A stretch of DNA of 64,000 nt, from positions 8,990 to 72,989 of the forward strand of contig DAOUHS010000149.1 of assembly GCA_034428415.1 (NCBI GenBank), read 5' to 3'. The position numbers and the translations under genes are program-made. This document shows, one piece after another, positions 1-64,000 of this stretch; position 1 is the stretch's first letter; each line of letters opens with the position of its first letter. Below the pieces are notes generated by a model. That model was not told the DNA's origin and made no database searches. It saw nothing but the letters and a program-made list of their open reading frames with translations. This DNA comes from Dehalococcoidia bacterium. GTDB lineage: Bacteria; Chloroflexota; Dehalococcoidia; Bin125.

Positions 1-294
1 GAAACCGTTCGTCGAATGGCACGTTGTGACCGATGAGCGTGGCTCCATCAATCATCTCCCGCAATCGATCTTCGACTTCATCCCAGGACGGAGCATCGAT
101 GAGCATGGAAGGAGTGATGCCTGTCATTCGCTGCACGCGCAGTGGTGGCATCTCGAGCGGACGAACGAGTGTGCTCCAGCGATCGAGGATTTCCTCAGGC
201 GTGCAGCGAATGACGCCGACTTCGATGATCTCGTCGAAGCCGGGCTTGAGACCTGTCATTTCCAGGTCGATAGCGGCGTAGATCCGGTCAGACA
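1..294 (-). CDS. 3'-5' exonuclease, DnaQ/epsilon-like (N-terminal part; gene continues past the window edge)
   Basis: Minus-strand translation from a GTG at 294-292 gives VSDRIYAAIDLEMTGL...EIIEVGVIR...LIGHNVPFDERF. This carries the Exo I (DxE) and Exo II-like motifs of the DEDDh exonuclease family. An in-frame stop lies at 313-315. Absent from the ORF track because it is cut by the window edge. Confidence 0.6.
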
Positions 295-324
295 CGCCTA
301 GAGCCAGTCGCGTTCAATCGAAGA

Positions 325-1056
325 CTAGGGAGCTTCGTCGTCGGAGCATGGTCCGAACGGGCGAAACTCTCCGATGTTGAGGCCTTCGTAGCACACTGTC
401 GCGCCGTCGTGCAGCAGTTGCACCGTCTGCTCGCGGCAGGAGAGACGTTCCGGGAACACCGTCGCATAGCTGCCAATACCGGAGGTTGAGTGGGCGTCGG
501 AGCCGCCGGTGACGGGCTTCCCGAGGATCCGGGCGACCTCAAGGGCGAACAGGTTCTCGCGCCTCGTGTTACCTCCGTTGCCGACCTCGATCCCATGCAC
601 GACCTGGAAGACATGCATTTTCTCGGCCGCCTCCTCTGGGGTCATCGAGAACGGCTCTTCTCCCTTGCGGCGGAACGTGACCGGGTCAAAGAAGTGGCGG
701 AAGGGATGCGCCACCGACATAAATGCGCCGATGTCGTCGCAGACCTCACGCAGTCGCTCAGCCGATCGAATGCCCGAGTAGTACTGATCGATGCCGAAGA
801 CGATGATGTGCCCAAGGTCAGTGGAGACTTCCATACCCTGGTTGAGGTAGATACCCGCGTCGATCATCTCCCCGCTGAACCGGTTCCAGTCATATCGCTC
901 CCAGACGCGATCGTGTTCGGTCAGATTGACGCCAGTGAGACCGATGCGGGTGGCTTCCTCGAGCAAATCGTCCGGTTGCAGGGCGGAATCGGCAGCGCCG
1001 CGAACGGTGTGAATGTGTGCGTCCAGAATCGTGCCGGGCATCGACTGAGGATCCAC
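325..1056 (-). CDS. PHP-domain metal-dependent phosphoesterase
   Basis: N-terminal DAHIHT motif (HxH) and the PHP-family acidic/His pattern; 243 aa. Confidence 0.7.
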   Translation of the reverse strand: MDPQSMPGTILDAHIHTVRGAADSALQPDDLLEEATRIGLTGVNLTEHDRVWERYDWNRFSGEMIDAGIYLNQGMEVSTDLGHIIVFGIDQYYSGIRSAERLREVCDDIGAFMSVAHPFRHFFDPVTFRRKGEEPFSMTPEEAAEKMHVFQVVHGIEVGNGGNTRRENLFALEVARILGKPVTGGSDAHSTSGIGSYATVFPERLSCREQTVQLLHDGATVCYEGLNIGEFRPFGPCSDDEAP

Positions 1057-1131
1057 GGGGTCTCCAGGTCCAGGGGTCAGAGTGGGTTACTCAACTGAGT
1101 ATACGCACCAAGCTTTAGAAATCCGGACCGT

Positions 1132-1551
1132 TCAAGCGGATGCCATGTGGGGCAACATCCAGCCGTAGCAACCTGCGGCGAGGAACGCGCTCAACGTGAA
1201 TCGACGCCAGAGCGATTGCCGCCAGATCACGGCTGCGACGGTAGCTAAGGCGACGCAGGCGATCACGCCGGCCGTGAATTGCCAGGACGGACTTCCAAGG
1301 CCGAAGGAGCCGCCGTCGGCCACATTGAGGAACACGACGCCCAACAACAGCCCGAGCAGAGCGCAACCGGCCTGCACTACGAGGGCGGCGCCGAGGCTGA
1401 CCATGACCCAGTTCGAGGGATCGGGAAACTGTCGGCGGAGCCAGTTGGAGGTCGGCACGTTGATTAGCAGCGGGCCAAAGATTCCAAGTCCGAGGACGCC
1501 GACCGCCGCGCCGGCGACGAAACCGGAGAACAGCGCAGCCACGGCCTCCAT
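1132..1551 (-). CDS. Small integral membrane protein, about 4 TM helices, unknown function
   Basis: Hydrophobic 139-aa ORF, co-directional and nearly abutting ispE (3-nt gap). Confidence 0.5.
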   Translation of the reverse strand: MEAVAALFSGFVAGAAVGVLGLGIFGPLLINVPTSNWLRRQFPDPSNWVMVSLGAALVVQAGCALLGLLLGVVFLNVADGGSFGLGSPSWQFTAGVIACVALATVAAVIWRQSLWRRFTLSAFLAAGCYGWMLPHMASA

Positions 1552-1553
1552 GG

Positions 1554-2495
1554 TCAGGCCGTCCAGATCTGGGTGGCCTGAGAACGGCTCAGGGGCCTCG
1601 CTACCACGGTGAAACCGTTGGAATCATGCATAAGGTTCGCGGCTTGCGTCGCTGTCTGCGGCGGCATCAGCGCAAAGACCGTGGGACCTGCTCCAGCGAG
1701 CAAGGGAACGACCGGCTCCTCTCGGCACTCGATAGCAGAGCGAGCGATTGCCCCGCCCACCTTTCGCCATGCGTAGGACAGTCCTTGCATCACCTCGCGA
1801 GCAGGGCGGTCGAACGAGTTGATGCAGTCGTCCTGCGTTGGCGGTCGGCCGCCGGCCAGCGCGTAAGCCAGTGACTGGGTCGCCTCGCCGCCTCTGAAGT
1901 CCGATGAACGCAGAGAGCGATACATCGTCGCCGTCTTCGCGGCCGGAACCGGAATCTCAGGTCGATGCAAGAGCACGGACCAGCCCTCGAGTGCTGCCTT
2001 GGAGATCGAGAGCGCCTCGACGCTCTCTCCTCGACCGGACATGCGCACGGTTCCTCCGACGATGCAGGCTGGGACATCGGAACCGACATGAGCTCCAATC
2101 CGGCAGAGTTCCGCATCGCTCAACGGCAGATTCCAGGCGTGGCGCGCAAGTCGCAGAAAGGCTGCTGCATCGGTGGAGCCGCCGCCAAGACCGGCGGCGA
2201 CCGGAATGCGTTTCAGCACTTCAATCGAGGCTGCAGAAGGCAAGCCGACATGCTGATTCAGCGCGTCCCAGGCACGGACGACGATGTCGTCGTCGGTCTC
2301 GATCGACACCGGACGATCGCTCTCCGAGCGGTACAAGATCGTTCTGGCCGACGACTCCGGTGTGAGGCGAATCTCGTCAGCCAGATCCAGCGAGATGGCG
2401 ATCGAGGCAAGATCGTGAAAGCCGTCTTCGCGCTTGCCGATGACCTCGAGCGTCAGGTTGAGTTTGGCGGCCGCCCTTGTGATCCAGGTGGTCAT
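1554..2495 (-). CDS. ispE: 4-diphosphocytidyl-2-C-methyl-D-erythritol kinase
   Basis: N-terminal AKLNLTLEV motif and the GHMP kinase glycine-rich motif (PVAAGLGGGSTDAA); classic ksgA-ispE adjacency. Confidence 0.9.
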   Translation of the reverse strand: MTTWITRAAAKLNLTLEVIGKREDGFHDLASIAISLDLADEIRLTPESSARTILYRSESDRPVSIETDDDIVVRAWDALNQHVGLPSAASIEVLKRIPVAAGLGGGSTDAAAFLRLARHAWNLPLSDAELCRIGAHVGSDVPACIVGGTVRMSGRGESVEALSISKAALEGWSVLLHRPEIPVPAAKTATMYRSLRSSDFRGGEATQSLAYALAGGRPPTQDDCINSFDRPAREVMQGLSYAWRKVGGAIARSAIECREEPVVPLLAGAGPTVFALMPPQTATQAANLMHDSNGFTVVARPLSRSQATQIWTA

Positions 2496-2500
2496 GGCCG

Positions 2501-3334
2501 CTACTCGGTGTACTCCGAAATGTGGTCCTCACGCCACCAGGCGAGTCGGGCCCACTCCTCCAGGGTCAGCGTCCCAGGGCGACGGGTTGGATCTATGTCG
2601 CACGCGGCAAGCCAGTCACTCGCACCACCCGGCGGCAGCCAGATGCCCTGAGCCAGCGCGTTATGTAGCTGCTTTCTCGGGCTGCGGAATCCGCCGCGCA
2701 CGACTTCGAAGAATCGCTCGGGGCTCGGCACGTCGACCGCTGGTTCATCTCGCAGACGCAGCATCACGACGGCTGATCGCACCTGAGGCGGCGGATCGAA
2801 CGACTCTCGCTCGACGGGAAACACCAGCTCGGCATCGGCGTAGAACTGGACGGACACGCCAATCAGCGAGAGGCGGCCTGGGGGGGCGGTGATCCGCTGG
2901 GCGACTTCGTGCTGGATCATTACCAACATCCACTGAGGACGCTGCGATTCCGCTTCGAGGAACTTGCGGAAGATAGGCGCGGTAATCGCGTAGGGGAGAT
3001 TGCCGACTACGCCGTATGGGGGGCTTGACACGACGGTGGCGAGTGCCTCGGCAGGATCGATCTCAAGCACGTCCTGCTCGATGACTACGGCCCGGGCATC
3101 CGGCGCTCTGTTGGCTAGCCGACGCCTTGCGCGGAATGCCATACCTTCATCCAGCTCCACGGAAGCCAGCGGCCGCCTCAGATATGCCAGCCGCTCAGTC
3201 AGGGCCCCATCACCGGCACCAACTTCCAGGATCGGCTCCGGTCGCTGGGGCAGCGCTTCGACGATCCGGTCGAGCACGCCTTCGTCGCGAAGCAAGTGTT
3301 GGCCCAGGCGGGCTGGCCGTCGGCGTCCGCTCAT
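2501..3334 (-). CDS. rsmA: 16S rRNA (adenine1518/1519-N6)-dimethyltransferase
   Basis: GQHLL...ILEVGAGDGALTERL SAM-binding motif of the KsgA/Dim1 family. Confidence 0.9.
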   Translation of the reverse strand: MSGRRRPARLGQHLLRDEGVLDRIVEALPQRPEPILEVGAGDGALTERLAYLRRPLASVELDEGMAFRARRRLANRAPDARAVVIEQDVLEIDPAEALATVVSSPPYGVVGNLPYAITAPIFRKFLEAESQRPQWMLVMIQHEVAQRITAPPGRLSLIGVSVQFYADAELVFPVERESFDPPPQVRSAVVMLRLRDEPAVDVPSPERFFEVVRGGFRSPRKQLHNALAQGIWLPPGGASDWLAACDIDPTRRPGTLTLEEWARLAWWREDHISEYTE

Positions 3335-3368
3335 GCTGCGCCTCGGCTAATCCGCGGAGGGGTGGAGA

Positions 3369-3634
3369 AAAAAAGCGTGGTCGTGCACCTGGCTTCGAAC
3401 GCCGCCATGAGCTTGCCTCCGCTAGCCGGCTCCGCCTAGGCACTCCCGCGTCACCCGACCTGTCAACCGCTTACCGCTGCTTCCTTTCGGACCTGACGGG
3501 GTTCACGGCGGGCCGCCGCGCGGGACCCAGACTTCATTACTGCTTGGCGTCGGTAGTTCTCATGTCGCCGCCCTCAACCCAGGAATTCAACCCCGCTAGA
3601 GCGGATTGCGGGTACAGGGCACCGCTAGCTCCCC
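3369..3634 (-). ncRNA. ffs: Signal recognition particle RNA (ffs), apparently long form (~265 nt) with an Alu-like 5' domain
   Basis: Reverse complement of 3451-3500 reads GUCAGGUCCGAAAGGAAGCAGCGGUAAGCGGUUGAC, the conserved SRP RNA domain IV (compare E. coli 4.5S GUCAGGUCCGGAAGGAAGCAGCCAAGGCAGAUGAC). A terminal helix pairs 5' GGUCGUGC with 3' GCACGACC, followed by a U7 tract (plus-strand A7 at 3368-3374). Ends are approximate, within about 10 nt. Confidence 0.7.
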
Positions 3635-3714
3635 ATCTAGCACGACCGACCATAATTCTATCACTAGCGGCGTTTGACTCCTGTCAGAGTAAACTCAGGT
3701 GAACAGGTTGGACA

Positions 3715-5142
3715 GTGAGCCGGTGGGCCACGCAGCCTGCGAGGGGGCAGCCAGTGCGAATCATCTCTCTCGGCTGTCCGATTCCCAGTCCCAACGTCGA
3801 CAACCACTCGATTGCCAACGCGCCGTCGATTTTCGACTACGACGCGTGCATCCTGGACATGCAGGCCATTTCGGAGCAGATCGAAGGTATCGCAGCGAGC
3901 ACACTCAACGCGAGAGCACCCGACGGCCGAACGGTCAGCACTGGCGAATCGGGAGCGTTTCACTTCGGTCTGGGCGAACTGCTTGAGTTGCGGCAGCTGG
4001 AGTTGCGCCAGCTCTTGGACAACGGCGGCCTCCTGGTGATCTTCGTCTATGCCAACGTGCGGCATCCCGGAGTCGCTTCGTTTCCAGGACTGAACCGGTA
4101 CTCCTTGATTCCCACTCCCGAGGGCGACCCGTTCAAGTGGCCGACGCTGCGGCCGGCTGACGGCAAAGACGTGCAGGTCGCGGTTCCCCAACATCCGGTT
4201 AGCGGCTTTCTCAAAGATCTCTCCAACCGAATTCGCTACCGCGCCTTGTTCGATCTGCCAGCGTCCAGCACGGGCGAGATTGTGGGCCGCTCGGTCGGAG
4301 GCGCCGGCGTAGCGGCGGAGTTCAGAGTCGGTCCCGGTCGGATTGTGGCGCTGCCGCCGACCGACAACCTGGCGTCTACGCAGCGCAAGGCGTTCAGTTC
4401 CTCAATCCTGGAGATGATCGAGCGACTCGTTGAGGAGCCTGACCTTGTGGCGGCGCCGGTATGGGTTCGCCGCTATGACACTCCCGAAGCCTCAGCGGCG
4501 CGGGACGAATTGGCCGAAGCCGAAGCGGAGCTAAAGCAGGCCGAACGTCGGGTCAAGGAGGCAGAGACGCTGGTCGCCGATTCGACTCGCTTCGAAGGGA
4601 TGCTCTGGCAGAGCGACAACGCGTCGTTTCGAGAGACAGTCCACGATGCCTTCCGGGTGCTCGGATACTCGGTCGCTGGAACCGACAGTGGCGGCGAAAT
4701 CAGAGATGGCTCGGAGACTGCCCTGCTTGAGCTGGAATCGGCCAACAACGCCGTTAGTGATCGGCTTTACCTGGCGCTGCAACAGCGGGTCGAAGAGCAC
4801 TACCTGCGCCGCCGAACTCGTCCCAAGGGAATCATCGTCGCCAACGGGCACCGTCAAACGGATCCTCGGATTCGACGTGAGCCGTTCCCCAAAACGCTGG
4901 TCGAGGCATGCGAGACATACGGCTACGCGCTGATTCCGGTCGAAGCCCTCTACGAGCTCGTGACGTTCGCCGGCGAGGCTGCGGATGAGCCAGAGATCCT
5001 GGGAGAGATTCGGCGCTCCATCGCCGAAACGGCGGGTGTGCTGGAGGTCTCGCTGGAGGAAGATCCGGAAGAGGAAGAGGTGGAGGCGTCGAGCGTCACG
5101 GCCGGCAATGGCGCTCTGGCGGCGTCGGCTGAGGCGCCCTGA
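3715..5142 (+). CDS. Uncharacterised 475-aa cytoplasmic protein with a central coiled-coil and an acidic C-terminal tail
   Basis: Long ORF (start codon is GTG) divergent from ksgA/ffs. No Walker motif or other motif I can name. Central segment ELAEAEAELKQAERRVKEAETL is coiled-coil-like. The C-terminal region (GEIRDGSETALLELESANN ... GIIVANGH) is weakly reminiscent of PD-(D/E)xK-type folds. Ends in EEDPEEEEVEASS. Confidence 0.6.
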   Translation: MSRWATQPARGQPVRIISLGCPIPSPNVDNHSIANAPSIFDYDACILDMQAISEQIEGIAASTLNARAPDGRTVSTGESGAFHFGLGELLELRQLELRQLLDNGGLLVIFVYANVRHPGVASFPGLNRYSLIPTPEGDPFKWPTLRPADGKDVQVAVPQHPVSGFLKDLSNRIRYRALFDLPASSTGEIVGRSVGGAGVAAEFRVGPGRIVALPPTDNLASTQRKAFSSSILEMIERLVEEPDLVAAPVWVRRYDTPEASAARDELAEAEAELKQAERRVKEAETLVADSTRFEGMLWQSDNASFRETVHDAFRVLGYSVAGTDSGGEIRDGSETALLELESANNAVSDRLYLALQQRVEEHYLRRRTRPKGIIVANGHRQTDPRIRREPFPKTLVEACETYGYALIPVEALYELVTFAGEAADEPEILGEIRRSIAETAGVLEVSLEEDPEEEEVEASSVTAGNGALAASAEAP

Positions 5143-5148
5143 GTCCTG

Positions 5149-6999
5149 TTAGCTCTTCCCGAGCTGAAGGACGGCCAGGAAGGCTTCCTGAGGAATCTCG
5201 ACGTTGCCGACGCGCTTGAGCCGCTTCTTCCCCTCGGCCTGGCGCGCGAGCAGCTTACGCTTGCGGGTGATGTCTCCGCCGTAGCACTTAGCGGTCACGT
5301 TCTTGCGTAAGGCGCGCACGGTCTCGCGAGCCACAATCCGCCCGCCGACAGCGGCCTGGATTGGCACATCGAAGAGCTGGCGAGGGATGAGTCGGCGCAG
5401 CCGGTCGGCCAGTTCCCGGCCTTGCGTAGCGGCGGCGTCGGAGTGAACGATTGCGGAGAGCGCGTCCACCGGCTCACCATTGATTAACAGATCGAGCTTG
5501 ACCAGCTTGGCGGGTCGATAGCCGACCAGGGCGTAATCGAGGCTCGCATAGCCTCTCGTTCTCGACTTCAACTCGTCGTAGAAGTCGGTCAGTATCTCGG
5601 CTAGCGGTAACTCGTACTCAAGCAGTACGCGAATCTCGCCGGTGGCGAGAGTATGCTCCTCTGAGCCGTTCGGCTGACTCGTTCGCTGGAGGTACTCCAT
5701 GTGATCGAAGATGCCGCGCCGCGCAGTGACTGTCTCCATGACCGGACCCACGTAGTCGTGCGGCGCAATGATCGAGATTCGTACCCAGGGCTCGCGAATT
5801 TCGGCCACGTGATTCGGCGCTGGCAGATCGGACGGATTCTCAATCAGATTGACCTGCCCATCGGCACCCTCGACCTCATACTCGACCGAGGGCGCCGTGA
5901 AGACCAACTCCAGACCATATTCGCGTTCGAGACGTTCCTGCACGATTTCCATGTGCAACAGTCCCAGGAACCCCATTCGATAGCCAAACCCGAGCGCAGC
6001 CGAGGATTCAGGTTGGTATTGGATCGCGCTGTCCGAGAGTCGTAGCTTGTCGAGCGCGTCGGAGAGTTCCTCGTAGTCAGCAGAATTGGCGGGGTAGAGG
6101 CCGGCAAAGACCATCGCCTTGGGCTCCCGGTAACCGGGCAAGGGATCGGGCTGATTGCGGCCGCCGATGGTCATCGTGTCCCCAACGCGGACGTCGGCGA
6201 CATCCTTGAGCCCGGTGGCGACGTAGCCGACATCGCCTGAAGAGAGGGAGTCGAGGCGGTGCAGCTCCGGTGAGAAACTGCCTACTTCCATCGCTTCAAA
6301 GCGTCGATTGGTCGCTGCCAGCCGTAACGGCGTCTGCCCCTTGACACCGCCGTCGACGACACGTACGTGAGCGATCACGCCCTTGTAGGGGTCGTACTCC
6401 GAGTCGAAGATCAGCGCGCGAAGCGGATCGGTGAAGGCACCCTCCGGCGGAGGAATCCGATCGACGATGGCTTCCAGCAACTCTTCGATACCCGCTCCAG
6501 TCTTGGCCGAGACGTAGAGGATCTCCTCGCGACCAAAGCCGATTATGTCGACGAGCTCCGAAGCGATCGCCTCCGGACGGGCGACATCGAGATCGATTTT
6601 GTTGATTACCGGAATCAGGGTCAGGTCCTGTTCCATGGCCAGATAGACGTTTGCCAAGGTCTGGGCTTGGATGCCTTCGACGGCGTCAACGACTAGCAGC
6701 GCGCCCTCGGCCGCTGCGAGGCTGCGGGAGACCTCGTAGGAGAAATCGACATGGCCGGGGGTGTCGATGAGATGCAGACGATGCGAGCCGCTGGTTGGCG
6801 ACTGGTAGTCCATCCTCACAGCACGGGCTTTGATCGTGATCCCTTTCTCACGCTCCAAGTCCATGGAATCGAGGAGTTGATCGGACATGTCTCGCCGATC
6901 GACCGTGGCTGTGGCCTCCATCAGACGGTCGGACAGAGTTGATTTGCCGTGGTCAATGTGGGCGACAATACAGAAGTTGCGAATGCGCGATGCGTCCAT
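5149..6999 (-). CDS. lepA: Elongation factor 4
   Basis: [18 protein letters not shown]1 motif; 616 aa; LepA-specific C-terminal region. Confidence 0.95.
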
Positions 7000-7099
7000 G
7001 TGCTGTGATCGTAACAGTCAGCCAGGCTCGCGCAGCCTGCGCAACCTCCAGAACGGGGCCTTTCGGCCCCGTTCTGGAGGTTGCGTCCGAGACCAGGCG

Positions 7100-8341
7100 C
7101 TACACGCGGTGGCACCGTACGAAGTGATCCTCGACGATCTCGCGCCATTCGGGGTCTTCCTCGCGGCAGATGTCAATTGCGATCGGGCAACGCGTGTGGA
7201 AGTTGCAACCAGGCGGAGGCGCGATCGGGTTGGGCACGTCGCCGGTGAGGATCAGGCGCTCACGTCGTCGTTCCAACGCCGGGTCGGGAATTGGGACAGC
7301 GGAGATCAGCGCCTGGGTGTATGGATGCAGCGGATTGTCATAGAGCTGGTCGGATTGAGCTAACTCAACAATCTTGCCCAGGTACATGACCGCGATGCGG
7401 TGCGAGATGTGTCGCACGACCGACAAGTCGTGAGCGATGAACAAGTAGGTGAGGCCGAAGTCCGACTGCAAATCCTCGAGCAGGTTGATGATCTGCGCCT
7501 GAATCGACACGTCGAGCGCCGAAACGGGCTCGTCGCAGACAATGAAGGCCGGCTCGACGGCGAGCGCGCGAGCGATACCGATGCGCTGGCGCTGTCCGCC
7601 GGAGAACTCGTGCGGGTAGCGGCTGGCGAAGTACGGGTTGAGACCGACCGTCTCGAGCAGTTCGCGGACGCGCTCCTTGCGCCGGCCCTTCTGCAAGCCG
7701 TGGATCACCATCGGCTCGGAAACGATGCTGCCGACGCTCATGCGCGGATTCAAGGACGCATAGGGGTCCTGGAAGATCATCTGCATCTGGCGGCGGTAGG
7801 CGCGCAGGTTGCGGCCAGCGAGCGTGGTCAGATCGACCGGGCCTCCATTGCTGTCGGCGCCCGGAAGGCTCACGGACTCTGCGCCGCCGTCGTCGTCCGC
7901 GCCAATGTGCGAGGTGAACTGAGGCGGCGACATGAACACATTGCCGGCAGTCGGACGATAGAGCTGCAGGATGGCGCGGCCGGTCGTGGACTTGCCGCAA
8001 CCCGATTCTCCCACGAGACCGAGCGTCTCACCCTCGCGAACGGCGAACGTGATGCCGTCAACGGCCTTAATGTCCGCGACCTTGCGCTTGAGCAGCAGCC
8101 CGGCCGTCACCGGGAAGTACATCTTGAGGTCCTGGACCTCAAGCAACGTATTGTCGTGCGGCTCGGTTCGCCCAGTGGCGATTAGGTCGGCAATTGCGGC
8201 AGTAGCCTGGCCGACCGATGCGGCCGCTGCGGCGCGCATGGCCTCCGGCGTCATCGTGCCGGCGCCGGCCTCCTGTTGTGACCCTTGATCGTCCTGAACC
8301 TCGGGCTCCTCGGCGACATCGGGTTGTTCGTTCTCAGACAT
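7100..8341 (-). CDS. Oligopeptide/dipeptide ABC transporter ATP-binding protein (OppF/DppF-like) with an acidic N-terminal extension
   Basis: Walker [13 protein letters not shown] signature FSGGQRQR, and an oligopeptide-transporter C-terminal domain. About 60 aa of acidic, low-complexity N-terminus. Confidence 0.85.
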
Positions 8342-9380
8342 TGGCCGTCTCCTCTTCCAGGATTTCCTCGGTGTGGGCGCTGGCCAGGATGGTGTCGGCC
8401 TCGAGGGCTACCGCTTCCGAGTTCCAGCAAGCGACGAGGTGACCCGGTGCGAACTCTTGCAACACGGGACGTTCTTCGTTGCATTGGTCGGTCACGAATC
8501 GGCAGCGCGGGGCGAAAGCGCAGCCGTCAGGCATATTGGTCAAGTCTGGCGGCGTGCCCTCAATCGGAATCAACCGGCCGGTCCGTGCGTCAAGACGGGG
8601 CACCGACTCGAGCAGTCCGAGCGTGTATGCGTGCTTGGGGCGAGCGTAGATCTCCGTCGCCGCGCCGCTCTCGACGATGCGACCGCCATACATCACGTTG
8701 ACGCGGTCGGCGTAGCGGGCAACCACACCGAGGTTGTGGGTGATGACGATCACGGCGGTGCCAAGTTCTCGGCTGAGACGCGCCATGACCTCAAGCACCT
8801 GCGCCTGAATCGTCACATCGAGCGCCGTGGTCGGCTCATCAGCGAGCAGCAATTTGGGATCGCAGGAGAGTGCCATCGCAATCATTACGCGCTGACGCAT
8901 GCCGCCCGAGAACTGGTGCGGAAAATCGAACAGGCGCTGCTCTGCGGCCGGGATACCGACCATGTTGAGCAGTTCGATCGCGCGCTCGTTGGCCTGTGTT
9001 CGGCCGAGGCCCATGTGCAACTCGATCGCCTCGGTGAGCTGGCGACCGATCGTCAAGACCGGGTTGAGCGAGGTCATCGGCTCCTGGAACACCATGGCGA
9101 TGTCGTTGCCGCGGATTTCACGCATCCGAGAGTCGTCAACGTTCATCAGCTCTTCGCCATCAAACCAGACTTCGCCATTGACGATCTTGCCCGGCGGATT
9201 GGGGATCAAGCGCAGCAGTGAGAGCGCCGAGACGCTCTTGCCGGAGCCTGACTCGCCGACCAGGCCGAGCGTTTCGCCGGGCATCAGGTCGTAGGAGACG
9301 TCGTTGACCGCCTGAACGACTCCTTCAGAGGTGAAAAAGCTGGTGGAGAGGTTCTGGACACTCAAAAGCGGGTCAGCCAT
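8334..9380 (-). CDS. Oligopeptide/dipeptide ABC transporter ATP-binding protein (OppD/DppD-like)
   Basis: Walker [12 protein letters not shown] signature FSGGMRQR, and an Opp C-terminal domain. Overlaps the downstream ATPase gene by 8 nt. Confidence 0.85.
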
Positions 9381-9455
9381 GAGAGCACTCCTTTAGCGAC
9401 GCCTGTGGCTCCAATGTTCGCGCCACGACCGGCCGGTTCTCGGCCGGTCGAGCGT

Positions 9456-9540
9456 TGGTGGGGAAGAGGAGACTCGAACTCCTACGCCTTGCGGCACATG
9501 ATCCTAAATCATGCTCGTCTGCCAATTCCGACACTTCCCC
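9456..9540 (-). tRNA. tRNA-Leu (anticodon UAG), long variable arm
   Basis: The reverse complement folds as a class II tRNA: acceptor GGGGAAG/CUUCCCC, anticodon loop containing UAG, T-arm AGGAG-UUCGAGU-CUCCU, and a CCA end. Confidence 0.85.
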
Positions 9541-9626
9541 TGCATGCGTGAGGAGGGCCGGTAAGCCGGCATCCTCTGGCGAGAGGTGCGACGAGGCTGA
9601 CAAACTGCTCATTCCATTGGTGTAAC

Positions 9627-9702
<76 letters not shown>

Positions 9703-10010
9703 CCACGCGTCAATCCCGCCCGGCACCGGGTGTGCCGGGGCGTCTCCCAATCTTACACGGCCTGCGCGACTCCAACGCCGGGTGGCTGGCTGGCTCAATG
9801 TTGCGTCCCCAAACCCACTCAATGTTCGCTTGTTCGTCGCCGCCCTTACGTCGGCTTGGCCTGCAAGCTAGCCAACGATGCGCAGAACGTCAACGAGTTG
9901 ACAGCAATTGTAGTCGCTGTCGACGGCGCATTGTGGTCGGGTCAGAGAGACGCAGTTCGTTGACCAAGCGAACGGGCGCGGAATACGATGAACCGACACC
10001 GGACAGGTGC

Positions 10011-10087
10011 GGGCGGTTAGCTCAGTTGGCTAGAGCGCTGCGTTGACATCGCAGAGGTCACTGGTTCAAGTCCAGTATCGCCCACCA
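10011..10087 (+). tRNA. tRNA-Val (anticodon GAC)
   Basis: GGGCGGUUAGCUCAGUUGG...CUGCG-UUGACAU-CGCAG...GGUUCAAGUCC...CCCACCA; lies immediately upstream of thrS on the same strand. Confidence 0.85.
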
Positions 10088-10157
10088 CGCTCCCGGCAAG
10101 ATTCTCGGCAGCGGATCGCTTTGCGATCTGCGCGGAGCCAACGCTGATGGCAGGTGG

Positions 10158-12002
10158 ATGGCAGACGACGGGTTGGACGCCGAAGCAGCCCTCGAGGCGG
10201 ACGAGACCGGTGCCGTTGGGGTCGCTGGGCGAGACGACGTTGATGATGCGGAATGGTTGCGGCGTATGCGCCATTCGGCCGCTCACGTGCTCGCCCAGGT
10301 GGTGCTGCAGATGTTCCCCGACGGCAAAATCGCGATCGGCCCGCCGATCGAAACGGGTTTCTACTACGATTTCGACCTGCCTCGTCCCCTAACACCTGAA
10401 GATCTGTCCGAGATTCAAAAGCGCATGCGCAAGGAGATGCGCCGTAACCATCGCTTCATCTGGGACGAGATTCCCGTCGAAGCAGCGCGGCAACGCTTCC
10501 AGAAACAGCCGTTCAAGCAGGAATTGATCGATCAGTTCTCGGTCGATTCAGACCAAGTCGGAATCTGCACGCACGCCGAGTTCACCGACCTCTGTCGCGG
10601 AGGACACGTGGAGTCGACCCGACAGATCGGACCGTTCCGCCTAACGAATGTCGCCGGTGCATACTGGCGCGGCGACGAGAATCGGCCTCAGCTTCAGCGG
10701 GTCTACGGAGCCTTGTTCGCTACGAGGGAAGAGCTCGACGGGCACTTCGCACGGATCGAGGAGGCGCAGCGCCGCGACCATCGTCGCTTGGGCCGCGATC
10801 TCGAGCTATTCACCTTCTCCGAAGAGATTGGCGCGGGTATCCCGCTCCTGCTGCCCAACGGGGCGATCATCCGGCAGGAGATGGAGCGCTTCATTCGAGA
10901 GCTCCAGGATGCGCGCGGGTACCACGAAGTCTGGACCGGCCACCTCGCCCGCGGCGAATTGTTCCGTCGCTCCGGGCACCTTGAGAACTACGCCGACGTC
11001 ATGTTTCCCGCAATGCGCGGAGACGACGGGCACAGCAGCGATGAGGCGAGCTACTTCCTCAAGCCGATGAACTGCCCCTCGCACATGACGCTCTACAACA
11101 CGATGTTGCATTCCTATCGTGAGTTGCCGCTCCGCTATGCCGAATACACCACCCTCTATCGCTACGAGAAGTCGGGCCAGCTGTCCGGCTTGACCCGGGT
11201 CCGCTCACTCACGCAGGACGATTGCCACATCTTCGTCGCTCCGGAGCAGATCTCCGCCGAAGTCGCAAGGGTGCTCGAACTGGTGCAAACCCTGTTCCGC
11301 ACCTATGGCATGCCGAACTTCCGCTACGAACTCTCGCTCCCGAGCGAGGCCGGCAAGTATTCCGGCGATCCGGATGTCTGGGTACGCGCAGTGACGGCGC
11401 TGCGCCAGGCGCTCGACGCCGCTGGAGTTGATTATGTGGAGCAAAGCGGCGAAGCCGCGTTTTACGGCCCCAAGGCTGACCTCTTCGTCTCCGATGTGAT
11501 GGGCCGAGAGTGGCAGCTTTCGACCATCCAGATCGACATGATCCAACCCGCTCGGCTCAGCTGTGTCTATGTTGCCGAGGACGGTGAGCGAAAGACCCCG
11601 GTCGTGATCCATCGCGCGATACACGGATCGTTCGAGCGGTTCTTAGGAATCCTAATCGAACACTACGCGGGCGCGTTTCCACTCTGGCTGGCGCCAATAC
11701 AGGCTCGCTGCATTCCGATCGCCGATCGGCACCTGGAATGGGCCCGGGAGGTCGCCGCCGATCTGAGCCAGGTCGGTCTCCGAGTTGATGTCGACGACGG
11801 CAACGAACGAATGCAGGCCAAGATCCGCAATGGCCAGCGGCGCAGGATTCCCTACATGCTGGTCATCGGAGACCGCGAAGTCGAGTCCAAATCGGCGGCG
11901 GTCAGGGTTCGGACCGGAGATGATCTCGGAGCGTTGCCGCTGGAAGAGATTCGCGTGATGTTGTCGGAGCAGTATCGGTCGCGAGCAATCGAGCCGTCCT
12001 GA
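10158..12002 (+). CDS. thrS: Threonyl-tRNA synthetase lacking the N-terminal TGS domain
   Basis: The editing-domain motif RHSAAHVL and GFYYDFDL are present, followed by a class II catalytic core and anticodon-binding domain. Begins with a ~35-aa acidic leader instead of a TGS domain. Confidence 0.9.
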   Translation: MADDGLDAEAALEADETGAVGVAGRDDVDDAEWLRRMRHSAAHVLAQVVLQMFPDGKIAIGPPIETGFYYDFDLPRPLTPEDLSEIQKRMRKEMRRNHRFIWDEIPVEAARQRFQKQPFKQELIDQFSVDSDQVGICTHAEFTDLCRGGHVESTRQIGPFRLTNVAGAYWRGDENRPQLQRVYGALFATREELDGHFARIEEAQRRDHRRLGRDLELFTFSEEIGAGIPLLLPNGAIIRQEMERFIRELQDARGYHEVWTGHLARGELFRRSGHLENYADVMFPAMRGDDGHSSDEASYFLKPMNCPSHMTLYNTMLHSYRELPLRYAEYTTLYRYEKSGQLSGLTRVRSLTQDDCHIFVAPEQISAEVARVLELVQTLFRTYGMPNFRYELSLPSEAGKYSGDPDVWVRAVTALRQALDAAGVDYVEQSGEAAFYGPKADLFVSDVMGREWQLSTIQIDMIQPARLSCVYVAEDGERKTPVVIHRAIHGSFERFLGILIEHYAGAFPLWLAPIQARCIPIADRHLEWAREVAADLSQVGLRVDVDDGNERMQAKIRNGQRRRIPYMLVIGDREVESKSAAVRVRTGDDLGALPLEEIRVMLSEQYRSRAIEPS

Positions 12003-12147
12003 TCCGAGTCGTGAGCTGGATAGTCTCCTCGTGTCCCGACGGGTATGATCCATACGGCCGCTGGTATGGCGGCGTCAGCGGGCGCCGACCGACTCTGGCT
12101 GCAAGGCTCACAAACCAAGCAAGGCTCCCGAACCAAGAGAGCAGGGG

Positions 12148-13710
12148 ATGACGGACTACCAGCGGCCCTTCAAGAAGCTCCTGATCGCCAATCGCGGTGA
12201 AATCGCCGTCCGCGTCATCCGCGGCGCGCGCGACCTTGGCATAGAGACTGTGGCCGTGTTCTCCGATGCCGACCGGCGGGCGAGGCACGTCCGAATGGCC
12301 GACGAATCGGTTCGAATCGGCGGGCCGGCGCCGGCGGACAGCTATCTATCGATCGAAGCGGTCATCAAGGCTGCGAAGGACACCGGGGCGGAGGCGATTC
12401 ATCCCGGCTATGGCTTCCTCTCGGAGAATGCGAGCTTCGCACGCGCCTGCCGCGAGAACGGCATCGCGTTTGTCGGTCCCTCGCCCGAGGCGATTGAGCT
12501 GATGGGTGACAAGATCGAGTCGCGACGGACGATGAAGCAGGCCGGCGTTCCCATCATTCCCGGCGCGATCGACCCGCTTACGGACCCGTCCGCAGCGCGC
12601 CATTTGGCCGACGAGCTTGGCTACCCGGTTGTGATTAAGGCGGCCGCCGGCGGAGGCGGACGCGGCATTCGAATCGTCGAATCCCCGGACGAGATCGACC
12701 GGGCGGTTGGGCAGGCGCAAGAAGAAGCGATCACGGCGTTCGGCGACGGAGCGGTCTTTGTCGAGAAGCTCCTGCGACCCGCGCGTCATATCGAAATCCA
12801 GATCGTGGCCGACACTCGCGGCAACATCGTCTGTCTAGGCGAGCGCGACTGTTCGGCCCAGCGGCGCAGGCAAAAGCTGGTCGAGGAGTCACCAGCCCCC
12901 GGTATGTCGCCGCAGCTGCGGGCGCGCATGGAAGAGGCAGCGACCAACGCCGCACGAGCCTGCGACTATACCTCGACCGGCACGGTCGAGTTCCTGGTCT
13001 GGGATGACCCCGACGCTCCCGACGGGCGGAACTTCGCCTTCCTGGAGATGAACACTCGTCTGCAGGTTGAACATCCGGTGACCGAGTTAGTCAGAGGCGT
13101 CGACCTCGTACAGGACCAGCTCAGGATCGCCGGCGGATTTCCGCTTGGCTACACGGCCGCCGAACGTCCGATTCGCGGCTGGGCGATGGAATGCCGAATC
13201 ACGGCCGAAGACCCGTACAACGGCTTTTCTCCGTCGGTTGGACCGATCGCCTGGTTCCGCGAGGCCGATGGGCCAGGTGTCCGGCTGGACTCGATGCTGG
13301 CTCGCGGAGTCGGAGTCAGCCCATACTACGACTCGCTGATCGGCAAGTTGATCACGTGGGGCGAGACCCGTGATCAGTGCATCCGCCGGATGAAACGGGC
13401 CTTGGGTGAATACCTGGTAATCGGCGTGAGCACATCGATTCCGTTCCATCAAGCGCTGATGGACAACGATCGCTTCCGCGACGGAGAGATTCACACACTG
13501 TACGTCGAAGAAAACGAGATCCTCGATCCGGCCGCCCGCCCGGCCCATACTGTGGAGGCGGCGCTGGCCGCGGCGCTGTTCTTCCACACGCAGGGCGAGC
13601 GGGCCGATCTGGAACGTAACGGGCCGCAGCCACGCAGGCGCGCCTGGGCTCAGTCCGCGCGCGGTCGACGATTTCCCGTGGAGCAGGGATGGCGAAGAAC
13701 TACCGGCTAA
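12148..13710 (+). CDS. accC: Biotin carboxylase subunit of acetyl/acyl-CoA carboxylase
   Basis: KLLIANRGEIAVRVIR and an ATP-grasp domain; 520 aa with a C-terminal extension and no fused BCCP. Confidence 0.9.
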   Translation: MTDYQRPFKKLLIANRGEIAVRVIRGARDLGIETVAVFSDADRRARHVRMADESVRIGGPAPADSYLSIEAVIKAAKDTGAEAIHPGYGFLSENASFARACRENGIAFVGPSPEAIELMGDKIESRRTMKQAGVPIIPGAIDPLTDPSAARHLADELGYPVVIKAAAGGGGRGIRIVESPDEIDRAVGQAQEEAITAFGDGAVFVEKLLRPARHIEIQIVADTRGNIVCLGERDCSAQRRRQKLVEESPAPGMSPQLRARMEEAATNAARACDYTSTGTVEFLVWDDPDAPDGRNFAFLEMNTRLQVEHPVTELVRGVDLVQDQLRIAGGFPLGYTAAERPIRGWAMECRITAEDPYNGFSPSVGPIAWFREADGPGVRLDSMLARGVGVSPYYDSLIGKLITWGETRDQCIRRMKRALGEYLVIGVSTSIPFHQALMDNDRFRDGEIHTLYVEENEILDPAARPAHTVEAALAAALFFHTQGERADLERNGPQPRRRAWAQSARGRRFPVEQGWRRTTG

Positions 13711-14204
13711 TCGTGCAGGGCGGGCTGCAGGAAGTTGCCATCGATGACGACGGCAACGGAACCTACCTCGCCGATTTCGGCGGCGAGAGATACTCGCTCG
13801 AGCTGGAATCGCTCGACGACAGCACCCTCTTCCGACTCTGGATTGACGGAGAGAGCACGCCGTTGGCAATCCGGCGTGACGGCATGACGCTTGAGTTGTT
13901 CATCGGCCCCGACCGTTACTCCGCCGAGATTGAGCGCAGCGCCGGCGTGCTCAGTCAGTCCGGGCCGGCGATTGAAGGCGAAGTGCGGCTGACCGCACCG
14001 ATGACGGGGCAGGTCACCGAAGTTTTGGTCGCCCCGGGCGATCAGGTCGATGAGGGCGATCCGTTGCTCGTCATCGTGGCAATGAAGATGAACAACGAGA
14101 TTCGCTCGCCCGCGGCTGGGACGATCTTGGAAGTTGACGTAGAAGCGGGTGATGCGGTCGATCAAGGCGATCTGATGCTGGTAATCGACACTGAATCGAC
14201 CTGA
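13689..14204 (+). CDS. accB: Biotin carboxyl carrier protein (lipoyl/biotinyl domain)
   Basis: AMKM biotinylation motif in a C-terminal biotinyl domain; overlaps the accC 3' end. Confidence 0.85.
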   Translation: MAKNYRLIVQGGLQEVAIDDDGNGTYLADFGGERYSLELESLDDSTLFRLWIDGESTPLAIRRDGMTLELFIGPDRYSAEIERSAGVLSQSGPAIEGEVRLTAPMTGQVTEVLVAPGDQVDEGDPLLVIVAMKMNNEIRSPAAGTILEVDVEAGDAVDQGDLMLVIDTEST

Positions 14205-14303
14205 AAGAGCGGAATCAGCCGCCTGCTGTTTGAAACCGCGCGTTGACAGACGTAGCATTTGCCTCAACGGAGCTAATCACGGACCGGCTCGCAGTCAAGG
14301 AGA

Positions 14304-14939
14304 ATTGCCCTGGCAGTCAAAGACCAACGAGAGCAAAAGGAGCAGCGCGTCAACGAAGCGATCCGCATTCGAGAAGTGCGCGTGATCGGTGCCGAAGGCG
14401 AACAGCTGGGCATCATGCCCACCGTGCAGGCGCTCGATCTCGCCCGGGCTCAGGGCTTGGACCTGGTTGAGGTTGCGCCCAGCGCGCGCCCGCCGGTCGC
14501 CAAGATGATGGACTACGGTCGCTTCAAGTACGAACAGTCGAAGCGAGAACGCGAAGGTCGCCGACGTCAGAAGGGATCCGCGCTGCATCAGATCAAGATG
14601 CGCCCGAACATCGGCAGACACGACATGGAAGCCAAGGGGCGAACTGCAGCTCGGCTGTTGCGTAATGGCGACAAGGTCAAAATCTCCATCACATTCCGCG
14701 GTCGAGAGATTACGCACCGGGACATCGGGCAAGAACGGATTCAGGAAATGCTCGACACGCTCGAGCATTACGAGGTTCCGACGATCATTGAGAAACCGAT
14801 CTCGACCGAGGGTCGGTTCATGTCCGTGATCGTCGCAGAGGACAAGGTCAAGGCCAAGGCGATTGCAGACGCGAAGGCAGCAGCAGAGTCCGAGCAGGAC
14901 GACGGACAAGCCGAGGCGGCCAGCCAAGCGGCGAGCTAG
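14304..14939 (+). CDS. infC: Translation initiation factor IF-3. The probable true start is the AUU codon at 14304; the ORF track begins at an internal GTG at 14376
   Basis: Homology to IF3 extends upstream of 14376 (QRVNEAIRIREVRVIG aligns with E. coli INGEIRAQEVRLTG). The in-frame ATT at 14304 follows AAGGAG at 14296-14301. An AUU start is the conserved autoregulatory feature of infC. Confidence 0.8.
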   Translation: MALAVKDQREQKEQRVNEAIRIREVRVIGAEGEQLGIMPTVQALDLARAQGLDLVEVAPSARPPVAKMMDYGRFKYEQSKREREGRRRQKGSALHQIKMRPNIGRHDMEAKGRTAARLLRNGDKVKISITFRGREITHRDIGQERIQEMLDTLEHYEVPTIIEKPISTEGRFMSVIVAEDKVKAKAIADAKAAAESEQDDGQAEAASQAAS

Positions 14940-14998
14940 TCGACAGGCACACACGGGGCCAACCGTTATCACGTTCGCCATCAATCGCTGCAACCGTT

Positions 14999-15118
14999 GA
15001 CCGTCTGATCCTCTAGCTCTTTTGTGTCTGGTCTGATTGGACTGTGTACGATTTGCTCCTAAGCTGAGTAAACGCGCAACTGCGTCGTCGACTATGAGCG
15101 GCTGTGCTGGAGACGGTC
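14999..15118 (+). promoter_or_regulatory. Structured rpmI-rplT leader: GACCGTCT (14999-15006) can pair with AGACGGTC (15111-15118), enclosing ~100 nt and overlapping the rpmI SD; duplicated CAACCGTT (14960, 14991) upstream
   Basis: Complementarity read from the sequence. By analogy to L20-mediated autoregulation of rpmI-rplT leaders. Confidence 0.3.
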
Positions 15119-15122
15119 ACCG

Positions 15123-15329
15123 ATGCCGAAGATGAAGACCCACAAGGGTGCGGCCAAACGATTTCGCATTACACGAACCGGCAAGGTGCTGCGAATGAAG
15201 GGCTACCGCGGCCACAACAAGCAGAAGAAACACAAACGCACCTTGCGGGCGCAAAGCCGGATGCACCAAGTCAAGCGCTCCGGCGACCAGAAGCGGGTCA
15301 AGCGTCTGCTGCCCTACGGCTCGCCCTAG
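15123..15329 (+). CDS. rpmI: 50S ribosomal protein L35
   Basis: [22 protein letters not shown] is near-identical to the L35 consensus. Confidence 0.95.
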
Positions 15330-15368
15330 CGACCCTCCGCAGAACACTGCAGAACAGGATCCCAACTC

Positions 15369-15719
15369 ATGCCACGAGTCAAGGGCGGCCCGCGAGAACG
15401 CCGCCGGCACAAGAAAGTCCTCAAGCAGACCAAGGGGCATCACGGCGTACGGCATCGCCTCTACCGACGTGCCTCCGAGTCCCGTCTGCACGCGCTCTCC
15501 TACGCCTACGCACACCGCCGTGAACGCAAGGGAGATATGCGCCGGCTCTGGATTCAGCGAATCAATGCTGCTGCCAGACTGAATGGCACGACATACAGCC
15601 GCCTGATCCACGCGCTCAAGCAAACAGGGATCGTGATTGACCGCAAGGTCCTGGCCGAAATGGCCCTGCATGACCCGGAAGGGTTTAGCGCCGTTGTCAA
15701 GCAGGCCAACGCCGGCTAA
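15369..15719 (+). CDS. rplT: 50S ribosomal protein L20
   Basis: MPRVKGG...RRHKKVLK...GIVIDRKVLAEMA matches L20; completes the infC-rpmI-rplT operon. Confidence 0.95.
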   Translation: MPRVKGGPRERRRHKKVLKQTKGHHGVRHRLYRRASESRLHALSYAYAHRRERKGDMRRLWIQRINAAARLNGTTYSRLIHALKQTGIVIDRKVLAEMALHDPEGFSAVVKQANAG

Positions 15720-15801
15720 CCATCCTCCGAAGTCAAGAAACGGAAGCGCCCGGCGCCGTTCAGAGGCTGCCGGGCGTTGATTTGCCCTGAGACTGCGTCG
15801 C

Positions 15802-16317
15802 TCAGGACCCCGTTGACAGCGCCGGTGTCTCGCTGACGTCGAACACCAGATCGGTCGCATCGGCGTCTGGCAGGTGGTCGACCAGCCAGTCGGCGACATC
15901 GTGCTCCTTCAGCCAAGGCAGAATATCCGTCAAAGCAAGGAACTCGCGCATGTGCAAGGCATTCTTGATCACGTCGAATTCGATCTCGCGGTTTCGCTCA
16001 CGCCACTCTTCAGGCAGGTCGATGTGAGCGTCGGCAAACGCCCGGGCAGCGACGCGGGCATCCTCGACACTGAGCTGCAAGAAGGCGCGCAGTCGCCTGA
16101 CGACCAGCTCGTGCGCCACGTGCCAGGGTGCGCCACCCTCACGTCGAGCCATCGCGCGCATCACGCGTCGCAACTCGATAGGGGGCAACGTGGTCGCGTC
16201 GTAGAGGGTTGCGGCAAGCTCGATGTGATTGCTCGCATCATTGAGACGATGCCTCAGATCATCGAGGTCAAAGGCGCTCCCATAGTGTTCGGAGAGGTTC
16301 GGATGCACATAGGTCAT
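15802..16317 (-). CDS. Hypothetical 171-aa protein
   Basis: ORF convergent with rplT; no recognisable motif. Confidence 0.4.
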   Translation of the reverse strand: MTYVHPNLSEHYGSAFDLDDLRHRLNDASNHIELAATLYDATTLPPIELRRVMRAMARREGGAPWHVAHELVVRRLRAFLQLSVEDARVAARAFADAHIDLPEEWRERNREIEFDVIKNALHMREFLALTDILPWLKEHDVADWLVDHLPDADATDLVFDVSETPALSTGS

Positions 16318-16359
16318 GATCGGGGTCCTTCCGTGGCCATCGTCTTCAGATGCAATTCT

Positions 16360-16382
16360 GGCACTCTCTCAAGGAGAGTGCC
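16360..16382. terminator. Perfect 9-bp hairpin GGCACTCTC-TCAAG-GAGAGTGCC in the gap downstream of pheT; possible bidirectional terminator
   Basis: Sequence-level inverted repeat; no clear U-tract on either strand, as is common in high-GC genomes. Confidence 0.3.
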
Positions 16383-16456
16383 AACTCCATGAGGGCGATC
16401 TGGACGTCGACCGCAAAGCAGGACACAGAAGGAGGATTCCTGAAAGGACGGGCACC

Positions 16457-18868
16457 TTAGGAATCTCGCAGCGTCGCCTTGAACTGGGACTCCAGACGTC
16501 GCACGATTCCTCTTCGCGCCTTCTCCACGTCGCCCTCGGTCAGCGTTCGATCGGGCGACCGATAGAAGATGCGAAAGGCCAGCGACTTCTTTCCCGATGG
16601 AATCTGATCGCCCTCGTAGATATCGAATAGTTCGACCGCCTCAACCAGTCCGTTAGCTCGGATGGCCGAAACGAGTTCACCAGCCGTCGTCTGCTCCTCA
16701 ACAATCAACGCCAAGTCCTCAACGGCGGCGGGATAGACCGACGGCGAAGGAACTGGCTCTGATTCCCCCACCAAGGGAGCGAGTGCCGCAATCGATAGTT
16801 CAAGCGCAAAGACATCGCCTTCAATCCCGAACTGCCAGGCAAGGCTCGGTGCGACCTTGCCGAGCACTCCTACTGGCCGACCGCGCACAGAGACTTGAGC
16901 GGACTCCCCGCTGACAAGCGCGGCGTCATCAACGCCAGCCTCGAGGCTAAGATCGATTTTGAGCCCCGCTCCGAGTTGCTCGAGCACGCCTTTGCCGTCA
17001 TAGAAGTCGAGGGGCCTGGCCGCCTCGCCGTGCACGGACGCCAACACCTCGCCGCCGAGCAACGCGAGGACCATCCGCTCTTCGGCCGGTTGGCGACCAG
17101 CTCGATGCTTGAACGTCTTGCCGACCTCATAGATGCCGAGTCCACCTCGAGCTTCGCGCTGATTGGAAGCGAAGGTCTCAAAGCCGCGCGGCCGAAGGCT
17201 TGTCCGCAGGCGATCCTGTGCTGCATTCATCGGATTCTGAAGCCTGACCGATGATCGGCCTGCGTCCGACTCAGCCGCGGTTGCGGCCACCTCCGACTCC
17301 CCGACCGACACGTACGTGATGATCTCGCGTAGTCCGAGACCTGTCAGGAGATCGCGTATTCGCTCGCCCCGCTCACGCTCAGGATCAATGTCCGGTTCGG
17401 GCACAGCGCCAGGTAGGGATTCCGAAGGCAAGTTGTCGTATCCGAGAATCCGCCCGATCTCCTCGACCACGTCGTCCGGGACATTGATGTCCGAGCGCCA
17501 GGGCGGGCAACTGACCGCATACCGATCCGGCGGCAGCCAGCGGTTTGGGATATCCAGAGCCGAAAGGATGCCTCGCACCTCTTCGACGCTCGGCTGGACC
17601 GAGAGGATCTGCTCGATCCGGCGCTGAGTGACGATTACTTGTGAAGGGTGCGCCTTACCTGGATAGGTATCGACCATTCCCGAGTATGCAGTTCCACCCG
17701 CGGTCTCGATGATCAACGCAGCCGCCCGTCGGGCGGCGAGTTCGGCCAATTCTGGGTTGAGCGACTTCTCGAATCTGCGGCTCGCCTCGGTGCCGCTTTC
17801 GGTGTGCCGGGCTCGGCTGCGGCGGATCGACGACTCCTGGAAGTTTGCGGTCTCCAGCAGGACGGACGTGGTGGCGTCCGAGATCTCCGAATCAGTGCCG
17901 CCCATGATGCCCGCCAACGCGACGGCTCGATCCGCATCGGCGACAACCAAATCGTCCGTCTCCAACTTCAGCTCGGAGCCGTCCAGCAGTTTAATCCGCT
18001 CTCCTGGGCGTGCACGGCGCACGACAATCCGACTCTCGCCAAGAATCTCATAGTCGAATGCGTGTAGCGGTTGTCCCCACTCCAACATGACATAGTTGGT
18101 CACGTCGACGATGTTGTTAATCGGCCGCATGCCAGCCGAGGCGAGCGACGCTTGCATCCACTCCGGCGACGGCCCAACGGCCACGCCGTCGATCACGATC
18201 GCGGTATACCGAGGGCAGCCCTCGGCGTCTTCAATCTCGACGCTGGTCCGATTTTCGGCCGGGACATCAGATTCCGGGTATGCGGCCGACGGCTCGCGAA
18301 CGCCGCCGCCCGTCAATGCGGCGACCTCGCGAGCAATGCCAAGAATCGAGAAGTGGTCTGGCCGATTCGGCGTCGGCTTGATGTCAAGCACGACGTCGCC
18401 CAGCACATCGGCAAGCGGCGTGCCCAGCGCAGCGTTCGTATCGAGTACGAGGATGCCCTCGTGCTCGTCTGACAGTCCAAGCTCACGTTCAGAGCAGACC
18501 ATCCCCAGCGAGGTCACGCCGCGGATCTTGCCCTTTCGCAATCGACGCGGTTCCCGGCTATTCGGATCGATCAAATGCGCGCCGACCTGCGCGAACGCGA
18601 TGGTCTGGCCATGAGCCAGGTTGGGCGCTCCGCAGACGACCTGCAGCGGTTCGTCGGCGCCAAACTCTACCGTGGCCAGACGCAGCCGGTCGGCATTGGG
18701 ATGCTGGTCAACCGCAACGACCCGTCCGATGACGACGTGTTCCCATTCGCCGCCGCTGCGCTTGATCGCCTCGACTTCGGCTCCGGCCATGCTGAGACGA
18801 TGCGCCAGTTCCTCCACCGACATGTCCCAATCGATGTACTGCGCCAGCCACTTGAGCGGAACGTCCAT
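16457..18868 (-). CDS. pheT: Phenylalanyl-tRNA synthetase beta subunit
   Basis: 803 aa with the N-terminal tRNA-binding fold, B3/B4 and B5 domains and a C-terminal FDX-ACB domain; directly downstream of pheS. Confidence 0.95.
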   Translation of the reverse strand: MDVPLKWLAQYIDWDMSVEELAHRLSMAGAEVEAIKRSGGEWEHVVIGRVVAVDQHPNADRLRLATVEFGADEPLQVVCGAPNLAHGQTIAFAQVGAHLIDPNSREPRRLRKGKIRGVTSLGMVCSERELGLSDEHEGILVLDTNAALGTPLADVLGDVVLDIKPTPNRPDHFSILGIAREVAALTGGGVREPSAAYPESDVPAENRTSVEIEDAEGCPRYTAIVIDGVAVGPSPEWMQASLASAGMRPINNIVDVTNYVMLEWGQPLHAFDYEILGESRIVVRRARPGERIKLLDGSELKLETDDLVVADADRAVALAGIMGGTDSEISDATTSVLLETANFQESSIRRSRARHTESGTEASRRFEKSLNPELAELAARRAAALIIETAGGTAYSGMVDTYPGKAHPSQVIVTQRRIEQILSVQPSVEEVRGILSALDIPNRWLPPDRYAVSCPPWRSDINVPDDVVEEIGRILGYDNLPSESLPGAVPEPDIDPERERGERIRDLLTGLGLREIITYVSVGESEVAATAAESDAGRSSVRLQNPMNAAQDRLRTSLRPRGFETFASNQREARGGLGIYEVGKTFKHRAGRQPAEERMVLALLGGEVLASVHGEAARPLDFYDGKGVLEQLGAGLKIDLSLEAGVDDAALVSGESAQVSVRGRPVGVLGKVAPSLAWQFGIEGDVFALELSIAALAPLVGESEPVPSPSVYPAAVEDLALIVEEQTTAGELVSAIRANGLVEAVELFDIYEGDQIPSGKKSLAFRIFYRSPDRTLTEGDVEKARRGIVRRLESQFKATLRDS

Positions 18869-19866
18869 CAGCCACGCCCCTCAAACTGGCGCAGGAAGCG
18901 AACGTCATTGCGGTAGAAGTGGCGGATGTCGCGGACGCCGTAGCGCAGCATCGCGACGCGCTCGACGCCCATGCCGAAGGCGAATCCGGTGTATTGCTCG
19001 GAATCGAGACCGGCATCTTCGATGATCTGAGGATGGACCATCCCGCAGCCGAGGACCTCAAGCCAATCACCGTGCCAGCGGACGCCCAGCTCGGCGCCGG
19101 GCTCGACGAAGGGGAAATAGTCGCAGCGGAATCGTGTCTCAATGTCGGAGCCGAACACGCGCCGGACAAACGCTTCGAGCGTCCCCTTGAGGTGCGCGAA
19201 GGAGAGATCGCGGTCGATCACCAGCCCTTCGATTTGAGTCAGCATCCACTCGTGAGTGGCGTCCGTCGCCTCGTATCGGTAACACGTGCCGGGCACGATC
19301 ACCCGGATTGGCGGCTTGCGACGCTCCAGATAGCGAATCTGCATCGGCGACGTGTGTGTGCGTAACAGTTGACGGGCACCGCCGGAATCATCGTCGGCGA
19401 CCCAGATCGTGTCCCACATGTCACGCGCCGGATGGCCGGCCGGGATTCGTAGCCGGTCGAAGTTGTACTCCTCCAGCTCGACATCCGGTCCTTCGACTAC
19501 GTCGAAACCCATATCCCGAAAAGTCCGCTCCATCATGCGCCGGGTCAAAGTGATCGGATGCAATGAGCCCAGCGGCGGCCGTCGGCCCGGCAACGTGACA
19601 TCGATCCCCTTTCCTTTGTCTGCTGCCTCGAGCAGTTCGGCTCGACGAGCCGACACAGCATCCTCAAGTGCGCCCTTGAGCCGATTCGCGCCCGCACCGA
19701 TGATCGGTCGTTGCTCAGCGGGTAAATCCCTGACCCCGCGCAGCACGACCGTCAAGCGGCCGCGCCGCCCGAGCCATTCCACTCGCCAGGCATCAAGATC
19801 GGCCTCGTCGCCCGCCTCGGCGAGCGACGCCCGAGCCTCTGCCTCCAACGACTCAAGGTCGACCAC
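18868..19866 (-). CDS. pheS: Phenylalanyl-tRNA synthetase alpha subunit
   Basis: Class II aaRS core (FPFVEPGAELGVRW, GFAFGMGVERVAML); start of pheT overlaps the pheS stop. Confidence 0.95.
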   Translation of the reverse strand: MVDLESLEAEARASLAEAGDEADLDAWRVEWLGRRGRLTVVLRGVRDLPAEQRPIIGAGANRLKGALEDAVSARRAELLEAADKGKGIDVTLPGRRPPLGSLHPITLTRRMMERTFRDMGFDVVEGPDVELEEYNFDRLRIPAGHPARDMWDTIWVADDDSGGARQLLRTHTSPMQIRYLERRKPPIRVIVPGTCYRYEATDATHEWMLTQIEGLVIDRDLSFAHLKGTLEAFVRRVFGSDIETRFRCDYFPFVEPGAELGVRWHGDWLEVLGCGMVHPQIIEDAGLDSEQYTGFAFGMGVERVAMLRYGVRDIRHFYRNDVRFLRQFEGRG

Positions 19867-20004
19867 AGCGCCATTCCAGCAGTGAAAACTCAGCCGTACG
19901 CTACGTATCGTACCCGTCTACCTCTTCGAGACAAACGACACTGATAGTAAACTGGTCCCATTCTCACGGTCGCGCGTGCAATCCGAGAGCCTGGAGTTAT
20001 CGAC

Positions 20005-20253
20005 ATGGCGGTAAAGAGCTACATCCTGATCGAAACGGAAGTCGGCACGGCCAAGCAGGTAGCGCTCTCGCTCGGCGAGATCACTCACAGCGAGGGCGAA
20101 ATCAGGACGGTCGAACTGGTAACCGGTCCTTTCGACGTCATCTGTCTGGTCGAAGCGGAGAATCTGGAACGCCTGGGCAGTTGCATAACGGATTCAATTC
20201 AGACCGTTGCCGGTGTCAAGCGCACGACGACCTGTTTGACCATCCAAGTCTGA
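20005..20253 (+). CDS. Stand-alone Lrp/AsnC-type ligand-binding (RAM) domain protein
   Basis: An 82-aa beta-alpha-beta-beta-alpha-beta fold pattern (YILIETEVG...VELVTGPFDVICLVEAENLERL) typical of AsnC C-terminal domains; no DNA-binding domain. Confidence 0.6.
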   Translation: MAVKSYILIETEVGTAKQVALSLGEITHSEGEIRTVELVTGPFDVICLVEAENLERLGSCITDSIQTVAGVKRTTTCLTIQV

Positions 20254-20273
20254 TCTGGAACAGCAGCTTCTTC

Positions 20274-21599
20274 ATGTCCACGCAGAAATCGCCTGTACTG
20301 CGCTCGACAGAGCCGCCGGTTGACATGCTTCCGGTTGAGGATGCGGTCGAACGCATCCTCTCGTTTTGTCGGAAGCTTCCGTCGGAAACACGAGCCATTG
20401 ATGAGGCCGTCGGGCAGGTACTGGCGACCGACATCACCGCGCCCTTCGACATTCCGCCGCACGACAACACGGCAATGGATGGCTACGCCGTGCAATCGGT
20501 GAGTACCGATGGCGCCACAGAGTCCACACCGGTCCGTCTGCGCGTGATTGGTGAGCTCGCGGCGGGCTACCTCTACGAGGACACAGTCGGCCCTGGCGAA
20601 GCAGTGCGAATCATGACCGGCGCGCCGATGCCGGACGGTGCCGACACAATAGTCCCGTTTGAAGAAACGGACGAGTTGGGCCTTCGGGCACCGGGCCAGG
20701 AGCACGAAAAGATCGAAGATGTCGGCATCCAAAAGGCAGCTGAGCCAGGCAACAACATCCGACGCCGTGGAGAGGACGTTGGCCACGGTCAACAGGTATT
20801 GAATGCTGGAACCGTGCTGCGCGGGCCAGAGGTTGCGGTCCTCGCTTCACTCGGCGTTGCCGATGTCGAGGTCATCCGCAGACCTCGGGTGGCGATCCTC
20901 TCGACCGGCGACGAACTGCTGAATCCCGGAGAAGCGCCAGCGCCCGGCAAAATCTTTGACTCCAATTCCTATGGTCTGAGCGCTTTGGTAACTCAGTACG
21001 GTGGCATCCCCCAACGCTTTGGCATCGCACAAGACACCATTCCCGCGCTGACCGCAAAGATCAATGAGGCGCTAGAGTCCTGCGACCTCGTGATCACCTC
21101 GGCCGGTGTCTCGCGCGGCGACTTCGATGTGGTCAAGGAAGTACTCGCCCGCGAGGGAGCGATTAACTTCTGGACCGTGCGAATGAAGCCAGGCAAACCG
21201 CTCGCCTTTGGCGAGTTCGAGGCTCCGAATGGTCGCCGCGTGCCGCACATTGGCCTTCCGGGAAATCCGGTGTCGTCATTGCTCGCCTTCGAACTCTTCG
21301 GACGCCTGGCGATCTACCAGATGATGGGTCGCCGGCCGCAGCCTCGACCGATCGTCCAGGCAATCGCCGACGAAGACATAGTTAACACCGATTGGCGCCG
21401 AGTTTACGCCCGCGCCATCCTCGACCAGGACGAAACCGGCCGCTGGCACGCACGACTGACCGGTCCGCAGGGCAGCGGCGTGCTGACCTCAATGGCGCTC
21501 GCCAATGGGTACGCTGTTTGTCCAGAGGATCAGGAACGCATCCACGCCGGCGAGGAGTGCGATGTGATCATGGTCGACTGGGATCAACCGCTCGACTAG
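20274..21599 (+). CDS. moeA: Molybdopterin molybdenumtransferase
   Basis: MoeA N-terminal, MoCF-biosynthesis and C-terminal domains (NTAMDGYAV, GGVSRGDFD-like SAGVSRGDFD). Start placed at the ATG at 20274, after the upstream ORF. Confidence 0.85.
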   Translation: MSTQKSPVLRSTEPPVDMLPVEDAVERILSFCRKLPSETRAIDEAVGQVLATDITAPFDIPPHDNTAMDGYAVQSVSTDGATESTPVRLRVIGELAAGYLYEDTVGPGEAVRIMTGAPMPDGADTIVPFEETDELGLRAPGQEHEKIEDVGIQKAAEPGNNIRRRGEDVGHGQQVLNAGTVLRGPEVAVLASLGVADVEVIRRPRVAILSTGDELLNPGEAPAPGKIFDSNSYGLSALVTQYGGIPQRFGIAQDTIPALTAKINEALESCDLVITSAGVSRGDFDVVKEVLAREGAINFWTVRMKPGKPLAFGEFEAPNGRRVPHIGLPGNPVSSLLAFELFGRLAIYQMMGRRPQPRPIVQAIADEDIVNTDWRRVYARAILDQDETGRWHARLTGPQGSGVLTSMALANGYAVCPEDQERIHAGEECDVIMVDWDQPLD

Positions 21600-21633
21600 A
21601 ACACTCGCCGATCAAGATTGGATCGAGGGAAAC

Positions 21634-22959
21634 ATGTCACTGGGAACCGCCATCCGCTCGGTCGTTGCGCCGGTCTACATCAAAGCCAAGCTGGCGCAGG
21701 AGAGGCTTCAGTCCGGGGTTGTCTGGTACCCGCTGGATCCAAATTTCATCGCGAATCCATACCCGACCTACAAGGAACTCAGGGAGCGCGACCCTTACCA
21801 TCACAGCCCTTTGACCGGCGCCCTCGTGGTGTCCAGATACGACGACGTTGACGATGTGCTGCGCAACTACAAGGTCTTCTCCAACAACCGCGGACCGGTC
21901 GGCACCCGCAACCGGCGCAACATCGGCGAGCAGATTGAGAACGAGTTGCAGCCATCCATGCTCTCCCTCGATCCGCCCGACCACACCCGACTGCGCGGTC
22001 TCGTCAGCCGAGCCTTCACCCCGCGTCAGATCGCCAAGATGGAAGACCACATCCGCGAGACGGCCCACGCACTGCTCGACGAGGTCGAGGCCGAGAACGA
22101 GTTCGACCTGATGGCCAACCTCGCCGCATTGCTGCCGACCGTCGTCATCGCCGAGATGATCGGCGTCCCGACCGGCGATCGCCAGCAGTTCAAAGTCTGG
22201 TCCGACCGCTTCGCCCGCGTCCTGGAACCCAACCTCTCCCAGGACGAACTCGGCGTCGTCTTCGACACCGCCAAACTCTTCGACGAGTACTTCAAGGGCA
22301 TCGTCGCCGAACATCGCGAGGAACCCCGCGACGATCTCGTCTCCCGACTGATCGAGGCCGAGGAAGAGGGCGACAAGCTGACCGAAGACGAGATGATCGT
22401 CACCCTCCGGCTCCTCCTGGTCGCCGGCAACGAGACCACCACCAATCTGATCGGCAACGGTCTCAAAGCGCTGCTCGAACATCCCGACCAACTCCAACTG
22501 CTTCGCGAGCGTCCCGAACTGATTGACAATGCGATCGAAGAATTGCTCCGCTACGACTCTCCCGTCCAGGTCGACGGACGCACGACGCTGGACGAGTTCA
22601 CGATGGACCGACACACGCTCAAGCCTGGCCGACCGGTTTCACTGCTGATCGGCGGGGCGAATCGCGACCCGGAGGAGTTCAGCGATCCGGAGACCCTGGA
22701 CATCACCCGGGAGGACGCAGGCAACATTTCCTTCGGCCGCGGCATTCATCACTGCCTCGGCGCCCCGCTAGCGCGCCTGGAGGGCAAGATCGCCTTCGAG
22801 GCGTTGCTGGAGCGGTTCGACGACATTCGCTTCGGCGCTCGCACGCCCGAATACAAGCAGAACATCGTTCTGCGCGGACTCAGGCACCTCGACATCCGCG
22901 TCGAGCGAGCGAGCGGCAGGTCGTTTGTGGCGCCAAGTGCCGAGGCCGCCGCCGACTAA
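21634..22959 (+). CDS. Cytochrome P450
   Basis: Heme-binding loop FGRGIHHCLGAPLA, an ETLR (EExR) K-helix motif, and an AGNETT I-helix. Confidence 0.9.
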   Translation: MSLGTAIRSVVAPVYIKAKLAQERLQSGVVWYPLDPNFIANPYPTYKELRERDPYHHSPLTGALVVSRYDDVDDVLRNYKVFSNNRGPVGTRNRRNIGEQIENELQPSMLSLDPPDHTRLRGLVSRAFTPRQIAKMEDHIRETAHALLDEVEAENEFDLMANLAALLPTVVIAEMIGVPTGDRQQFKVWSDRFARVLEPNLSQDELGVVFDTAKLFDEYFKGIVAEHREEPRDDLVSRLIEAEEEGDKLTEDEMIVTLRLLLVAGNETTTNLIGNGLKALLEHPDQLQLLRERPELIDNAIEELLRYDSPVQVDGRTTLDEFTMDRHTLKPGRPVSLLIGGANRDPEEFSDPETLDITREDAGNISFGRGIHHCLGAPLARLEGKIAFEALLERFDDIRFGARTPEYKQNIVLRGLRHLDIRVERASGRSFVAPSAEAAAD

Positions 22960-22969
22960 CCGGAGCCTG

Positions 22970-23248
22970 CTAGAAGATCGTCGCAAACCGGCGGAATTCG
23001 CCGTTGGCAATCCCCCACTCGACCTTGGCGCCTCTCACGACCGCGTGAGCCGGACCGACTTTAAGCTCGTCCAGAAACTTTTCCAACGAGTCCCGGCGTC
23101 CCTCGGCCACCACTTCCACTGTCGACCCATCGGGCAGATTGCAAACGGTGCCACTGATTCCGCCTATTCGATCAGCCGTGACCTCGGCGAACATTCGGTA
23201 GCCGACCATTTGGACCCTCCCGTGCACGCGGACGGTCATCCGGACCAT
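22970..23248 (-). CDS. acyP: Acylphosphatase
   Basis: VHGRVQMVGYR signature; 92 aa. Confidence 0.85.
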   Translation of the reverse strand: MVRMTVRVHGRVQMVGYRMFAEVTADRIGGISGTVCNLPDGSTVEVVAEGRRDSLEKFLDELKVGPAHAVVRGAKVEWGIANGEFRRFATIF

Positions 23249-24999
23249 CAGGAGATGGCCACGACTGCGTCAATGGCGTCTGACACGACCTCGGGCGGCA
23301 CGTCGTCGCGCACGATCGGCGAGCCAACGCTCTCCAGCAGCACCCAGCGTTGCTTGCCGCCAACGACCTTCTTGTCCCGCGACATCGCCTCGACGATTGC
23401 GGCTCGTCCCAGCCCCGGCGGACTCTGGGTCGGCAGGCCGAAGCGTTCGATCAGCCGTCGATGGCGGCTGACCAATGCTTCGTCGATCAATCCGAGCGAG
23501 CAACCCATCTCGGCGACGGCGATCATGCCCATCGCAACTGCTTCACCGTGCAGAACCGTGCTGTAGCCAGTGACGGCTTCGATCGCGTGCCCGAGCGTGT
23601 GTCCATAGTTGAGGATCGCTCGGATATCTGACTCTCGCTCATCGGCTGAGACCACCGCGGCCTTGATCGCCTGGTTGCGCGTAACGATGTCGACCAGCAA
23701 CTTGCGACGGGACTCGTCGATCAACGCGGAGGATGGGTCGAGCAGCGCGTCGGCCGAGACGTCCAAAAGGTCCAGCATGGGCTCGTCGCGGATGAAACCG
23801 TGTTTGATCACTTCCGCGAATCCCGAACGGAGTTCTCGCGGCGGGAGGGTGGCGAGTGTTGCTGGGTCGGCCAGCACTGCTCGCGGCTGGTAAAACGCAC
23901 CAACCAGGTTCTTGCCTAATGGCAGGTCGATGGCCACCTTGCCACCGATCGCCGCGTCGACCATTCCCAGCATGGTCGTCGGTGCGTGAACGAGTGGCAT
24001 GCCTCGCAGGTAGGTCGCCGCTGCCGTCCCGGCGAGGTCAGTGGTGACGCCGCCCCCGAGCGCGAAGACAACATCCCTACGTTCCGCGCGATGGGTTGAG
24101 AGCCACTTATAGAGGGACTCCAGCGAAGAGAGCGACTTGCTCGCCTCACCCGAGGGCACGGCATAAGAAAACACCAACCGCCCGGTCCGCTCTAGTGAAC
24201 GCCGCGCGGTGACGCCGTGCGATTCGATGACTGCTTGATCGGCAATCAGAAAAACTCGTCCGCCGAGACCGAGACGTTCAAACACGTCTCCGGACCGATC
24301 CAGCAAACCCCAGGCGCAGTAGACCGGATACCTGGCCGAACCCGCCTCGACGATGCAGCCGACATCCGCTCCGAAGTCGCCGATCGACGGAGGATCGACG
24401 CCGGGACCATTGCGCAACTCCCGAAGCCGCGAATCCGAGCGGATCACCGTCGCAGCACGTTGCGTCACTGCCTGGACGATCTGGTCAACTGCTTCGCTGA
24501 TCTCGATCTCGTCTGTGTGGACTGTCAGGTCAGACAACGCATAGAAGGGCTGCCGAGCGGCTTTGAGCGTCTCAACACGACGGCGAGGGTCCGTACCGGT
24601 GAGCATTGGACGCACCTCAGTCGTACCCTGCTCCGCCGCCGCGTAGCGGGCGAGAATGGTCGCCGACCGCGCTTCCAACGTCACCACGTATCCGCCGTCA
24701 GCCAGTACGGAACGGTTGTCGGCGTTCAGCCACACTCCGCCACCGGTGGCAATGACTACCCCCTCAAGGGACGCGGCGTCTCGAACAGCCCGATGCTCGC
24801 GCGCGCGGAATCCGTTCTCGCCCTCCGACTCGAAGATGCGCGGAATCGATTGACCGGCGGTCCGCTCAATCTCGACGTCGAGGTCTACGGCCTGCCAGCC
24901 GAGCCGATGCGCAATGAACGGCGCGAGGATCGACTTGCCAGTCGCGCTGAAACCAATCAGGACGACGCGCGTGAGCCCGAGGGGCAGACTCATGGCCAC
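23248..24999 (-). CDS. aroKB: Bifunctional shikimate kinase / 3-dehydroquinate synthase (AroK-AroB fusion)
   Basis: N-terminal P-loop GFSATGKS (shikimate kinase, ~170 aa) fused to a DHQ synthase domain (GGGVTTDLAG..., metal-binding His residues). Confidence 0.9.
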   Translation of the reverse strand: MAMSLPLGLTRVVLIGFSATGKSILAPFIAHRLGWQAVDLDVEIERTAGQSIPRIFESEGENGFRAREHRAVRDAASLEGVVIATGGGVWLNADNRSVLADGGYVVTLEARSATILARYAAAEQGTTEVRPMLTGTDPRRRVETLKAARQPFYALSDLTVHTDEIEISEAVDQIVQAVTQRAATVIRSDSRLRELRNGPGVDPPSIGDFGADVGCIVEAGSARYPVYCAWGLLDRSGDVFERLGLGGRVFLIADQAVIESHGVTARRSLERTGRLVFSYAVPSGEASKSLSSLESLYKWLSTHRAERRDVVFALGGGVTTDLAGTAAATYLRGMPLVHAPTTMLGMVDAAIGGKVAIDLPLGKNLVGAFYQPRAVLADPATLATLPPRELRSGFAEVIKHGFIRDEPMLDLLDVSADALLDPSSALIDESRRKLLVDIVTRNQAIKAAVVSADERESDIRAILNYGHTLGHAIEAVTGYSTVLHGEAVAMGMIAVAEMGCSLGLIDEALVSRHRRLIERFGLPTQSPPGLGRAAIVEAMSRDKKVVGGKQRWVLLESVGSPIVRDDVPPEVVSDAIDAVVAIS

Positions 25000-26189
25000 T
25001 CTCCACGCGGCACGGCCGTCGCCAGGAACGACTCCATGTTGCCTCTGGTTTCTGCCAGCGAATCGCCGCCAAACTTCTCCAGCACTGCGTCGGCCAGGAC
25101 CAGTGCCAGCATGGCCTCGACGATCACGCCAGCGGCCGGGACGACGCAGACGTCCGAGCGCTCGTAGTGCGCTTCGACCCGTTCGCCGGTCGTAAGGTCA
25201 GCCGATGGCAATGGATGCGCCAGCGTCGCGATGGGTTTGACCGCCACTCGAACAACCAAGTCCTCGCCGTTCGAGATGCCGCCCTCGATGCCGCCGGCGT
25301 GATTGGATCGCCGGCGCCAGGGATGGTCGCCCCATGCGTCCTGGGGCAACACCACATCGTGAAAACCGCGTCCTGTCAGAGCTGCGCCGCCGAAGCCGTC
25401 ACCGATTTCAACTCCCTTGAACGCGTTCATCGAGAGAATCGCCTGCCCGATCCTGCCGCTCAGCTTCCGATCCCACTGAACATGCGAGCCGAGCCCGAAT
25501 GGCACTCCGACGACTCTCGCCTCCAGCGTGCCGCCAAGCGTGTCGCCTTCCTGTTTGGCTGCGTTGATCTCGTCGATCATCGACTGGGCCACTCCCGGGT
25601 CCGAACAACGAACCGGGGAATCTTCAACTGCGTCCCAATCCGCCTTGATCGACGGATCGATCGCCGCCGAGCCAATCTGAACGACATGGCTGTAAAACGA
25701 GCAACCCAGCTCTTCGCAAAGACGCCGAGCAATTGCGCCCGCTCCGACACGCGCGGCGCTCTCGCGGGCCGAGGCTCGCTCAAGCGAGTCGCGAACGTCT
25801 TCGTATCCGTACTTGAGCGAAGCGGTCAGGTCGGCGTGGCCGGGTCGTACGCGGGTAACTTGAGTCGGCGGCGGCACCACGGACGCCAGCGACATCGTCT
25901 CACGCCAGGGCCGCTTATCTGGGCCCAGGCCCTTGTCGAAATCGCGGTTCTCGATCCAGAGCGCAATCGGGCTGCCCATGGTTCGACCCTGACGCACGCC
26001 GCCGCGAATGTACGCGTAGTCGGTCTCGATCTTCATACGACCGCCGCGGCCGTATCCCTTCTGTCTACGCGCGAGTTGCAGGCGAATCTGTTCCTCCGAC
26101 AACGGAAGACCGGATGGCAGACCGTCAACGATTACGGTCAGGCCCGGGCCGTGCGACTCGCCCGCGGTGAACCAGCGCAGACTGCCCAT
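24990..26189 (-). CDS. aroC: Chorismate synthase
   Basis: MGSLRWFTAGESHGPGL N-terminal signature. Confidence 0.95.
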   Translation of the reverse strand: MGSLRWFTAGESHGPGLTVIVDGLPSGLPLSEEQIRLQLARRQKGYGRGGRMKIETDYAYIRGGVRQGRTMGSPIALWIENRDFDKGLGPDKRPWRETMSLASVVPPPTQVTRVRPGHADLTASLKYGYEDVRDSLERASARESAARVGAGAIARRLCEELGCSFYSHVVQIGSAAIDPSIKADWDAVEDSPVRCSDPGVAQSMIDEINAAKQEGDTLGGTLEARVVGVPFGLGSHVQWDRKLSGRIGQAILSMNAFKGVEIGDGFGGAALTGRGFHDVVLPQDAWGDHPWRRRSNHAGGIEGGISNGEDLVVRVAVKPIATLAHPLPSADLTTGERVEAHYERSDVCVVPAAGVIVEAMLALVLADAVLEKFGGDSLAETRGNMESFLATAVPRGEWP

Positions 26190-26857
26190 CAGTCGGTCCT
26201 CTGTTCCTCCGAATTTGCATTTGACGTTTCCGCCACCATATCGGCGAAGCGGTCGGGCGGCAGCTCGATGGGACGCGGTTCGCCCGTTGGTGCTCGATTG
26301 GCGATGGTCTCGAATTCACGGGCCAGCACGCCCGGTGGAAGATTCCAATCGAGGCTCATTGCGGCGGCGCGATCGGCCTCGAGGCAGAGAATCGGCAGCG
26401 CGCTGGCTTGTCCCTCCGCGTCGCGGAAGGTCGTGTAAATGTCGACCCGGACGTGGTTGGGTCGGAAATTGGGGATGTCGTAGAAAATCATCTCGACCAG
26501 CCTGAGCGCGGTCGAGTAGGCCGTATCAAGCGACGAGGCAATCTGCTTACGCTCCCCGTCGACGGTGCCGAACTCCGCGTCAGCCGAAGTGCTCACTCGC
26601 ACATGCCTGGCTGAGGCCCCGATCAGGTTGAGTCCCTGCACACCAGCCCAGACATTCGCGCTCACGTCCTTGGGCGGACGTTGTGTGCGCCAGTGCTCAA
26701 TCTCCTGGTCGAGAATACCCTGAATCGCTTCCATATCGTTCTGGGCGACGAGCTGGCGCCAGAATCGATGCGTCCGAGCCTCCTTGAACAGCAACAGTCC
26801 GACAGCGGCGAAAAACGCGGCGATCAGCGTGAAGCCAATTGTGACTCCCTCGCTCAT
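26189..26857 (-). CDS. Membrane-anchored hypothetical protein (~223 aa) embedded in the aro operon
   Basis: Start reassigned to the ATG at 26857-26855 (MSEGVTIGF...), which overlaps the aroE stop in an ATGA. The longer track ORF overlaps aroE. One N-terminal TM helix. Confidence 0.55.
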   Translation of the reverse strand: MSEGVTIGFTLIAAFFAAVGLLLFKEARTHRFWRQLVAQNDMEAIQGILDQEIEHWRTQRPPKDVSANVWAGVQGLNLIGASARHVRVSTSADAEFGTVDGERKQIASSLDTAYSTALRLVEMIFYDIPNFRPNHVRVDIYTTFRDAEGQASALPILCLEADRAAAMSLDWNLPPGVLAREFETIANRAPTGEPRPIELPPDRFADMVAETSNANSEEQRTD

Positions 26858-27714
26858 GATCCAGACCCTGCCATCGCCGCCTTCGCCTCTGCAAGCATGA
26901 CCTCGATAGGCGCCTCTCGCTCCGTCCAAAGCTCGAACGCCGCCGCCCCCTGGTAGACCAGCATGGGTAGACCCCCCAACGTGCGTCGACCCGAAGCTAG
27001 TGCAGCCTTTAGCAGAGGTGTCTCGACCGGATTGGCGATCAGGTCTGCCACAAATGCATCTCTGGACATCTTGCCAAGATCGACGGGAATCTGCCCATCG
27101 GTTTCGCTTCCCCTGAGTCCGACCGACGTGCACTGCACCACGAGCTCGGCGTTTGCCAATGCCTCCGCCACGCCCTCCTCGTCAGCACCCATCGAGCGCA
27201 GCGCGACCCCCGCAGACGCGGATGCCAAGTCGTGCCGCAGCCGGCCGGAGCGGACGGCAGTCCGATTGACGATGGTCAGGCTCTGGACCCCGCGCCAGAT
27301 CAGCGCCCAGGCGACCGCCCGCGCGGCGCCTCCGGCTCCCCAAAGGACGGCCCGAGCTCCCGATGGATCGAATCCGGCCTCGGCCAGTGATCGCTGGAAG
27401 CCGGTTACGTCGGTGTTGTAGCCCTGCAGGTGGCCGTCGTTGTTCACAACCGTGTTAATCGCACCGACGAAGCGAGCAGTCTCATGCAGACCGTCCATGT
27501 GGCGGAGGGCGGCCTCCTTGTACGGGATCGTGACATTTGCGCCAAGCGCATCGTCGCGCCGCAGATCGTCGATGAATCCTTCCAGTTCCGCAGGTTGAAC
27601 ATCCCACGCCTCGTAACGGACATCGAGACCTGCTGCGTCGAATCCGGCTTGCTGAAAGCGCGGCGAGATGCTGTGCGCCACGGGATGACCGATGACTCCA
27701 ACGCGCAAGGTCAT
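26854..27714 (-). CDS. aroE: Shikimate dehydrogenase
   Basis: MTLRVGVIGHPVAHSISP N-terminal motif and an NADP-binding Rossmann fold. Confidence 0.9.
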   Translation of the reverse strand: MTLRVGVIGHPVAHSISPRFQQAGFDAAGLDVRYEAWDVQPAELEGFIDDLRRDDALGANVTIPYKEAALRHMDGLHETARFVGAINTVVNNDGHLQGYNTDVTGFQRSLAEAGFDPSGARAVLWGAGGAARAVAWALIWRGVQSLTIVNRTAVRSGRLRHDLASASAGVALRSMGADEEGVAEALANAELVVQCTSVGLRGSETDGQIPVDLGKMSRDAFVADLIANPVETPLLKAALASGRRTLGGLPMLVYQGAAAFELWTEREAPIEVMLAEAKAAMAGSGS

Positions 27715-28784
27715 CAGGGGTCTCCGTGATAGCGCTCGACATTGGCCTGGTGTTCTTCGAACGTGACCGCAAAGACGTGCGTGCCGTCGCCCTTGGCGAC
27801 GAAGAACATGTACGGCACATTCGCAGGATTCGCGGCCGCCTCGATCGATGCCAGTCCGGGCGAAGCGATCGGTGTCGGTGGCAACCCAGGTGACCGGTAC
27901 GTGTTGTACGGCGAGTCAACGCGGAGATCGGCCGCTGTTAGATCGCGCTTCCACCAGTCGCCTTCCCGGCCGACGGCATATTGAACCGTGGAGTCCATCT
28001 GCAACAGCATTCCCGCATCGAGTCGATTCCGGATCACCGCCGACACCAAGGTTCGCTCTGAGTCTTCGAGCACTTCACGCTCGATGATCGAGGCGATGAT
28101 CAGAATCTCATGCAATGAGCGGCCGGAGCTGTTGATCTGTTCCCAGAGTTGCGGCGTCAGCGAGTCGTTGAATCGCGACAGCATCTGTCCAATCACGTCT
28201 TCAGCAGAACCGTCAAGGGGAAAGGTGTACGCGCTTGGGAAGAGATAGCCCTCCAGAGACGCGCCTGCAGGTCGATTGACGGCCAGGGAACCGACAAGGG
28301 TCTTCGCAGAAACAGACTCCAACGCCGCTCGGAAGGCGTTTGGGCCAACAACATTGGACTGTGCGAGACGTTCCGTCACCTGCTCGAGCCTCAAGCCTTC
28401 GGGAATCACCACGCGCAGCGGTGAAGTCTCCCCAAAGTGTATGCGCCTGAGGATTTCAAACGTCGTCAGGCCGGGCTCGAATGTGTAATCGCCGGGTTCG
28501 AGCCGAGATTCCCAGCCCAGCAACGAGGCCAGCAACTCAAATCGATTGCGAGACCCGATGGCATTGCCTGCCTCAAGTCGACGGGCGATCAAAGCCGCAG
28601 AGTCGCCGAGCGCGATTGAAACAGACGATGGCCCGTACGTCAGATCAGCGACCTGTTCCTGCAGGTCGCCTAGCGTCCGTTCAGAGGGCGTCCTCGAAAT
28701 CGCGACGGTTGCGGTAGCGGCGGCCACGAAGGCGACCACCAATACTCCGATTGTCATGCTCAACCGCCACTGCGAAGCGGTCAT
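27714..28784 (-). CDS. mltG: Endolytic murein transglycosylase MltG (YceG family)
   Basis: N-terminal TM helix plus a YceG-like domain (LLASLLGWE...ASIIEREV). Confidence 0.85.
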   Translation of the reverse strand: MTASQWRLSMTIGVLVVAFVAAATATVAISRTPSERTLGDLQEQVADLTYGPSSVSIALGDSAALIARRLEAGNAIGSRNRFELLASLLGWESRLEPGDYTFEPGLTTFEILRRIHFGETSPLRVVIPEGLRLEQVTERLAQSNVVGPNAFRAALESVSAKTLVGSLAVNRPAGASLEGYLFPSAYTFPLDGSAEDVIGQMLSRFNDSLTPQLWEQINSSGRSLHEILIIASIIEREVLEDSERTLVSAVIRNRLDAGMLLQMDSTVQYAVGREGDWWKRDLTAADLRVDSPYNTYRSPGLPPTPIASPGLASIEAAANPANVPYMFFVAKGDGTHVFAVTFEEHQANVERYHGDP

Positions 28785-29287
28785 CAGGTCTCAGCATCCA
28801 GACGCATCCGAGCGCGTCTCCCCTCTTCGCTGTCTAGCCAGCGTTGGAGGATGCGCGCCGCAGCGGTAGCGTGAGACCGCTCCCGATCGCGCCGCTGACG
28901 CTGGACGCTCCTGCGGCCCGGCGAGCGTGCTTTTCGGCCCCGGTCGACATTTCCTACGAGGCCGGCGACTGAGTCGAAGTCGCTGGACGAGCGTTCGTCT
29001 TGCGGCAAGCACGTTGCACCGAGCGCGGAGGCAAGCACCTCACCGAATTCTCTAAAGGCGGTCGCCTGAGCGTCCTCGAGCCCATCTCCACGCAACGGTA
29101 CGCCGATCACGAGAACCGAGACTTCTTCGCCGCACAACAGATTCCGAAGTGCTTGAACGATTGCGTTGTGCCCGGCGCCGCGATCCAACGTTCCGACGGG
29201 TAGAGCGAGGCTCGATCCCATTCCTGCCCGAGCCACGCCAATCCAGCGCTCACCAGGGTCTATCCCCACCGCGCAACCGCGCGACAT
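28784..29287 (-). CDS. ruvX: Putative pre-16S rRNA nuclease / Holliday junction resolvase-like protein YqgF
   Basis: AVGIDPGERWIGVA RNase H-like motif. Start set to the internal Met (MSRGCAVGID) 10 nt downstream of the alaS stop. Confidence 0.75.
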   Translation of the reverse strand: MSRGCAVGIDPGERWIGVARAGMGSSLALPVGTLDRGAGHNAIVQALRNLLCGEEVSVLVIGVPLRGDGLEDAQATAFREFGEVLASALGATCLPQDERSSSDFDSVAGLVGNVDRGRKARSPGRRSVQRQRRDRERSHATAAARILQRWLDSEEGRRARMRLDAET

Positions 29288-29297
29288 TGCAACTGTC

Positions 29298-31946
29298 CTA
29301 TCCAAGCTGCTCTCGGACCGCATCGGTCACTGCGGCCAACGCGTCGTCGAGCTTGTCGGCGTTGCGTCCGCCGGCCTGTGCCATGTCAGGCGCGCCACCG
29401 CCGCCGCCACCGGCGATACGGGCAATCCCGCCGATCAACTTGCCGGCGTTGACGCCTTCCTGGACTGCGCCCTCAGTCGCCATGGCGACGAACAGGGGCC
29501 GTTCGTTGGCCACCGCTCCCAGTACGATTACGCCGTCGCGGCCACTCTCCGTGATTCGTCGGCGTACCTCATCGCCGGCGCGCCGAAGAGCATCGGCAGA
29601 CTCAACAGCCACCACTCCCGCCGCAACCGCGACAGAGCCGACATTGACCGCGTTCGCGGCCAACACCTCGGCCAGGCTTGCGCCGGTCTTGGCCTCAACC
29701 GCCTCCAAACGACGCCTGAGTTCGGTCGCCTCCGCATGCATCTGCGCGATCCGAACGCCGGCGGTGTCAGGTGTGGCTCTGACCGAGGTCGCGATTTCCG
29801 CCAAGGCGTCGAGACGGGCGTCGGTCCAGGAAGAGGCGGCAGCCCCGGTGAGCGCCTCGATTCGGCGCAGACCCGCCCCGACGCTGCCTTCCGAGATGAT
29901 CTGGAACGCTCCGACAAACCCGGTCGCTGGCGCGTGGGTACCGCCGCACAACTCCTTGGAAAAACAGTCGTGGACGTGAGGCGCCGGATCGCAGATCTCG
30001 ACCACGCGGACATCAGTCTCGTACTTCTCACCGAAGATCGCCATCGCGCCGGTCTTGAGCGCGTCATCGTAGGACATCTCCGAGGTTGAGACGGGAATGT
30101 TGTCGCGGATGCGCTCCTGCACGAGTTGCTGGACGGTTCGCAGATCGGCGGGAGAGGGCGCCTCGGGTTGGGTGTAGTCGAAGCGCAGATGGTCGGGCGC
30201 GACCAGCGAACCCGCCTGACGCACGTGGTCACCAAGAACCTGGCGCAGCGCCGCATGGAGCAGGTGTGTGGCCGTGTGGTTGCGGGCCGCGTCGGCGCGG
30301 CGCGCTCGGCTCACAGCCGCGGACACACGACCGCCAACGGCGATGCCGCCCGAGGTCACACTGCCGATGTGCGCGATGACATCGCCGAAGCCGCGTGTGT
30401 CTTCGATGTCGACCTGCAAATCCTCGCCCCGCAGCCACCCGGCGTCGCCTACTTGTCCACCGCCCTCCGGGTAGAACGGCGTGCGATCGAGCACGACGCT
30501 CACATCCTCGCCAACCGAAGCGCGTGCAACGCGTTCTCCACCGGCGACGATCGCGACGATTTCTGCTTCCGACTCGATCGACTCATAGCCCGCAAATGCG
30601 GTTGCGACGTCTAACTCGGCGTACTGACTTGCCTCTTCGTCGTAGGCAAATGTTGCCTGCTGACGTGAGCGCTTGCGTTGCTCTTCGAGCGCCGCCTCAA
30701 ACTCGGCGCGCACGTGCTCCTCCTCGCCCAGGGCGCTCTGTTCTCGCGCCACCTCGGCAGTCACTTCGAACGGGAGACCATAGGTGTCGTAGAGTTCGAA
30801 CGCGTCGCGACCGCTGATCGTCTCTGCATCTAGTTCAGCGATCCGACTTTCGAGCAGCGCTCGACCGGTCGACAGGGTACGCCGGAATCGGTGCTCCTCT
30901 TGGTCCAGAACGTTTGCTAACAGGGACGAGTGTTCGTCGAGTTCCGGATACCAGGCGGCCATCACTTCTCGGACCCTGATAGCCAGGTCGGAAAGCAAGT
31001 CGTCCCGAATGCCGAGCGAGTCCGCCATGTAGAGCGCGCGACGAATCAGGCGGCGCAGGACGTATCCGCGACCCTCGTTGCCAGGGATCGCGCCGTCCGC
31101 GATTAGAAACGTCATCGCTCGGCCATGCTCGGCGACCACCCGCATCGCGCGTCGCTGTGATTCATCGGCGCTGTGATAGTCGAGATCGCAGCGAGCACCG
31201 ATGTAGTCGAGCAGCGGCACGAACAGGTCGGTGTCGTAGAGGTTGTCCTTGTCCTGGAGCATCATCGCCCAGCGCTCGAGACCGGCCCCGGTATCGATGC
31301 TCTGGGCCGGCAGGTCCTCCCTCGTGCCATCCTCGAACCTCGTCCACTGCATAAACACGAGATTCCAGATTTCGAGCCACTTCTCCTCAGCCTCGGCTGG
31401 GCCGGTGCCCTCGCGATAGCCAGGTCGCATGTCGTAGTGGAGCTCAGAGCAGGGCCCGCAAGGTCCAGTTGGGCCGGCAGCCCAGAAGTTTCCCTGATCG
31501 GCGCCGTAGCGGTAGATCTTCGAGTCGGGCAGACCGATCTTCTTCCATTGGTCATAGGCGAAGTCGTCGTTGGTGAAGACCGTAGCGACCAGGCGCTCGG
31601 GCGCAATCCCAATCACGTCCGTCACGAGTTCCCAGGCCCAGGCCTGGGCTTCGGCCTTGAAGTAATCGCCTAGCGAGAAATTGCCGAGCATCTCGAACAT
31701 GGTCAAATGCGATGCGTCGCCGACTTCGTCAATGTCGGTCGTGCGGAAGCATTTCTGGATCGACGTGAGCCGATGATGCGGCGGCTGCGCTTCGCCGAGG
31801 AAGTACGGCTTGAACGGCACCATGCCGGCACTCGTGAACAGCAAGGTGGGGTCGCCCGGCGCCGTCAACGGTGCCGACGCCACCGCTAGATGGTCTCGCT
31901 GCACGAAAAAGTCGGTGAAAGTCTGGCGAATTGTCTGTGCGTCCAT
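29298..31946 (-). CDS. alaS: Alanyl-tRNA synthetase
   Basis: Class II core, editing domain (HxxxH...CxxxH) and C-terminal DHHA1 domain; likely start at MDAQTIRQTFTDFF. Confidence 0.95.
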   Translation of the reverse strand: MDAQTIRQTFTDFFVQRDHLAVASAPLTAPGDPTLLFTSAGMVPFKPYFLGEAQPPHHRLTSIQKCFRTTDIDEVGDASHLTMFEMLGNFSLGDYFKAEAQAWAWELVTDVIGIAPERLVATVFTNDDFAYDQWKKIGLPDSKIYRYGADQGNFWAAGPTGPCGPCSELHYDMRPGYREGTGPAEAEEKWLEIWNLVFMQWTRFEDGTREDLPAQSIDTGAGLERWAMMLQDKDNLYDTDLFVPLLDYIGARCDLDYHSADESQRRAMRVVAEHGRAMTFLIADGAIPGNEGRGYVLRRLIRRALYMADSLGIRDDLLSDLAIRVREVMAAWYPELDEHSSLLANVLDQEEHRFRRTLSTGRALLESRIAELDAETISGRDAFELYDTYGLPFEVTAEVAREQSALGEEEHVRAEFEAALEEQRKRSRQQATFAYDEEASQYAELDVATAFAGYESIESEAEIVAIVAGGERVARASVGEDVSVVLDRTPFYPEGGGQVGDAGWLRGEDLQVDIEDTRGFGDVIAHIGSVTSGGIAVGGRVSAAVSRARRADAARNHTATHLLHAALRQVLGDHVRQAGSLVAPDHLRFDYTQPEAPSPADLRTVQQLVQERIRDNIPVSTSEMSYDDALKTGAMAIFGEKYETDVRVVEICDPAPHVHDCFSKELCGGTHAPATGFVGAFQIISEGSVGAGLRRIEALTGAAASSWTDARLDALAEIATSVRATPDTAGVRIAQMHAEATELRRRLEAVEAKTGASLAEVLAANAVNVGSVAVAAGVVAVESADALRRAGDEVRRRITESGRDGVIVLGAVANERPLFVAMATEGAVQEGVNAGKLIGGIARIAGGGGGGAPDMAQAGGRNADKLDDALAAVTDAVREQLG

Positions 31947-32143
31947 AGCTCGGCAGCCGCCTCTGGGAACTGTCTGCACACGGGAAAAAAACACGCCGCC
32001 CGCTGAGCGGCTCGCAGGATTCGAGTATACGCAGCATCGCTTCAGCCGAAGAAGGCTGGAACAACGGGCTATCGCAACGGTTGACAGTCCGTAAACTGGC
32101 TACCTAGCGTTATCACACCGGTCCGCTGGAATCGGAGCCCCGA

Positions 32144-33562
32144 TTGAGTTCCGACGACGATCCGCCAGAACCTGAGTCATTCCCGCAGATCACCGGCATT
32201 GTGCTGGCCGCGGGACGTGGCGAACGCCTGCGCTCAAACATACCCAAGCCCGCCTATCCCATCTGCGGCCGCGCGATGGTTGCCCACGTGCTTCACGCCC
32301 TCGCTGAAGCAGGAGTCCAGCGAGCAGTCGTCGTTGTGCCGCCAAGCGCAGCCGGGAACACCCTCCGGGAGGCCCTCGAGTTGGATTCAGGCTGTCTTGA
32401 GCTGACGTTCGCCGTTCAGGAGCGAACTCGCGGCACCGCGGACGCGGTTCTGTCTGCGCGGGAAATGGTGGGAACCTCACACGTGCTCGTGGTCAACGGA
32501 GACCTCGCATTGCTCACCGCCGAGCAGGTGCGGCCCATGATTCGCTCATCCAGTGCGGACGCGACCGTCGCGACTGCGGTGGTCGAGGACCCGGCCAAGA
32601 TGGGCCGGATCGTCCGCGACCGTAGCGGCAACTTGAGCAAGACCGTCGAGTGGCGCGACGCTTCGGAAGCGGAGCGCTGCGTCCGTGAAGTCAATGTCGG
32701 CATCTACCTGTTCCGCTCTGAGTTCCTCTGGCCGACGTTGCAGCATGTCCTGGAACGGACACCGGGCAGCGGAGAGGCCTACGCCACCGACGCCATTCCG
32801 GACGCGGTCGCACGGCAACGGGCCGGCGCCGTCGAGGTGCCGCTCAATGACGGCCGGCTGAACGTCGAGACGCCGTCCGACGCCGCGGCGGCCGAAGCGG
32901 TCATTCGCTCTCGCATCCTCAACCGACTGCTTGACTCGGGCGTTCACATTCGCGATCGACTCGCGACCTGGGTTGACGCTCGGGCCGAGATCGAGCCAGG
33001 CGTCGCCATCGAACCGGGGACCCACATTCGAGGGCGAAGCGTCATCGCCGAAGGCTCCCGAATCGGTCCGAACGCGATCATTGAGGACGCGACGATCGGC
33101 AGGAACTGCGTTGTCGAGTCCTGTACGATTCGCGGCTCCAGGCTGCGCGATTCCGTGGAAGTCGGTCCGTACTCAACGATTCGCCCCGGTTGTGAGATCG
33201 AGTCGCATGTCCATATCGGCACTCATGCCGAACTTAAGCAAGCGCGCATTCGCGAGGGGGTCCAAATCGGTCACTTCAGCTATATCGGCGACGCGGACGT
33301 GGGAGTGCGAACAAACATCGGCGCCGGCGCGATCACGTGCAACTACGACGGCGAATCAAAACACCGGACGACCATCGGCGAAGACGCGTTCATCGGCTGC
33401 GACACGATGCTGGTCGCGCCGCTCAACGTCGGCGATCGCGCCCGGACCGGCGCCGGTTCTGTGGTCACCAAGGACGTGCCCGCGGATGGCCTTGCGGTCG
33501 GCCATCCTGCGAGATTGACGCCCTCTCGTCGCGCGCAGCGTGAAACGGAACCGAAGCCATGA
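32144..33562 (+). CDS. glmU: Bifunctional UDP-N-acetylglucosamine pyrophosphorylase / glucosamine-1-phosphate N-acetyltransferase
   Basis: N-terminal LAAGRGERL nucleotidyltransferase motif and C-terminal left-handed beta-helix hexapeptide repeats. Confidence 0.9.
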   Translation: MSSDDDPPEPESFPQITGIVLAAGRGERLRSNIPKPAYPICGRAMVAHVLHALAEAGVQRAVVVVPPSAAGNTLREALELDSGCLELTFAVQERTRGTADAVLSAREMVGTSHVLVVNGDLALLTAEQVRPMIRSSSADATVATAVVEDPAKMGRIVRDRSGNLSKTVEWRDASEAERCVREVNVGIYLFRSEFLWPTLQHVLERTPGSGEAYATDAIPDAVARQRAGAVEVPLNDGRLNVETPSDAAAAEAVIRSRILNRLLDSGVHIRDRLATWVDARAEIEPGVAIEPGTHIRGRSVIAEGSRIGPNAIIEDATIGRNCVVESCTIRGSRLRDSVEVGPYSTIRPGCEIESHVHIGTHAELKQARIREGVQIGHFSYIGDADVGVRTNIGAGAITCNYDGESKHRTTIGEDAFIGCDTMLVAPLNVGDRARTGAGSVVTKDVPADGLAVGHPARLTPSRRAQRETEPKP

Positions 33563-34842
33563 GCGATGGCTCACTTGTCGCGCTCGTCATTCTGATCCTC
33601 GCCGTCACCTTGCTGACGCTGGAGGCGATCGCCGAGGCTGGCGTGATCTCACTCTCGCGCTCCCGAGCGCGCTTGCTGGCCAGTCGACAGCCCGATAGCC
33701 GTCGCGCGCGGCGGCTGACGGAGATTACTACCGATCGCGAGCGAGCGCTCGGATCGTTTGCCGTCGGACGGACCGTAGCCGTCGCCTGCGGGTTCACGGC
33801 CATTTTCTACATCGTCATCCGCGAGACGGGATTCCAGTGGCAATCGCTGGTCTACACGGGACTCGCTTCGGCCTTTGTCGCGGCCCTCATTCATTCCGTA
33901 CCGAGACGGCTCGCGGCAACCTGGCCCGAAGGCTTCGCGATGAACTTCGTGCCCGCAATCGATTTGCTCGACGCGGTTTTTCTCTGGCCGGCAGCGCTGT
34001 TAGAGGCGCCCGCTCGGCTTGTGACCGGGCTCGGGCGTCGGCACACCGAAGTCGCTCCTCAACCCACGGACATCGAAGTACTGATCGAAGAAGAGAGCGA
34101 AACCATCGCCGAGGACGAGCGTGAGATGATAAGGGGCGTTATGTCCATCGGAGATCGGATCGTCCGCGAAGCAATGACGCCGCGCCCCGATGTCGCCGCG
34201 CTGCCGGCCGTCACCAGTCTGACCGACGCGGTCAACTTTCTGCTCCAACACGGTTACTCCCGTGTGCCTATTTTCGAGGACTCGATTGACAACATTACCG
34301 GCATCGTCTACGCGAAAGATCTGATGGCGGAAATCCTCAAGGAAGAAGATGAACGCACCATTTCGGAAATCGGACGCGAGCCGATCTTCGTTCCGGAGTC
34401 GAAACTGATTGACGATCTCTTGCACGAGTTGCGCGGCTCGCGTGTGCATATGGCGATCGTGCTGGACGAATATGGCGGCACCGCAGGTCTGATCACGCTG
34501 GAAGATGTGCTTGAAGAGATCGTCGGCGAGATTGCCGACGAATACGACCCGGCCGGCGCCGATGACGAGGGCGCTCGCATGGTCGATGGCGCGCTGCTTC
34601 TCGACGGGCGCGCGCCCCTCGCAGCGCTCGAGCAGATTGGCGGACACATCGAAGCCGCCGACTATGACACCGTTGCCGGTCTCGTGTTCGATCGGCTGGG
34701 ACGCATCCCCGAGGTCGGGGACGAAGTGCGATTGGGCACGCTTTCCGTCTTCGTCGAGCGCATGAACGGGCGACGTGTGATACAAATGCGCGCTGTAACC
34801 CATGAGTCAGCGCCGGCTGACAGCAAGGCGTTATCGCACTAA
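33559..34842 (+). CDS. CNNM/HlyC-CorC family membrane protein (DUF21-CBS pair-CorC_HlyC)
   Basis: N-terminal TM DUF21 region, two CBS motifs, and a C-terminal CorC/HlyC transporter-associated domain. Confidence 0.8.
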   Translation: MSDGSLVALVILILAVTLLTLEAIAEAGVISLSRSRARLLASRQPDSRRARRLTEITTDRERALGSFAVGRTVAVACGFTAIFYIVIRETGFQWQSLVYTGLASAFVAALIHSVPRRLAATWPEGFAMNFVPAIDLLDAVFLWPAALLEAPARLVTGLGRRHTEVAPQPTDIEVLIEEESETIAEDEREMIRGVMSIGDRIVREAMTPRPDVAALPAVTSLTDAVNFLLQHGYSRVPIFEDSIDNITGIVYAKDLMAEILKEEDERTISEIGREPIFVPESKLIDDLLHELRGSRVHMAIVLDEYGGTAGLITLEDVLEEIVGEIADEYDPAGADDEGARMVDGALLLDGRAPLAALEQIGGHIEAADYDTVAGLVFDRLGRIPEVGDEVRLGTLSVFVERMNGRRVIQMRAVTHESAPADSKALSH

Positions 34843-34853
34843 CGTGAGCGGTC

Positions 34854-35963
34854 GTGTCGCAAAACTCCGAAAATCGTCTGTCCGACGTTGCCTTCCGAGT
34901 GGCGTTTTCGCACGTGGCCGGCATCGGACCGGCCCGTTTGCATGCGCTGGAGCGCTTCTTTGAGGCTCTCGAAGAAGCCTGGGGCGCAGATCGATCGGCC
35001 TTACGCGAAGCAGGACTGGATCAGCGCACGATTGAGGAACTGGAAACCACGAGAGCCACGCTCGATCCGCAGGAGGCGTTCCTGCGCATGCAAGAGTCCG
35101 GGATCGCGGCGCTGACTCCGGACGCCCTCGGTTACCCGCGCCGCCTGCGGGAAATCACCGATCCGCCACCGTTGCTCTATGTGCGCGGCGACCTGCTCGA
35201 TCGTGATGAGTGGTCCCTGGCGATCGTCGGCACTCGCCGTCCAACGCGGTATGGGGTCCAGGTTACGCGCACCCTGACGGCGGAACTTGCCAATTCCGGA
35301 TTGACGATCGTTTCCGGGCTTGCCCGAGGCGTAGATGGCATCGCACACGAGATCACGCTCGAACAGGGCGGCCGAACCATCGCCGTGGTGGCCAGTGGTC
35401 TCGACCGTGTGTATCCGCCTGAGCACAAACGACTGGCCTCCCGAATACTTGAGAGCGGCGGCGCCCTGCTAAGCGAATACCCGATCGGGGCCCGGCCTGA
35501 CGCCCGGCATTTCCCGCGTCGCAACCGGATCATCGCGGGAATCACGCTGGGCACGTTGGTCACCGAGGCCGGCGAAAAGTCGGGCACCTGGCATACCGTG
35601 ACCTCGGCACTCGATCAGGGGCGCGAGGTGTTCGCGGTACCGGGTCCAATCACTTCGAAACAATCCGCAGGCGCCAACAACGTCATCAAGCGAGGTCTGG
35701 GTAAGCTCGTGTCTTGTGCACAGGACGTTGTCGAGGAACTCAACCTGGGACCGATCGAGCGCCAGGCGCAGTTGGCGGAACAGCTCCCCGAGGATCCGGC
35801 TGAGGCCGCCCTGCTCGAGCGCATCGGCGACGAGCCGATTCACGTCGACGAACTCTCCCGGCTCCTAAAGCAGCCGGTGCACGAAACCGCGGCCGCGATG
35901 GCCACTCTCGAACTCAAAGGCCTCATCCACCAGGTAGGACCGATGACCTATGCCCGACGCTAA
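34854..35963 (+). CDS. dprA: DNA processing protein DprA (Smf)
   Basis: Rossmann-like DprA core (LAIVGTRRPTRYG...SGLARGVDGIAHE); classic dprA-topA linkage. Confidence 0.9.
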   Translation: MSQNSENRLSDVAFRVAFSHVAGIGPARLHALERFFEALEEAWGADRSALREAGLDQRTIEELETTRATLDPQEAFLRMQESGIAALTPDALGYPRRLREITDPPPLLYVRGDLLDRDEWSLAIVGTRRPTRYGVQVTRTLTAELANSGLTIVSGLARGVDGIAHEITLEQGGRTIAVVASGLDRVYPPEHKRLASRILESGGALLSEYPIGARPDARHFPRRNRIIAGITLGTLVTEAGEKSGTWHTVTSALDQGREVFAVPGPITSKQSAGANNVIKRGLGKLVSCAQDVVEELNLGPIERQAQLAEQLPEDPAEAALLERIGDEPIHVDELSRLLKQPVHETAAAMATLELKGLIHQVGPMTYARR

Positions 35964-38454
35964 CGCCGCAGGTTCAGACGCCGGTTCAGACGCGAGGAAG
36001 ACGCTGGTCATCGTCGAATCAGGGGCCAAAGCGGATACGATTTCCCGCTTCCTGGACGACGATTATCTCGTCACAGCTTGTTTCGGACATGTTCGTGATC
36101 TGCCGCGACGCGCCGCGGAACGTCCCGCCAAGATCAAGGGTCAGCCCTGGGCCGATCTCGCTGTGGATGTCGATCATGGATTCCAGCCCTACTACATCGT
36201 GCCTGGCGAATCGAAGAAACACGTCACCCGCCTGCGCAAGGAACTGAAGCAAGTAGATCGAGTACTGCTGGCCACGGACGAGGACCGCGAGGGCGAGTCG
36301 ATTGGCTGGCACCTCGTCGAAGTGCTGAAACCGAAGGTGCCGTACGAACGCATCGTGTTTCACGAGATCACGCCATCGGCCATCGAACGAGCCCTCGAAT
36401 CGCCACGTGGCATCGACCAGCATCTCGTCGAAGCGCAGGAGTCGCGACGCATCCTCGATAGGTTGTACGGCTACTCGCTCAGCCCGGTGCTCTGGCGCAA
36501 GTTGGGCCAAGGCACCTCGGCCGGCCGTGTGCAGAGCGTTGCGCTGCGCTTCCTGGTTGAGCGGGAACGCGAGCGGATGGGCTTCGTCACGGCCGAGTAC
36601 TGGGGAGCGAACGGCGATTTCGAGAGCGGCGGAAACCAGCTCAGCGCTCGGCTCCACACACTTGGCGGAGTGGAGCTTGCAAGCCAGACCTCCGACTTCG
36701 ATCCCGCCACCGGACTGCTCGCAGCGCTCGACAAGCGCTGGGAGACAGAGGAATCGCTCGAGGGTCTGCGCCAACCTCTGCTGAACGCAGAATGGGTCGT
36801 GCATGCAGTCAACAAGACTCAGGCGAGCATCCGTCCGGCAGCGCCGTTTACGACCTCAACCATGCAACAGGCCGCTTCGAATCGGCTCGGCATGGGGGCC
36901 GCACGGGCCATGGCCGCGGCCCAACGGCTCTACCAGGGAATTGACCTCGGCGCGGAGCGCGTCGGGTTGATCACCTACATGCGCACTGACTCGGTCACGC
37001 TCTCCAACCAGGCTCTAGCTCAGGCAGCTGAATTCATCAAGTCAACCTACGGGGACGACTACCACCAGTTCCGCACCTATAAGACGCGGTCCCGAAATGC
37101 GCAGGAGGCTCACGAAGCGATCCGGCCAACCGACATCTCTCGAACTCCGCAGTCCCTGCGCGGCATCCTCGACGGCGACGACCTGGCGCTCTACGACCTG
37201 ATCTGGCGGCGGGCTGTCGCTTGTCAGATGGCCGACGCCCGGGTTGAACGCACTCGCATCGAGCTGCTGGCTGCGCTCCCCGACCGTCCGGCCGATGACC
37301 CGGCCGTCATGATCGCCAACGGACAGGTCGTCCTCTTCCCCGGCTGGTACGAGGTCCTTCCCCCACGCGGCGACGGACAGCAGCTGTTGCCCGATGTGTC
37401 CGAAAGGGCGTTAACGAAGCTGGTCAACTTCGAGCCGAAACGCAGCGAGTCTCAGCCGCCGCCCCGCTATACCGAGGCCTCGCTGGTCAAGAAGCTCGAG
37501 GACGACGGACTTGGTCGACCCAGCACCTACGCCGCGATCATCAAGACGCTCACCGATCGCAACTACGTCAGCCGCAACGGCCGAACGCTGATCCCCACCT
37601 TCCTCGGCTTCGGCGTCACCGACCTGCTCACCCAACACTTCGCCGACCTCGTCAACGCAGAGTTCACCGCCGACATGGAAGACACCCTCGACCAGATCGC
37701 GCGTGGCGAGGCTCGTGCTGAGGCGCATTTGCACGCCTTCTATTTCGGTGATGACGACGCCGAGAACGGACTCAAAGGGCGCGTGGCGGAGAAGATCGAG
37801 ACGATCCCATTCTGGGCGCTCGATCTGACTGAAGACGGACTCGCCCTCAATCTCGACGCTGACGATCAGGTCGGTCACGACGATGTGCAGGTCCGCATTC
37901 GAGGCGGTTCGTCGTTCCTCCGCCGCGGCGTCGGCGACAACATGCGCACCGCGCCGCTGCCGCCGGATCTCGCACCTGCCGACCTGACCCTGGGCGCTGC
38001 TGACGAGCTACTGGAGACGACGCTCCAGTTGCCGCGCAAGCTGGGCCATCATCCCGACTATGAAGATGACGTCTGGCTGCTCAACGGCCGATTCGGTCCG
38101 TTCGTCCAGGTTGGAGAGACAGTGGGCCGGCCCAGGAAGGGGCAACCCAAACCCCGCCGTGCTTCCGTGCCCAAGGCCATGGAACTATCGGACGTCAACC
38201 TGGAGCACGCCATCGACTGGCTGCGCTGGCCGAAGGCCCTTGGTATTCATCCTGAGTCAGGCGAAGAGGTCAGCGTCAGGCCGGGTCGCTACGGCCCATA
38301 TGTCCAGAGCGGCGACGAGCGCCGGAATCTGAAGCCAGAGGACGACCTCGAGACGATCGAGCTTGCTCGGGCGCTAGAGCTGCTGACCGAGCCCAAACCT
38401 CAGCGCCGAGGGCGCGGGCGTTCCGGTCAACGTCGCGGGCGGCGACGATCCTGA
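35950..38454 (+). CDS. topA: DNA topoisomerase I
   Basis: TOPRIM N-terminus (LVIVESGAKA), a type IA topoisomerase core, and a basic C-terminal tail. Confidence 0.95.
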   Translation: MPDANAAGSDAGSDARKTLVIVESGAKADTISRFLDDDYLVTACFGHVRDLPRRAAERPAKIKGQPWADLAVDVDHGFQPYYIVPGESKKHVTRLRKELKQVDRVLLATDEDREGESIGWHLVEVLKPKVPYERIVFHEITPSAIERALESPRGIDQHLVEAQESRRILDRLYGYSLSPVLWRKLGQGTSAGRVQSVALRFLVERERERMGFVTAEYWGANGDFESGGNQLSARLHTLGGVELASQTSDFDPATGLLAALDKRWETEESLEGLRQPLLNAEWVVHAVNKTQASIRPAAPFTTSTMQQAASNRLGMGAARAMAAAQRLYQGIDLGAERVGLITYMRTDSVTLSNQALAQAAEFIKSTYGDDYHQFRTYKTRSRNAQEAHEAIRPTDISRTPQSLRGILDGDDLALYDLIWRRAVACQMADARVERTRIELLAALPDRPADDPAVMIANGQVVLFPGWYEVLPPRGDGQQLLPDVSERALTKLVNFEPKRSESQPPPRYTEASLVKKLEDDGLGRPSTYAAIIKTLTDRNYVSRNGRTLIPTFLGFGVTDLLTQHFADLVNAEFTADMEDTLDQIARGEARAEAHLHAFYFGDDDAENGLKGRVAEKIETIPFWALDLTEDGLALNLDADDQVGHDDVQVRIRGGSSFLRRGVGDNMRTAPLPPDLAPADLTLGAADELLETTLQLPRKLGHHPDYEDDVWLLNGRFGPFVQVGETVGRPRKGQPKPRRASVPKAMELSDVNLEHAIDWLRWPKALGIHPESGEEVSVRPGRYGPYVQSGDERRNLKPEDDLETIELARALELLTEPKPQRRGRGRSGQRRGRRRS

Positions 38455-38483
38455 TCGGCTCCTGATCATCCTAGAGTGGCGTC

Positions 38484-39443
38484 GTGAGCATCGGGACTAT
38501 ATCGCAGCAACATCAGGACTCGCTCGAACGCTATCTCTCGTTGCTCGAACATGGACGCGGCCTTTCACCGAACACCATTCGCAACTATCGCTCCGACATC
38601 GCCAGTTTCTTGCTCTGGCTGGAGGAGTGCGAAACCGACCTCGCGAATCTCGGCCGCGGCGACTACCGCGAATATCTTGCCAATCTGCAGGCGGATGGCG
38701 TCGCAGAAGCATCTGTGCGACGACGGGCATCGACGATTCGTTCGTTCACCCGACATCTGACTCGGACCAATGAGCTCGGACGTGACCCGCTCGTGCTGGC
38801 GGCGACGCCCAAGACCACTTCACGTCTGCCAGGCATCCTGAGCGAACAGCAGGTAGACGCATTGCTCGCTGGGCCGGATACTTCGACACCCACTGGGCTG
38901 CGCGATCGCGCAATCCTTGAGGTCTTGTATGGAGCCGGCCTCCGAGTCTCCGAGTTGTGCAGCATGCGCACCACGGACTACGACGCGGATCACAATGCGT
39001 TCATTGTGCGGGGCAAGGGCGACAAGGAACGGGTCACGCTCGTGGGTCGTCCGGCGCATCACTGGTCGGGTCGCTATCTGCGCGACGGACGACCGTCGTT
39101 GCGGTCCCCAAAGACCGAAGACTGGCTCTGGCTGAATCGATTCGGCGGCGCGCTCTCAGCCCGTGCCGTGCAGCTAAGCGTCGGACGATATGCCGAACGG
39201 GCCGGCCTGCCGAAAGACGTGCATCCGCATCTGTTGCGACACTCATTCGCCACTCATATGCTCGATGGAGGCGCCGACGTTCGCGTGGTCCAGGAACTGC
39301 TCGGTCACTCCTCCGTGTCCACGACGCAGATCTACACCCACGTGAGCGACGCTGCCCGCCGCGACACCGTGGAGCACGCGCTGGACGGGATCGCGGACCT
39401 CCTCCGCGAACGACGCAGCCGAGATGGGGACGACCAGCCATGA
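38484..39443 (+). CDS. xerC: Tyrosine recombinase XerC/XerD
   Basis: The R..HxxR..Y catalytic signature (LRHSFATHMLDGGADVRVVQELLGHSSVSTTQIYTHV). Confidence 0.85.
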   Translation: MSIGTISQQHQDSLERYLSLLEHGRGLSPNTIRNYRSDIASFLLWLEECETDLANLGRGDYREYLANLQADGVAEASVRRRASTIRSFTRHLTRTNELGRDPLVLAATPKTTSRLPGILSEQQVDALLAGPDTSTPTGLRDRAILEVLYGAGLRVSELCSMRTTDYDADHNAFIVRGKGDKERVTLVGRPAHHWSGRYLRDGRPSLRSPKTEDWLWLNRFGGALSARAVQLSVGRYAERAGLPKDVHPHLLRHSFATHMLDGGADVRVVQELLGHSSVSTTQIYTHVSDAARRDTVEHALDGIADLLRERRSRDGDDQP

Positions 39444-39922
39444 AAGTCCTGCTCATTTCGGGTCCCAATCTGAACATCCTCGGTCAGCGGCAGCCCGAGA
39501 TCTACGGCTCCCAGACCCTGGCCGATATCGAAGACCTGGTCGGCAAGCGCGCCAAGGAGTGGGGCGTCACTATTCGCCCCTATCAGTCCAATCACGAGGG
39601 CGCGATCATTGACTTCATCCAACAGGAGCGCTCGGCCGAAGGCCTGATTATCAATCCGGGTGCCTTGTCACACTACGGATACTCGCTGCGCGACGCCCTC
39701 GAAGCGTTCCCTGGCGGCAAGATGGAGGTTCATCTTTCCAACGTCCACGCGAGAGAAGAGTTTCGCCACAACTTGGTCACCGCGCCGATCATGGACGGCG
39801 TTGTGGCCGGACTCGGCTGGCGCGGCTATCTCGCAGCGCTCGACGCCCTAGTCCCGATGCTCCAGGAACGCCAGGGACGCAACGCCGGCTCGCCGGACTC
39901 GAGCGCCGCCTCAGACACATGA
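39440..39922 (+). CDS. aroQ: 3-dehydroquinate dehydratase, type II
   Basis: MKVLLISGPNLNILGQR...HLSNVHAREEFR signature. Start overlaps the xerC stop (ATGA); coordinates taken from the ORF-track frame. Confidence 0.9.
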   Translation: MKVLLISGPNLNILGQRQPEIYGSQTLADIEDLVGKRAKEWGVTIRPYQSNHEGAIIDFIQQERSAEGLIINPGALSHYGYSLRDALEAFPGGKMEVHLSNVHAREEFRHNLVTAPIMDGVVAGLGWRGYLAALDALVPMLQERQGRNAGSPDSSAASDT

Positions 39923-41022
39923 CCGATTCGCCCAGCCGTCTGGATCGAATCCGTGAGCGTCTCCAACGGGCGAATGTTGACGCATTGCTCGTGACCAACG
40001 CTTACAACCGTCGCTACGCTTCCGGATTCAGCGGCTCCAACGGCTGGCTGCTGATCACTACCGACGATTCGACTCCGCCCAAACTCGCAACCGACTTCCG
40101 CTATCTCGAACAGGCCGCCCAGGAGTCGCCTGAGTTCGAAATCGTCAACATGAACGGCGGTATCGAGAAGTGCTGGGCCGGGCTGGCCAAACCGCTCGGC
40201 CGCGGACGGCTCGGATTCGAGTCGCACGACCTGACCGTTGCCGCCCACAAGCAGCTGCGGGATATCAACGCCAAGCTGCCGGCGAGTCAGCGACCGGCGC
40301 TGGTGCAAACCGACCAGATTGTTGAGCATGTGCGAGGTCAGAAAGACGAGGCGGAGGTTGTGTTGCTGCGCAAGGCGGCCCAACTCACCGACGACGCCTT
40401 CGACCATGTACGGCGAACCATGCAGCCCGGCTGGACCGAGCGCCAGGTCTCCTGGCAGATCGAACAATACGCCCGCTCCAACGGCGCCGACGGGATGGCC
40501 TTTGAATCCATCGTTGCCGCCGGACCCTGGGGCGCAAGACCCCACGCACGGCCGCGCGATGAGTCGATCTCAGAGGGTGAACCAATCGTGATCGACATGG
40601 GCGCCCGCTACAACGGCTACTGCGCCGACATGACGCGGACGTTTGTCCTCGGCGATTGCGACGACACGTTCCCCGGGATTTACGAAATCGTTCTCGCCGC
40701 TCACGAGACGGCCGCCCAGATGGTCGAGCCCGGCATGTCCGGCAAGGACGCCGACCAACTCGCCCGTCAGGTCATCACGGACGCCGGCTACGGCGATCAG
40801 TTCGGCCACGGCCTCGGACATGGCGTCGGACTGCAGATCCACGAGAAGCCCTATCTCGGCATTACGTCGAAAGACAAGCTGGAAGCCGGCATGGTCATCA
40901 CCGTCGAGCCCGGCATCTATCTGCCCGACTGGGGTGGCGTCCGGATCGAAGATATGGGTCTGCTCGACGAGGACGGGTTCCACTCGTTTACCGGCACGCC
41001 CAAGCTGCGGATGCTCGCCTAG
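39919..41022 (+). CDS. pepP: Xaa-Pro aminopeptidase (M24 family)
   Basis: M24 metal ligands (HGLGHGVGLQIHE, ...EPG...E); located between aroQ and efp as in the actinobacterial pepQ-efp arrangement. Confidence 0.85.
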   Translation: MTDSPSRLDRIRERLQRANVDALLVTNAYNRRYASGFSGSNGWLLITTDDSTPPKLATDFRYLEQAAQESPEFEIVNMNGGIEKCWAGLAKPLGRGRLGFESHDLTVAAHKQLRDINAKLPASQRPALVQTDQIVEHVRGQKDEAEVVLLRKAAQLTDDAFDHVRRTMQPGWTERQVSWQIEQYARSNGADGMAFESIVAAGPWGARPHARPRDESISEGEPIVIDMGARYNGYCADMTRTFVLGDCDDTFPGIYEIVLAAHETAAQMVEPGMSGKDADQLARQVITDAGYGDQFGHGLGHGVGLQIHEKPYLGITSKDKLEAGMVITVEPGIYLPDWGGVRIEDMGLLDEDGFHSFTGTPKLRMLA

Positions 41023-41109
41023 CCCGTCTAACCTGCGCTACAACCTCGTCCATCATCGAACACAGTCGACCAAACCCGACAGCCAACGAACCCAACTGAC
41101 AGGCAGAAG

Positions 41110-41667
41110 ATGATCTCCACCGGCGACCTCAAGCGCGGATTCGTGATCGACCTCGACGGCAACGAGTATCAGATCGTCGATTGGGAACACATCAAGGTCG
41201 GCCGAGGCTCGGCCCAGGCGCGACTCAAGCTGCGCGACATTCGCGGCGGCCACACGATCGAGCGAACCTTCCAGGCCGGCACCAAGTTCCGCCGCATTCG
41301 CACCGAGCATCACACGATGCAGTACCTCTACCGCGACGGCGACCTGCTCTACTTCATGAACACCGAAACCTACGAACAGGAACCGCTTTCGCTCGATGTC
41401 GTCGGCGATGCGGTCAACTACCTCGCCGAGAACGCCGAGGCGGAAGTCCTCATCGTCGGCGAGAATCCGGTTGCCGTTGAACTGCCAGCAGCGGTTGCGC
41501 TGCTGGTCGCCGAGTCCGACCCCGGCGTCAAGGGCGACACTGCTACCGGCGCCACCAAACCGGCCACGCTCGAGACGGGTTTGACGGTCAACGTGCCGCT
41601 CTTCATTGGACCCGGCGACACCGTGAAGGTCGACACCCGCAGCGGCCAGTACTTGGAGCGCGCCTGA
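41110..41667 (+). CDS. efp: Elongation factor P
   Basis: 185 aa; MISTGDLKRG...KVGRGSA motif with the conserved modified-loop lysine/arginine region. Confidence 0.95.
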   Translation: MISTGDLKRGFVIDLDGNEYQIVDWEHIKVGRGSAQARLKLRDIRGGHTIERTFQAGTKFRRIRTEHHTMQYLYRDGDLLYFMNTETYEQEPLSLDVVGDAVNYLAENAEAEVLIVGENPVAVELPAAVALLVAESDPGVKGDTATGATKPATLETGLTVNVPLFIGPGDTVKVDTRSGQYLERA

Positions 41668-41692
41668 CCCGCCCCTTCCTCTCCATCTGATC

Positions 41693-41713
41693 CCCTCTCC
41701 CTCTAGGAGAGGG
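41693..41713 (+). promoter_or_regulatory. Perfect 8-bp hairpin (CCCTCTCC-CTCTA-GGAGAGGG) between efp and xseA that contains the xseA Shine-Dalgarno
   Basis: Read directly from the sequence. The 3' arm GGAGAGGG is the only SD-like element for the GTG start at 41719. No U-tract follows. Confidence 0.4.
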
Positions 41714-41718
41714 CTAGG

Positions 41719-43065
41719 GTGAGAGCAGATCGACTCATGCCCAAGCGACCACCAACCGGCTTCAACGTCCGCCGCGCTCAGCAGAGCCGAATCGACTGGG
41801 ACAATCCGCCGGCCCAGCCCTACGAGCCGGCCCGGCCCACGCCCCAGTCCCGACCCGTCGGCGAAGTCGCCCGACACATCCGCACGCAACTCAAAGCCGA
41901 TCCGCAGCTCAACGACGTCTGGATCGAGGGCGAGGTCCGCAGCTTCAGCCGTTCCGGCGCAGGCCACTACTACTTCGATCTCGCCGACGCCCAGAAAACC
42001 GGCAAGACCGACGCCGCGCTCGCCTGCGCCTTCTTCCGCCGAGAGAATCGTGGCATGCCAGTGCAGCAGGGCGATCACGTGCTCGTCCACGGCAGCGCCG
42101 ACCTTTATCTCGCCCGAGGCGCGCTCCAGATCATCGTCGACGACCTCCGACCGATAGGCGAAGGCGTCCTGCAAGCCGAGTTCGAGCGCCTCTTCCGCAA
42201 TCTCAAAGAGGAAGGCCTGTTCAATCCCGAACGCAAGCGTCCCTTGCCTCCATACCCCCGACGGATCGGTGTCGTGACTTCACCGAGCGGCGCGGTCTGG
42301 CACGACATCCAGCAGGTCCTGACGCGGCGCTGGCCGTTGACTGCCCTTGTCCTCTCGCCTTGCCTCACCCAGGGCGCCGGCGCGGCCGAGTCCATTGCCA
42401 AAGGCATCCAACGGCTGAACCTCCTCACGGTCGACGAGCCCGACCTGATCATCGTTGCCCGCGGTGGCGGTTCGCCCGAGGACCTCTGGGCCTATAACGA
42501 AGAACCGGTCGCTCGTGCCATCTTCGCTAGCGACATCGCCGTCATCTCCGCCGTCGGACACGAAACCGACGTCACCATCGCCGACCATGTTGCCGACCGC
42601 CGCGCGCCGACCCCCTCCGCCGCCGCCGAAATCTCCGTCCCCGACCGCGCTGAGGAAGCCGCCCGCGTCGCCGGACTGCGCCAGGCCGGCGACCAGCAGA
42701 TCGACGACCGGGTCGTGGAACTCTCCCAGCGCGCCCTGCTCAACCGCGAACGTCTCGAGCGATCCGCGCCCCACCCTCCGACCATGCGCGTTGAACTCAA
42801 CCGCCAACGACGGGACCTCGATCAGGCGATCGAACGTCAACTCGCTCTACTCAAGGCTCACCAGGCCGCCGATGCCTCCCGGCTCAAGGCGCTCAACCCG
42901 CTCGGCACGCTGCAACGCGGCTACGCGATCGTCTCCGACCTCAGCGGCACAGTCCTCACCTCAGCGGCCGTATTGAGCGACAATCAGGACATCGCCATCC
43001 AGTTCGCCGACGGCAAGGTCGCCGCCAGAACCACACCGGATGAGGAGCCGTCAAGTGCCCGATGA
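41719..43065 (+). CDS. xseA: Exodeoxyribonuclease VII large subunit
   Basis: OB-fold N-terminus (VWIEGEVRSF...GHYYFDL) and the ExoVII catalytic region; GTG start preceded by GGAGAGGG. Confidence 0.9.
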   Translation: MRADRLMPKRPPTGFNVRRAQQSRIDWDNPPAQPYEPARPTPQSRPVGEVARHIRTQLKADPQLNDVWIEGEVRSFSRSGAGHYYFDLADAQKTGKTDAALACAFFRRENRGMPVQQGDHVLVHGSADLYLARGALQIIVDDLRPIGEGVLQAEFERLFRNLKEEGLFNPERKRPLPPYPRRIGVVTSPSGAVWHDIQQVLTRRWPLTALVLSPCLTQGAGAAESIAKGIQRLNLLTVDEPDLIIVARGGGSPEDLWAYNEEPVARAIFASDIAVISAVGHETDVTIADHVADRRAPTPSAAAEISVPDRAEEAARVAGLRQAGDQQIDDRVVELSQRALLNRERLERSAPHPPTMRVELNRQRRDLDQAIERQLALLKAHQAADASRLKALNPLGTLQRGYAIVSDLSGTVLTSAAVLSDNQDIAIQFADGKVAARTTPDEEPSSAR

Positions 43066-43252
43066 GCCCGAACCTTCTTACGAAGAAATCGTCGAGGCGC
43101 TCGAAACCGTCCTCACCGAGCTGGAAGACGGCGGACTCTCGCTCGACCAGGCGCTCGACGCCTATGAGCGCGGAGTCGCCCTCAGCGAACAGGCGCAGAA
43201 GCTCCTCGCCGAAGCCGAACTCCGCATCGACACCCTCCGCAGCGAACCCTGA
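43040..43252 (+). CDS. xseB: Exodeoxyribonuclease VII small subunit
   Basis: 70-aa helical protein (SYEEIVEALETVLTELEDGGLSLDQAL); overlaps the xseA 3' end. Confidence 0.9.
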   Translation: MRSRQVPDEPEPSYEEIVEALETVLTELEDGGLSLDQALDAYERGVALSEQAQKLLAEAELRIDTLRSEP

Positions 43253-43562
43253 ACCCTATCCTCCCCCCCTTGTGAGGGGAAGATGTCACGAAGTTACAGT
43301 TAGGGTCCGACTTCCGCCAATCACCAATCAACAAAACGTCAGTGCGTATTTGATGGTAGGACCGGACACCGAAAGGAAACCCAGGGGAACCCGTAATGAC
43401 TAGCCCCCACATCCGGATTGTTCCAGAGATGCTCGGATTGACCCGGAAAAACACTCCCGTTTCCAAGACAAAACTGGACAGTCTTCGTAAGAGTTGTCAG
43501 CCCAGAACAGCACATTCTCCTCTTTCCACCGCATTTTCCCCGCACTACCCGGGCGAACGCCA

Positions 43563-44342
43563 ATGACACTCCGCATCGCCTGGTTCGCCACCGCCAGAGG
43601 CACAGGCTCGCGTTTGCTGCTCAACGCCGCCCTCGACGCGATCCGCGAAGGTCGGCTCGATGCCGAAATCGCCTGCGTTGTCTGCAACCGCCAGCGGGGA
43701 CAGTCGCCCAACACCGACGCCTTCCTCGACGATGTGGACAAGGCCGGACTCCCACTGATCGCCGATAGCTCAGGCGAATGGAGGAAGCGGGTTAGGGGGG
43801 AAATCTCGGATCCAGCCGCTGGACTCGCTCCTTGGCGGCAGGAGTTCGACCGACATCTGTACGAGCGGATGCAGGCACACGCGCCCGACCTCGGCATGCT
43901 TGCCGGATACATGCTGATCGTCACGGATGTCATCTGCGACAACCTGCCCTGCCTCAACCTTCACCCAGCCCTGCCCGACGGCCCGATCGGAACCTGGCAG
44001 CAGGTCATCCATGACCTCATCCGAGAGCAGGCCGAACGTTCGGGCATGGTCCTCCAGCGGGTCACAACCGAACTCGACCGAGGCCCAACAGTCACCTGGG
44101 CCCAGTATCCGATCCGCGGACCCAAGTTCGACCCCCTCTGGGCCGCCCATGAAGGCGACTCTGAATCGGAAACCCCTCTGTTCCATGCAATCCGCGAGGC
44201 GGGCGCCAGCCGCGAGCCGGCATTTGTTCTGCAGTCACTTCAGGCCATCGCCGGCGGGACAGTGCACATCCTTGGACCCGGTACCCCCAGCGCAGGAACC
44301 GAGATCACGGATCAGCTCGAGCGGGCAATGAAGCTCGAGTAG
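43563..44342 (+). CDS. Formyltransferase-family protein (PurN-like) with an internal insertion
   Basis: Aligns to PurN: WFATARGTGS vs ISGNGSNL, PDLGMLAGYM vs PDVVVLAGFM, LNLHPALP vs LNIHPSLLP (Asn and His retained), VTTELDRGP vs VTDELDGGP (Asp retained). Has a ~30-aa insertion and ~45 extra C-terminal residues. Start taken at the internal Met (MTLRIAWF). Confidence 0.7.
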   Translation: MTLRIAWFATARGTGSRLLLNAALDAIREGRLDAEIACVVCNRQRGQSPNTDAFLDDVDKAGLPLIADSSGEWRKRVRGEISDPAAGLAPWRQEFDRHLYERMQAHAPDLGMLAGYMLIVTDVICDNLPCLNLHPALPDGPIGTWQQVIHDLIREQAERSGMVLQRVTTELDRGPTVTWAQYPIRGPKFDPLWAAHEGDSESETPLFHAIREAGASREPAFVLQSLQAIAGGTVHILGPGTPSAGTEITDQLERAMKLE

Positions 44343-44420
44343 GCTGTGTAGACGTTATGTAAAGTTGATCGTGTGCACAAACTGTTCACGCGCTTAGTCC
44401 AATAACTATATGATTTCCGT

Positions 44421-44705
44421 ATGTCTGACCCCGAGCCTCCCGTGCTCACACCCACAATCATTGATCCTCGCCCGAGCGCCCTCATGCCGGCGATCCGCGA
44501 GGACCTGGCCCCCTTCCTCCCGGCCCTGCGCAGCGCAGCCGGGCTGATCGCCGCCGCGGCAGTCGCCGAGTTCGCCGCTCGTTATGCTGCACCAGCGGTG
44601 ATCGATACCGCGCGGCAGATCATCGCCTCGGCGCCGCAGCACAAGCAGACGATTCTCGTTGAAGAGCAGACCACCGTTCGGCGCAAGGTCACGGTCGTTT
44701 CTTGA
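44421..44705 (+). CDS. Hypothetical small Ala/Pro-rich protein (94 aa); coding status uncertain
   Basis: ORF with high-GC third positions, preceded by an AT-rich spacer; no recognisable domain. Confidence 0.3.
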   Translation: MSDPEPPVLTPTIIDPRPSALMPAIREDLAPFLPALRSAAGLIAAAAVAEFAARYAAPAVIDTARQIIASAPQHKQTILVEEQTTVRRKVTVVS

Positions 44706-47052
44706 CCTGCTGGCCGCCATCTCTCTCGCCGCAATATCGATCTTCATTGTCAACGCCGTTCACCCTCTCTCGGCCGCTCACAGTCCCAGGCTCTTGATCA
44801 GCGAGGTCTACCCGGCCATCGTCCCGTCTGACTCCTCGATCGAATCCAATGAGTGGATCGAGATACACAACCCGGAGCCTCACGCCGTCGACCTCAGCGG
44901 ATGGACAATCGAGGACTCACAAGCCATTTCACTCCTGCCCGAATTCGTTCTTCCCGCCGATGCGACAGTCGTGATCGTCGGCCGTTCGGCGAACGTTGCC
45001 GTTCCGCCGGGGAAAGCCCTGATCATCCTGAGTAACCGACACATCGGCAATGGTTTACGGAACGCTGGCGACCGCGTTGCCCTGGTCGACCCGTACGGTG
45101 TCCGTTCCGACGCCATGAGCTGGGGCGACGTGAGGATCCCCCGGCACAGCGAGCCGCCCGAACCTGGCCAATCGATCACTCGCACGCCGGGTGGAGGCCA
45201 GTACCTTTCGGATCGACCGACGCCATGGTCGATCGATGGGACCGTTGACGCCTCGAGCAAGCGCTATACACATCCGCTTCCAGATACCAAGGTGCGCATC
45301 ATCTCGGCGCGTCTCGACCAGACCGAGGATCAACCGGAGTCCGTCACCATCCGCAACATCTCCCACGAGTCGCTGCTCACCGTCAACTGGCGTCTCACGG
45401 TGGGATCATCCTCCGTTCGAGTTCGCTCCGTACGGATCAATCCCGGGGAGACGTTCACGATCTTCGAGCCCGACGGCCGACTTGGGTCGGGACTCAATCG
45501 AAGGGGAGGGTACTTCGTTCTGCGAGACGCCAACGGGAACTGGCTGTCGACGGCGAGTTGGGGCCAGGACGTGACATTCCACCGCTTGACCCCACCGGCC
45601 GAGGGCGAGGAACTCAGTTTCAACCCTCTCGCTCGCGTGCATCCCAGGGTGCCCTGGCATCGTCGATTTGACGGCGCGAACCACTTGATCGTTGGTCATC
45701 AGGGACCGCGACATACCCTCCAGGCTGATGCCGTCTCGCACTCGAAAACCCGCGAGCAGAGTCTCGCTCTCACAGCTCAACAATCAGAGCGCGAGATCGT
45801 ATGGATTAGCGAAGTCCATCCTGCTCCCGGCCAAGGACGGAATGACGCTGCCTACGAGTGGTTCGAGATCACCAATTCAAGTGACATTGCCGTCAATCTC
45901 TCCGGTTGGACCGTTGCCGATAATCGGTCTTCAGACCTGTTTGAAGAACTCGTAATCCCGCCCCGTTCTTCAGTAGTGGTCGGGGTCTCGCAAGAGGCCG
46001 GCCCTGAAATTTTGCCGATCATCCGCGATGGCCGGATCGGCAACGGTCTTGCGAACGCTGGAGATCGGCTGACGCTGATCAACCCGGCGGGCGAAGTCAT
46101 GAGCGCAATCAGTTGGGGTAACGATCGCACCCATGCCAACGTCAGAGCGCCGAAATCCGAGGAGTCCATTCACCGATCCTCTCCGACTGCAGAGCCGACA
46201 ATCTCAGCACCCTCCGCCGGCCACATTGAGATATCGGCGGCGCCGGACTCGAGCACGGTTGGCGGCCGACAAGCATCTGGAAGCGAAGTTCAGTCCTCAG
46301 CCGAAGCCTCCCAGACTACACCGGCCCGATCCGCACCTAGCCCGCTTGCTCAAGTGAAACTACCTTCGTTGCGCATCACCGAGTTGTTGCCTGCCCCATT
46401 GCCCGGAGAGGCAGAGTGGGTGGAGATCTTCAATCCCACCGATGAGCCGGTTGACCTTTCCGGCTGGACGATCGGCGATCAGGCGCGCCGCACGCCGCTG
46501 ATCGGCGTCATTCCACCGCGCTCTTATCTGCTCATCGCAAATCTTGACCTTCGGAGTCCAACGCCGGCCTTGATTGTCGATCGGATCGGCAACGGCCTGA
46601 ACAACGACGCAGACACGATCAGTCTTCACGATCCGGATGGCGAAGCCCGATCTACGATCAGCTACGGCACCAGGGATGTCCCCACGCCCGGACCGGGGCT
46701 ATCTATCGCGTTGGATCCCGAGCGGTGGGTTGTGACCGCCGTTGCCTCACCAGGGTCAGAGGAGGTCACACCATTATTGGATGATGCGTTTCGCTCGCCA
46801 AGTGTGCAACCTGCTGCTCCGGAAGGGGAGCGACTCCCCATTGTCTCCGAACCGCCGAAGCAAGGTCTCAATGCCTGGATGATTGTCAGCTTCGCACTGA
46901 TCGGCGTCATCCTGACGCTGATCCTCAGGCGCTGGCAACCCGAACCGCTGCCGTCCCAGGACGCCGTCAGCGGCGCGCAATATTCCGGACCACTGCCAGC
47001 AACGTCGGAAGAACACGAGCGCGAGCCCAACGGAGAAAATCAGCGTGAATGA
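44659..47052 (+). CDS. Secreted, C-terminally membrane-anchored protein with four lamin-tail domains (LTDs; three canonical, one degenerate)
   Basis: TTG start. Signal-peptide-like N-terminus (KSRPPFGARSR followed by the hydrophobic core FLDLLAAISLAAISIFIV). Repeated LTD signatures: LLISEVYP...EWIEIHNPEPHAVDLSGWTIED, IVWISEVHPAPG...EWFEITNSSDIAVNLSGWTVAD, LRITELLPAPLPGEAEWVEIFNPTDEPVDLSGWTIGD, plus a degenerate copy (VRIISARLD...NWRLTVGS...FVLRDANGNWLSTASWG). A Ser/Ala/Pro-rich linker, then a C-terminal TM helix (AWMIVSFALIGVILTLILRRW) and a short acidic tail. Confidence 0.75.
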   Translation: MKSRPPFGARSRSFLDLLAAISLAAISIFIVNAVHPLSAAHSPRLLISEVYPAIVPSDSSIESNEWIEIHNPEPHAVDLSGWTIEDSQAISLLPEFVLPADATVVIVGRSANVAVPPGKALIILSNRHIGNGLRNAGDRVALVDPYGVRSDAMSWGDVRIPRHSEPPEPGQSITRTPGGGQYLSDRPTPWSIDGTVDASSKRYTHPLPDTKVRIISARLDQTEDQPESVTIRNISHESLLTVNWRLTVGSSSVRVRSVRINPGETFTIFEPDGRLGSGLNRRGGYFVLRDANGNWLSTASWGQDVTFHRLTPPAEGEELSFNPLARVHPRVPWHRRFDGANHLIVGHQGPRHTLQADAVSHSKTREQSLALTAQQSEREIVWISEVHPAPGQGRNDAAYEWFEITNSSDIAVNLSGWTVADNRSSDLFEELVIPPRSSVVVGVSQEAGPEILPIIRDGRIGNGLANAGDRLTLINPAGEVMSAISWGNDRTHANVRAPKSEESIHRSSPTAEPTISAPSAGHIEISAAPDSSTVGGRQASGSEVQSSAEASQTTPARSAPSPLAQVKLPSLRITELLPAPLPGEAEWVEIFNPTDEPVDLSGWTIGDQARRTPLIGVIPPRSYLLIANLDLRSPTPALIVDRIGNGLNNDADTISLHDPDGEARSTISYGTRDVPTPGPGLSIALDPERWVVTAVASPGSEEVTPLLDDAFRSPSVQPAAPEGERLPIVSEPPKQGLNAWMIVSFALIGVILTLILRRWQPEPLPSQDAVSGAQYSGPLPATSEEHEREPNGENQRE

Positions 47053-47828
47053 TTGACGCCGACTGTGTCCGCATCGCCGTCGCCATCGCCAGGAGCGGCC
47101 TCGCTTCGAGGCGCAGCGCGGAGACCCTTGTACGCGAGCGGCGCGTCGCGGTTGACGGGCAGGTGGCAACCGACCTCTCCTTGCGGGTGAATCCGAAGTC
47201 ACACCAGATACTCGTGGACGGCGCCCCGCTGCCGAGAACGGAACCGCTGCGCTACTACGCGCTCAACAAGCCTCGCAACGTGCTCTCGACCGCACGAGAT
47301 GATCGCGGGCGTCGAACCGTCGTGGACTTTCTACCAAAGAATGCTCCGCGCTGCGTACCGGTAGGTCGTCTCGACCTGCACAGCGAAGGCCTAGTCCTGC
47401 TCTGCAACGACGGACCGTTGATCAGCCGTCTGTTGCATCCTTCCTCCGAGGTGCAACGCGTCTATCTGACCGAAGTGATTGGCACCCCTTCAGACGAGTC
47501 GTTGGATGTGGTGCATTCGGGAATCGAGGACGCGGGCGAGCTGCTGCGAGCCAAGCCCGCTCGCTCACACAGACCTGGTAGGACGATCCGCGATCGTCGA
47601 TCCACCTCGTGGTTGACGCTAACCCTGCACACAGGACGCAAGCGCGAGGTACGGCGGCTCTGCGACGCGATAGGCCATCCCGTCGTCACCCTCCGCCGCG
47701 TGCGCTTCGGCCCGCTGCTTCTGCGCGACCTCGAACTCGGCGTTGCGCGCCCCTTGAGTCGTCGTGAAGTTCGCTTGTTGCGACGCGCCGCGGGGCTGCT
47801 GGACAGCTCGGCGCGCGCTGAGCCATAG
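47049..47828 (+). CDS. rluB: 23S rRNA pseudouridine synthase (RsuA/RluB family)
   Basis: S4 domain N-terminus and the PseudoU_synth_2 catalytic motif PVGRLDLHSEGLVLL. Confidence 0.85.
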   Translation: MIDADCVRIAVAIARSGLASRRSAETLVRERRVAVDGQVATDLSLRVNPKSHQILVDGAPLPRTEPLRYYALNKPRNVLSTARDDRGRRTVVDFLPKNAPRCVPVGRLDLHSEGLVLLCNDGPLISRLLHPSSEVQRVYLTEVIGTPSDESLDVVHSGIEDAGELLRAKPARSHRPGRTIRDRRSTSWLTLTLHTGRKREVRRLCDAIGHPVVTLRRVRFGPLLLRDLELGVARPLSRREVRLLRRAAGLLDSSARAEP

Positions 47829-47852
47829 CCTGCGCGCCACTACCATTGCTAT

Positions 47853-48587
47853 ATGACAAATGCGGCCGATAGAAGTTGCAAGCAGCTCGTCGTCGCAATC
47901 GATGGGCCCGTGGCATCGGGCAAGACCACGGTAGGTCGTGAGTTGGCGAAACGGTTCGGCTGGCGGCTGTTTGACACCGGCATCATGTACCGCGCAGCTA
48001 CCTGGCAGGCCCAACGCCGTGGTGTTCATCTGGACGAAGACGAGACCGTGACCGAACTCATACGCGATTCTGAGTTCCGCCTGTGGCCCGGCGCATCAGG
48101 CGATTCGGTGGAACTGGACGTGTACGTCGACGGCGACAATGCCACGCCTCATCTCCGCGACGCCGCTGTCGAATCCGGGGTTCCGACCGTGGCCGCGATC
48201 GCGGGCGTGCGCACTGTGATGGTCGAGATTCAACAGACACAGGCGGCCGAGGGTTGCATGATCGTCGTCGGACGTGACATTGGCACGGTCGTTCTGCCCG
48301 ACGCGCCCGTCAAGATTTTCCTCGATGCAAGCCAAGAGGTACGTGCGCGCCGACGAGCCGACGAACAGGCCAACGGCGCTGATCAGGCCAGCGTACTCAG
48401 AGCGACTCGACGCCGAGACGCCCGCGATAGCGGCAGGCGCACCTCGCCGCTCGTGGTCGCCGCGGACGCGATCTTCCTCGACACCTCTGAATTGTCGCTG
48501 AACCAGTCGGTCGAGGCAGCGGCGACGATCATCCTCGATCGACTGCCGGACCTTGCACGTGACGCCGCGGCGTCAGAGAAAGGCTGA
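47853..48587 (+). CDS. cmk: Cytidylate kinase
   Basis: P-loop IDGPVASGKTTV and a Cmk NMP-binding region. Confidence 0.9.
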   Translation: MTNAADRSCKQLVVAIDGPVASGKTTVGRELAKRFGWRLFDTGIMYRAATWQAQRRGVHLDEDETVTELIRDSEFRLWPGASGDSVELDVYVDGDNATPHLRDAAVESGVPTVAAIAGVRTVMVEIQQTQAAEGCMIVVGRDIGTVVLPDAPVKIFLDASQEVRARRRADEQANGADQASVLRATRRRDARDSGRRTSPLVVAADAIFLDTSELSLNQSVEAAATIILDRLPDLARDAAASEKG

Positions 48588-48590
48588 TGA

Positions 48591-49406
48591 ATGCGGCGTC
48601 GAGCCTACCGCTGGATCACCCGCCAGCTGACACGATTGATGTTCGGCGAGTACAAGGCACTGGCCAACATCGGCATGTCGGGAATGCCCAACGCTTCCCG
48701 AGTCTGGTTCCTCGTCGCCGGTTTCTTCGCCAGGCTGGCGTTCATGCGAATCGTTCAATGTGAGTGGATTCACTTCGACCGTGTTCCCAAAGGCGGCGTG
48801 ATCATTGCCTCGAACCATGTCTCCTCTGCCGATCCGGCAATGGTGGCCTCCGCCACCTATCCGCGCTCACCCAGATACATGGCAAAGGTCGAGCTGTTTC
48901 AGAAGGAACCGATCCTCGGCTATCTCTTCGCGCTGTCCGGGGCGTTCCCGGTCCGTCGCGGTGCCGGCGACCGACTCGCGATCCGCGAGGCCGAGCGCCT
49001 GCTACGTGAAGGCGCGATCGTCGGCATGTTCCCGGAAGGCCACCGCTCCGACACAGGAGCGCTGATGCACGCCCATTCTGGCACCGCGCTCCTGGCGCTG
49101 CGGACTGAGGCGCCCGTTGTCGCCGTCGGCATCACAGGATCGGAACGCATGAGAGCCGGCTGGCGCGCACTGGTCGCCAGGACCAAGGTCCGCATGATCG
49201 CATCCCGGCCATTCGTGGTCAAGCCCAAAGGTCGTAGGATTACGCGCGAGGATGTAGAGGAAGCACACAAGACCATCATGCGTGCCATTGCCGAACAGCT
49301 ACCCCCCGCCTATCGTGGCGTGTATGCACACTTGGTCGACAACGACGCCGACCGAGATCGGGACTCCGAGCGGTCCCGCAGCGACAGACCAGGAGCAGCA
49401 GCATGA
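48591..49406 (+). CDS. plsC: 1-acyl-sn-glycerol-3-phosphate acyltransferase
   Basis: HxxxxD acyltransferase motif (NHVSSAD) and FPEG motif. Confidence 0.85.
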   Translation: MRRRAYRWITRQLTRLMFGEYKALANIGMSGMPNASRVWFLVAGFFARLAFMRIVQCEWIHFDRVPKGGVIIASNHVSSADPAMVASATYPRSPRYMAKVELFQKEPILGYLFALSGAFPVRRGAGDRLAIREAERLLREGAIVGMFPEGHRSDTGALMHAHSGTALLALRTEAPVVAVGITGSERMRAGWRALVARTKVRMIASRPFVVKPKGRRITREDVEEAHKTIMRAIAEQLPPAYRGVYAHLVDNDADRDRDSERSRSDRPGAAA

Positions 49407-50278
49407 AAATTCACCGCGCGAGCGATATGGGCTTCTGCTTCGGCGTCCGTCGCGCCGTCGACATGATGAAGGAAGCCGCCGCCAACGGCACCAGAGTTAC
49501 CACCCTGGGCCAGGTCGTTCACAATCCGCAAGTTGTCGCCCAACTTGAACACACCGGAATCATGGTCAAGAACGACCGCTCCGCCGATGAGGTAGATACC
49601 GACACCGTCGCAATCACGGCGCACGGAGTCGGCGAAACCGTCGTGCGAGACATTGAGGCTCGCGGGCTCAGCGTGATCGATACGACGTGCCAGTTCGTCT
49701 CACGCTCGCAGCGCGCCGCCAGAAATCTGGCCGAACGGGGCTTCACCGTCGTCATTTTCGGCGACCCAACGCATCCCGAGGTCAAGGGTGTCCTCGGTTG
49801 GTGCCGGGGGCGTGGAATCGTGGTCAAGGACGAATCGCTCGAGGATCTGCCCGATTATCTGCCGGCGAAGATCGGCGTGATCTCGCAGACGACGCACACG
49901 CCGGAGCGCTTTGCCGCGTTCGTCTCCAATCTGATGCGCGCCCGCATCGACCAGATCACCGAGATCCGCGTGGTCAATGTGCTCTGCAACGCTACGACAT
50001 CGCAGCAGGCGGCCACCCGTGATCTGACCCAGGATGTCGACCTGATGATCGTCGTGGGCGGTCACAACTCGGCCAACACTCGCCATCTCGCTGAACTCTC
50101 ACGAGCGAACGGCGTTGAGACATACCACGTCGAAACGGCGAACGAACTGAAGCCCGAGTGGTTCAAAGGCCACGAAGACATTGGCGTGACCGCCGGCGCG
50201 TCGACGCCCGACTTCTCGATCGACGCTGTCGTCGATCGAATCGAAGAGATTGATCAGCTTGCCTCTGCCACGATCTAG
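49403..50278 (+). CDS. ispH: 4-hydroxy-3-methylbut-2-enyl diphosphate reductase
   Basis: MGFCFGVRRAV N-terminal cysteine motif and the conserved VVHN loop of LytB/IspH. Confidence 0.9.
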   Translation: MKIHRASDMGFCFGVRRAVDMMKEAAANGTRVTTLGQVVHNPQVVAQLEHTGIMVKNDRSADEVDTDTVAITAHGVGETVVRDIEARGLSVIDTTCQFVSRSQRAARNLAERGFTVVIFGDPTHPEVKGVLGWCRGRGIVVKDESLEDLPDYLPAKIGVISQTTHTPERFAAFVSNLMRARIDQITEIRVVNVLCNATTSQQAATRDLTQDVDLMIVVGGHNSANTRHLAELSRANGVETYHVETANELKPEWFKGHEDIGVTAGASTPDFSIDAVVDRIEEIDQLASATI

Positions 50279-50304
50279 CTGACTCCAATGCCGCGTAGCA
50301 GCCG

Positions 50305-51726
50305 ATGACACCTCCGCGCCGTTCCACTGTTCCGGTCGGGGCGATCAGCGCCATTGAAGCCGACTCGCTGGCCGAGGCAGCGGGACTGCGGCCTGGTGAC
50401 CAGGTGCTCGCCGTCAACGGGCAACCTGTCCGCGATCCCGTGGATTACCGCTTTCAGACAACCGACAACCTGGTCGAACTCGAAGTGGTGCATGTCGGCG
50501 AACTCGCATTGGTCGAGTTCGAAAAGCCGATCGATGAACCGCTCGGAATCGAATTCGACGATGACGCATTCGACGGAACCCGGATCTGCAACAACAAGTG
50601 CTTCTTCTGCTTCCTCAAAGGGCTGCCCAAGGGCCTGCGCCGGCCGCTCTACATCAAGGACGACGACTATCGCTTGTCCTTCCTCCACGGCAACTTCGTC
50701 ACCCTGACAAATCTCTCCGACGATGACTGGGTTCGTCTCGAGGAACAGCGGCTTAGTCCACTGCACGTCAGTGTTCATGCGACCGACCTCGCACTGCGCC
50801 GAACCCTGCTGGGCAACCGAACCGCGCCCGACATCCTCGAGCAGCTTCGCCGCCTGGCCGATATGCGGATCGAAGTTCACACGCAAGTGGTGCTCTGCCC
50901 GGGCGTCAATGACGGCGACGCGCTCGACCTGACCGTGGGCGATCTCCTGCGTCAGCAGAACGTTGTGTCGATAGGTGTCGTACCTGTCGGCTCGTCACTC
51001 GAAGGCGAGCAAAGGATCAGCGACAACGGGATGCGCGCGCATAGCTCGCAGGAGGCCAGGCGCGTGGTCAAGCAACTGCGCCGCTGGCAACGACTCGCAA
51101 GAACAGAGCGAAGCGCTTCGGTCGTGTTTCCCAGCGACGAGTTCTATCTGACTGCCAACGCGCAGATCCCGGCCGCCCGGCGCTATGACGGATTCCCGCA
51201 GTGGGAAAACGGGATCGGCATGACGCGCACGTTGATCGATGATTGGCGCAAGACTCGAAACAAATTGCGCCAAGGACGACTCGAGGTTCCCACAACTTCA
51301 GCGCTCATCGCCTGTGGAACCCTGATCGCGCCGACGCTCCAGACGCTCTGCGATGAAGCAGCCGCGTTAACCGGAATAGATTTCACGATCCTGCCGATCG
51401 AGAACTCGCTGTTTGGAGCGCGGGTCAACGTCAGCGGCCTGATTCCTGGCATGGACTTCCTGTCTGCGCTATCGCTACGCGAACTTCCACCTCACGTATT
51501 CCTGCCTCGCGCGTCTCTCGACTACTTCGGCACAAAGTTCCTCGACGACCTGACGGCAGAGGAACTGGAAGCTCGCTTGAATCGGCCCGTGTCATTCGTC
51601 TACACCCTCTCCGAGCTCTTAGAGTTGATCGTTGAGGGCACCGACCAGCAGGATTCGGGCAGCAGACAGCCCGGACCCAACGAGCGATCCAACGGTCGCA
51701 GTTGGACGACGCCTGTGGCGGGGTAG
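50305..51726 (+). CDS. PDZ domain / radical SAM-like / DUF512 protein
   Basis: N-terminal PDZ-like segment (GLRPGDQVLAVNGQPV) and a CNNKCFFC (CxxxCxxC) motif, followed by a long C-terminal domain of the DUF512 type. Confidence 0.7.
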   Translation: MTPPRRSTVPVGAISAIEADSLAEAAGLRPGDQVLAVNGQPVRDPVDYRFQTTDNLVELEVVHVGELALVEFEKPIDEPLGIEFDDDAFDGTRICNNKCFFCFLKGLPKGLRRPLYIKDDDYRLSFLHGNFVTLTNLSDDDWVRLEEQRLSPLHVSVHATDLALRRTLLGNRTAPDILEQLRRLADMRIEVHTQVVLCPGVNDGDALDLTVGDLLRQQNVVSIGVVPVGSSLEGEQRISDNGMRAHSSQEARRVVKQLRRWQRLARTERSASVVFPSDEFYLTANAQIPAARRYDGFPQWENGIGMTRTLIDDWRKTRNKLRQGRLEVPTTSALIACGTLIAPTLQTLCDEAAALTGIDFTILPIENSLFGARVNVSGLIPGMDFLSALSLRELPPHVFLPRASLDYFGTKFLDDLTAEELEARLNRPVSFVYTLSELLELIVEGTDQQDSGSRQPGPNERSNGRSWTTPVAG

Positions 51727-51743
51727 ACGCAAGGCTTCGTATG

Positions 51744-53597
51744 TGTGGAATCGTGGGCTATGTCGGCCGCCGGTCGGCCGGACCCATTCTGCTGGAAGGA
51801 CTCCAGCGCTTGGAGTACCGCGGCTACGACTCCTCTGGTATCGCCGTCATTGACCACGACGGCGTGCTGGCGGTGCTAAAGCGGCAAGGCAAACTGCGAG
51901 ATCTTGAAGCCTCAATCAAGCGAATGCCAGCCGGCGGCATGGGCATCGGGCACACGCGCTGGGCCACGCATGGAGAACCGTCCGATCGCAACGCACATCC
52001 GCACGCCTCATCAACAGGCGACGTGATCGTCGTCCAGAACGGAATCGTCGAGAACTATCGCGAACTCAAGGCGGATCTGCAGGAAGAACTCGAATCTGTC
52101 GGTCGCACCTGGCAATCGGACACGGACACGGAGGTGATCCCCGAGCTCATCTCTCGAGAGCTGACCGCCGGCCGATCCTTCGAGGACGCGTTGCTGTTGA
52201 CTCTCGGTCAACTTCGCGGAGCGAACGCGATCGCAGCCTTCTCGCGCAGCAATCCGGGACGAATCTACGCCGCCCGAAAAGGCTCGGCCGGCGGGATCGT
52301 GATCGGCTATGGCGACGGCGAGATGTTCATCGCCAGCGATCTGCCGGCATTACTCCCTCACACGACCAGCGTGTATCACCTGGAAGACGGCGAGATCGCC
52401 ACGATCGACGCCGAAGGCGCGACGATCCAGCGTGCCGAACGCCGGGCGTTCGAGCCGACCCCTCATCAGGTCGACCTCGATCCGGTCGCCATCGCTCGAG
52501 GACCCTACCGGCACTTCATGCTCAAGGAGATTCATGAACAGCCGCGCGCCCTGTCGGACACGATCCGCGGTCGGGCCAGACTCGATCCGCCCAGCGCCCT
52601 GATAGACGACCTGACTATCTCGGACGAGACGTTGCGCGGCATCGAGCGGGTCTTGGTCATCGGTATGGGCACATCCCTGCACGCGGCGATGATCGGTCGC
52701 TGGTGGATCGAACAACTCGCCGGCGTCCCCGCCGACTTTGACAACGCGTCGGAGTTCCGCTTCCGCACTCCGCTACTCGGCCCGTCAACGCTGGTCGTTT
52801 CCGTCACGCAGTCCGGCGAGACCATCGACACCCTAGGCGCCATGAATCACGTCCGTCAGCGCTGGGGCGCACCGCAGATTGCGATTACCAACGTGGACGG
52901 ATCGGAAGCTACACGCAGGGCGGACGCGACCATCCTGATCCGCTGCGGGCCGGAGGTCGGCGTCGCCTCGACCAAGACCTTCTCCGGCTCGCTCGCCGCC
53001 CTCTATCTCCTCGCCTGCCGACTCGGCAGGGCACGTGGCACCATCGCCGACTCCACTTTCGTCAACGCGCTTGAGCAACTGCTGACTGCGCCCTCGCTCG
53101 TCGAGCGCGGCCTTCGCAAAACAGAGCGTTGCGCCGAAATCGCGCAACTGCATAGCTCGGCGACCAACTTCCTCGTCCTCGGTCGGGGAATCGAGTATCC
53201 GCTGGCCATGGAAGCGGCGTTGAAGTGCAAGGAGATCTCCTATGTCCACGCCGAGGGCTATGCCGCTGGCGAGATGAAGCACGGGCCGATCGCACTGCTC
53301 GACGGCGACTTCCCTGTCGTTGCCCTCGCGCCCCGCGGGCCGTTGTTCGACAAGATGATGTCGGCGATCCAGCAGGTCAGCGCGCGCCGGGCGCCGGTCA
53401 TCGCCGTTGGCGATGAGGGGGACGACGAGCTGGCCGCAATGGTCGATCACTTCATCGGAGTGCCTCCGGCGCCTCCACTCCTGACACCGTTCGCGTTGAC
53501 TCCTGTGATCCAGTTGCTCGCCTACCACATCGCGTTGTCGAGGGGATTCGATATCGACCAGCCGCGCAATCTCGCCAAGACCGTTACGGTCGAGTGA
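51744..53597 (+). CDS. glmS: Glutamine--fructose-6-phosphate aminotransferase
   Basis: MCGIVGY N-terminal nucleophile motif and two SIS domains; terminal ...VTVE. Confidence 0.95.
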   Translation, partial: CGIVGYVGRRSAGPILLEGLQRLEYRGYDSSGIAVIDHDGVLAVLKRQGKLRDLEASIKRMPAGGMGIGHTRWATHGEPSDRNAHPHASSTGDVIVVQNGIVENYRELKADLQEELESVGRTWQSDTDTEVIPELISRELTAGRSFEDALLLTLGQLRGANAIAAFSRSNPGRIYAARKGSAGGIVIGYGDGEMFIASDLPALLPHTTSVYHLEDGEIATIDAEGATIQRAERRAFEPTPHQVDLDPVAIARGPYRHFMLKEIHEQPRALSDTIRGRARLDPPSALIDDLTISDETLRGIERVLVIGMGTSLHAAMIGRWWIEQLAGVPADFDNASEFRFRTPLLGPSTLVVSVTQSGETIDTLGAMNHVRQRWGAPQIAITNVDGSEATRRADATILIRCGPEVGVASTKTFSGSLAALYLLACRLGRARGTIADSTFVNALEQLLTAPSLVERGLRKTERCAEIAQLHSSATNFLVLGRGIEYPLAMEAALKCKEISYVHAEGYAAGEMKHGPIALLDGDFPVVALAPRGPLFDKMMSAIQQVSARRAPVIAVGDEGDDELAAMVDHFIGVPPAPPLLTPFALTPVIQLLAYHIALSRGFDIDQPRNLAKTVTVE

Positions 53598-53708
53598 TTG
53601 CTACTCGCCCGATCAAGTGCGACAGACGACACGCGCAAGTCGCCAACCCGGTGATATCCTGCCTCCGCGAGCCGTGTACGTCCCAACAAGAACTCGCGGG
53701 CTTCCCCT

Positions 53709-56003
53709 ATGACCTCAGACTCCAACCACATCGTCTGGTTCGCCGAAGTCGGACGGGATGATGTCGCCTTAGTCGGCGGTAAGGGAGCCAACCTGGGCGA
53801 ACTCACCCAGGCGACGATTCCTGTCCCGCCCGGATTCGTGGTCACGACTCGCGCCTATCGCCAGTTCATCGAACATAGCGGCCTGAATCACACGCTTCGT
53901 CACCTCCTTCGCGGCCTCAACGTGGACGACGACACGCAGCTCAATACAGCCGCAGCCGCCGTCCGACATGCGATCGAGCAGGCCGAGATGCCCGCCGCGA
54001 TGCAGGAAGAAATCACCGCTGCCTATGTCCGCCTGGGAGAAGGACCCGTGGCGGTCCGCAGTTCCGCCACCGCCGAGGACCTGGCCGAGGCATCATTCGC
54101 GGGTCAGCAGGCGACGTTCCTGAACATCGAAGGGGGCGTCAATGTCGTCGAGGCTGTGCAACGCTGTTGGGCTTCGCTCTTTGAGCCGCGAGCCATCTTC
54201 TATCGAGAACAGGCTGGCTGGGGCCACCTAGACGTCGACTTGGCCGTTCCTGTGCAGCGCATGGTGCAGAGCCAGTCCTCGGGCGTGATGTTCACGGTCG
54301 ACCCGATCACCAACGACGCCAACCGAATTGTAATCGAAGCCGCGTTCGGACTAGGCGAGGCAGTGGTCGGCGGACTGGTCTCGCCGGATCACTTCGAGGT
54401 AGATAAATCAGCCGAACACATCATCGAGCGCCAGATTTTCGCCCAGGACCGGAGGCTTGTTCGGTCTCCCGATGGTGCGCTTGATCCGGAGCACGGCCCG
54501 AACATCTGGCAAGAGCTGTCCGACACCGAAGGATCCCTGCCGAAGCTCAGCGACGACCAGGTCGTTGAGCTCTGCCTGATCGGGAAGCGGATCGAGGCCC
54601 ACTACGGTTCGCCGCAGGACATCGAATGGGGCTGGGCCGACGATCGCTTCTACCTGCTGCAAACGCGACCGATCACCACCGTCGCACCGCCGGCCAAGAC
54701 CAATGGCGACAACCCCGCGCCGAAACCGCAAGCGGAACCGATTCTCGATGGCTCTCCCGCCTCGCCCGGCATCGCCACCGGCCGCATTCGAGTCATCCTC
54801 GATGCACGCCAAACAGCCAGCATTGGCGAGGGCGACATCCTGGTTGCGGAGATGACCACACCTGACTTCGTTCCCGCTATGAAACGCGCCGCAGCGATCA
54901 TCACCGAGCGCGGCGGACGCACCTGTCATGCAGCGATCATCTCCCGTGAACTCGGCGTGCCCTGCGTCGTCGGCGCATCCGGTGCCGCAAAGCTGGCGGA
55001 CGGACGCGAGGTCACCGTCGACGGCGCCAACGGCCTCATCTACGACGGCGTGCTGACTGAACTACTCAACTGGTGGCACGACCGCGAAGAGGAGCTACAC
55101 GCACCGATCGCGACGACGACCAAGCTGTACGTCAATCTCGCCGAGCCGGAAATCGCCGACCGTGTCGCGCAACGCGATGTCGACGGCGTGGGACTCTTGC
55201 GCGCCGAGTTCATCATCGCCCGCCTCGGTGAACACCCGCGCAACTTCATTAACACCGGCCGACAGGAAGAATACGTTCGCCGATTGTCGGACGGCATGCG
55301 CAAGATCGCGTCCGCCTTCGATCCGCGTCCCGTGGTCTACCGCGCTACCGACTTTAAGACCAACGAATACGCCAACCTGACCGGCGGGCAGACCTACGAA
55401 CCCGATGAAGAGAACCCGATGATCGGCTATCGCGGGGCCGCGCGTTACATCCGCGAGCCCGACCTGTTTGAGCTGGAGCTGCGGGCGCTCGAGCACGTCC
55501 GCGAAGATCACCCCAACCTGCATCTAATGATTCCTTTCGTCCGCACCCCGGACGAAATGAGCCAGGTCGTGCAACAGGTCGACGAGTACGGTCTCGAACG
55601 AAACCCCGACGTTCCCGGCGGATTCCAGCTCTGGATGATGGTCGAAGTGCCATCCAACGTTTGGCTGCTCGACCAATTCATCGACTGTGGTATCGACGGC
55701 GTTTCGATCGGCTCCAACGACCTGACCCAACTCACGCTCGGCATCGACCGCGACTCCGAGCGGTTTGCCGATACCTTCGACGAGCGCAATCCCGCAGTGC
55801 TCAAGGCCATCGAGTACGTGATCACCACCGCCAAACGGCGGGGCATCACCGTTTCGGTCTGCGGCCAGGGCCCCTCGGAACATCCCGACCTCGCCCAACG
55901 TCTAGTTGACTGGGGGATCACCTCGATCTCCGTGACTCCGGACGTGATCGAGCAGACGCGTCGCCTGGTCGCCAACGCCGAAGCGCAACGACAACGCCAG
56001 TAG
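53709..56003 (+). CDS. ppsA: Phosphoenolpyruvate synthase (pyruvate, water dikinase)
   Basis: ATP-grasp N-terminus (VGGKGANLGEL), central phosphohistidine domain (GGRTCHAAIISRELGVP), C-terminal PEP-utilising TIM barrel; 764 aa. Confidence 0.9.
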   Translation: MTSDSNHIVWFAEVGRDDVALVGGKGANLGELTQATIPVPPGFVVTTRAYRQFIEHSGLNHTLRHLLRGLNVDDDTQLNTAAAAVRHAIEQAEMPAAMQEEITAAYVRLGEGPVAVRSSATAEDLAEASFAGQQATFLNIEGGVNVVEAVQRCWASLFEPRAIFYREQAGWGHLDVDLAVPVQRMVQSQSSGVMFTVDPITNDANRIVIEAAFGLGEAVVGGLVSPDHFEVDKSAEHIIERQIFAQDRRLVRSPDGALDPEHGPNIWQELSDTEGSLPKLSDDQVVELCLIGKRIEAHYGSPQDIEWGWADDRFYLLQTRPITTVAPPAKTNGDNPAPKPQAEPILDGSPASPGIATGRIRVILDARQTASIGEGDILVAEMTTPDFVPAMKRAAAIITERGGRTCHAAIISRELGVPCVVGASGAAKLADGREVTVDGANGLIYDGVLTELLNWWHDREEELHAPIATTTKLYVNLAEPEIADRVAQRDVDGVGLLRAEFIIARLGEHPRNFINTGRQEEYVRRLSDGMRKIASAFDPRPVVYRATDFKTNEYANLTGGQTYEPDEENPMIGYRGAARYIREPDLFELELRALEHVREDHPNLHLMIPFVRTPDEMSQVVQQVDEYGLERNPDVPGGFQLWMMVEVPSNVWLLDQFIDCGIDGVSIGSNDLTQLTLGIDRDSERFADTFDERNPAVLKAIEYVITTAKRRGITVSVCGQGPSEHPDLAQRLVDWGITSISVTPDVIEQTRRLVANAEAQRQRQ

Positions 56004-56090
56004 CCTCGGCCTCCCTGCGATATAGAGTGACGGCGAATCTGTCCGACACGAGCTTGGACGTCAACTCAGTAGGCAGGTGGCCGGAGAAAA

Positions 56091-57980
56091 ATGGGCAGCC
56101 GCGCCGGTTCCATTGCCATTCTCATGGTCATAGCGGGCGTCGTCGCCGCCGTCGTCATCGTCATCAGCCGACTCGATCTGCTCGACACCGGCGAACCGGA
56201 TGCCCCCGTCATGGTCGTTTCGCTCGACGAAGGCGAGCTCGTTCTGCTCAACGAGCCGCAGAGCATCACCGTAACCATTTCCTCCGGCAGCCCCATCGCC
56301 ACTCTTGAGCTGTTTGTCGACGAAGCCTCGATCGTCTCGATCTTGCCCGCCTACTCCGCCGACCGGGGCGCGTGGATCGGTTCCTTCGTCTGGACGCCGG
56401 AACGTCTCGGCTTCGCCGATGTCCGCATCGTCGCGCTCGACGACCAGGGTCACGAGTATGTGCGCACCATCCGGGTCGAGGTGACCGACGACGAGGCGCG
56501 GGTCGCTGCTGCATTGCGAGTGCAGGTGCTGGGAATCACTCCCCTGCAACAGTTCGTGGCTGGCACGGTCATACGCTTGGCCATTTCGGCGACCGGGAAC
56601 CAACCAATCGAACGCTTCGACATGATCGTCAATGATGAGCACATCCTGTCGGTGACGCCTCTTAAGCAAGACACCGGCGAGTACATCGCCGGGATTGATT
56701 GGACCGCCAACAGGGCCGGTGAAATGGAAGTCACCATCGTCGCAGTTGATTCTGCTGGACGCCAAGAGTCTCAAACCGTAATGGTCATCATTCTTAGCCA
56801 GGATGGCAGTGTCCCTTCGAGCGGAAACCGGGAGGAGCCAGATGAAGCGGAACCGGCAGATTCCGATCCGTCTAGCGAGACAGCATCAGATGACGTGGGC
56901 GTGGCGCGGATCGAATCACCAAACGACGGCGAGCGATTCACGTTCGATTCAGACCTCACCATCGACGTTGAGCTCGTAGCTCGCAACATCGGCGCGGTTG
57001 CCAGCGCCCTGCTCTATCTCACTCCTGTCGCGCCCGACAACACGCTCGGGAGCTCTATCTTGATCCACTCCTCCGAGGGTCACGAACCCGGAAACTACAA
57101 CGAGCGAGTCAGTGATGTCGAACGCTGGATCACCGGCTCAGGCTCGTACGAACTGCAGCTCGTCATCTTTACCCCGGAAGACGAGCGCTACGACGACCGC
57201 ATCATGATCCATATCGTCGCCGTCGCGGACGGCGACCGTGACCAGACCGACGAACTCCAGCAAGACGACGAGCCGCCGATCAGCGACGAAATCGACCTGG
57301 CGATCGTCACTGCCCGTCAGGCAGAAGACGACCGACAGCGTCTCAATGTCTCAATCACCAACGAGAGCACGGTCGACATTGAGCGGACCGACTTGGTGAT
57401 CACAGTGATCGATGCGAGCGACGGCGCCGAACTTGCTTCCGTCGCTGTATCGATCGGCATCGAATCGGACGGCCTGCGCACAATCCCGCTAGACCTCGAT
57501 CTGCAACCGGGCGCTGCACTGGAAGCAGTGGTGCTGCTCGAATCCGTCATTGACACCGACACCGCCAACAACACCTTGCCAATCACCCTGACGCCTCCGG
57601 ACACCCAGCCAGAACAACAACAAACCGCTCAGCAGGAGCAAGATTCCCAAACCGAGTCCGAACCTACCGGGCCGAGCCCTGACCTCTCGTTCCTCGACGT
57701 CCAGGCCACGAGCGACGGCTATGTCCTGCTTACGATCATCAACAACGGGGCCGGCGAGGCCGAAACGTTCTCCATTGTGATCACCGACGAGAACGGTGCA
57801 CAGCTGGAGACGATCTCGCGACGCGACGGAGACTCCGAGCCATTGGCGCCAGGAGCGACGCAAATCCTGACCAGTCTGCAGCCGCATTCGGGCGTGGTCG
57901 TCATTACACTGGTGCTCGGCGGTGACGCAAGTGAGCAGGACTTGACCAACAATCGGATCACATTCGAGGTCTCCGGCTAA
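56091..57980 (+). CDS. Membrane-anchored, highly acidic extracellular protein with tandem Ig-like repeats and a C-terminal CARDB-like domain
   Basis: N-terminal TM/signal anchor (SIAILMVIAGVVAAVVIVI). Repeated about 100-aa beta-rich modules (VRIVALDDQGHEYVRTIRVEV, VTIVAVDSAGRQESQTVMVII, LVITVIDASDGAELASVAVSI). C-terminal NNGAGEAETFSIVITDENG...DLTNNRITFEV resembles CARDB. pI is clearly acidic. Confidence 0.65.
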   Translation: MGSRAGSIAILMVIAGVVAAVVIVISRLDLLDTGEPDAPVMVVSLDEGELVLLNEPQSITVTISSGSPIATLELFVDEASIVSILPAYSADRGAWIGSFVWTPERLGFADVRIVALDDQGHEYVRTIRVEVTDDEARVAAALRVQVLGITPLQQFVAGTVIRLAISATGNQPIERFDMIVNDEHILSVTPLKQDTGEYIAGIDWTANRAGEMEVTIVAVDSAGRQESQTVMVIILSQDGSVPSSGNREEPDEAEPADSDPSSETASDDVGVARIESPNDGERFTFDSDLTIDVELVARNIGAVASALLYLTPVAPDNTLGSSILIHSSEGHEPGNYNERVSDVERWITGSGSYELQLVIFTPEDERYDDRIMIHIVAVADGDRDQTDELQQDDEPPISDEIDLAIVTARQAEDDRQRLNVSITNESTVDIERTDLVITVIDASDGAELASVAVSIGIESDGLRTIPLDLDLQPGAALEAVVLLESVIDTDTANNTLPITLTPPDTQPEQQQTAQQEQDSQTESEPTGPSPDLSFLDVQATSDGYVLLTIINNGAGEAETFSIVITDENGAQLETISRRDGDSEPLAPGATQILTSLQPHSGVVVITLVLGGDASEQDLTNNRITFEVSG

Positions 57981-58461
57981 CCCACATTCATAAGTTTCGA
58001 CAGTGTCGTCTGCGACACATTGAACAACGCCATCGATCCTTGACTGCGCTCGACTCTCCGCAGTACATTTGTACGACTAGCACAGCTTAGAACAGGAAGG
58101 TGTTGTGTCACCGTCTGAGCTGCACTTGCCGACAACTCAGGCCCATCCGCACCTTCAGGCCACCCTGCAAACACCTGAAGACATCTGAAAAAACCTGAAA
58201 CCTCTAGCGCATGATCTCCAGCAACACACGGATGTTCCGCCAGAATCGGGCCGTGGAAAAAGTTTCGCCGAAACCTGAACCCACCGGGGTCTGGACGGCT
58301 CGCAGTTGGAGCCTGCGAAAGTGCGCAACCAACCGTGAACGGATCCTGGAGAATCGATTCGCGCGATTCTTCTTCACGAACATTGAAAAAAGTTCCGCAT
58401 CAACGTAAATTTGCCGTATGCCCTCGTGGTCCCTCTCGAATAGCTCGCCTGACTCCTGCGA

Positions 58462-60336
58462 ATGTCGGTAGCGGAGGAAGTCAAGGCGAAGATCGACATC
58501 GTCGACCTGATCGCCGCCGAGGTCCCGCTCAAGCGGAGCGGCTCCTCTTTCAAGGCTCCCTGTCCCTTCCACGCCGAGAAAACGCCCTCGTTCATCGTCA
58601 ACCCCGATCGCCAGACCTGGCACTGTTTTGGCGCATGCTCCGAGGGTGGCGACATCTTCAGCTGGGAGATGAAGCGGCACAACGTCGATTTCCGCGAAGC
58701 GTTGCAACGCTTGGCCCAACGCGCCGGCGTCCAGCTTCGGCCACGGACGCCCGAGCAGGCGCAACGGGACGAACAGCGCCAGCGGCTGATTCGGGCCAAT
58801 GATGCCGCGTTGCACTTCTGGCGCGCTCAACTCCAGGAAACCTCCACCGGTCGCGAGGCGCAGGTGTATCTGCGTGAACGGGGCATCTCCACGGATGCGG
58901 CTCAGCGCTTCAACCTCGGTCTGGCCGGTTCGGAGCCGAACGGATTGGTCCACCACCTTTCGGCCCGAGGCCACCGCGCCGAGGATGCAGTGGCGGCCGG
59001 ACTCATCCTGAACACCGAGAGCGGCCCGCGCGACCGCTTCCGTGACCGCTTGATCTTCCCCATCCGTAACGGGCGAAGCGAGACCGTGGGATTCGGTGGC
59101 CGCACCTTGATCGACGATCCGGCCAAGTACATTAATACGCCTGAATCGGACCTCTTCCGCAAGCGTGACCTGCTCTATGGGCTCGACTTGGCCCGGTCCG
59201 CAATCCGCGAGTCCGGCTCCGTGATCATCGTTGAGGGCTACACCGATGTGATGAGCGCCCACGAATACGGCAGTCCGAACACGGTCGCCTCAATGGGAAC
59301 CGCGTTGACCGAGACGCAGGTCGGACTTCTCAAGCCGCTCGCAACCGACATTCGCCTGGCTCTCGACCCCGACGCCGCGGGCCAGGCAGCGGCGCGACGC
59401 GGGATCGATACAGCACGCCAGGCGATCGGCGCCGAGCAGCGCGTCGCGACCGACTTCCATCGCGTCGGCGCCCTCCAGAACCAACTCTCCAACGACATCA
59501 GGATCATTCCCTTGCCCGAAGGCCGAGACCCGGACGCTTTGATTCGATCCGAGCCTGAACTCTGGCAACAACTGGTCGACACCGCCCCGACGTTCCTCGA
59601 CTGGCTCGTCGATCACGCCAAAAGCGTCCATGACCTCGACAGCCCTCGAGGTCGAGCGGATTTCATCGATTACCTGATGCCAACGATTCGTACCATCGGT
59701 CACGCCGTGATGCGCGAGGAGTACATCCGCCGCGTCGCAGCCTGGGCTCGTGTGGAGCCAACTGCGCTGCTAACGAGGTACTCAGCCCCAGCGCCGGCCG
59801 TCGCGGCATCCGCGTCTCACGGCTCGCAGGGCGCAGAGCGCAAGGGCGACCGCCAACAGACCTTCATCGTCCAGGTGGCGCTCAGCCATCGGTCCGCCTG
59901 CGATGCCATCGACGATGACGTCCTCGAATTGATCGAGAATTCGGAAGATCGTGCCATTCTCAGCGCCAGAGTCGTCTCGGCAGAGACCTCCTGGGCTGAC
60001 CACTTGACTGATTCCGGCCAGCGAATCTCGCAACTGTTACGTGACGCGAAGCATCTTCCGCCCTACAGTGACGCGGAGGCCGCCGCGGCCGTCGAAGATG
60101 CCGCCAATCGCATCAGAAGAAATCGCAGCAAAGAGGGCCTTCGCCTGAAAAACCTTGCAATAGGCGAACGCGAACGCGAACTCGGAGCCAACCAGCTCGC
60201 GCACGCCGCCGTGATGCTCGACCACAGCGATGTTCGCGACCCCGATTCCGACCTCGCTGAGGCCGCAGGGACAGTCGTACACACCCGAAACGAAGCCAGG
60301 GATCTGCATCAAGCCTCCCGTTCTGGCGCTGCTTGA
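58462..60336 (+). CDS. dnaG: DNA primase
   Basis: Zinc-ribbon CPFHAEKTPSF...WHCFGC, TOPRIM domain (IVEGYTDV), and a C-terminal helicase-interaction region. Confidence 0.95.
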   Translation: MSVAEEVKAKIDIVDLIAAEVPLKRSGSSFKAPCPFHAEKTPSFIVNPDRQTWHCFGACSEGGDIFSWEMKRHNVDFREALQRLAQRAGVQLRPRTPEQAQRDEQRQRLIRANDAALHFWRAQLQETSTGREAQVYLRERGISTDAAQRFNLGLAGSEPNGLVHHLSARGHRAEDAVAAGLILNTESGPRDRFRDRLIFPIRNGRSETVGFGGRTLIDDPAKYINTPESDLFRKRDLLYGLDLARSAIRESGSVIIVEGYTDVMSAHEYGSPNTVASMGTALTETQVGLLKPLATDIRLALDPDAAGQAAARRGIDTARQAIGAEQRVATDFHRVGALQNQLSNDIRIIPLPEGRDPDALIRSEPELWQQLVDTAPTFLDWLVDHAKSVHDLDSPRGRADFIDYLMPTIRTIGHAVMREEYIRRVAAWARVEPTALLTRYSAPAPAVAASASHGSQGAERKGDRQQTFIVQVALSHRSACDAIDDDVLELIENSEDRAILSARVVSAETSWADHLTDSGQRISQLLRDAKHLPPYSDAEAAAAVEDAANRIRRNRSKEGLRLKNLAIGERERELGANQLAHAAVMLDHSDVRDPDSDLAEAAGTVVHTRNEARDLHQASRSGAA

Positions 60337-60388
60337 TGCTGCAGAAACGCTCCGACGCACGGGGACCAGTTGAGAAGGGACCACAAAC

Positions 60389-62497
60389 ATGGTGATCGCT
60401 CGAAACGCCGCCGCCGGTGCAACTACGGAAGTCGCTCCACCAACGACCGAGACTCCGTCCGGCTCACAGTCGAGTCTCCCCGCGCCCGCCTCGTCAAACG
60501 GTGCAGAGCAACTGACCGGTAAGCCTCCGAGCGGCCACAAGAAATCTGCTCTGGCCACGACCGCCGGCAGCCTTGCGCTCCGTGCACGCGAGGCTGATGT
60601 TTCCAATCACCTCGTCGGCAATCTGCGACACTTGGTCCGCGATCAACTCGGTGACCGCCGAGTAACCGCCGAAGCCCCGGGACAACGCAAGCCTCGAGCC
60701 GTCGCGAAGTCCGAGGAGGAAGCACGGGTCCGCGCTCTGACGGCCCCGGTTGACGAGTTCTCGATGCCCGCCGGTCGCCGAACCATCAACTTGGCCGAGC
60801 AACCAAAACGAACCACGAAAAAGTCAACCAAGGCAGCTCCCACGCCGAAGAAGGCCGCCGAGCGGCGCAACCAGGCCAAAATGCACGAGGAGCGCCAAAT
60901 CTCCCACGCCTCGGTGGCCAGTTTCACCCTGACCGGAGAAGAGAGCGAGGAGGAGGTCAACTCCCTCGGCGAACTCCTCGGCGTACTCGAACGTCCGCTG
61001 CAGCCCAAACCCGAGCCTGCGCCGAAACAGACCGGTCGCCGAAGTCGGAGCGGAAAGTCCCGCGGCCGAGGTAGGGGCAGAGGCAAGTCCGAGCCAGCCG
61101 CTCCGCCAACGCCTTCCGTCGACCTCTATGGCCGGAGCAAGGCAGTCAGCTCGCGCCGAATCATCGAAATGCGCAAGGAAGGCCGGCAGGGCGTTCACGA
61201 GGAAGCCGAAGGCGTCGACGATCCCGTGCGCATGTACCTCCGCGAGATCGGACGGGTCAACCTGCTCACGGCGCAGGATGAGCGGCACCTCTCCCGACAG
61301 ATGGAGGAAGGCAACTGGATCCGCGATTTCGAGGAAGAGTGGCGCATTCTCAACGGTCGTTGGCCGACCGCAATCGAAATCACCATCTTCTTGCTGCTGC
61401 AACTGGAGTCGCTGCTGCCTGAAATCGCCGTGATCGCCGATGAAATCGGCAAGTCTGATCTCTCGCTGTTCGATCTGACCAAAGACGCGGACTTCCGCGA
61501 CCGTGTTGATCAGGAGATGGACCCCGAACTGCGCGAGGCCTTGATCAACAAGTTCCAACCGGTCGATGAAGAGTACGACGAAGCCAGAGCCGAAGAACGA
61601 CTCGTCCAAGTCTCGGTCGTGACCCATATCTTCGACCAGCGCCACGTCCGCCACCTGCTTCGGGCTGCCGGCGGTGTCGACCAGCTAATCCCTTGTCCGC
61701 CCGATCTCGATTCGAGTTTGGAACCGATCAGCTTGCGCTGCGAGCGCCACGTCGGCGTGCTCAAGGAAGACGCCTACCTCTCGGAGAAGCGTCTGACCGA
61801 AGCCAACCTCCGGCTCGTCGTCTCGGTTGCCAAGAAGTACATTGGCCGCGGCATGTCGATGCTGGACTTGATCCAGGAAGGAAACATCGGGCTTGTCCGC
61901 GCCGTCGAGAAGTTCGACTACCGCAAGGGGTACAAGTTCTCCACCTACGCCACCTGGTGGATTCGCCAGGCCATCACCCGGGCAATCGCCGACCAGGCCC
62001 GCACGATCCGCATCCCGGTGCATATGGTCGAGACCATCAACAAGCAGGTTCGCGTCTCGCGACGGCTGGTCCAGGAACTCGGCCGGGAGCCGACCTATGA
62101 GGAGATTGGCCAGGGCATGGGCGTCGACGCCCAGCGCGTCCGCGAGATCATCAAAGTCTCACAGGAACCGGTCTCCCTCGAAACACCGATCGGCGAAGAG
62201 GACGACAGTCACCTCGGCGATTTCGTCGAAGACGAGAAGATGGTCGCTCCCGACGCAGCGGCCGGCCAACAACTGCTCAAGGAGACTGTCGGCGCCGTGC
62301 TCGGCTCGCTCTCACCGCGGGAGCGCCAGGTGTTGGAGTTGCGCTTCGGTCTTGGCGACGGCCGCGCCCGCACGTTGGAAGAGGTCGGTCGCGACTTCGA
62401 CGTCACTCGCGAGCGCATCCGCCAGATCGAAGCCAAGGCCCTTCGACAGCTCCGCCACCCGACCAGAGCCACCCGCCTGCGTGACTACATCGAGTAG
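60389..62497 (+). CDS. sigA: Primary RNA polymerase sigma factor (sigma-70/HrdB type) with a long low-complexity N-terminal region
   Basis: Regions 1.2 to 4.2 are present: [37 protein letters not shown] and C-terminal region 4.2 [25 protein letters not shown]. An Ala/Pro/Lys/Arg-rich N-terminus of about 250 aa precedes them; exact start uncertain. Confidence 0.9.
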
Positions 62498-62505
62498 CCG
62501 GACGC

Positions 62506-62982
62506 TTGGCTCCAACCATGTGGCAAGACATCGTCAATCTGCTGCGCCGTTCGGGCCTCCTCAGGCCGATCGAAGAGTTCGCCGTCCGAATGACCGGCTA
62601 CTCGGTCATGGGACGGATGATCACCTGGAACGAAGGCGTTCCCTATGTCGACTCTTTGATGCTTCGATCCGTAGGAGCAAAGTCCGGCGACCTGCGAGAC
62701 GCCGTGCTCTTCTATGTTTCCGACGATCAGAGCTGGGTGATCATCGGCTCAGTCGGCGGCGGACCTAAGCACCCGTCCTGGGTCCACAATCTCCGCGCCA
62801 ACCCGCATGCCTGGGTATTCGTCAATCGCAAGCGACACCCGGTCGAGGCGGAGTTCCTCGAGGGCGATGAGCGCGAGCGTCTCTGGGCGGCAGCAGCCAA
62901 GGTCTGGCCGCCGTACGTTCAGTACGCCGTACGGGCGCAGCCGCGCACCATTGAAGTCATCCGGCTCAACCCAAGCGCCTGA
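62506..62982 (+). CDS. Deazaflavin (F420H2)-dependent nitroreductase-family protein (DUF385/Ddn family)
   Basis: Motif GGGPKHPSWVHNLRANP matches the Ddn-family signature (GG.PK.P.W..NL.ANP); 158 aa split-barrel. Confidence 0.75.
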   Translation: MAPTMWQDIVNLLRRSGLLRPIEEFAVRMTGYSVMGRMITWNEGVPYVDSLMLRSVGAKSGDLRDAVLFYVSDDQSWVIIGSVGGGPKHPSWVHNLRANPHAWVFVNRKRHPVEAEFLEGDERERLWAAAAKVWPPYVQYAVRAQPRTIEVIRLNPSA

Positions 62983-63903
62983 CTACAGCGTCGGCGCCAG
63001 CGAACCCAGGAACTCTTCGGTCCGCGTTCGCTCGCCATCGCGGCCGAAGACGACACCGACGAAGTCTGTCGTACCGGCATCCTTGAGCTGGCGCAACTGC
63101 GTCTCGATCTGTTCCTCGGTACCGAGAACGGCTACGTCCTCCGGATGGGCTGCCCCCTGCTTGTCCAGCATCGATCGATACGACGGCAGTCGTTCGTAGT
63201 TGGCGAACTGCTCGGCCGCGGTTGCGCGAGCGCTATCGACATCCGAACTCAGCATGACCGGCAACCCGACCACAATCCGCGGGTGCGGCCGGCCAGCTTC
63301 TTCGGCGGCCGCGTTCATCGCCGGCGCGATGTAGGACTCCACCACACCGGCCGCGGTCATCCACAAGATGGTGCCGTCGGTGCGGGAGCCGGCGAGGCGG
63401 AGCATTGCCGGGCCCATGGCAGCGAGCATGCAGGAGACGGGTTTCTCAGCGTCAGGGATGTCCAAGCTGACCTGGCCTCGGTAGTGGTCGCCGTCGGTCT
63501 GGACGGGTTCTCCATTGAGCAGGGGGAGGAGAACGTCCAGGTATTCCTTCATATGCCGCGCAGGACGGTCGAACGAGTAACCGAACATCCCCTCGATCAC
63601 GATCTTGTGCGAAAGACCGATACCCATCACGAAGCGCCGTCCGCCCGAAGCCGCCTGGACCGTGAGCGCCTGTTGCGCCATCGCATGCGGATGCCGCGGA
63701 TAGGTCGGTACGACGGCCGTCATCAGCTCGATCCGCTCCGTCTGAGCGCCAGCGAGCGTCAACGCTCCCATCGCGTCGTGAGAGAAGATATTGGCCATCC
63801 CAAACGTCGAGAAACCGGCCGCTTCGGCCGCTTGCGCTTGCTCAACGATGCTCTGCACGCTCGGCGCCGGTCCGGCTCCGCCGATGAAGATTCCGATCTG
63901 CAT
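62983..63903 (-). CDS. Luciferase-like monooxygenase-family (LLM class) F420-dependent oxidoreductase
   Basis: MQIGIFIGG...FSTFGMANIF TIM-barrel LLM signature; 306 aa. Confidence 0.75.
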   Translation of the reverse strand: MQIGIFIGGAGPAPSVQSIVEQAQAAEAAGFSTFGMANIFSHDAMGALTLAGAQTERIELMTAVVPTYPRHPHAMAQQALTVQAASGGRRFVMGIGLSHKIVIEGMFGYSFDRPARHMKEYLDVLLPLLNGEPVQTDGDHYRGQVSLDIPDAEKPVSCMLAAMGPAMLRLAGSRTDGTILWMTAAGVVESYIAPAMNAAAEEAGRPHPRIVVGLPVMLSSDVDSARATAAEQFANYERLPSYRSMLDKQGAAHPEDVAVLGTEEQIETQLRQLKDAGTTDFVGVVFGRDGERTRTEEFLGSLAPTL

Positions 63904-64000
63904 GTCATGCCTCCAGCATTGGCTTGATTACGAAGGTCGAACCAGGATGCGTCCCCTGACGCCGCCGGCGAGGATTTTCGACGCCGCCTCGGGCACGCCT

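Follow-up and report, generated by a model that had tools for sequence, protein, structure and literature searches.

A predicted surface-anchored protein with four lamin-tail domains at a conserved locus of Dehalococcoidia

In a window of 64 kb (the whole stretch of DNA that was analysed, 64,000 nucleotides) we find an intact gene for a protein that carries four lamin-tail domains (LTDs) and whose gene product we read, with a probability of roughly one half, as a constitutively expressed, non-enzymatic cell-envelope protein of a sponge-associated Dehalococcoidia bacterium that serves as a surface binding or spacer array. The protein type as such is common and already annotated, and its surface architecture is ordinary. 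New here are the fixed synteny of the gene, its pairing with a small upstream gene (orf94), a transmembrane (TM) helix as the most conserved segment of the protein, two independent expansions from two to four LTDs and the acidic character of the LTDs in this family.

Domain content and predicted topology

A preliminary description of this DNA had proposed a 797-aa open reading frame with a TTG start that overlaps an upstream frame of 94 aa, and our data agree: the frame is intact (44659..47052, + strand) with neither a frameshift nor an internal stop, and it starts inside orf94. The TTG is the sole ATG/GTG/TTG before codon 46. The spacing is -47 nt to orf94 and -4 nt to the rluB-like gene that follows. 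The features of the locus are given below, with AlphaFold2 abbreviated as AF2 and Pfam scores taken from single-piece scans.

44421..44705, + strand: orf94, 94 aa, ATG start; last 47 nt shared with the LTD gene
44659..47052, + strand: LTD gene, 797 aa, TTG start, TGA stop overlapping the rluB-like start (ATGA)
44659..44778, + strand: putative signal peptide, aa 1-40, from hydropathy, an AF2 helix (13-31) and alignment conservation
44782..45228, + strand: LTD1, type A, acidic (net -7), aa 42-190; Pfam 56.3 bits (aa ~42-156); AF2 strands 46-184
45271..45663, + strand: LTD2, divergent, near-neutral or basic, aa 205-335; Pfam 17.7 bits (aa ~212-302), hhalign and AF2
45664..45789, + strand: linker between LTD2 and LTD3, predicted disordered, aa 336-377; pLDDT <50 for aa 337-378; 22% mean identity
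45790..46218, + strand: LTD3, type A, motif DGRIGNGLANAGD, aa 378-520; Pfam 58.9 bits (aa ~375-487)
46171..46359, + strand: Ser/Ala/Pro/Thr-rich low-complexity linker between LTD3 and LTD4, aa 505-567; S+A+P+T fraction 0.59
46360..46758, + strand: LTD4, type B, PSPGS at its end, aa 568-700; Pfam 60.5 bits (aa ~570-670)
46759..46866, + strand: pre-TM stalk, Pro-rich and acidic, with a conserved VTPLL motif, aa 701-736
46867..46929, + strand: predicted TM helix NAWMIVSFALIGVILTLIL, followed by RRW, aa 737-757; hydropathy and AF2 helix 738-757
46930..47049, + strand: predicted cytoplasmic tail, aa 758-797 (40 aa), net charge -5, conserved YSGP motif

Four LTDs, one of them degenerate, had been claimed, and sequence profiles and structural models together confirm this number. 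The Pfam family PF00932 matches the whole protein with 180.8 bits (E 9.8e-54) over three stretches, and LTD1, LTD3 and LTD4 each exceed its gathering score of 34.3 bits on their own. LTD2 stays under this cut-off (E 0.0047, profile positions 8-108 of 109), is devoid of the EW.E..N motif and carries a conserved HPRxPW at its end. We count it as an LTD nonetheless, because hhalign comparison of the family domain alignments joins it to each of the other three domains with 97-98.7% probability (E 8e-11 to 4e-16) and because AF2 models it as the most confident beta-sandwich of the protein (pLDDT 82-92). LTD1 is nearest to LTD3 (hhalign E 4e-33) and LTD4 matches best domain 2 of relatives with two LTDs. 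Here and family-wide LTD1, LTD3 and LTD4 are strongly acidic (pI 4.2-4.9, net charge -6 to -13), with only LTD2 near neutral.

Consistent with this, structure prediction gives four beta-sandwiches set apart by disordered linkers, plus a TM helix, in a whole-protein model (mean pLDDT 67, pTM 0.42) that does not fix the relative arrangement of the domains. When the predicted LTDs are compared with the PDB by Foldseek, Ig-fold entries of lamins A/C, B1 and B2 come out on top (probability 1.0, TMt 0.5-0.68), the best match being the human lamin A/C tail (PDB 1IFR, 3GEF; probability 1.0, target-normalised TM-score 0.66-0.68). This likeness goes along with a sequence identity of 16-18% only, and the lamin domain is nuclear and present in single copy on a coiled-coil rod, whereas the four copies here are predicted to be extracytoplasmic and membrane-anchored. 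A PDB sequence search with the family profile returned no solved bacterial homologue at E ≤ 0.01.

As for topology, the N-terminus combines a basic n-region (K2, R4, R10, R12) with a hydrophobic helix at aa 13-31 and a conserved small-x-small site (A/S-x-A/S/T; ..SAA|H) just before H41, so that the proposed signal peptide holds up as a prediction with a putative cleavage site. Likewise, the claimed C-terminal TM anchor finds support from hydropathy and AF2 (aa 737-757), and the 40 residues past it are acidic as described. Together these features fit a type I membrane anchor, as judged from sequence and model. The notion of a Ser/Ala/Pro-rich stalk needs correction: such a stretch exists, but it lies between LTD3 and LTD4 (pLDDT <50 for aa 522-567; 15% mean identity) and is not membrane-proximal. 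Members of this clade have 40 conserved residues after the TM helix, and distant relatives end in (I/V)PAW, the TM helix and an Arg cluster, an arrangement that resembles a sorting signal yet matches no known one. No NCBIfam model for a C-terminal sorting signal (LPXTG, PEP-CTERM, GlyGly-CTERM, PGF-CTERM and similar) matched the protein, nor did Pfam or NCBIfam scans reveal an SLH or other S-layer module.

No other segment of the protein is as conserved as the TM helix, at 85% mean identity (vs ~60% for the LTDs). As the cause we considered, and rejected, an rluB promoter or RNA element, given that third codon positions vary and second positions do not (identities of 0.82/0.95/0.58 for positions one to three); the poorly conserved tail downstream also contradicts a cause at the nucleotide level. 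Going by these codon-position identities, selection on the TM segment acts at the level of the protein.

Genomic slot and the small neighbour gene

We collected ~62 full-length homologues of the LTD protein (45-99% identity), and the homologue and neighbourhood comparison suggested earlier reveals a conserved gene order. In 37 loci the genes run pepP-efp-xseA-xseB-fmt-like-orf94-LTD-rluB-cmk-plsC-ispH-DUF512-glmS, and the same slot holds an LTD protein even where the neighbours share only ~50% identity. By this gene order, the LTD gene counts as a positional orthologue across Dehalococcoidia, with a fixed place among housekeeping genes; this location does not by itself prove a housekeeping role. 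The gene is single-copy, and other LTD genes were not found within the window.

All variants in the slot keep the signal-like N-terminus, LTDs and the C-terminal TM helix, and the LTD number varies naturally between 1 and 4. It rose from two to four independently in two lineages and by different duplications, which left the domain order A-A'-A-B here and A-B-B-B in the other lineage. The LTD cores are under purifying selection, and third codon positions vary as in coding sequence.

The pairing with the small neighbour is conserved as well. Nearly every syntenic locus (L001-L053, L057) has, immediately ahead of the LTD gene, an orf94-like frame that bears the motif LPA[LIV]R.DL. Across 37 syntenic loci orf94 shows 61-93% identity, and its relatives form 47 protein clusters of ~94 aa that have neither a Pfam match nor a name. 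The AF2 model of orf94 (mean pLDDT 79.7) shows a long alpha-helix (aa 21-69) and a C-terminal beta-hairpin, and in distant homologues the N-terminus bears a CxxC..CxxC zinc ribbon, whose weak Pfam matches fall under the cut-offs. We considered whether orf94 is a TM protein. It has no signal peptide, its hydrophobic stretch is short with a conserved acidic residue, and in distant homologues the core spans only ~14 residues, bounded by Arg and with a conserved Asp/Glu inside; from these sequence features the hydrophobic core is probably not a TM helix.

Comparison with known LTD proteins

The preliminary description held multi-LTD arrays devoid of a catalytic domain to be uncommon, a view that our exhaustive profile search overturns by finding many such proteins with 4-17 LTDs. 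Among 1.84 billion representatives, 27,590 matched at E ≤ 1e-3, of which 930 reached E ≤ 1e-30, and of the 144 top proteins beyond the first rows, 116 contain at least four LTD matches (maximum 17). Pfam scans of nine sampled multi-LTD proteins identified six as LTD-only with 4-8 LTDs; extra matches in the other three were only to FlgD_ig, CARDB or similar, non-enzymatic domains. Tandem-LTD proteins are already listed in the literature, and homologues from Chloroflexi/Chloroflexota MAGs go by the name 'lamin tail domain-containing protein' in NCBI records. Among the 15 top-ranked literature matches, none brought lamin tails together with Chloroflexi or sponge symbionts.

Our protein shares with bacterial tandem-LTD-only proteins (PF00932) the domain itself, the absence of a catalytic domain and a secreted or surface context (predicted here). 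What sets it apart is a conserved TM helix near the C-terminus with a predicted cytoplasmic tail (among the multi-LTD proteins sampled, several end in a FlgD_ig-type domain), the strong divergence of one of its four LTDs and its place as a fixed syntenic gene paired with orf94. With ExeM of Shewanella oneidensis and other NucH-type nucleases (PMC6085458) and with Hvo_1477 of Haloferax volcanii it has in common a signal sequence at the N-terminus ahead of an LTD, a hydrophobic region at the C-terminus and a cell-surface location (signal sequence and location being predictions here). Those proteins, however, combine a single LTD with an OB-fold and an EEP or thermonuclease domain, whereas four LTDs and no catalytic domain are found here. 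That a catalytic domain is absent, as had been stated, is borne out by Pfam and NCBIfam scans at E ≤ 0.1, in which LTD was the only family (NCBIfam returned nothing) and neither an EEP, thermonuclease nor metallo-beta-lactamase domain appeared beside the LTDs.

Possible roles of the array

The role of bacterial LTDs is not established (PMC6085458). In the reading that we favour, a non-enzymatic envelope protein, Sec export would be followed by signal peptide cleavage near A40/H41, and the C-terminal helix would act as a stop-transfer anchor that leaves the protein in type I topology (N-out, C-in), with its four LTDs strung like beads on the outer side of the membrane. At the cell surface such an array may serve as a spacer or as a multivalent binder, either self-associating or attaching to a polymer from the envelope of the cell itself or from its surroundings, and its reach as well as its valency would then depend on the number of LTDs. 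In the membrane, the near-invariant TM helix could pack with itself or with a partner. Translation may be coupled upstream to orf94, through the 47-nt overlap and the TTG embedded in orf94 codons, and downstream to the rluB-like gene via ATGA. What speaks against this reading is that four related loci (named below) have no canonical start ahead of the signal-peptide core, and that orf94, which would have to meet an extracellular array, has no signal peptide and only a short hydrophobic stretch.

A more specific scenario, possible in our view though unlikely, sees the lamin-type array as a host-interface adhesin for sponge cells or their extracellular matrix, which would aid persistence in the sponge. 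An identical protein is called on a contig of SRR3473501, a metagenome of the sponge Petrosia ficiformis, and many of the homologous loci presumably stem from sponge-derived bins. Also in line with an adhesin, the predicted ectodomain evolves faster than every neighbour gene (44-62% vs 65-96% identity) and the number of LTDs changed in two lineages independently of each other. Against this, the gene is fixed in a housekeeping array across deeply diverged Dehalococcoidia rather than lying in an island or among accessory genes, its LTD cores are under purifying selection and LTD arrays are common in free-living bacteria as well.

To our minds it is improbable that the LTDs form a scaffold which captures extracellular DNA, or some other phosphodiester polymer, at the cell surface so that separate enzymes can take it up or degrade it. 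Of the ligands that the preliminary description had proposed for a polyvalent binding scaffold (DNA, glycan or membrane), DNA is disfavoured: simple binding by charge sits badly with the strong acidity of LTD1, LTD3 and LTD4, and neither the protein nor its adjacent genes offer a nuclease, ComEC, OB-fold or phosphoesterase domain; the neighbouring xseA/xseB encode exonuclease VII, which acts in the cytoplasm. What speaks for capture is the company that LTDs keep, since characterised ones accompany extracellular nucleases and competence-type proteins (ExeM, Hvo_1477, ComA-like) and weaker homologues combine LTD with PLD-like or CotH domains. Removal of the LTD lowers ExeM activity in vitro, but ExeM does not need the domain to degrade extracellular DNA in vivo (PMC6085458).

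Even less credence, in our opinion, is due to a receptor pair in which the LTD array senses a ligand and signals via the TM helix and the YSGP tail to a small cytoplasmic orf94. While the near-invariant TM helix, the conserved YSGP, the strict orf94 pairing across deep lineages and the zinc ribbon of some orf94 homologues would suit such a pair, there is no recognisable signalling or DNA-binding output domain in either protein, the zinc-ribbon matches are sub-threshold and the tail is reduced to a few arginines in distant lineages where the pairing with orf94 persists.

Finally, we considered an artefact (a chance open frame, a pseudogene or a frameshift fusion with orf94), since the two genes overlap by 47 nt, the TTG start has no obvious Shine-Dalgarno sequence and four related loci (L014, L017, L018, L023) lack a canonical start ahead of the signal-peptide core; in these a shared CTG six codons downstream is the candidate start. 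An artefact is refuted by the Pfam E-value, dozens of full-length orthologues, coding-type third-position variation and, as to fusion, by L026, L034, L037 and L040, which keep two separate, non-overlapping genes, the LTD gene having its own ATG/GTG past the orf94 stop.

For the biology of LTDs, the family lets one study the bacterial domain cleanly, with no enzyme attached, because the gene is core, syntenic and single-copy, comes with a conserved small partner and anchor and naturally encodes between one and four LTDs. It is tempting, albeit rather doubtful, to extend the reading of a non-enzymatic envelope protein to a Dehalococcoidia-specific two-gene envelope module, in which orf94 would dock on the TM or juxtamembrane segment and the array, its length tuned by repeated domain duplication, would provide these sponge symbionts with their main outer coat or with the layer that contacts the host. 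If the array were indeed such a surface coat or host-contact layer of the abundant sponge-associated Dehalococcoidia, it would provide a useful handle on this uncultivated group.

Domain content and conservation of the LTD protein

The gene for the protein with lamin tail domains (LTD, PF00932) and its upstream neighbours lie in the window as follows.

43494-44342 (+): formyltransferase-like gene, 282 aa
44421-44705 (+): orf94, a 94-aa gene
44659-47052 (+): LTD gene, 797 codons with a TTG start

The LTD reading frame is uninterrupted, in agreement with the preliminary description, and an artefact as its explanation is refuted. PF00932 is the protein's only Pfam match (180.8 bits, E 9.8e-54, in three stretches), and NCBIfam yielded neither a match nor a recognised C-terminal sorting signal. 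When the protein was scanned as four pieces, LTD1 (aa ~42-156), LTD3 (aa ~375-487) and LTD4 (aa ~570-670) scored 56.3, 58.9 and 60.5 bits, above the cut-off of 34.3 bits, while LTD2 (aa ~212-302) stayed below it (17.7 bits, E 0.0047) yet aligned to nearly the whole model. Profile-profile comparison, for which the family alignment was split into four domain alignments (D1-D4), relates D2 to D1, D3 and D4 with 97.1-98.7% probability (E 8e-11 to 4e-16), the closest pair being D1 and D3 (E 4e-33). AlphaFold2, run on an alignment of 37 sequences (mean pLDDT 67, pTM 0.42), predicts four beta-sandwiches (aa 46-184, 212-320, 381-516 and 572-693), among which D2 is the most confident (pLDDT 82-92), as well as disordered linkers (aa 337-378 and 522-567) and helices at aa 13-31 and 738-757. 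In a Foldseek search of the PDB the human lamin A/C Ig-fold (3GEF, 1IFR) came out on top, with probability 1.0 and TM-scores of 0.66-0.68 on the target; a PDB search by sequence with the family profile detected no solved structure. The protein, which has no cysteine, belongs to the LTD family in both sequence and fold, and the earlier claim of four LTDs, one of them degenerate, holds: three exceed the Pfam cut-off and D2 is recognised by profile-profile comparison and its predicted beta-sandwich.

Also borne out are the C-terminal transmembrane (TM) helix (aa 737-757) and, after the residues RRW, an acidic tail (40 aa, net charge -5). The proposed Ser/Ala/Pro-rich stalk does exist (aa 505-567) but sits between LTD3 and LTD4 rather than beside the membrane; the segment just before the TM helix is acidic and rich in Pro. 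Measured against the window protein, mean identity rises from 15-22% in the linkers through 33% in the tail, 49% in the pre-TM segment and ~60% in the LTDs to 85% in the TM helix. Across 37 loci, identity at codon positions 1/2/3 of the TM helix is 0.82/0.95/0.58 and therefore reflects constraint on the protein, not the DNA. Such strong conservation suggests that the helix may pack against itself or a partner.

orf94 and the embedded start codon

Our data identify orf94 as a genuine gene. It is 61-93% identical over 37 close loci, and the protein database has it in 47 unnamed ~94-aa clusters, none with a Pfam domain. In almost every syntenic locus, deep lineages included, an ORF bearing its signature (LPA[LIV]R.DL ... 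ETV.VER) immediately precedes the LTD gene; non-syntenic LTD loci have no such ORF. According to AlphaFold2, a single long helix spans aa 21-69 (pLDDT 90-96) and the C-terminus forms a beta-hairpin; some distant homologues (L031, L040) carry an N-terminal CxxC..CxxC zinc ribbon, with Pfam matches just under the cut-off.

The two genes overlap, as previously noted; the overlap is 47 nt long. The LTD start codon falls in the stretch of orf94 with the highest conservation (..ILVEEQTTVRR..), where the TTG arises from synonymous codon choice: the window reads GTT-G, locus L001 CTT-G one codon earlier. No further ATG, GTG or TTG follows until codon 46, which is already beyond the N-terminal hydrophobic segment. 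In four other loci (L014, L017, L018 and L023, around 5941-6076) there is no ATG, GTG or TTG upstream of the signal-peptide core; they have in common a CTG that lies six codons past the point of the TTG in the window. Elsewhere (L026, L034, L037, L040) orf94 and an LTD gene with its own ATG or GTG do not overlap at all. Hence we regard the two as a gene pair and reject a frameshift fusion.

Frequency and origin of four-LTD arrays

That a four-LTD array without a catalytic domain is uncommon, as first thought, did not survive a wider search. Run exhaustively with the family profile against 1.84 billion cluster representatives, HMMER found 27,590 proteins at E<=1e-3, of which 930 reach E<=1e-30. 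From the best 150 we took the 144 that were not among the homologues already retrieved from 5.8 billion proteins: 116 of them carry four or more LTD matches, with a maximum of 17, although summed scores skew this sample towards repeat-rich proteins. Pfam scans of nine of the 144 revealed no catalytic domain: six are LTD-only (4-8 LTDs), and the other three add just FlgD_ig, CARDB or similar non-enzymatic matches. Tandem-LTD proteins are also mentioned in the ExeM paper, with reference to Mans et al.; there the role of LTDs counts as not elucidated, with membrane targeting as one suggestion (PMC6085458). Since the window protein lacks the catalytic domain of ExeM/NucH-type nucleases, it is not one of them.

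In the orthologous, syntenic slot every protein has a signal-like N-terminus and LTDs, the last of which precedes a 'PSPG..VTPLL' motif, an acidic stretch and a C-terminal TM segment; this segment starts (N/P)AW, and arginines come after it. LTD number varies from 1 to 4.

LTD number among slot proteins
One LTD, after a different N-terminal region: L056, L060, L062
Two LTDs: e.g. L040, L046, L049, L050
Three LTDs: L053
Four LTDs: the window's clade; separately L038, L039, L042, L043, L047, L057

By domain-by-domain best matches the two-LTD proteins consist of subtypes A and B, the window's clade is A-A'-A-B (A' being the divergent D2) and the L038/L042 clade A-B-B-B. Four-LTD arrays therefore arose twice, by different duplications, which suggests that selection may act on length or valency. 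Distant relatives (L038-L057) end, after PSPG..VTPLL, in (I/V)PAW, a hydrophobic helix and an Arg cluster at the extreme C-terminus; this resembles a sorting signal, and no known model matched.

Neighbourhood, habitat and possible role

From the 5.8 billion proteins searched came ~62 full-length homologues of 740-850 aa at 45-99% identity; LTD is the sole Pfam domain in each, and those with a name read 'lamin tail domain-containing protein [Chloroflexi/Chloroflexota bacterium]'. When one genome was scanned for each GTDB species, 65 loci emerged, nearly every one labelled as a Dehalococcoidia or Chloroflexota MAG. With the identities of the neighbouring genes checked, the window and 37 loci share the order pepP-efp-xseA-xseB-formyltransferase-like-orf94-LTD-rluB-like-cmk-plsC-ispH-DUF512-glmS. 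In more distant Dehalococcoidia, whose neighbours are only ~50% identical, an LTD protein still lies between the formyltransferase-like gene and rluB. Window junctions are tight: -47 nt (orf94/LTD), -4 nt (LTD/rluB, ATGA), +3 nt (cmk/plsC) and -4 nt (plsC/ispH).

Other features of the window are these.

3381-3645 (-): bacterial large SRP RNA (RF01854, 175 bits)
9456-10087: tRNA genes Leu-TAG (-), Lys-CTT (-) and Val-GAC (+)
43040-43065: 26-nt overlap of the listed xseA and xseB ORFs
51702-51726: 25-nt overlap of the listed DUF512 and glmS ORFs; listed glmS begins at TTG, and its true start may be further downstream

The formyltransferase-like protein, whose synteny with the LTD locus holds in every lineage, scores 50.7 bits for Formyl_trans_N and just 61 bits for PurN (cut-off 150).

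We favour, at a probability of about 0.5, an exported, membrane-anchored, non-enzymatic multivalent LTD array, a picture whose topology is much likelier than its binding part. The protein, probably expressed together with housekeeping genes, would be exported by Sec, cut near residue 40 and held by its C-terminal helix as a type I anchor, so that four acidic Ig-like modules may project from the membrane on flexible linkers for multivalent binding or spacing at the cell surface. An adhesin for a sponge host would fit the habitat, an identical protein being encoded on a contig from SRR3473501, a metagenome of the Mediterranean sponge Petrosia ficiformis (bioRxiv 10.1101/2024.01.09.574914), and the fast evolution of the ectodomain, LTD being the fastest-evolving gene of the array (44-62% identity versus 65-96% for neighbours); but the gene is core and syntenic, and we consider this unlikely. 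It is decidedly doubtful that orf94 and LTD form a Dehalococcoidia-specific envelope or host-contact module. A scaffold capturing DNA or a phosphate polymer, to be imagined since LTDs accompany nucleases elsewhere, is improbable given that LTD1, LTD3 and LTD4 are acidic here and family-wide (pI 4.2-4.9 and median net charges between -6 and -13, with LTD2 close to neutral) and that no nuclease or uptake gene lies nearby. A receptor pair of LTD protein and orf94 seems most improbable. Four points deserve to be kept: orf94 and LTD form a conserved pair, the TM helix is invariant, the TTG start is embedded in orf94, and expansion to four LTDs took place twice independently.
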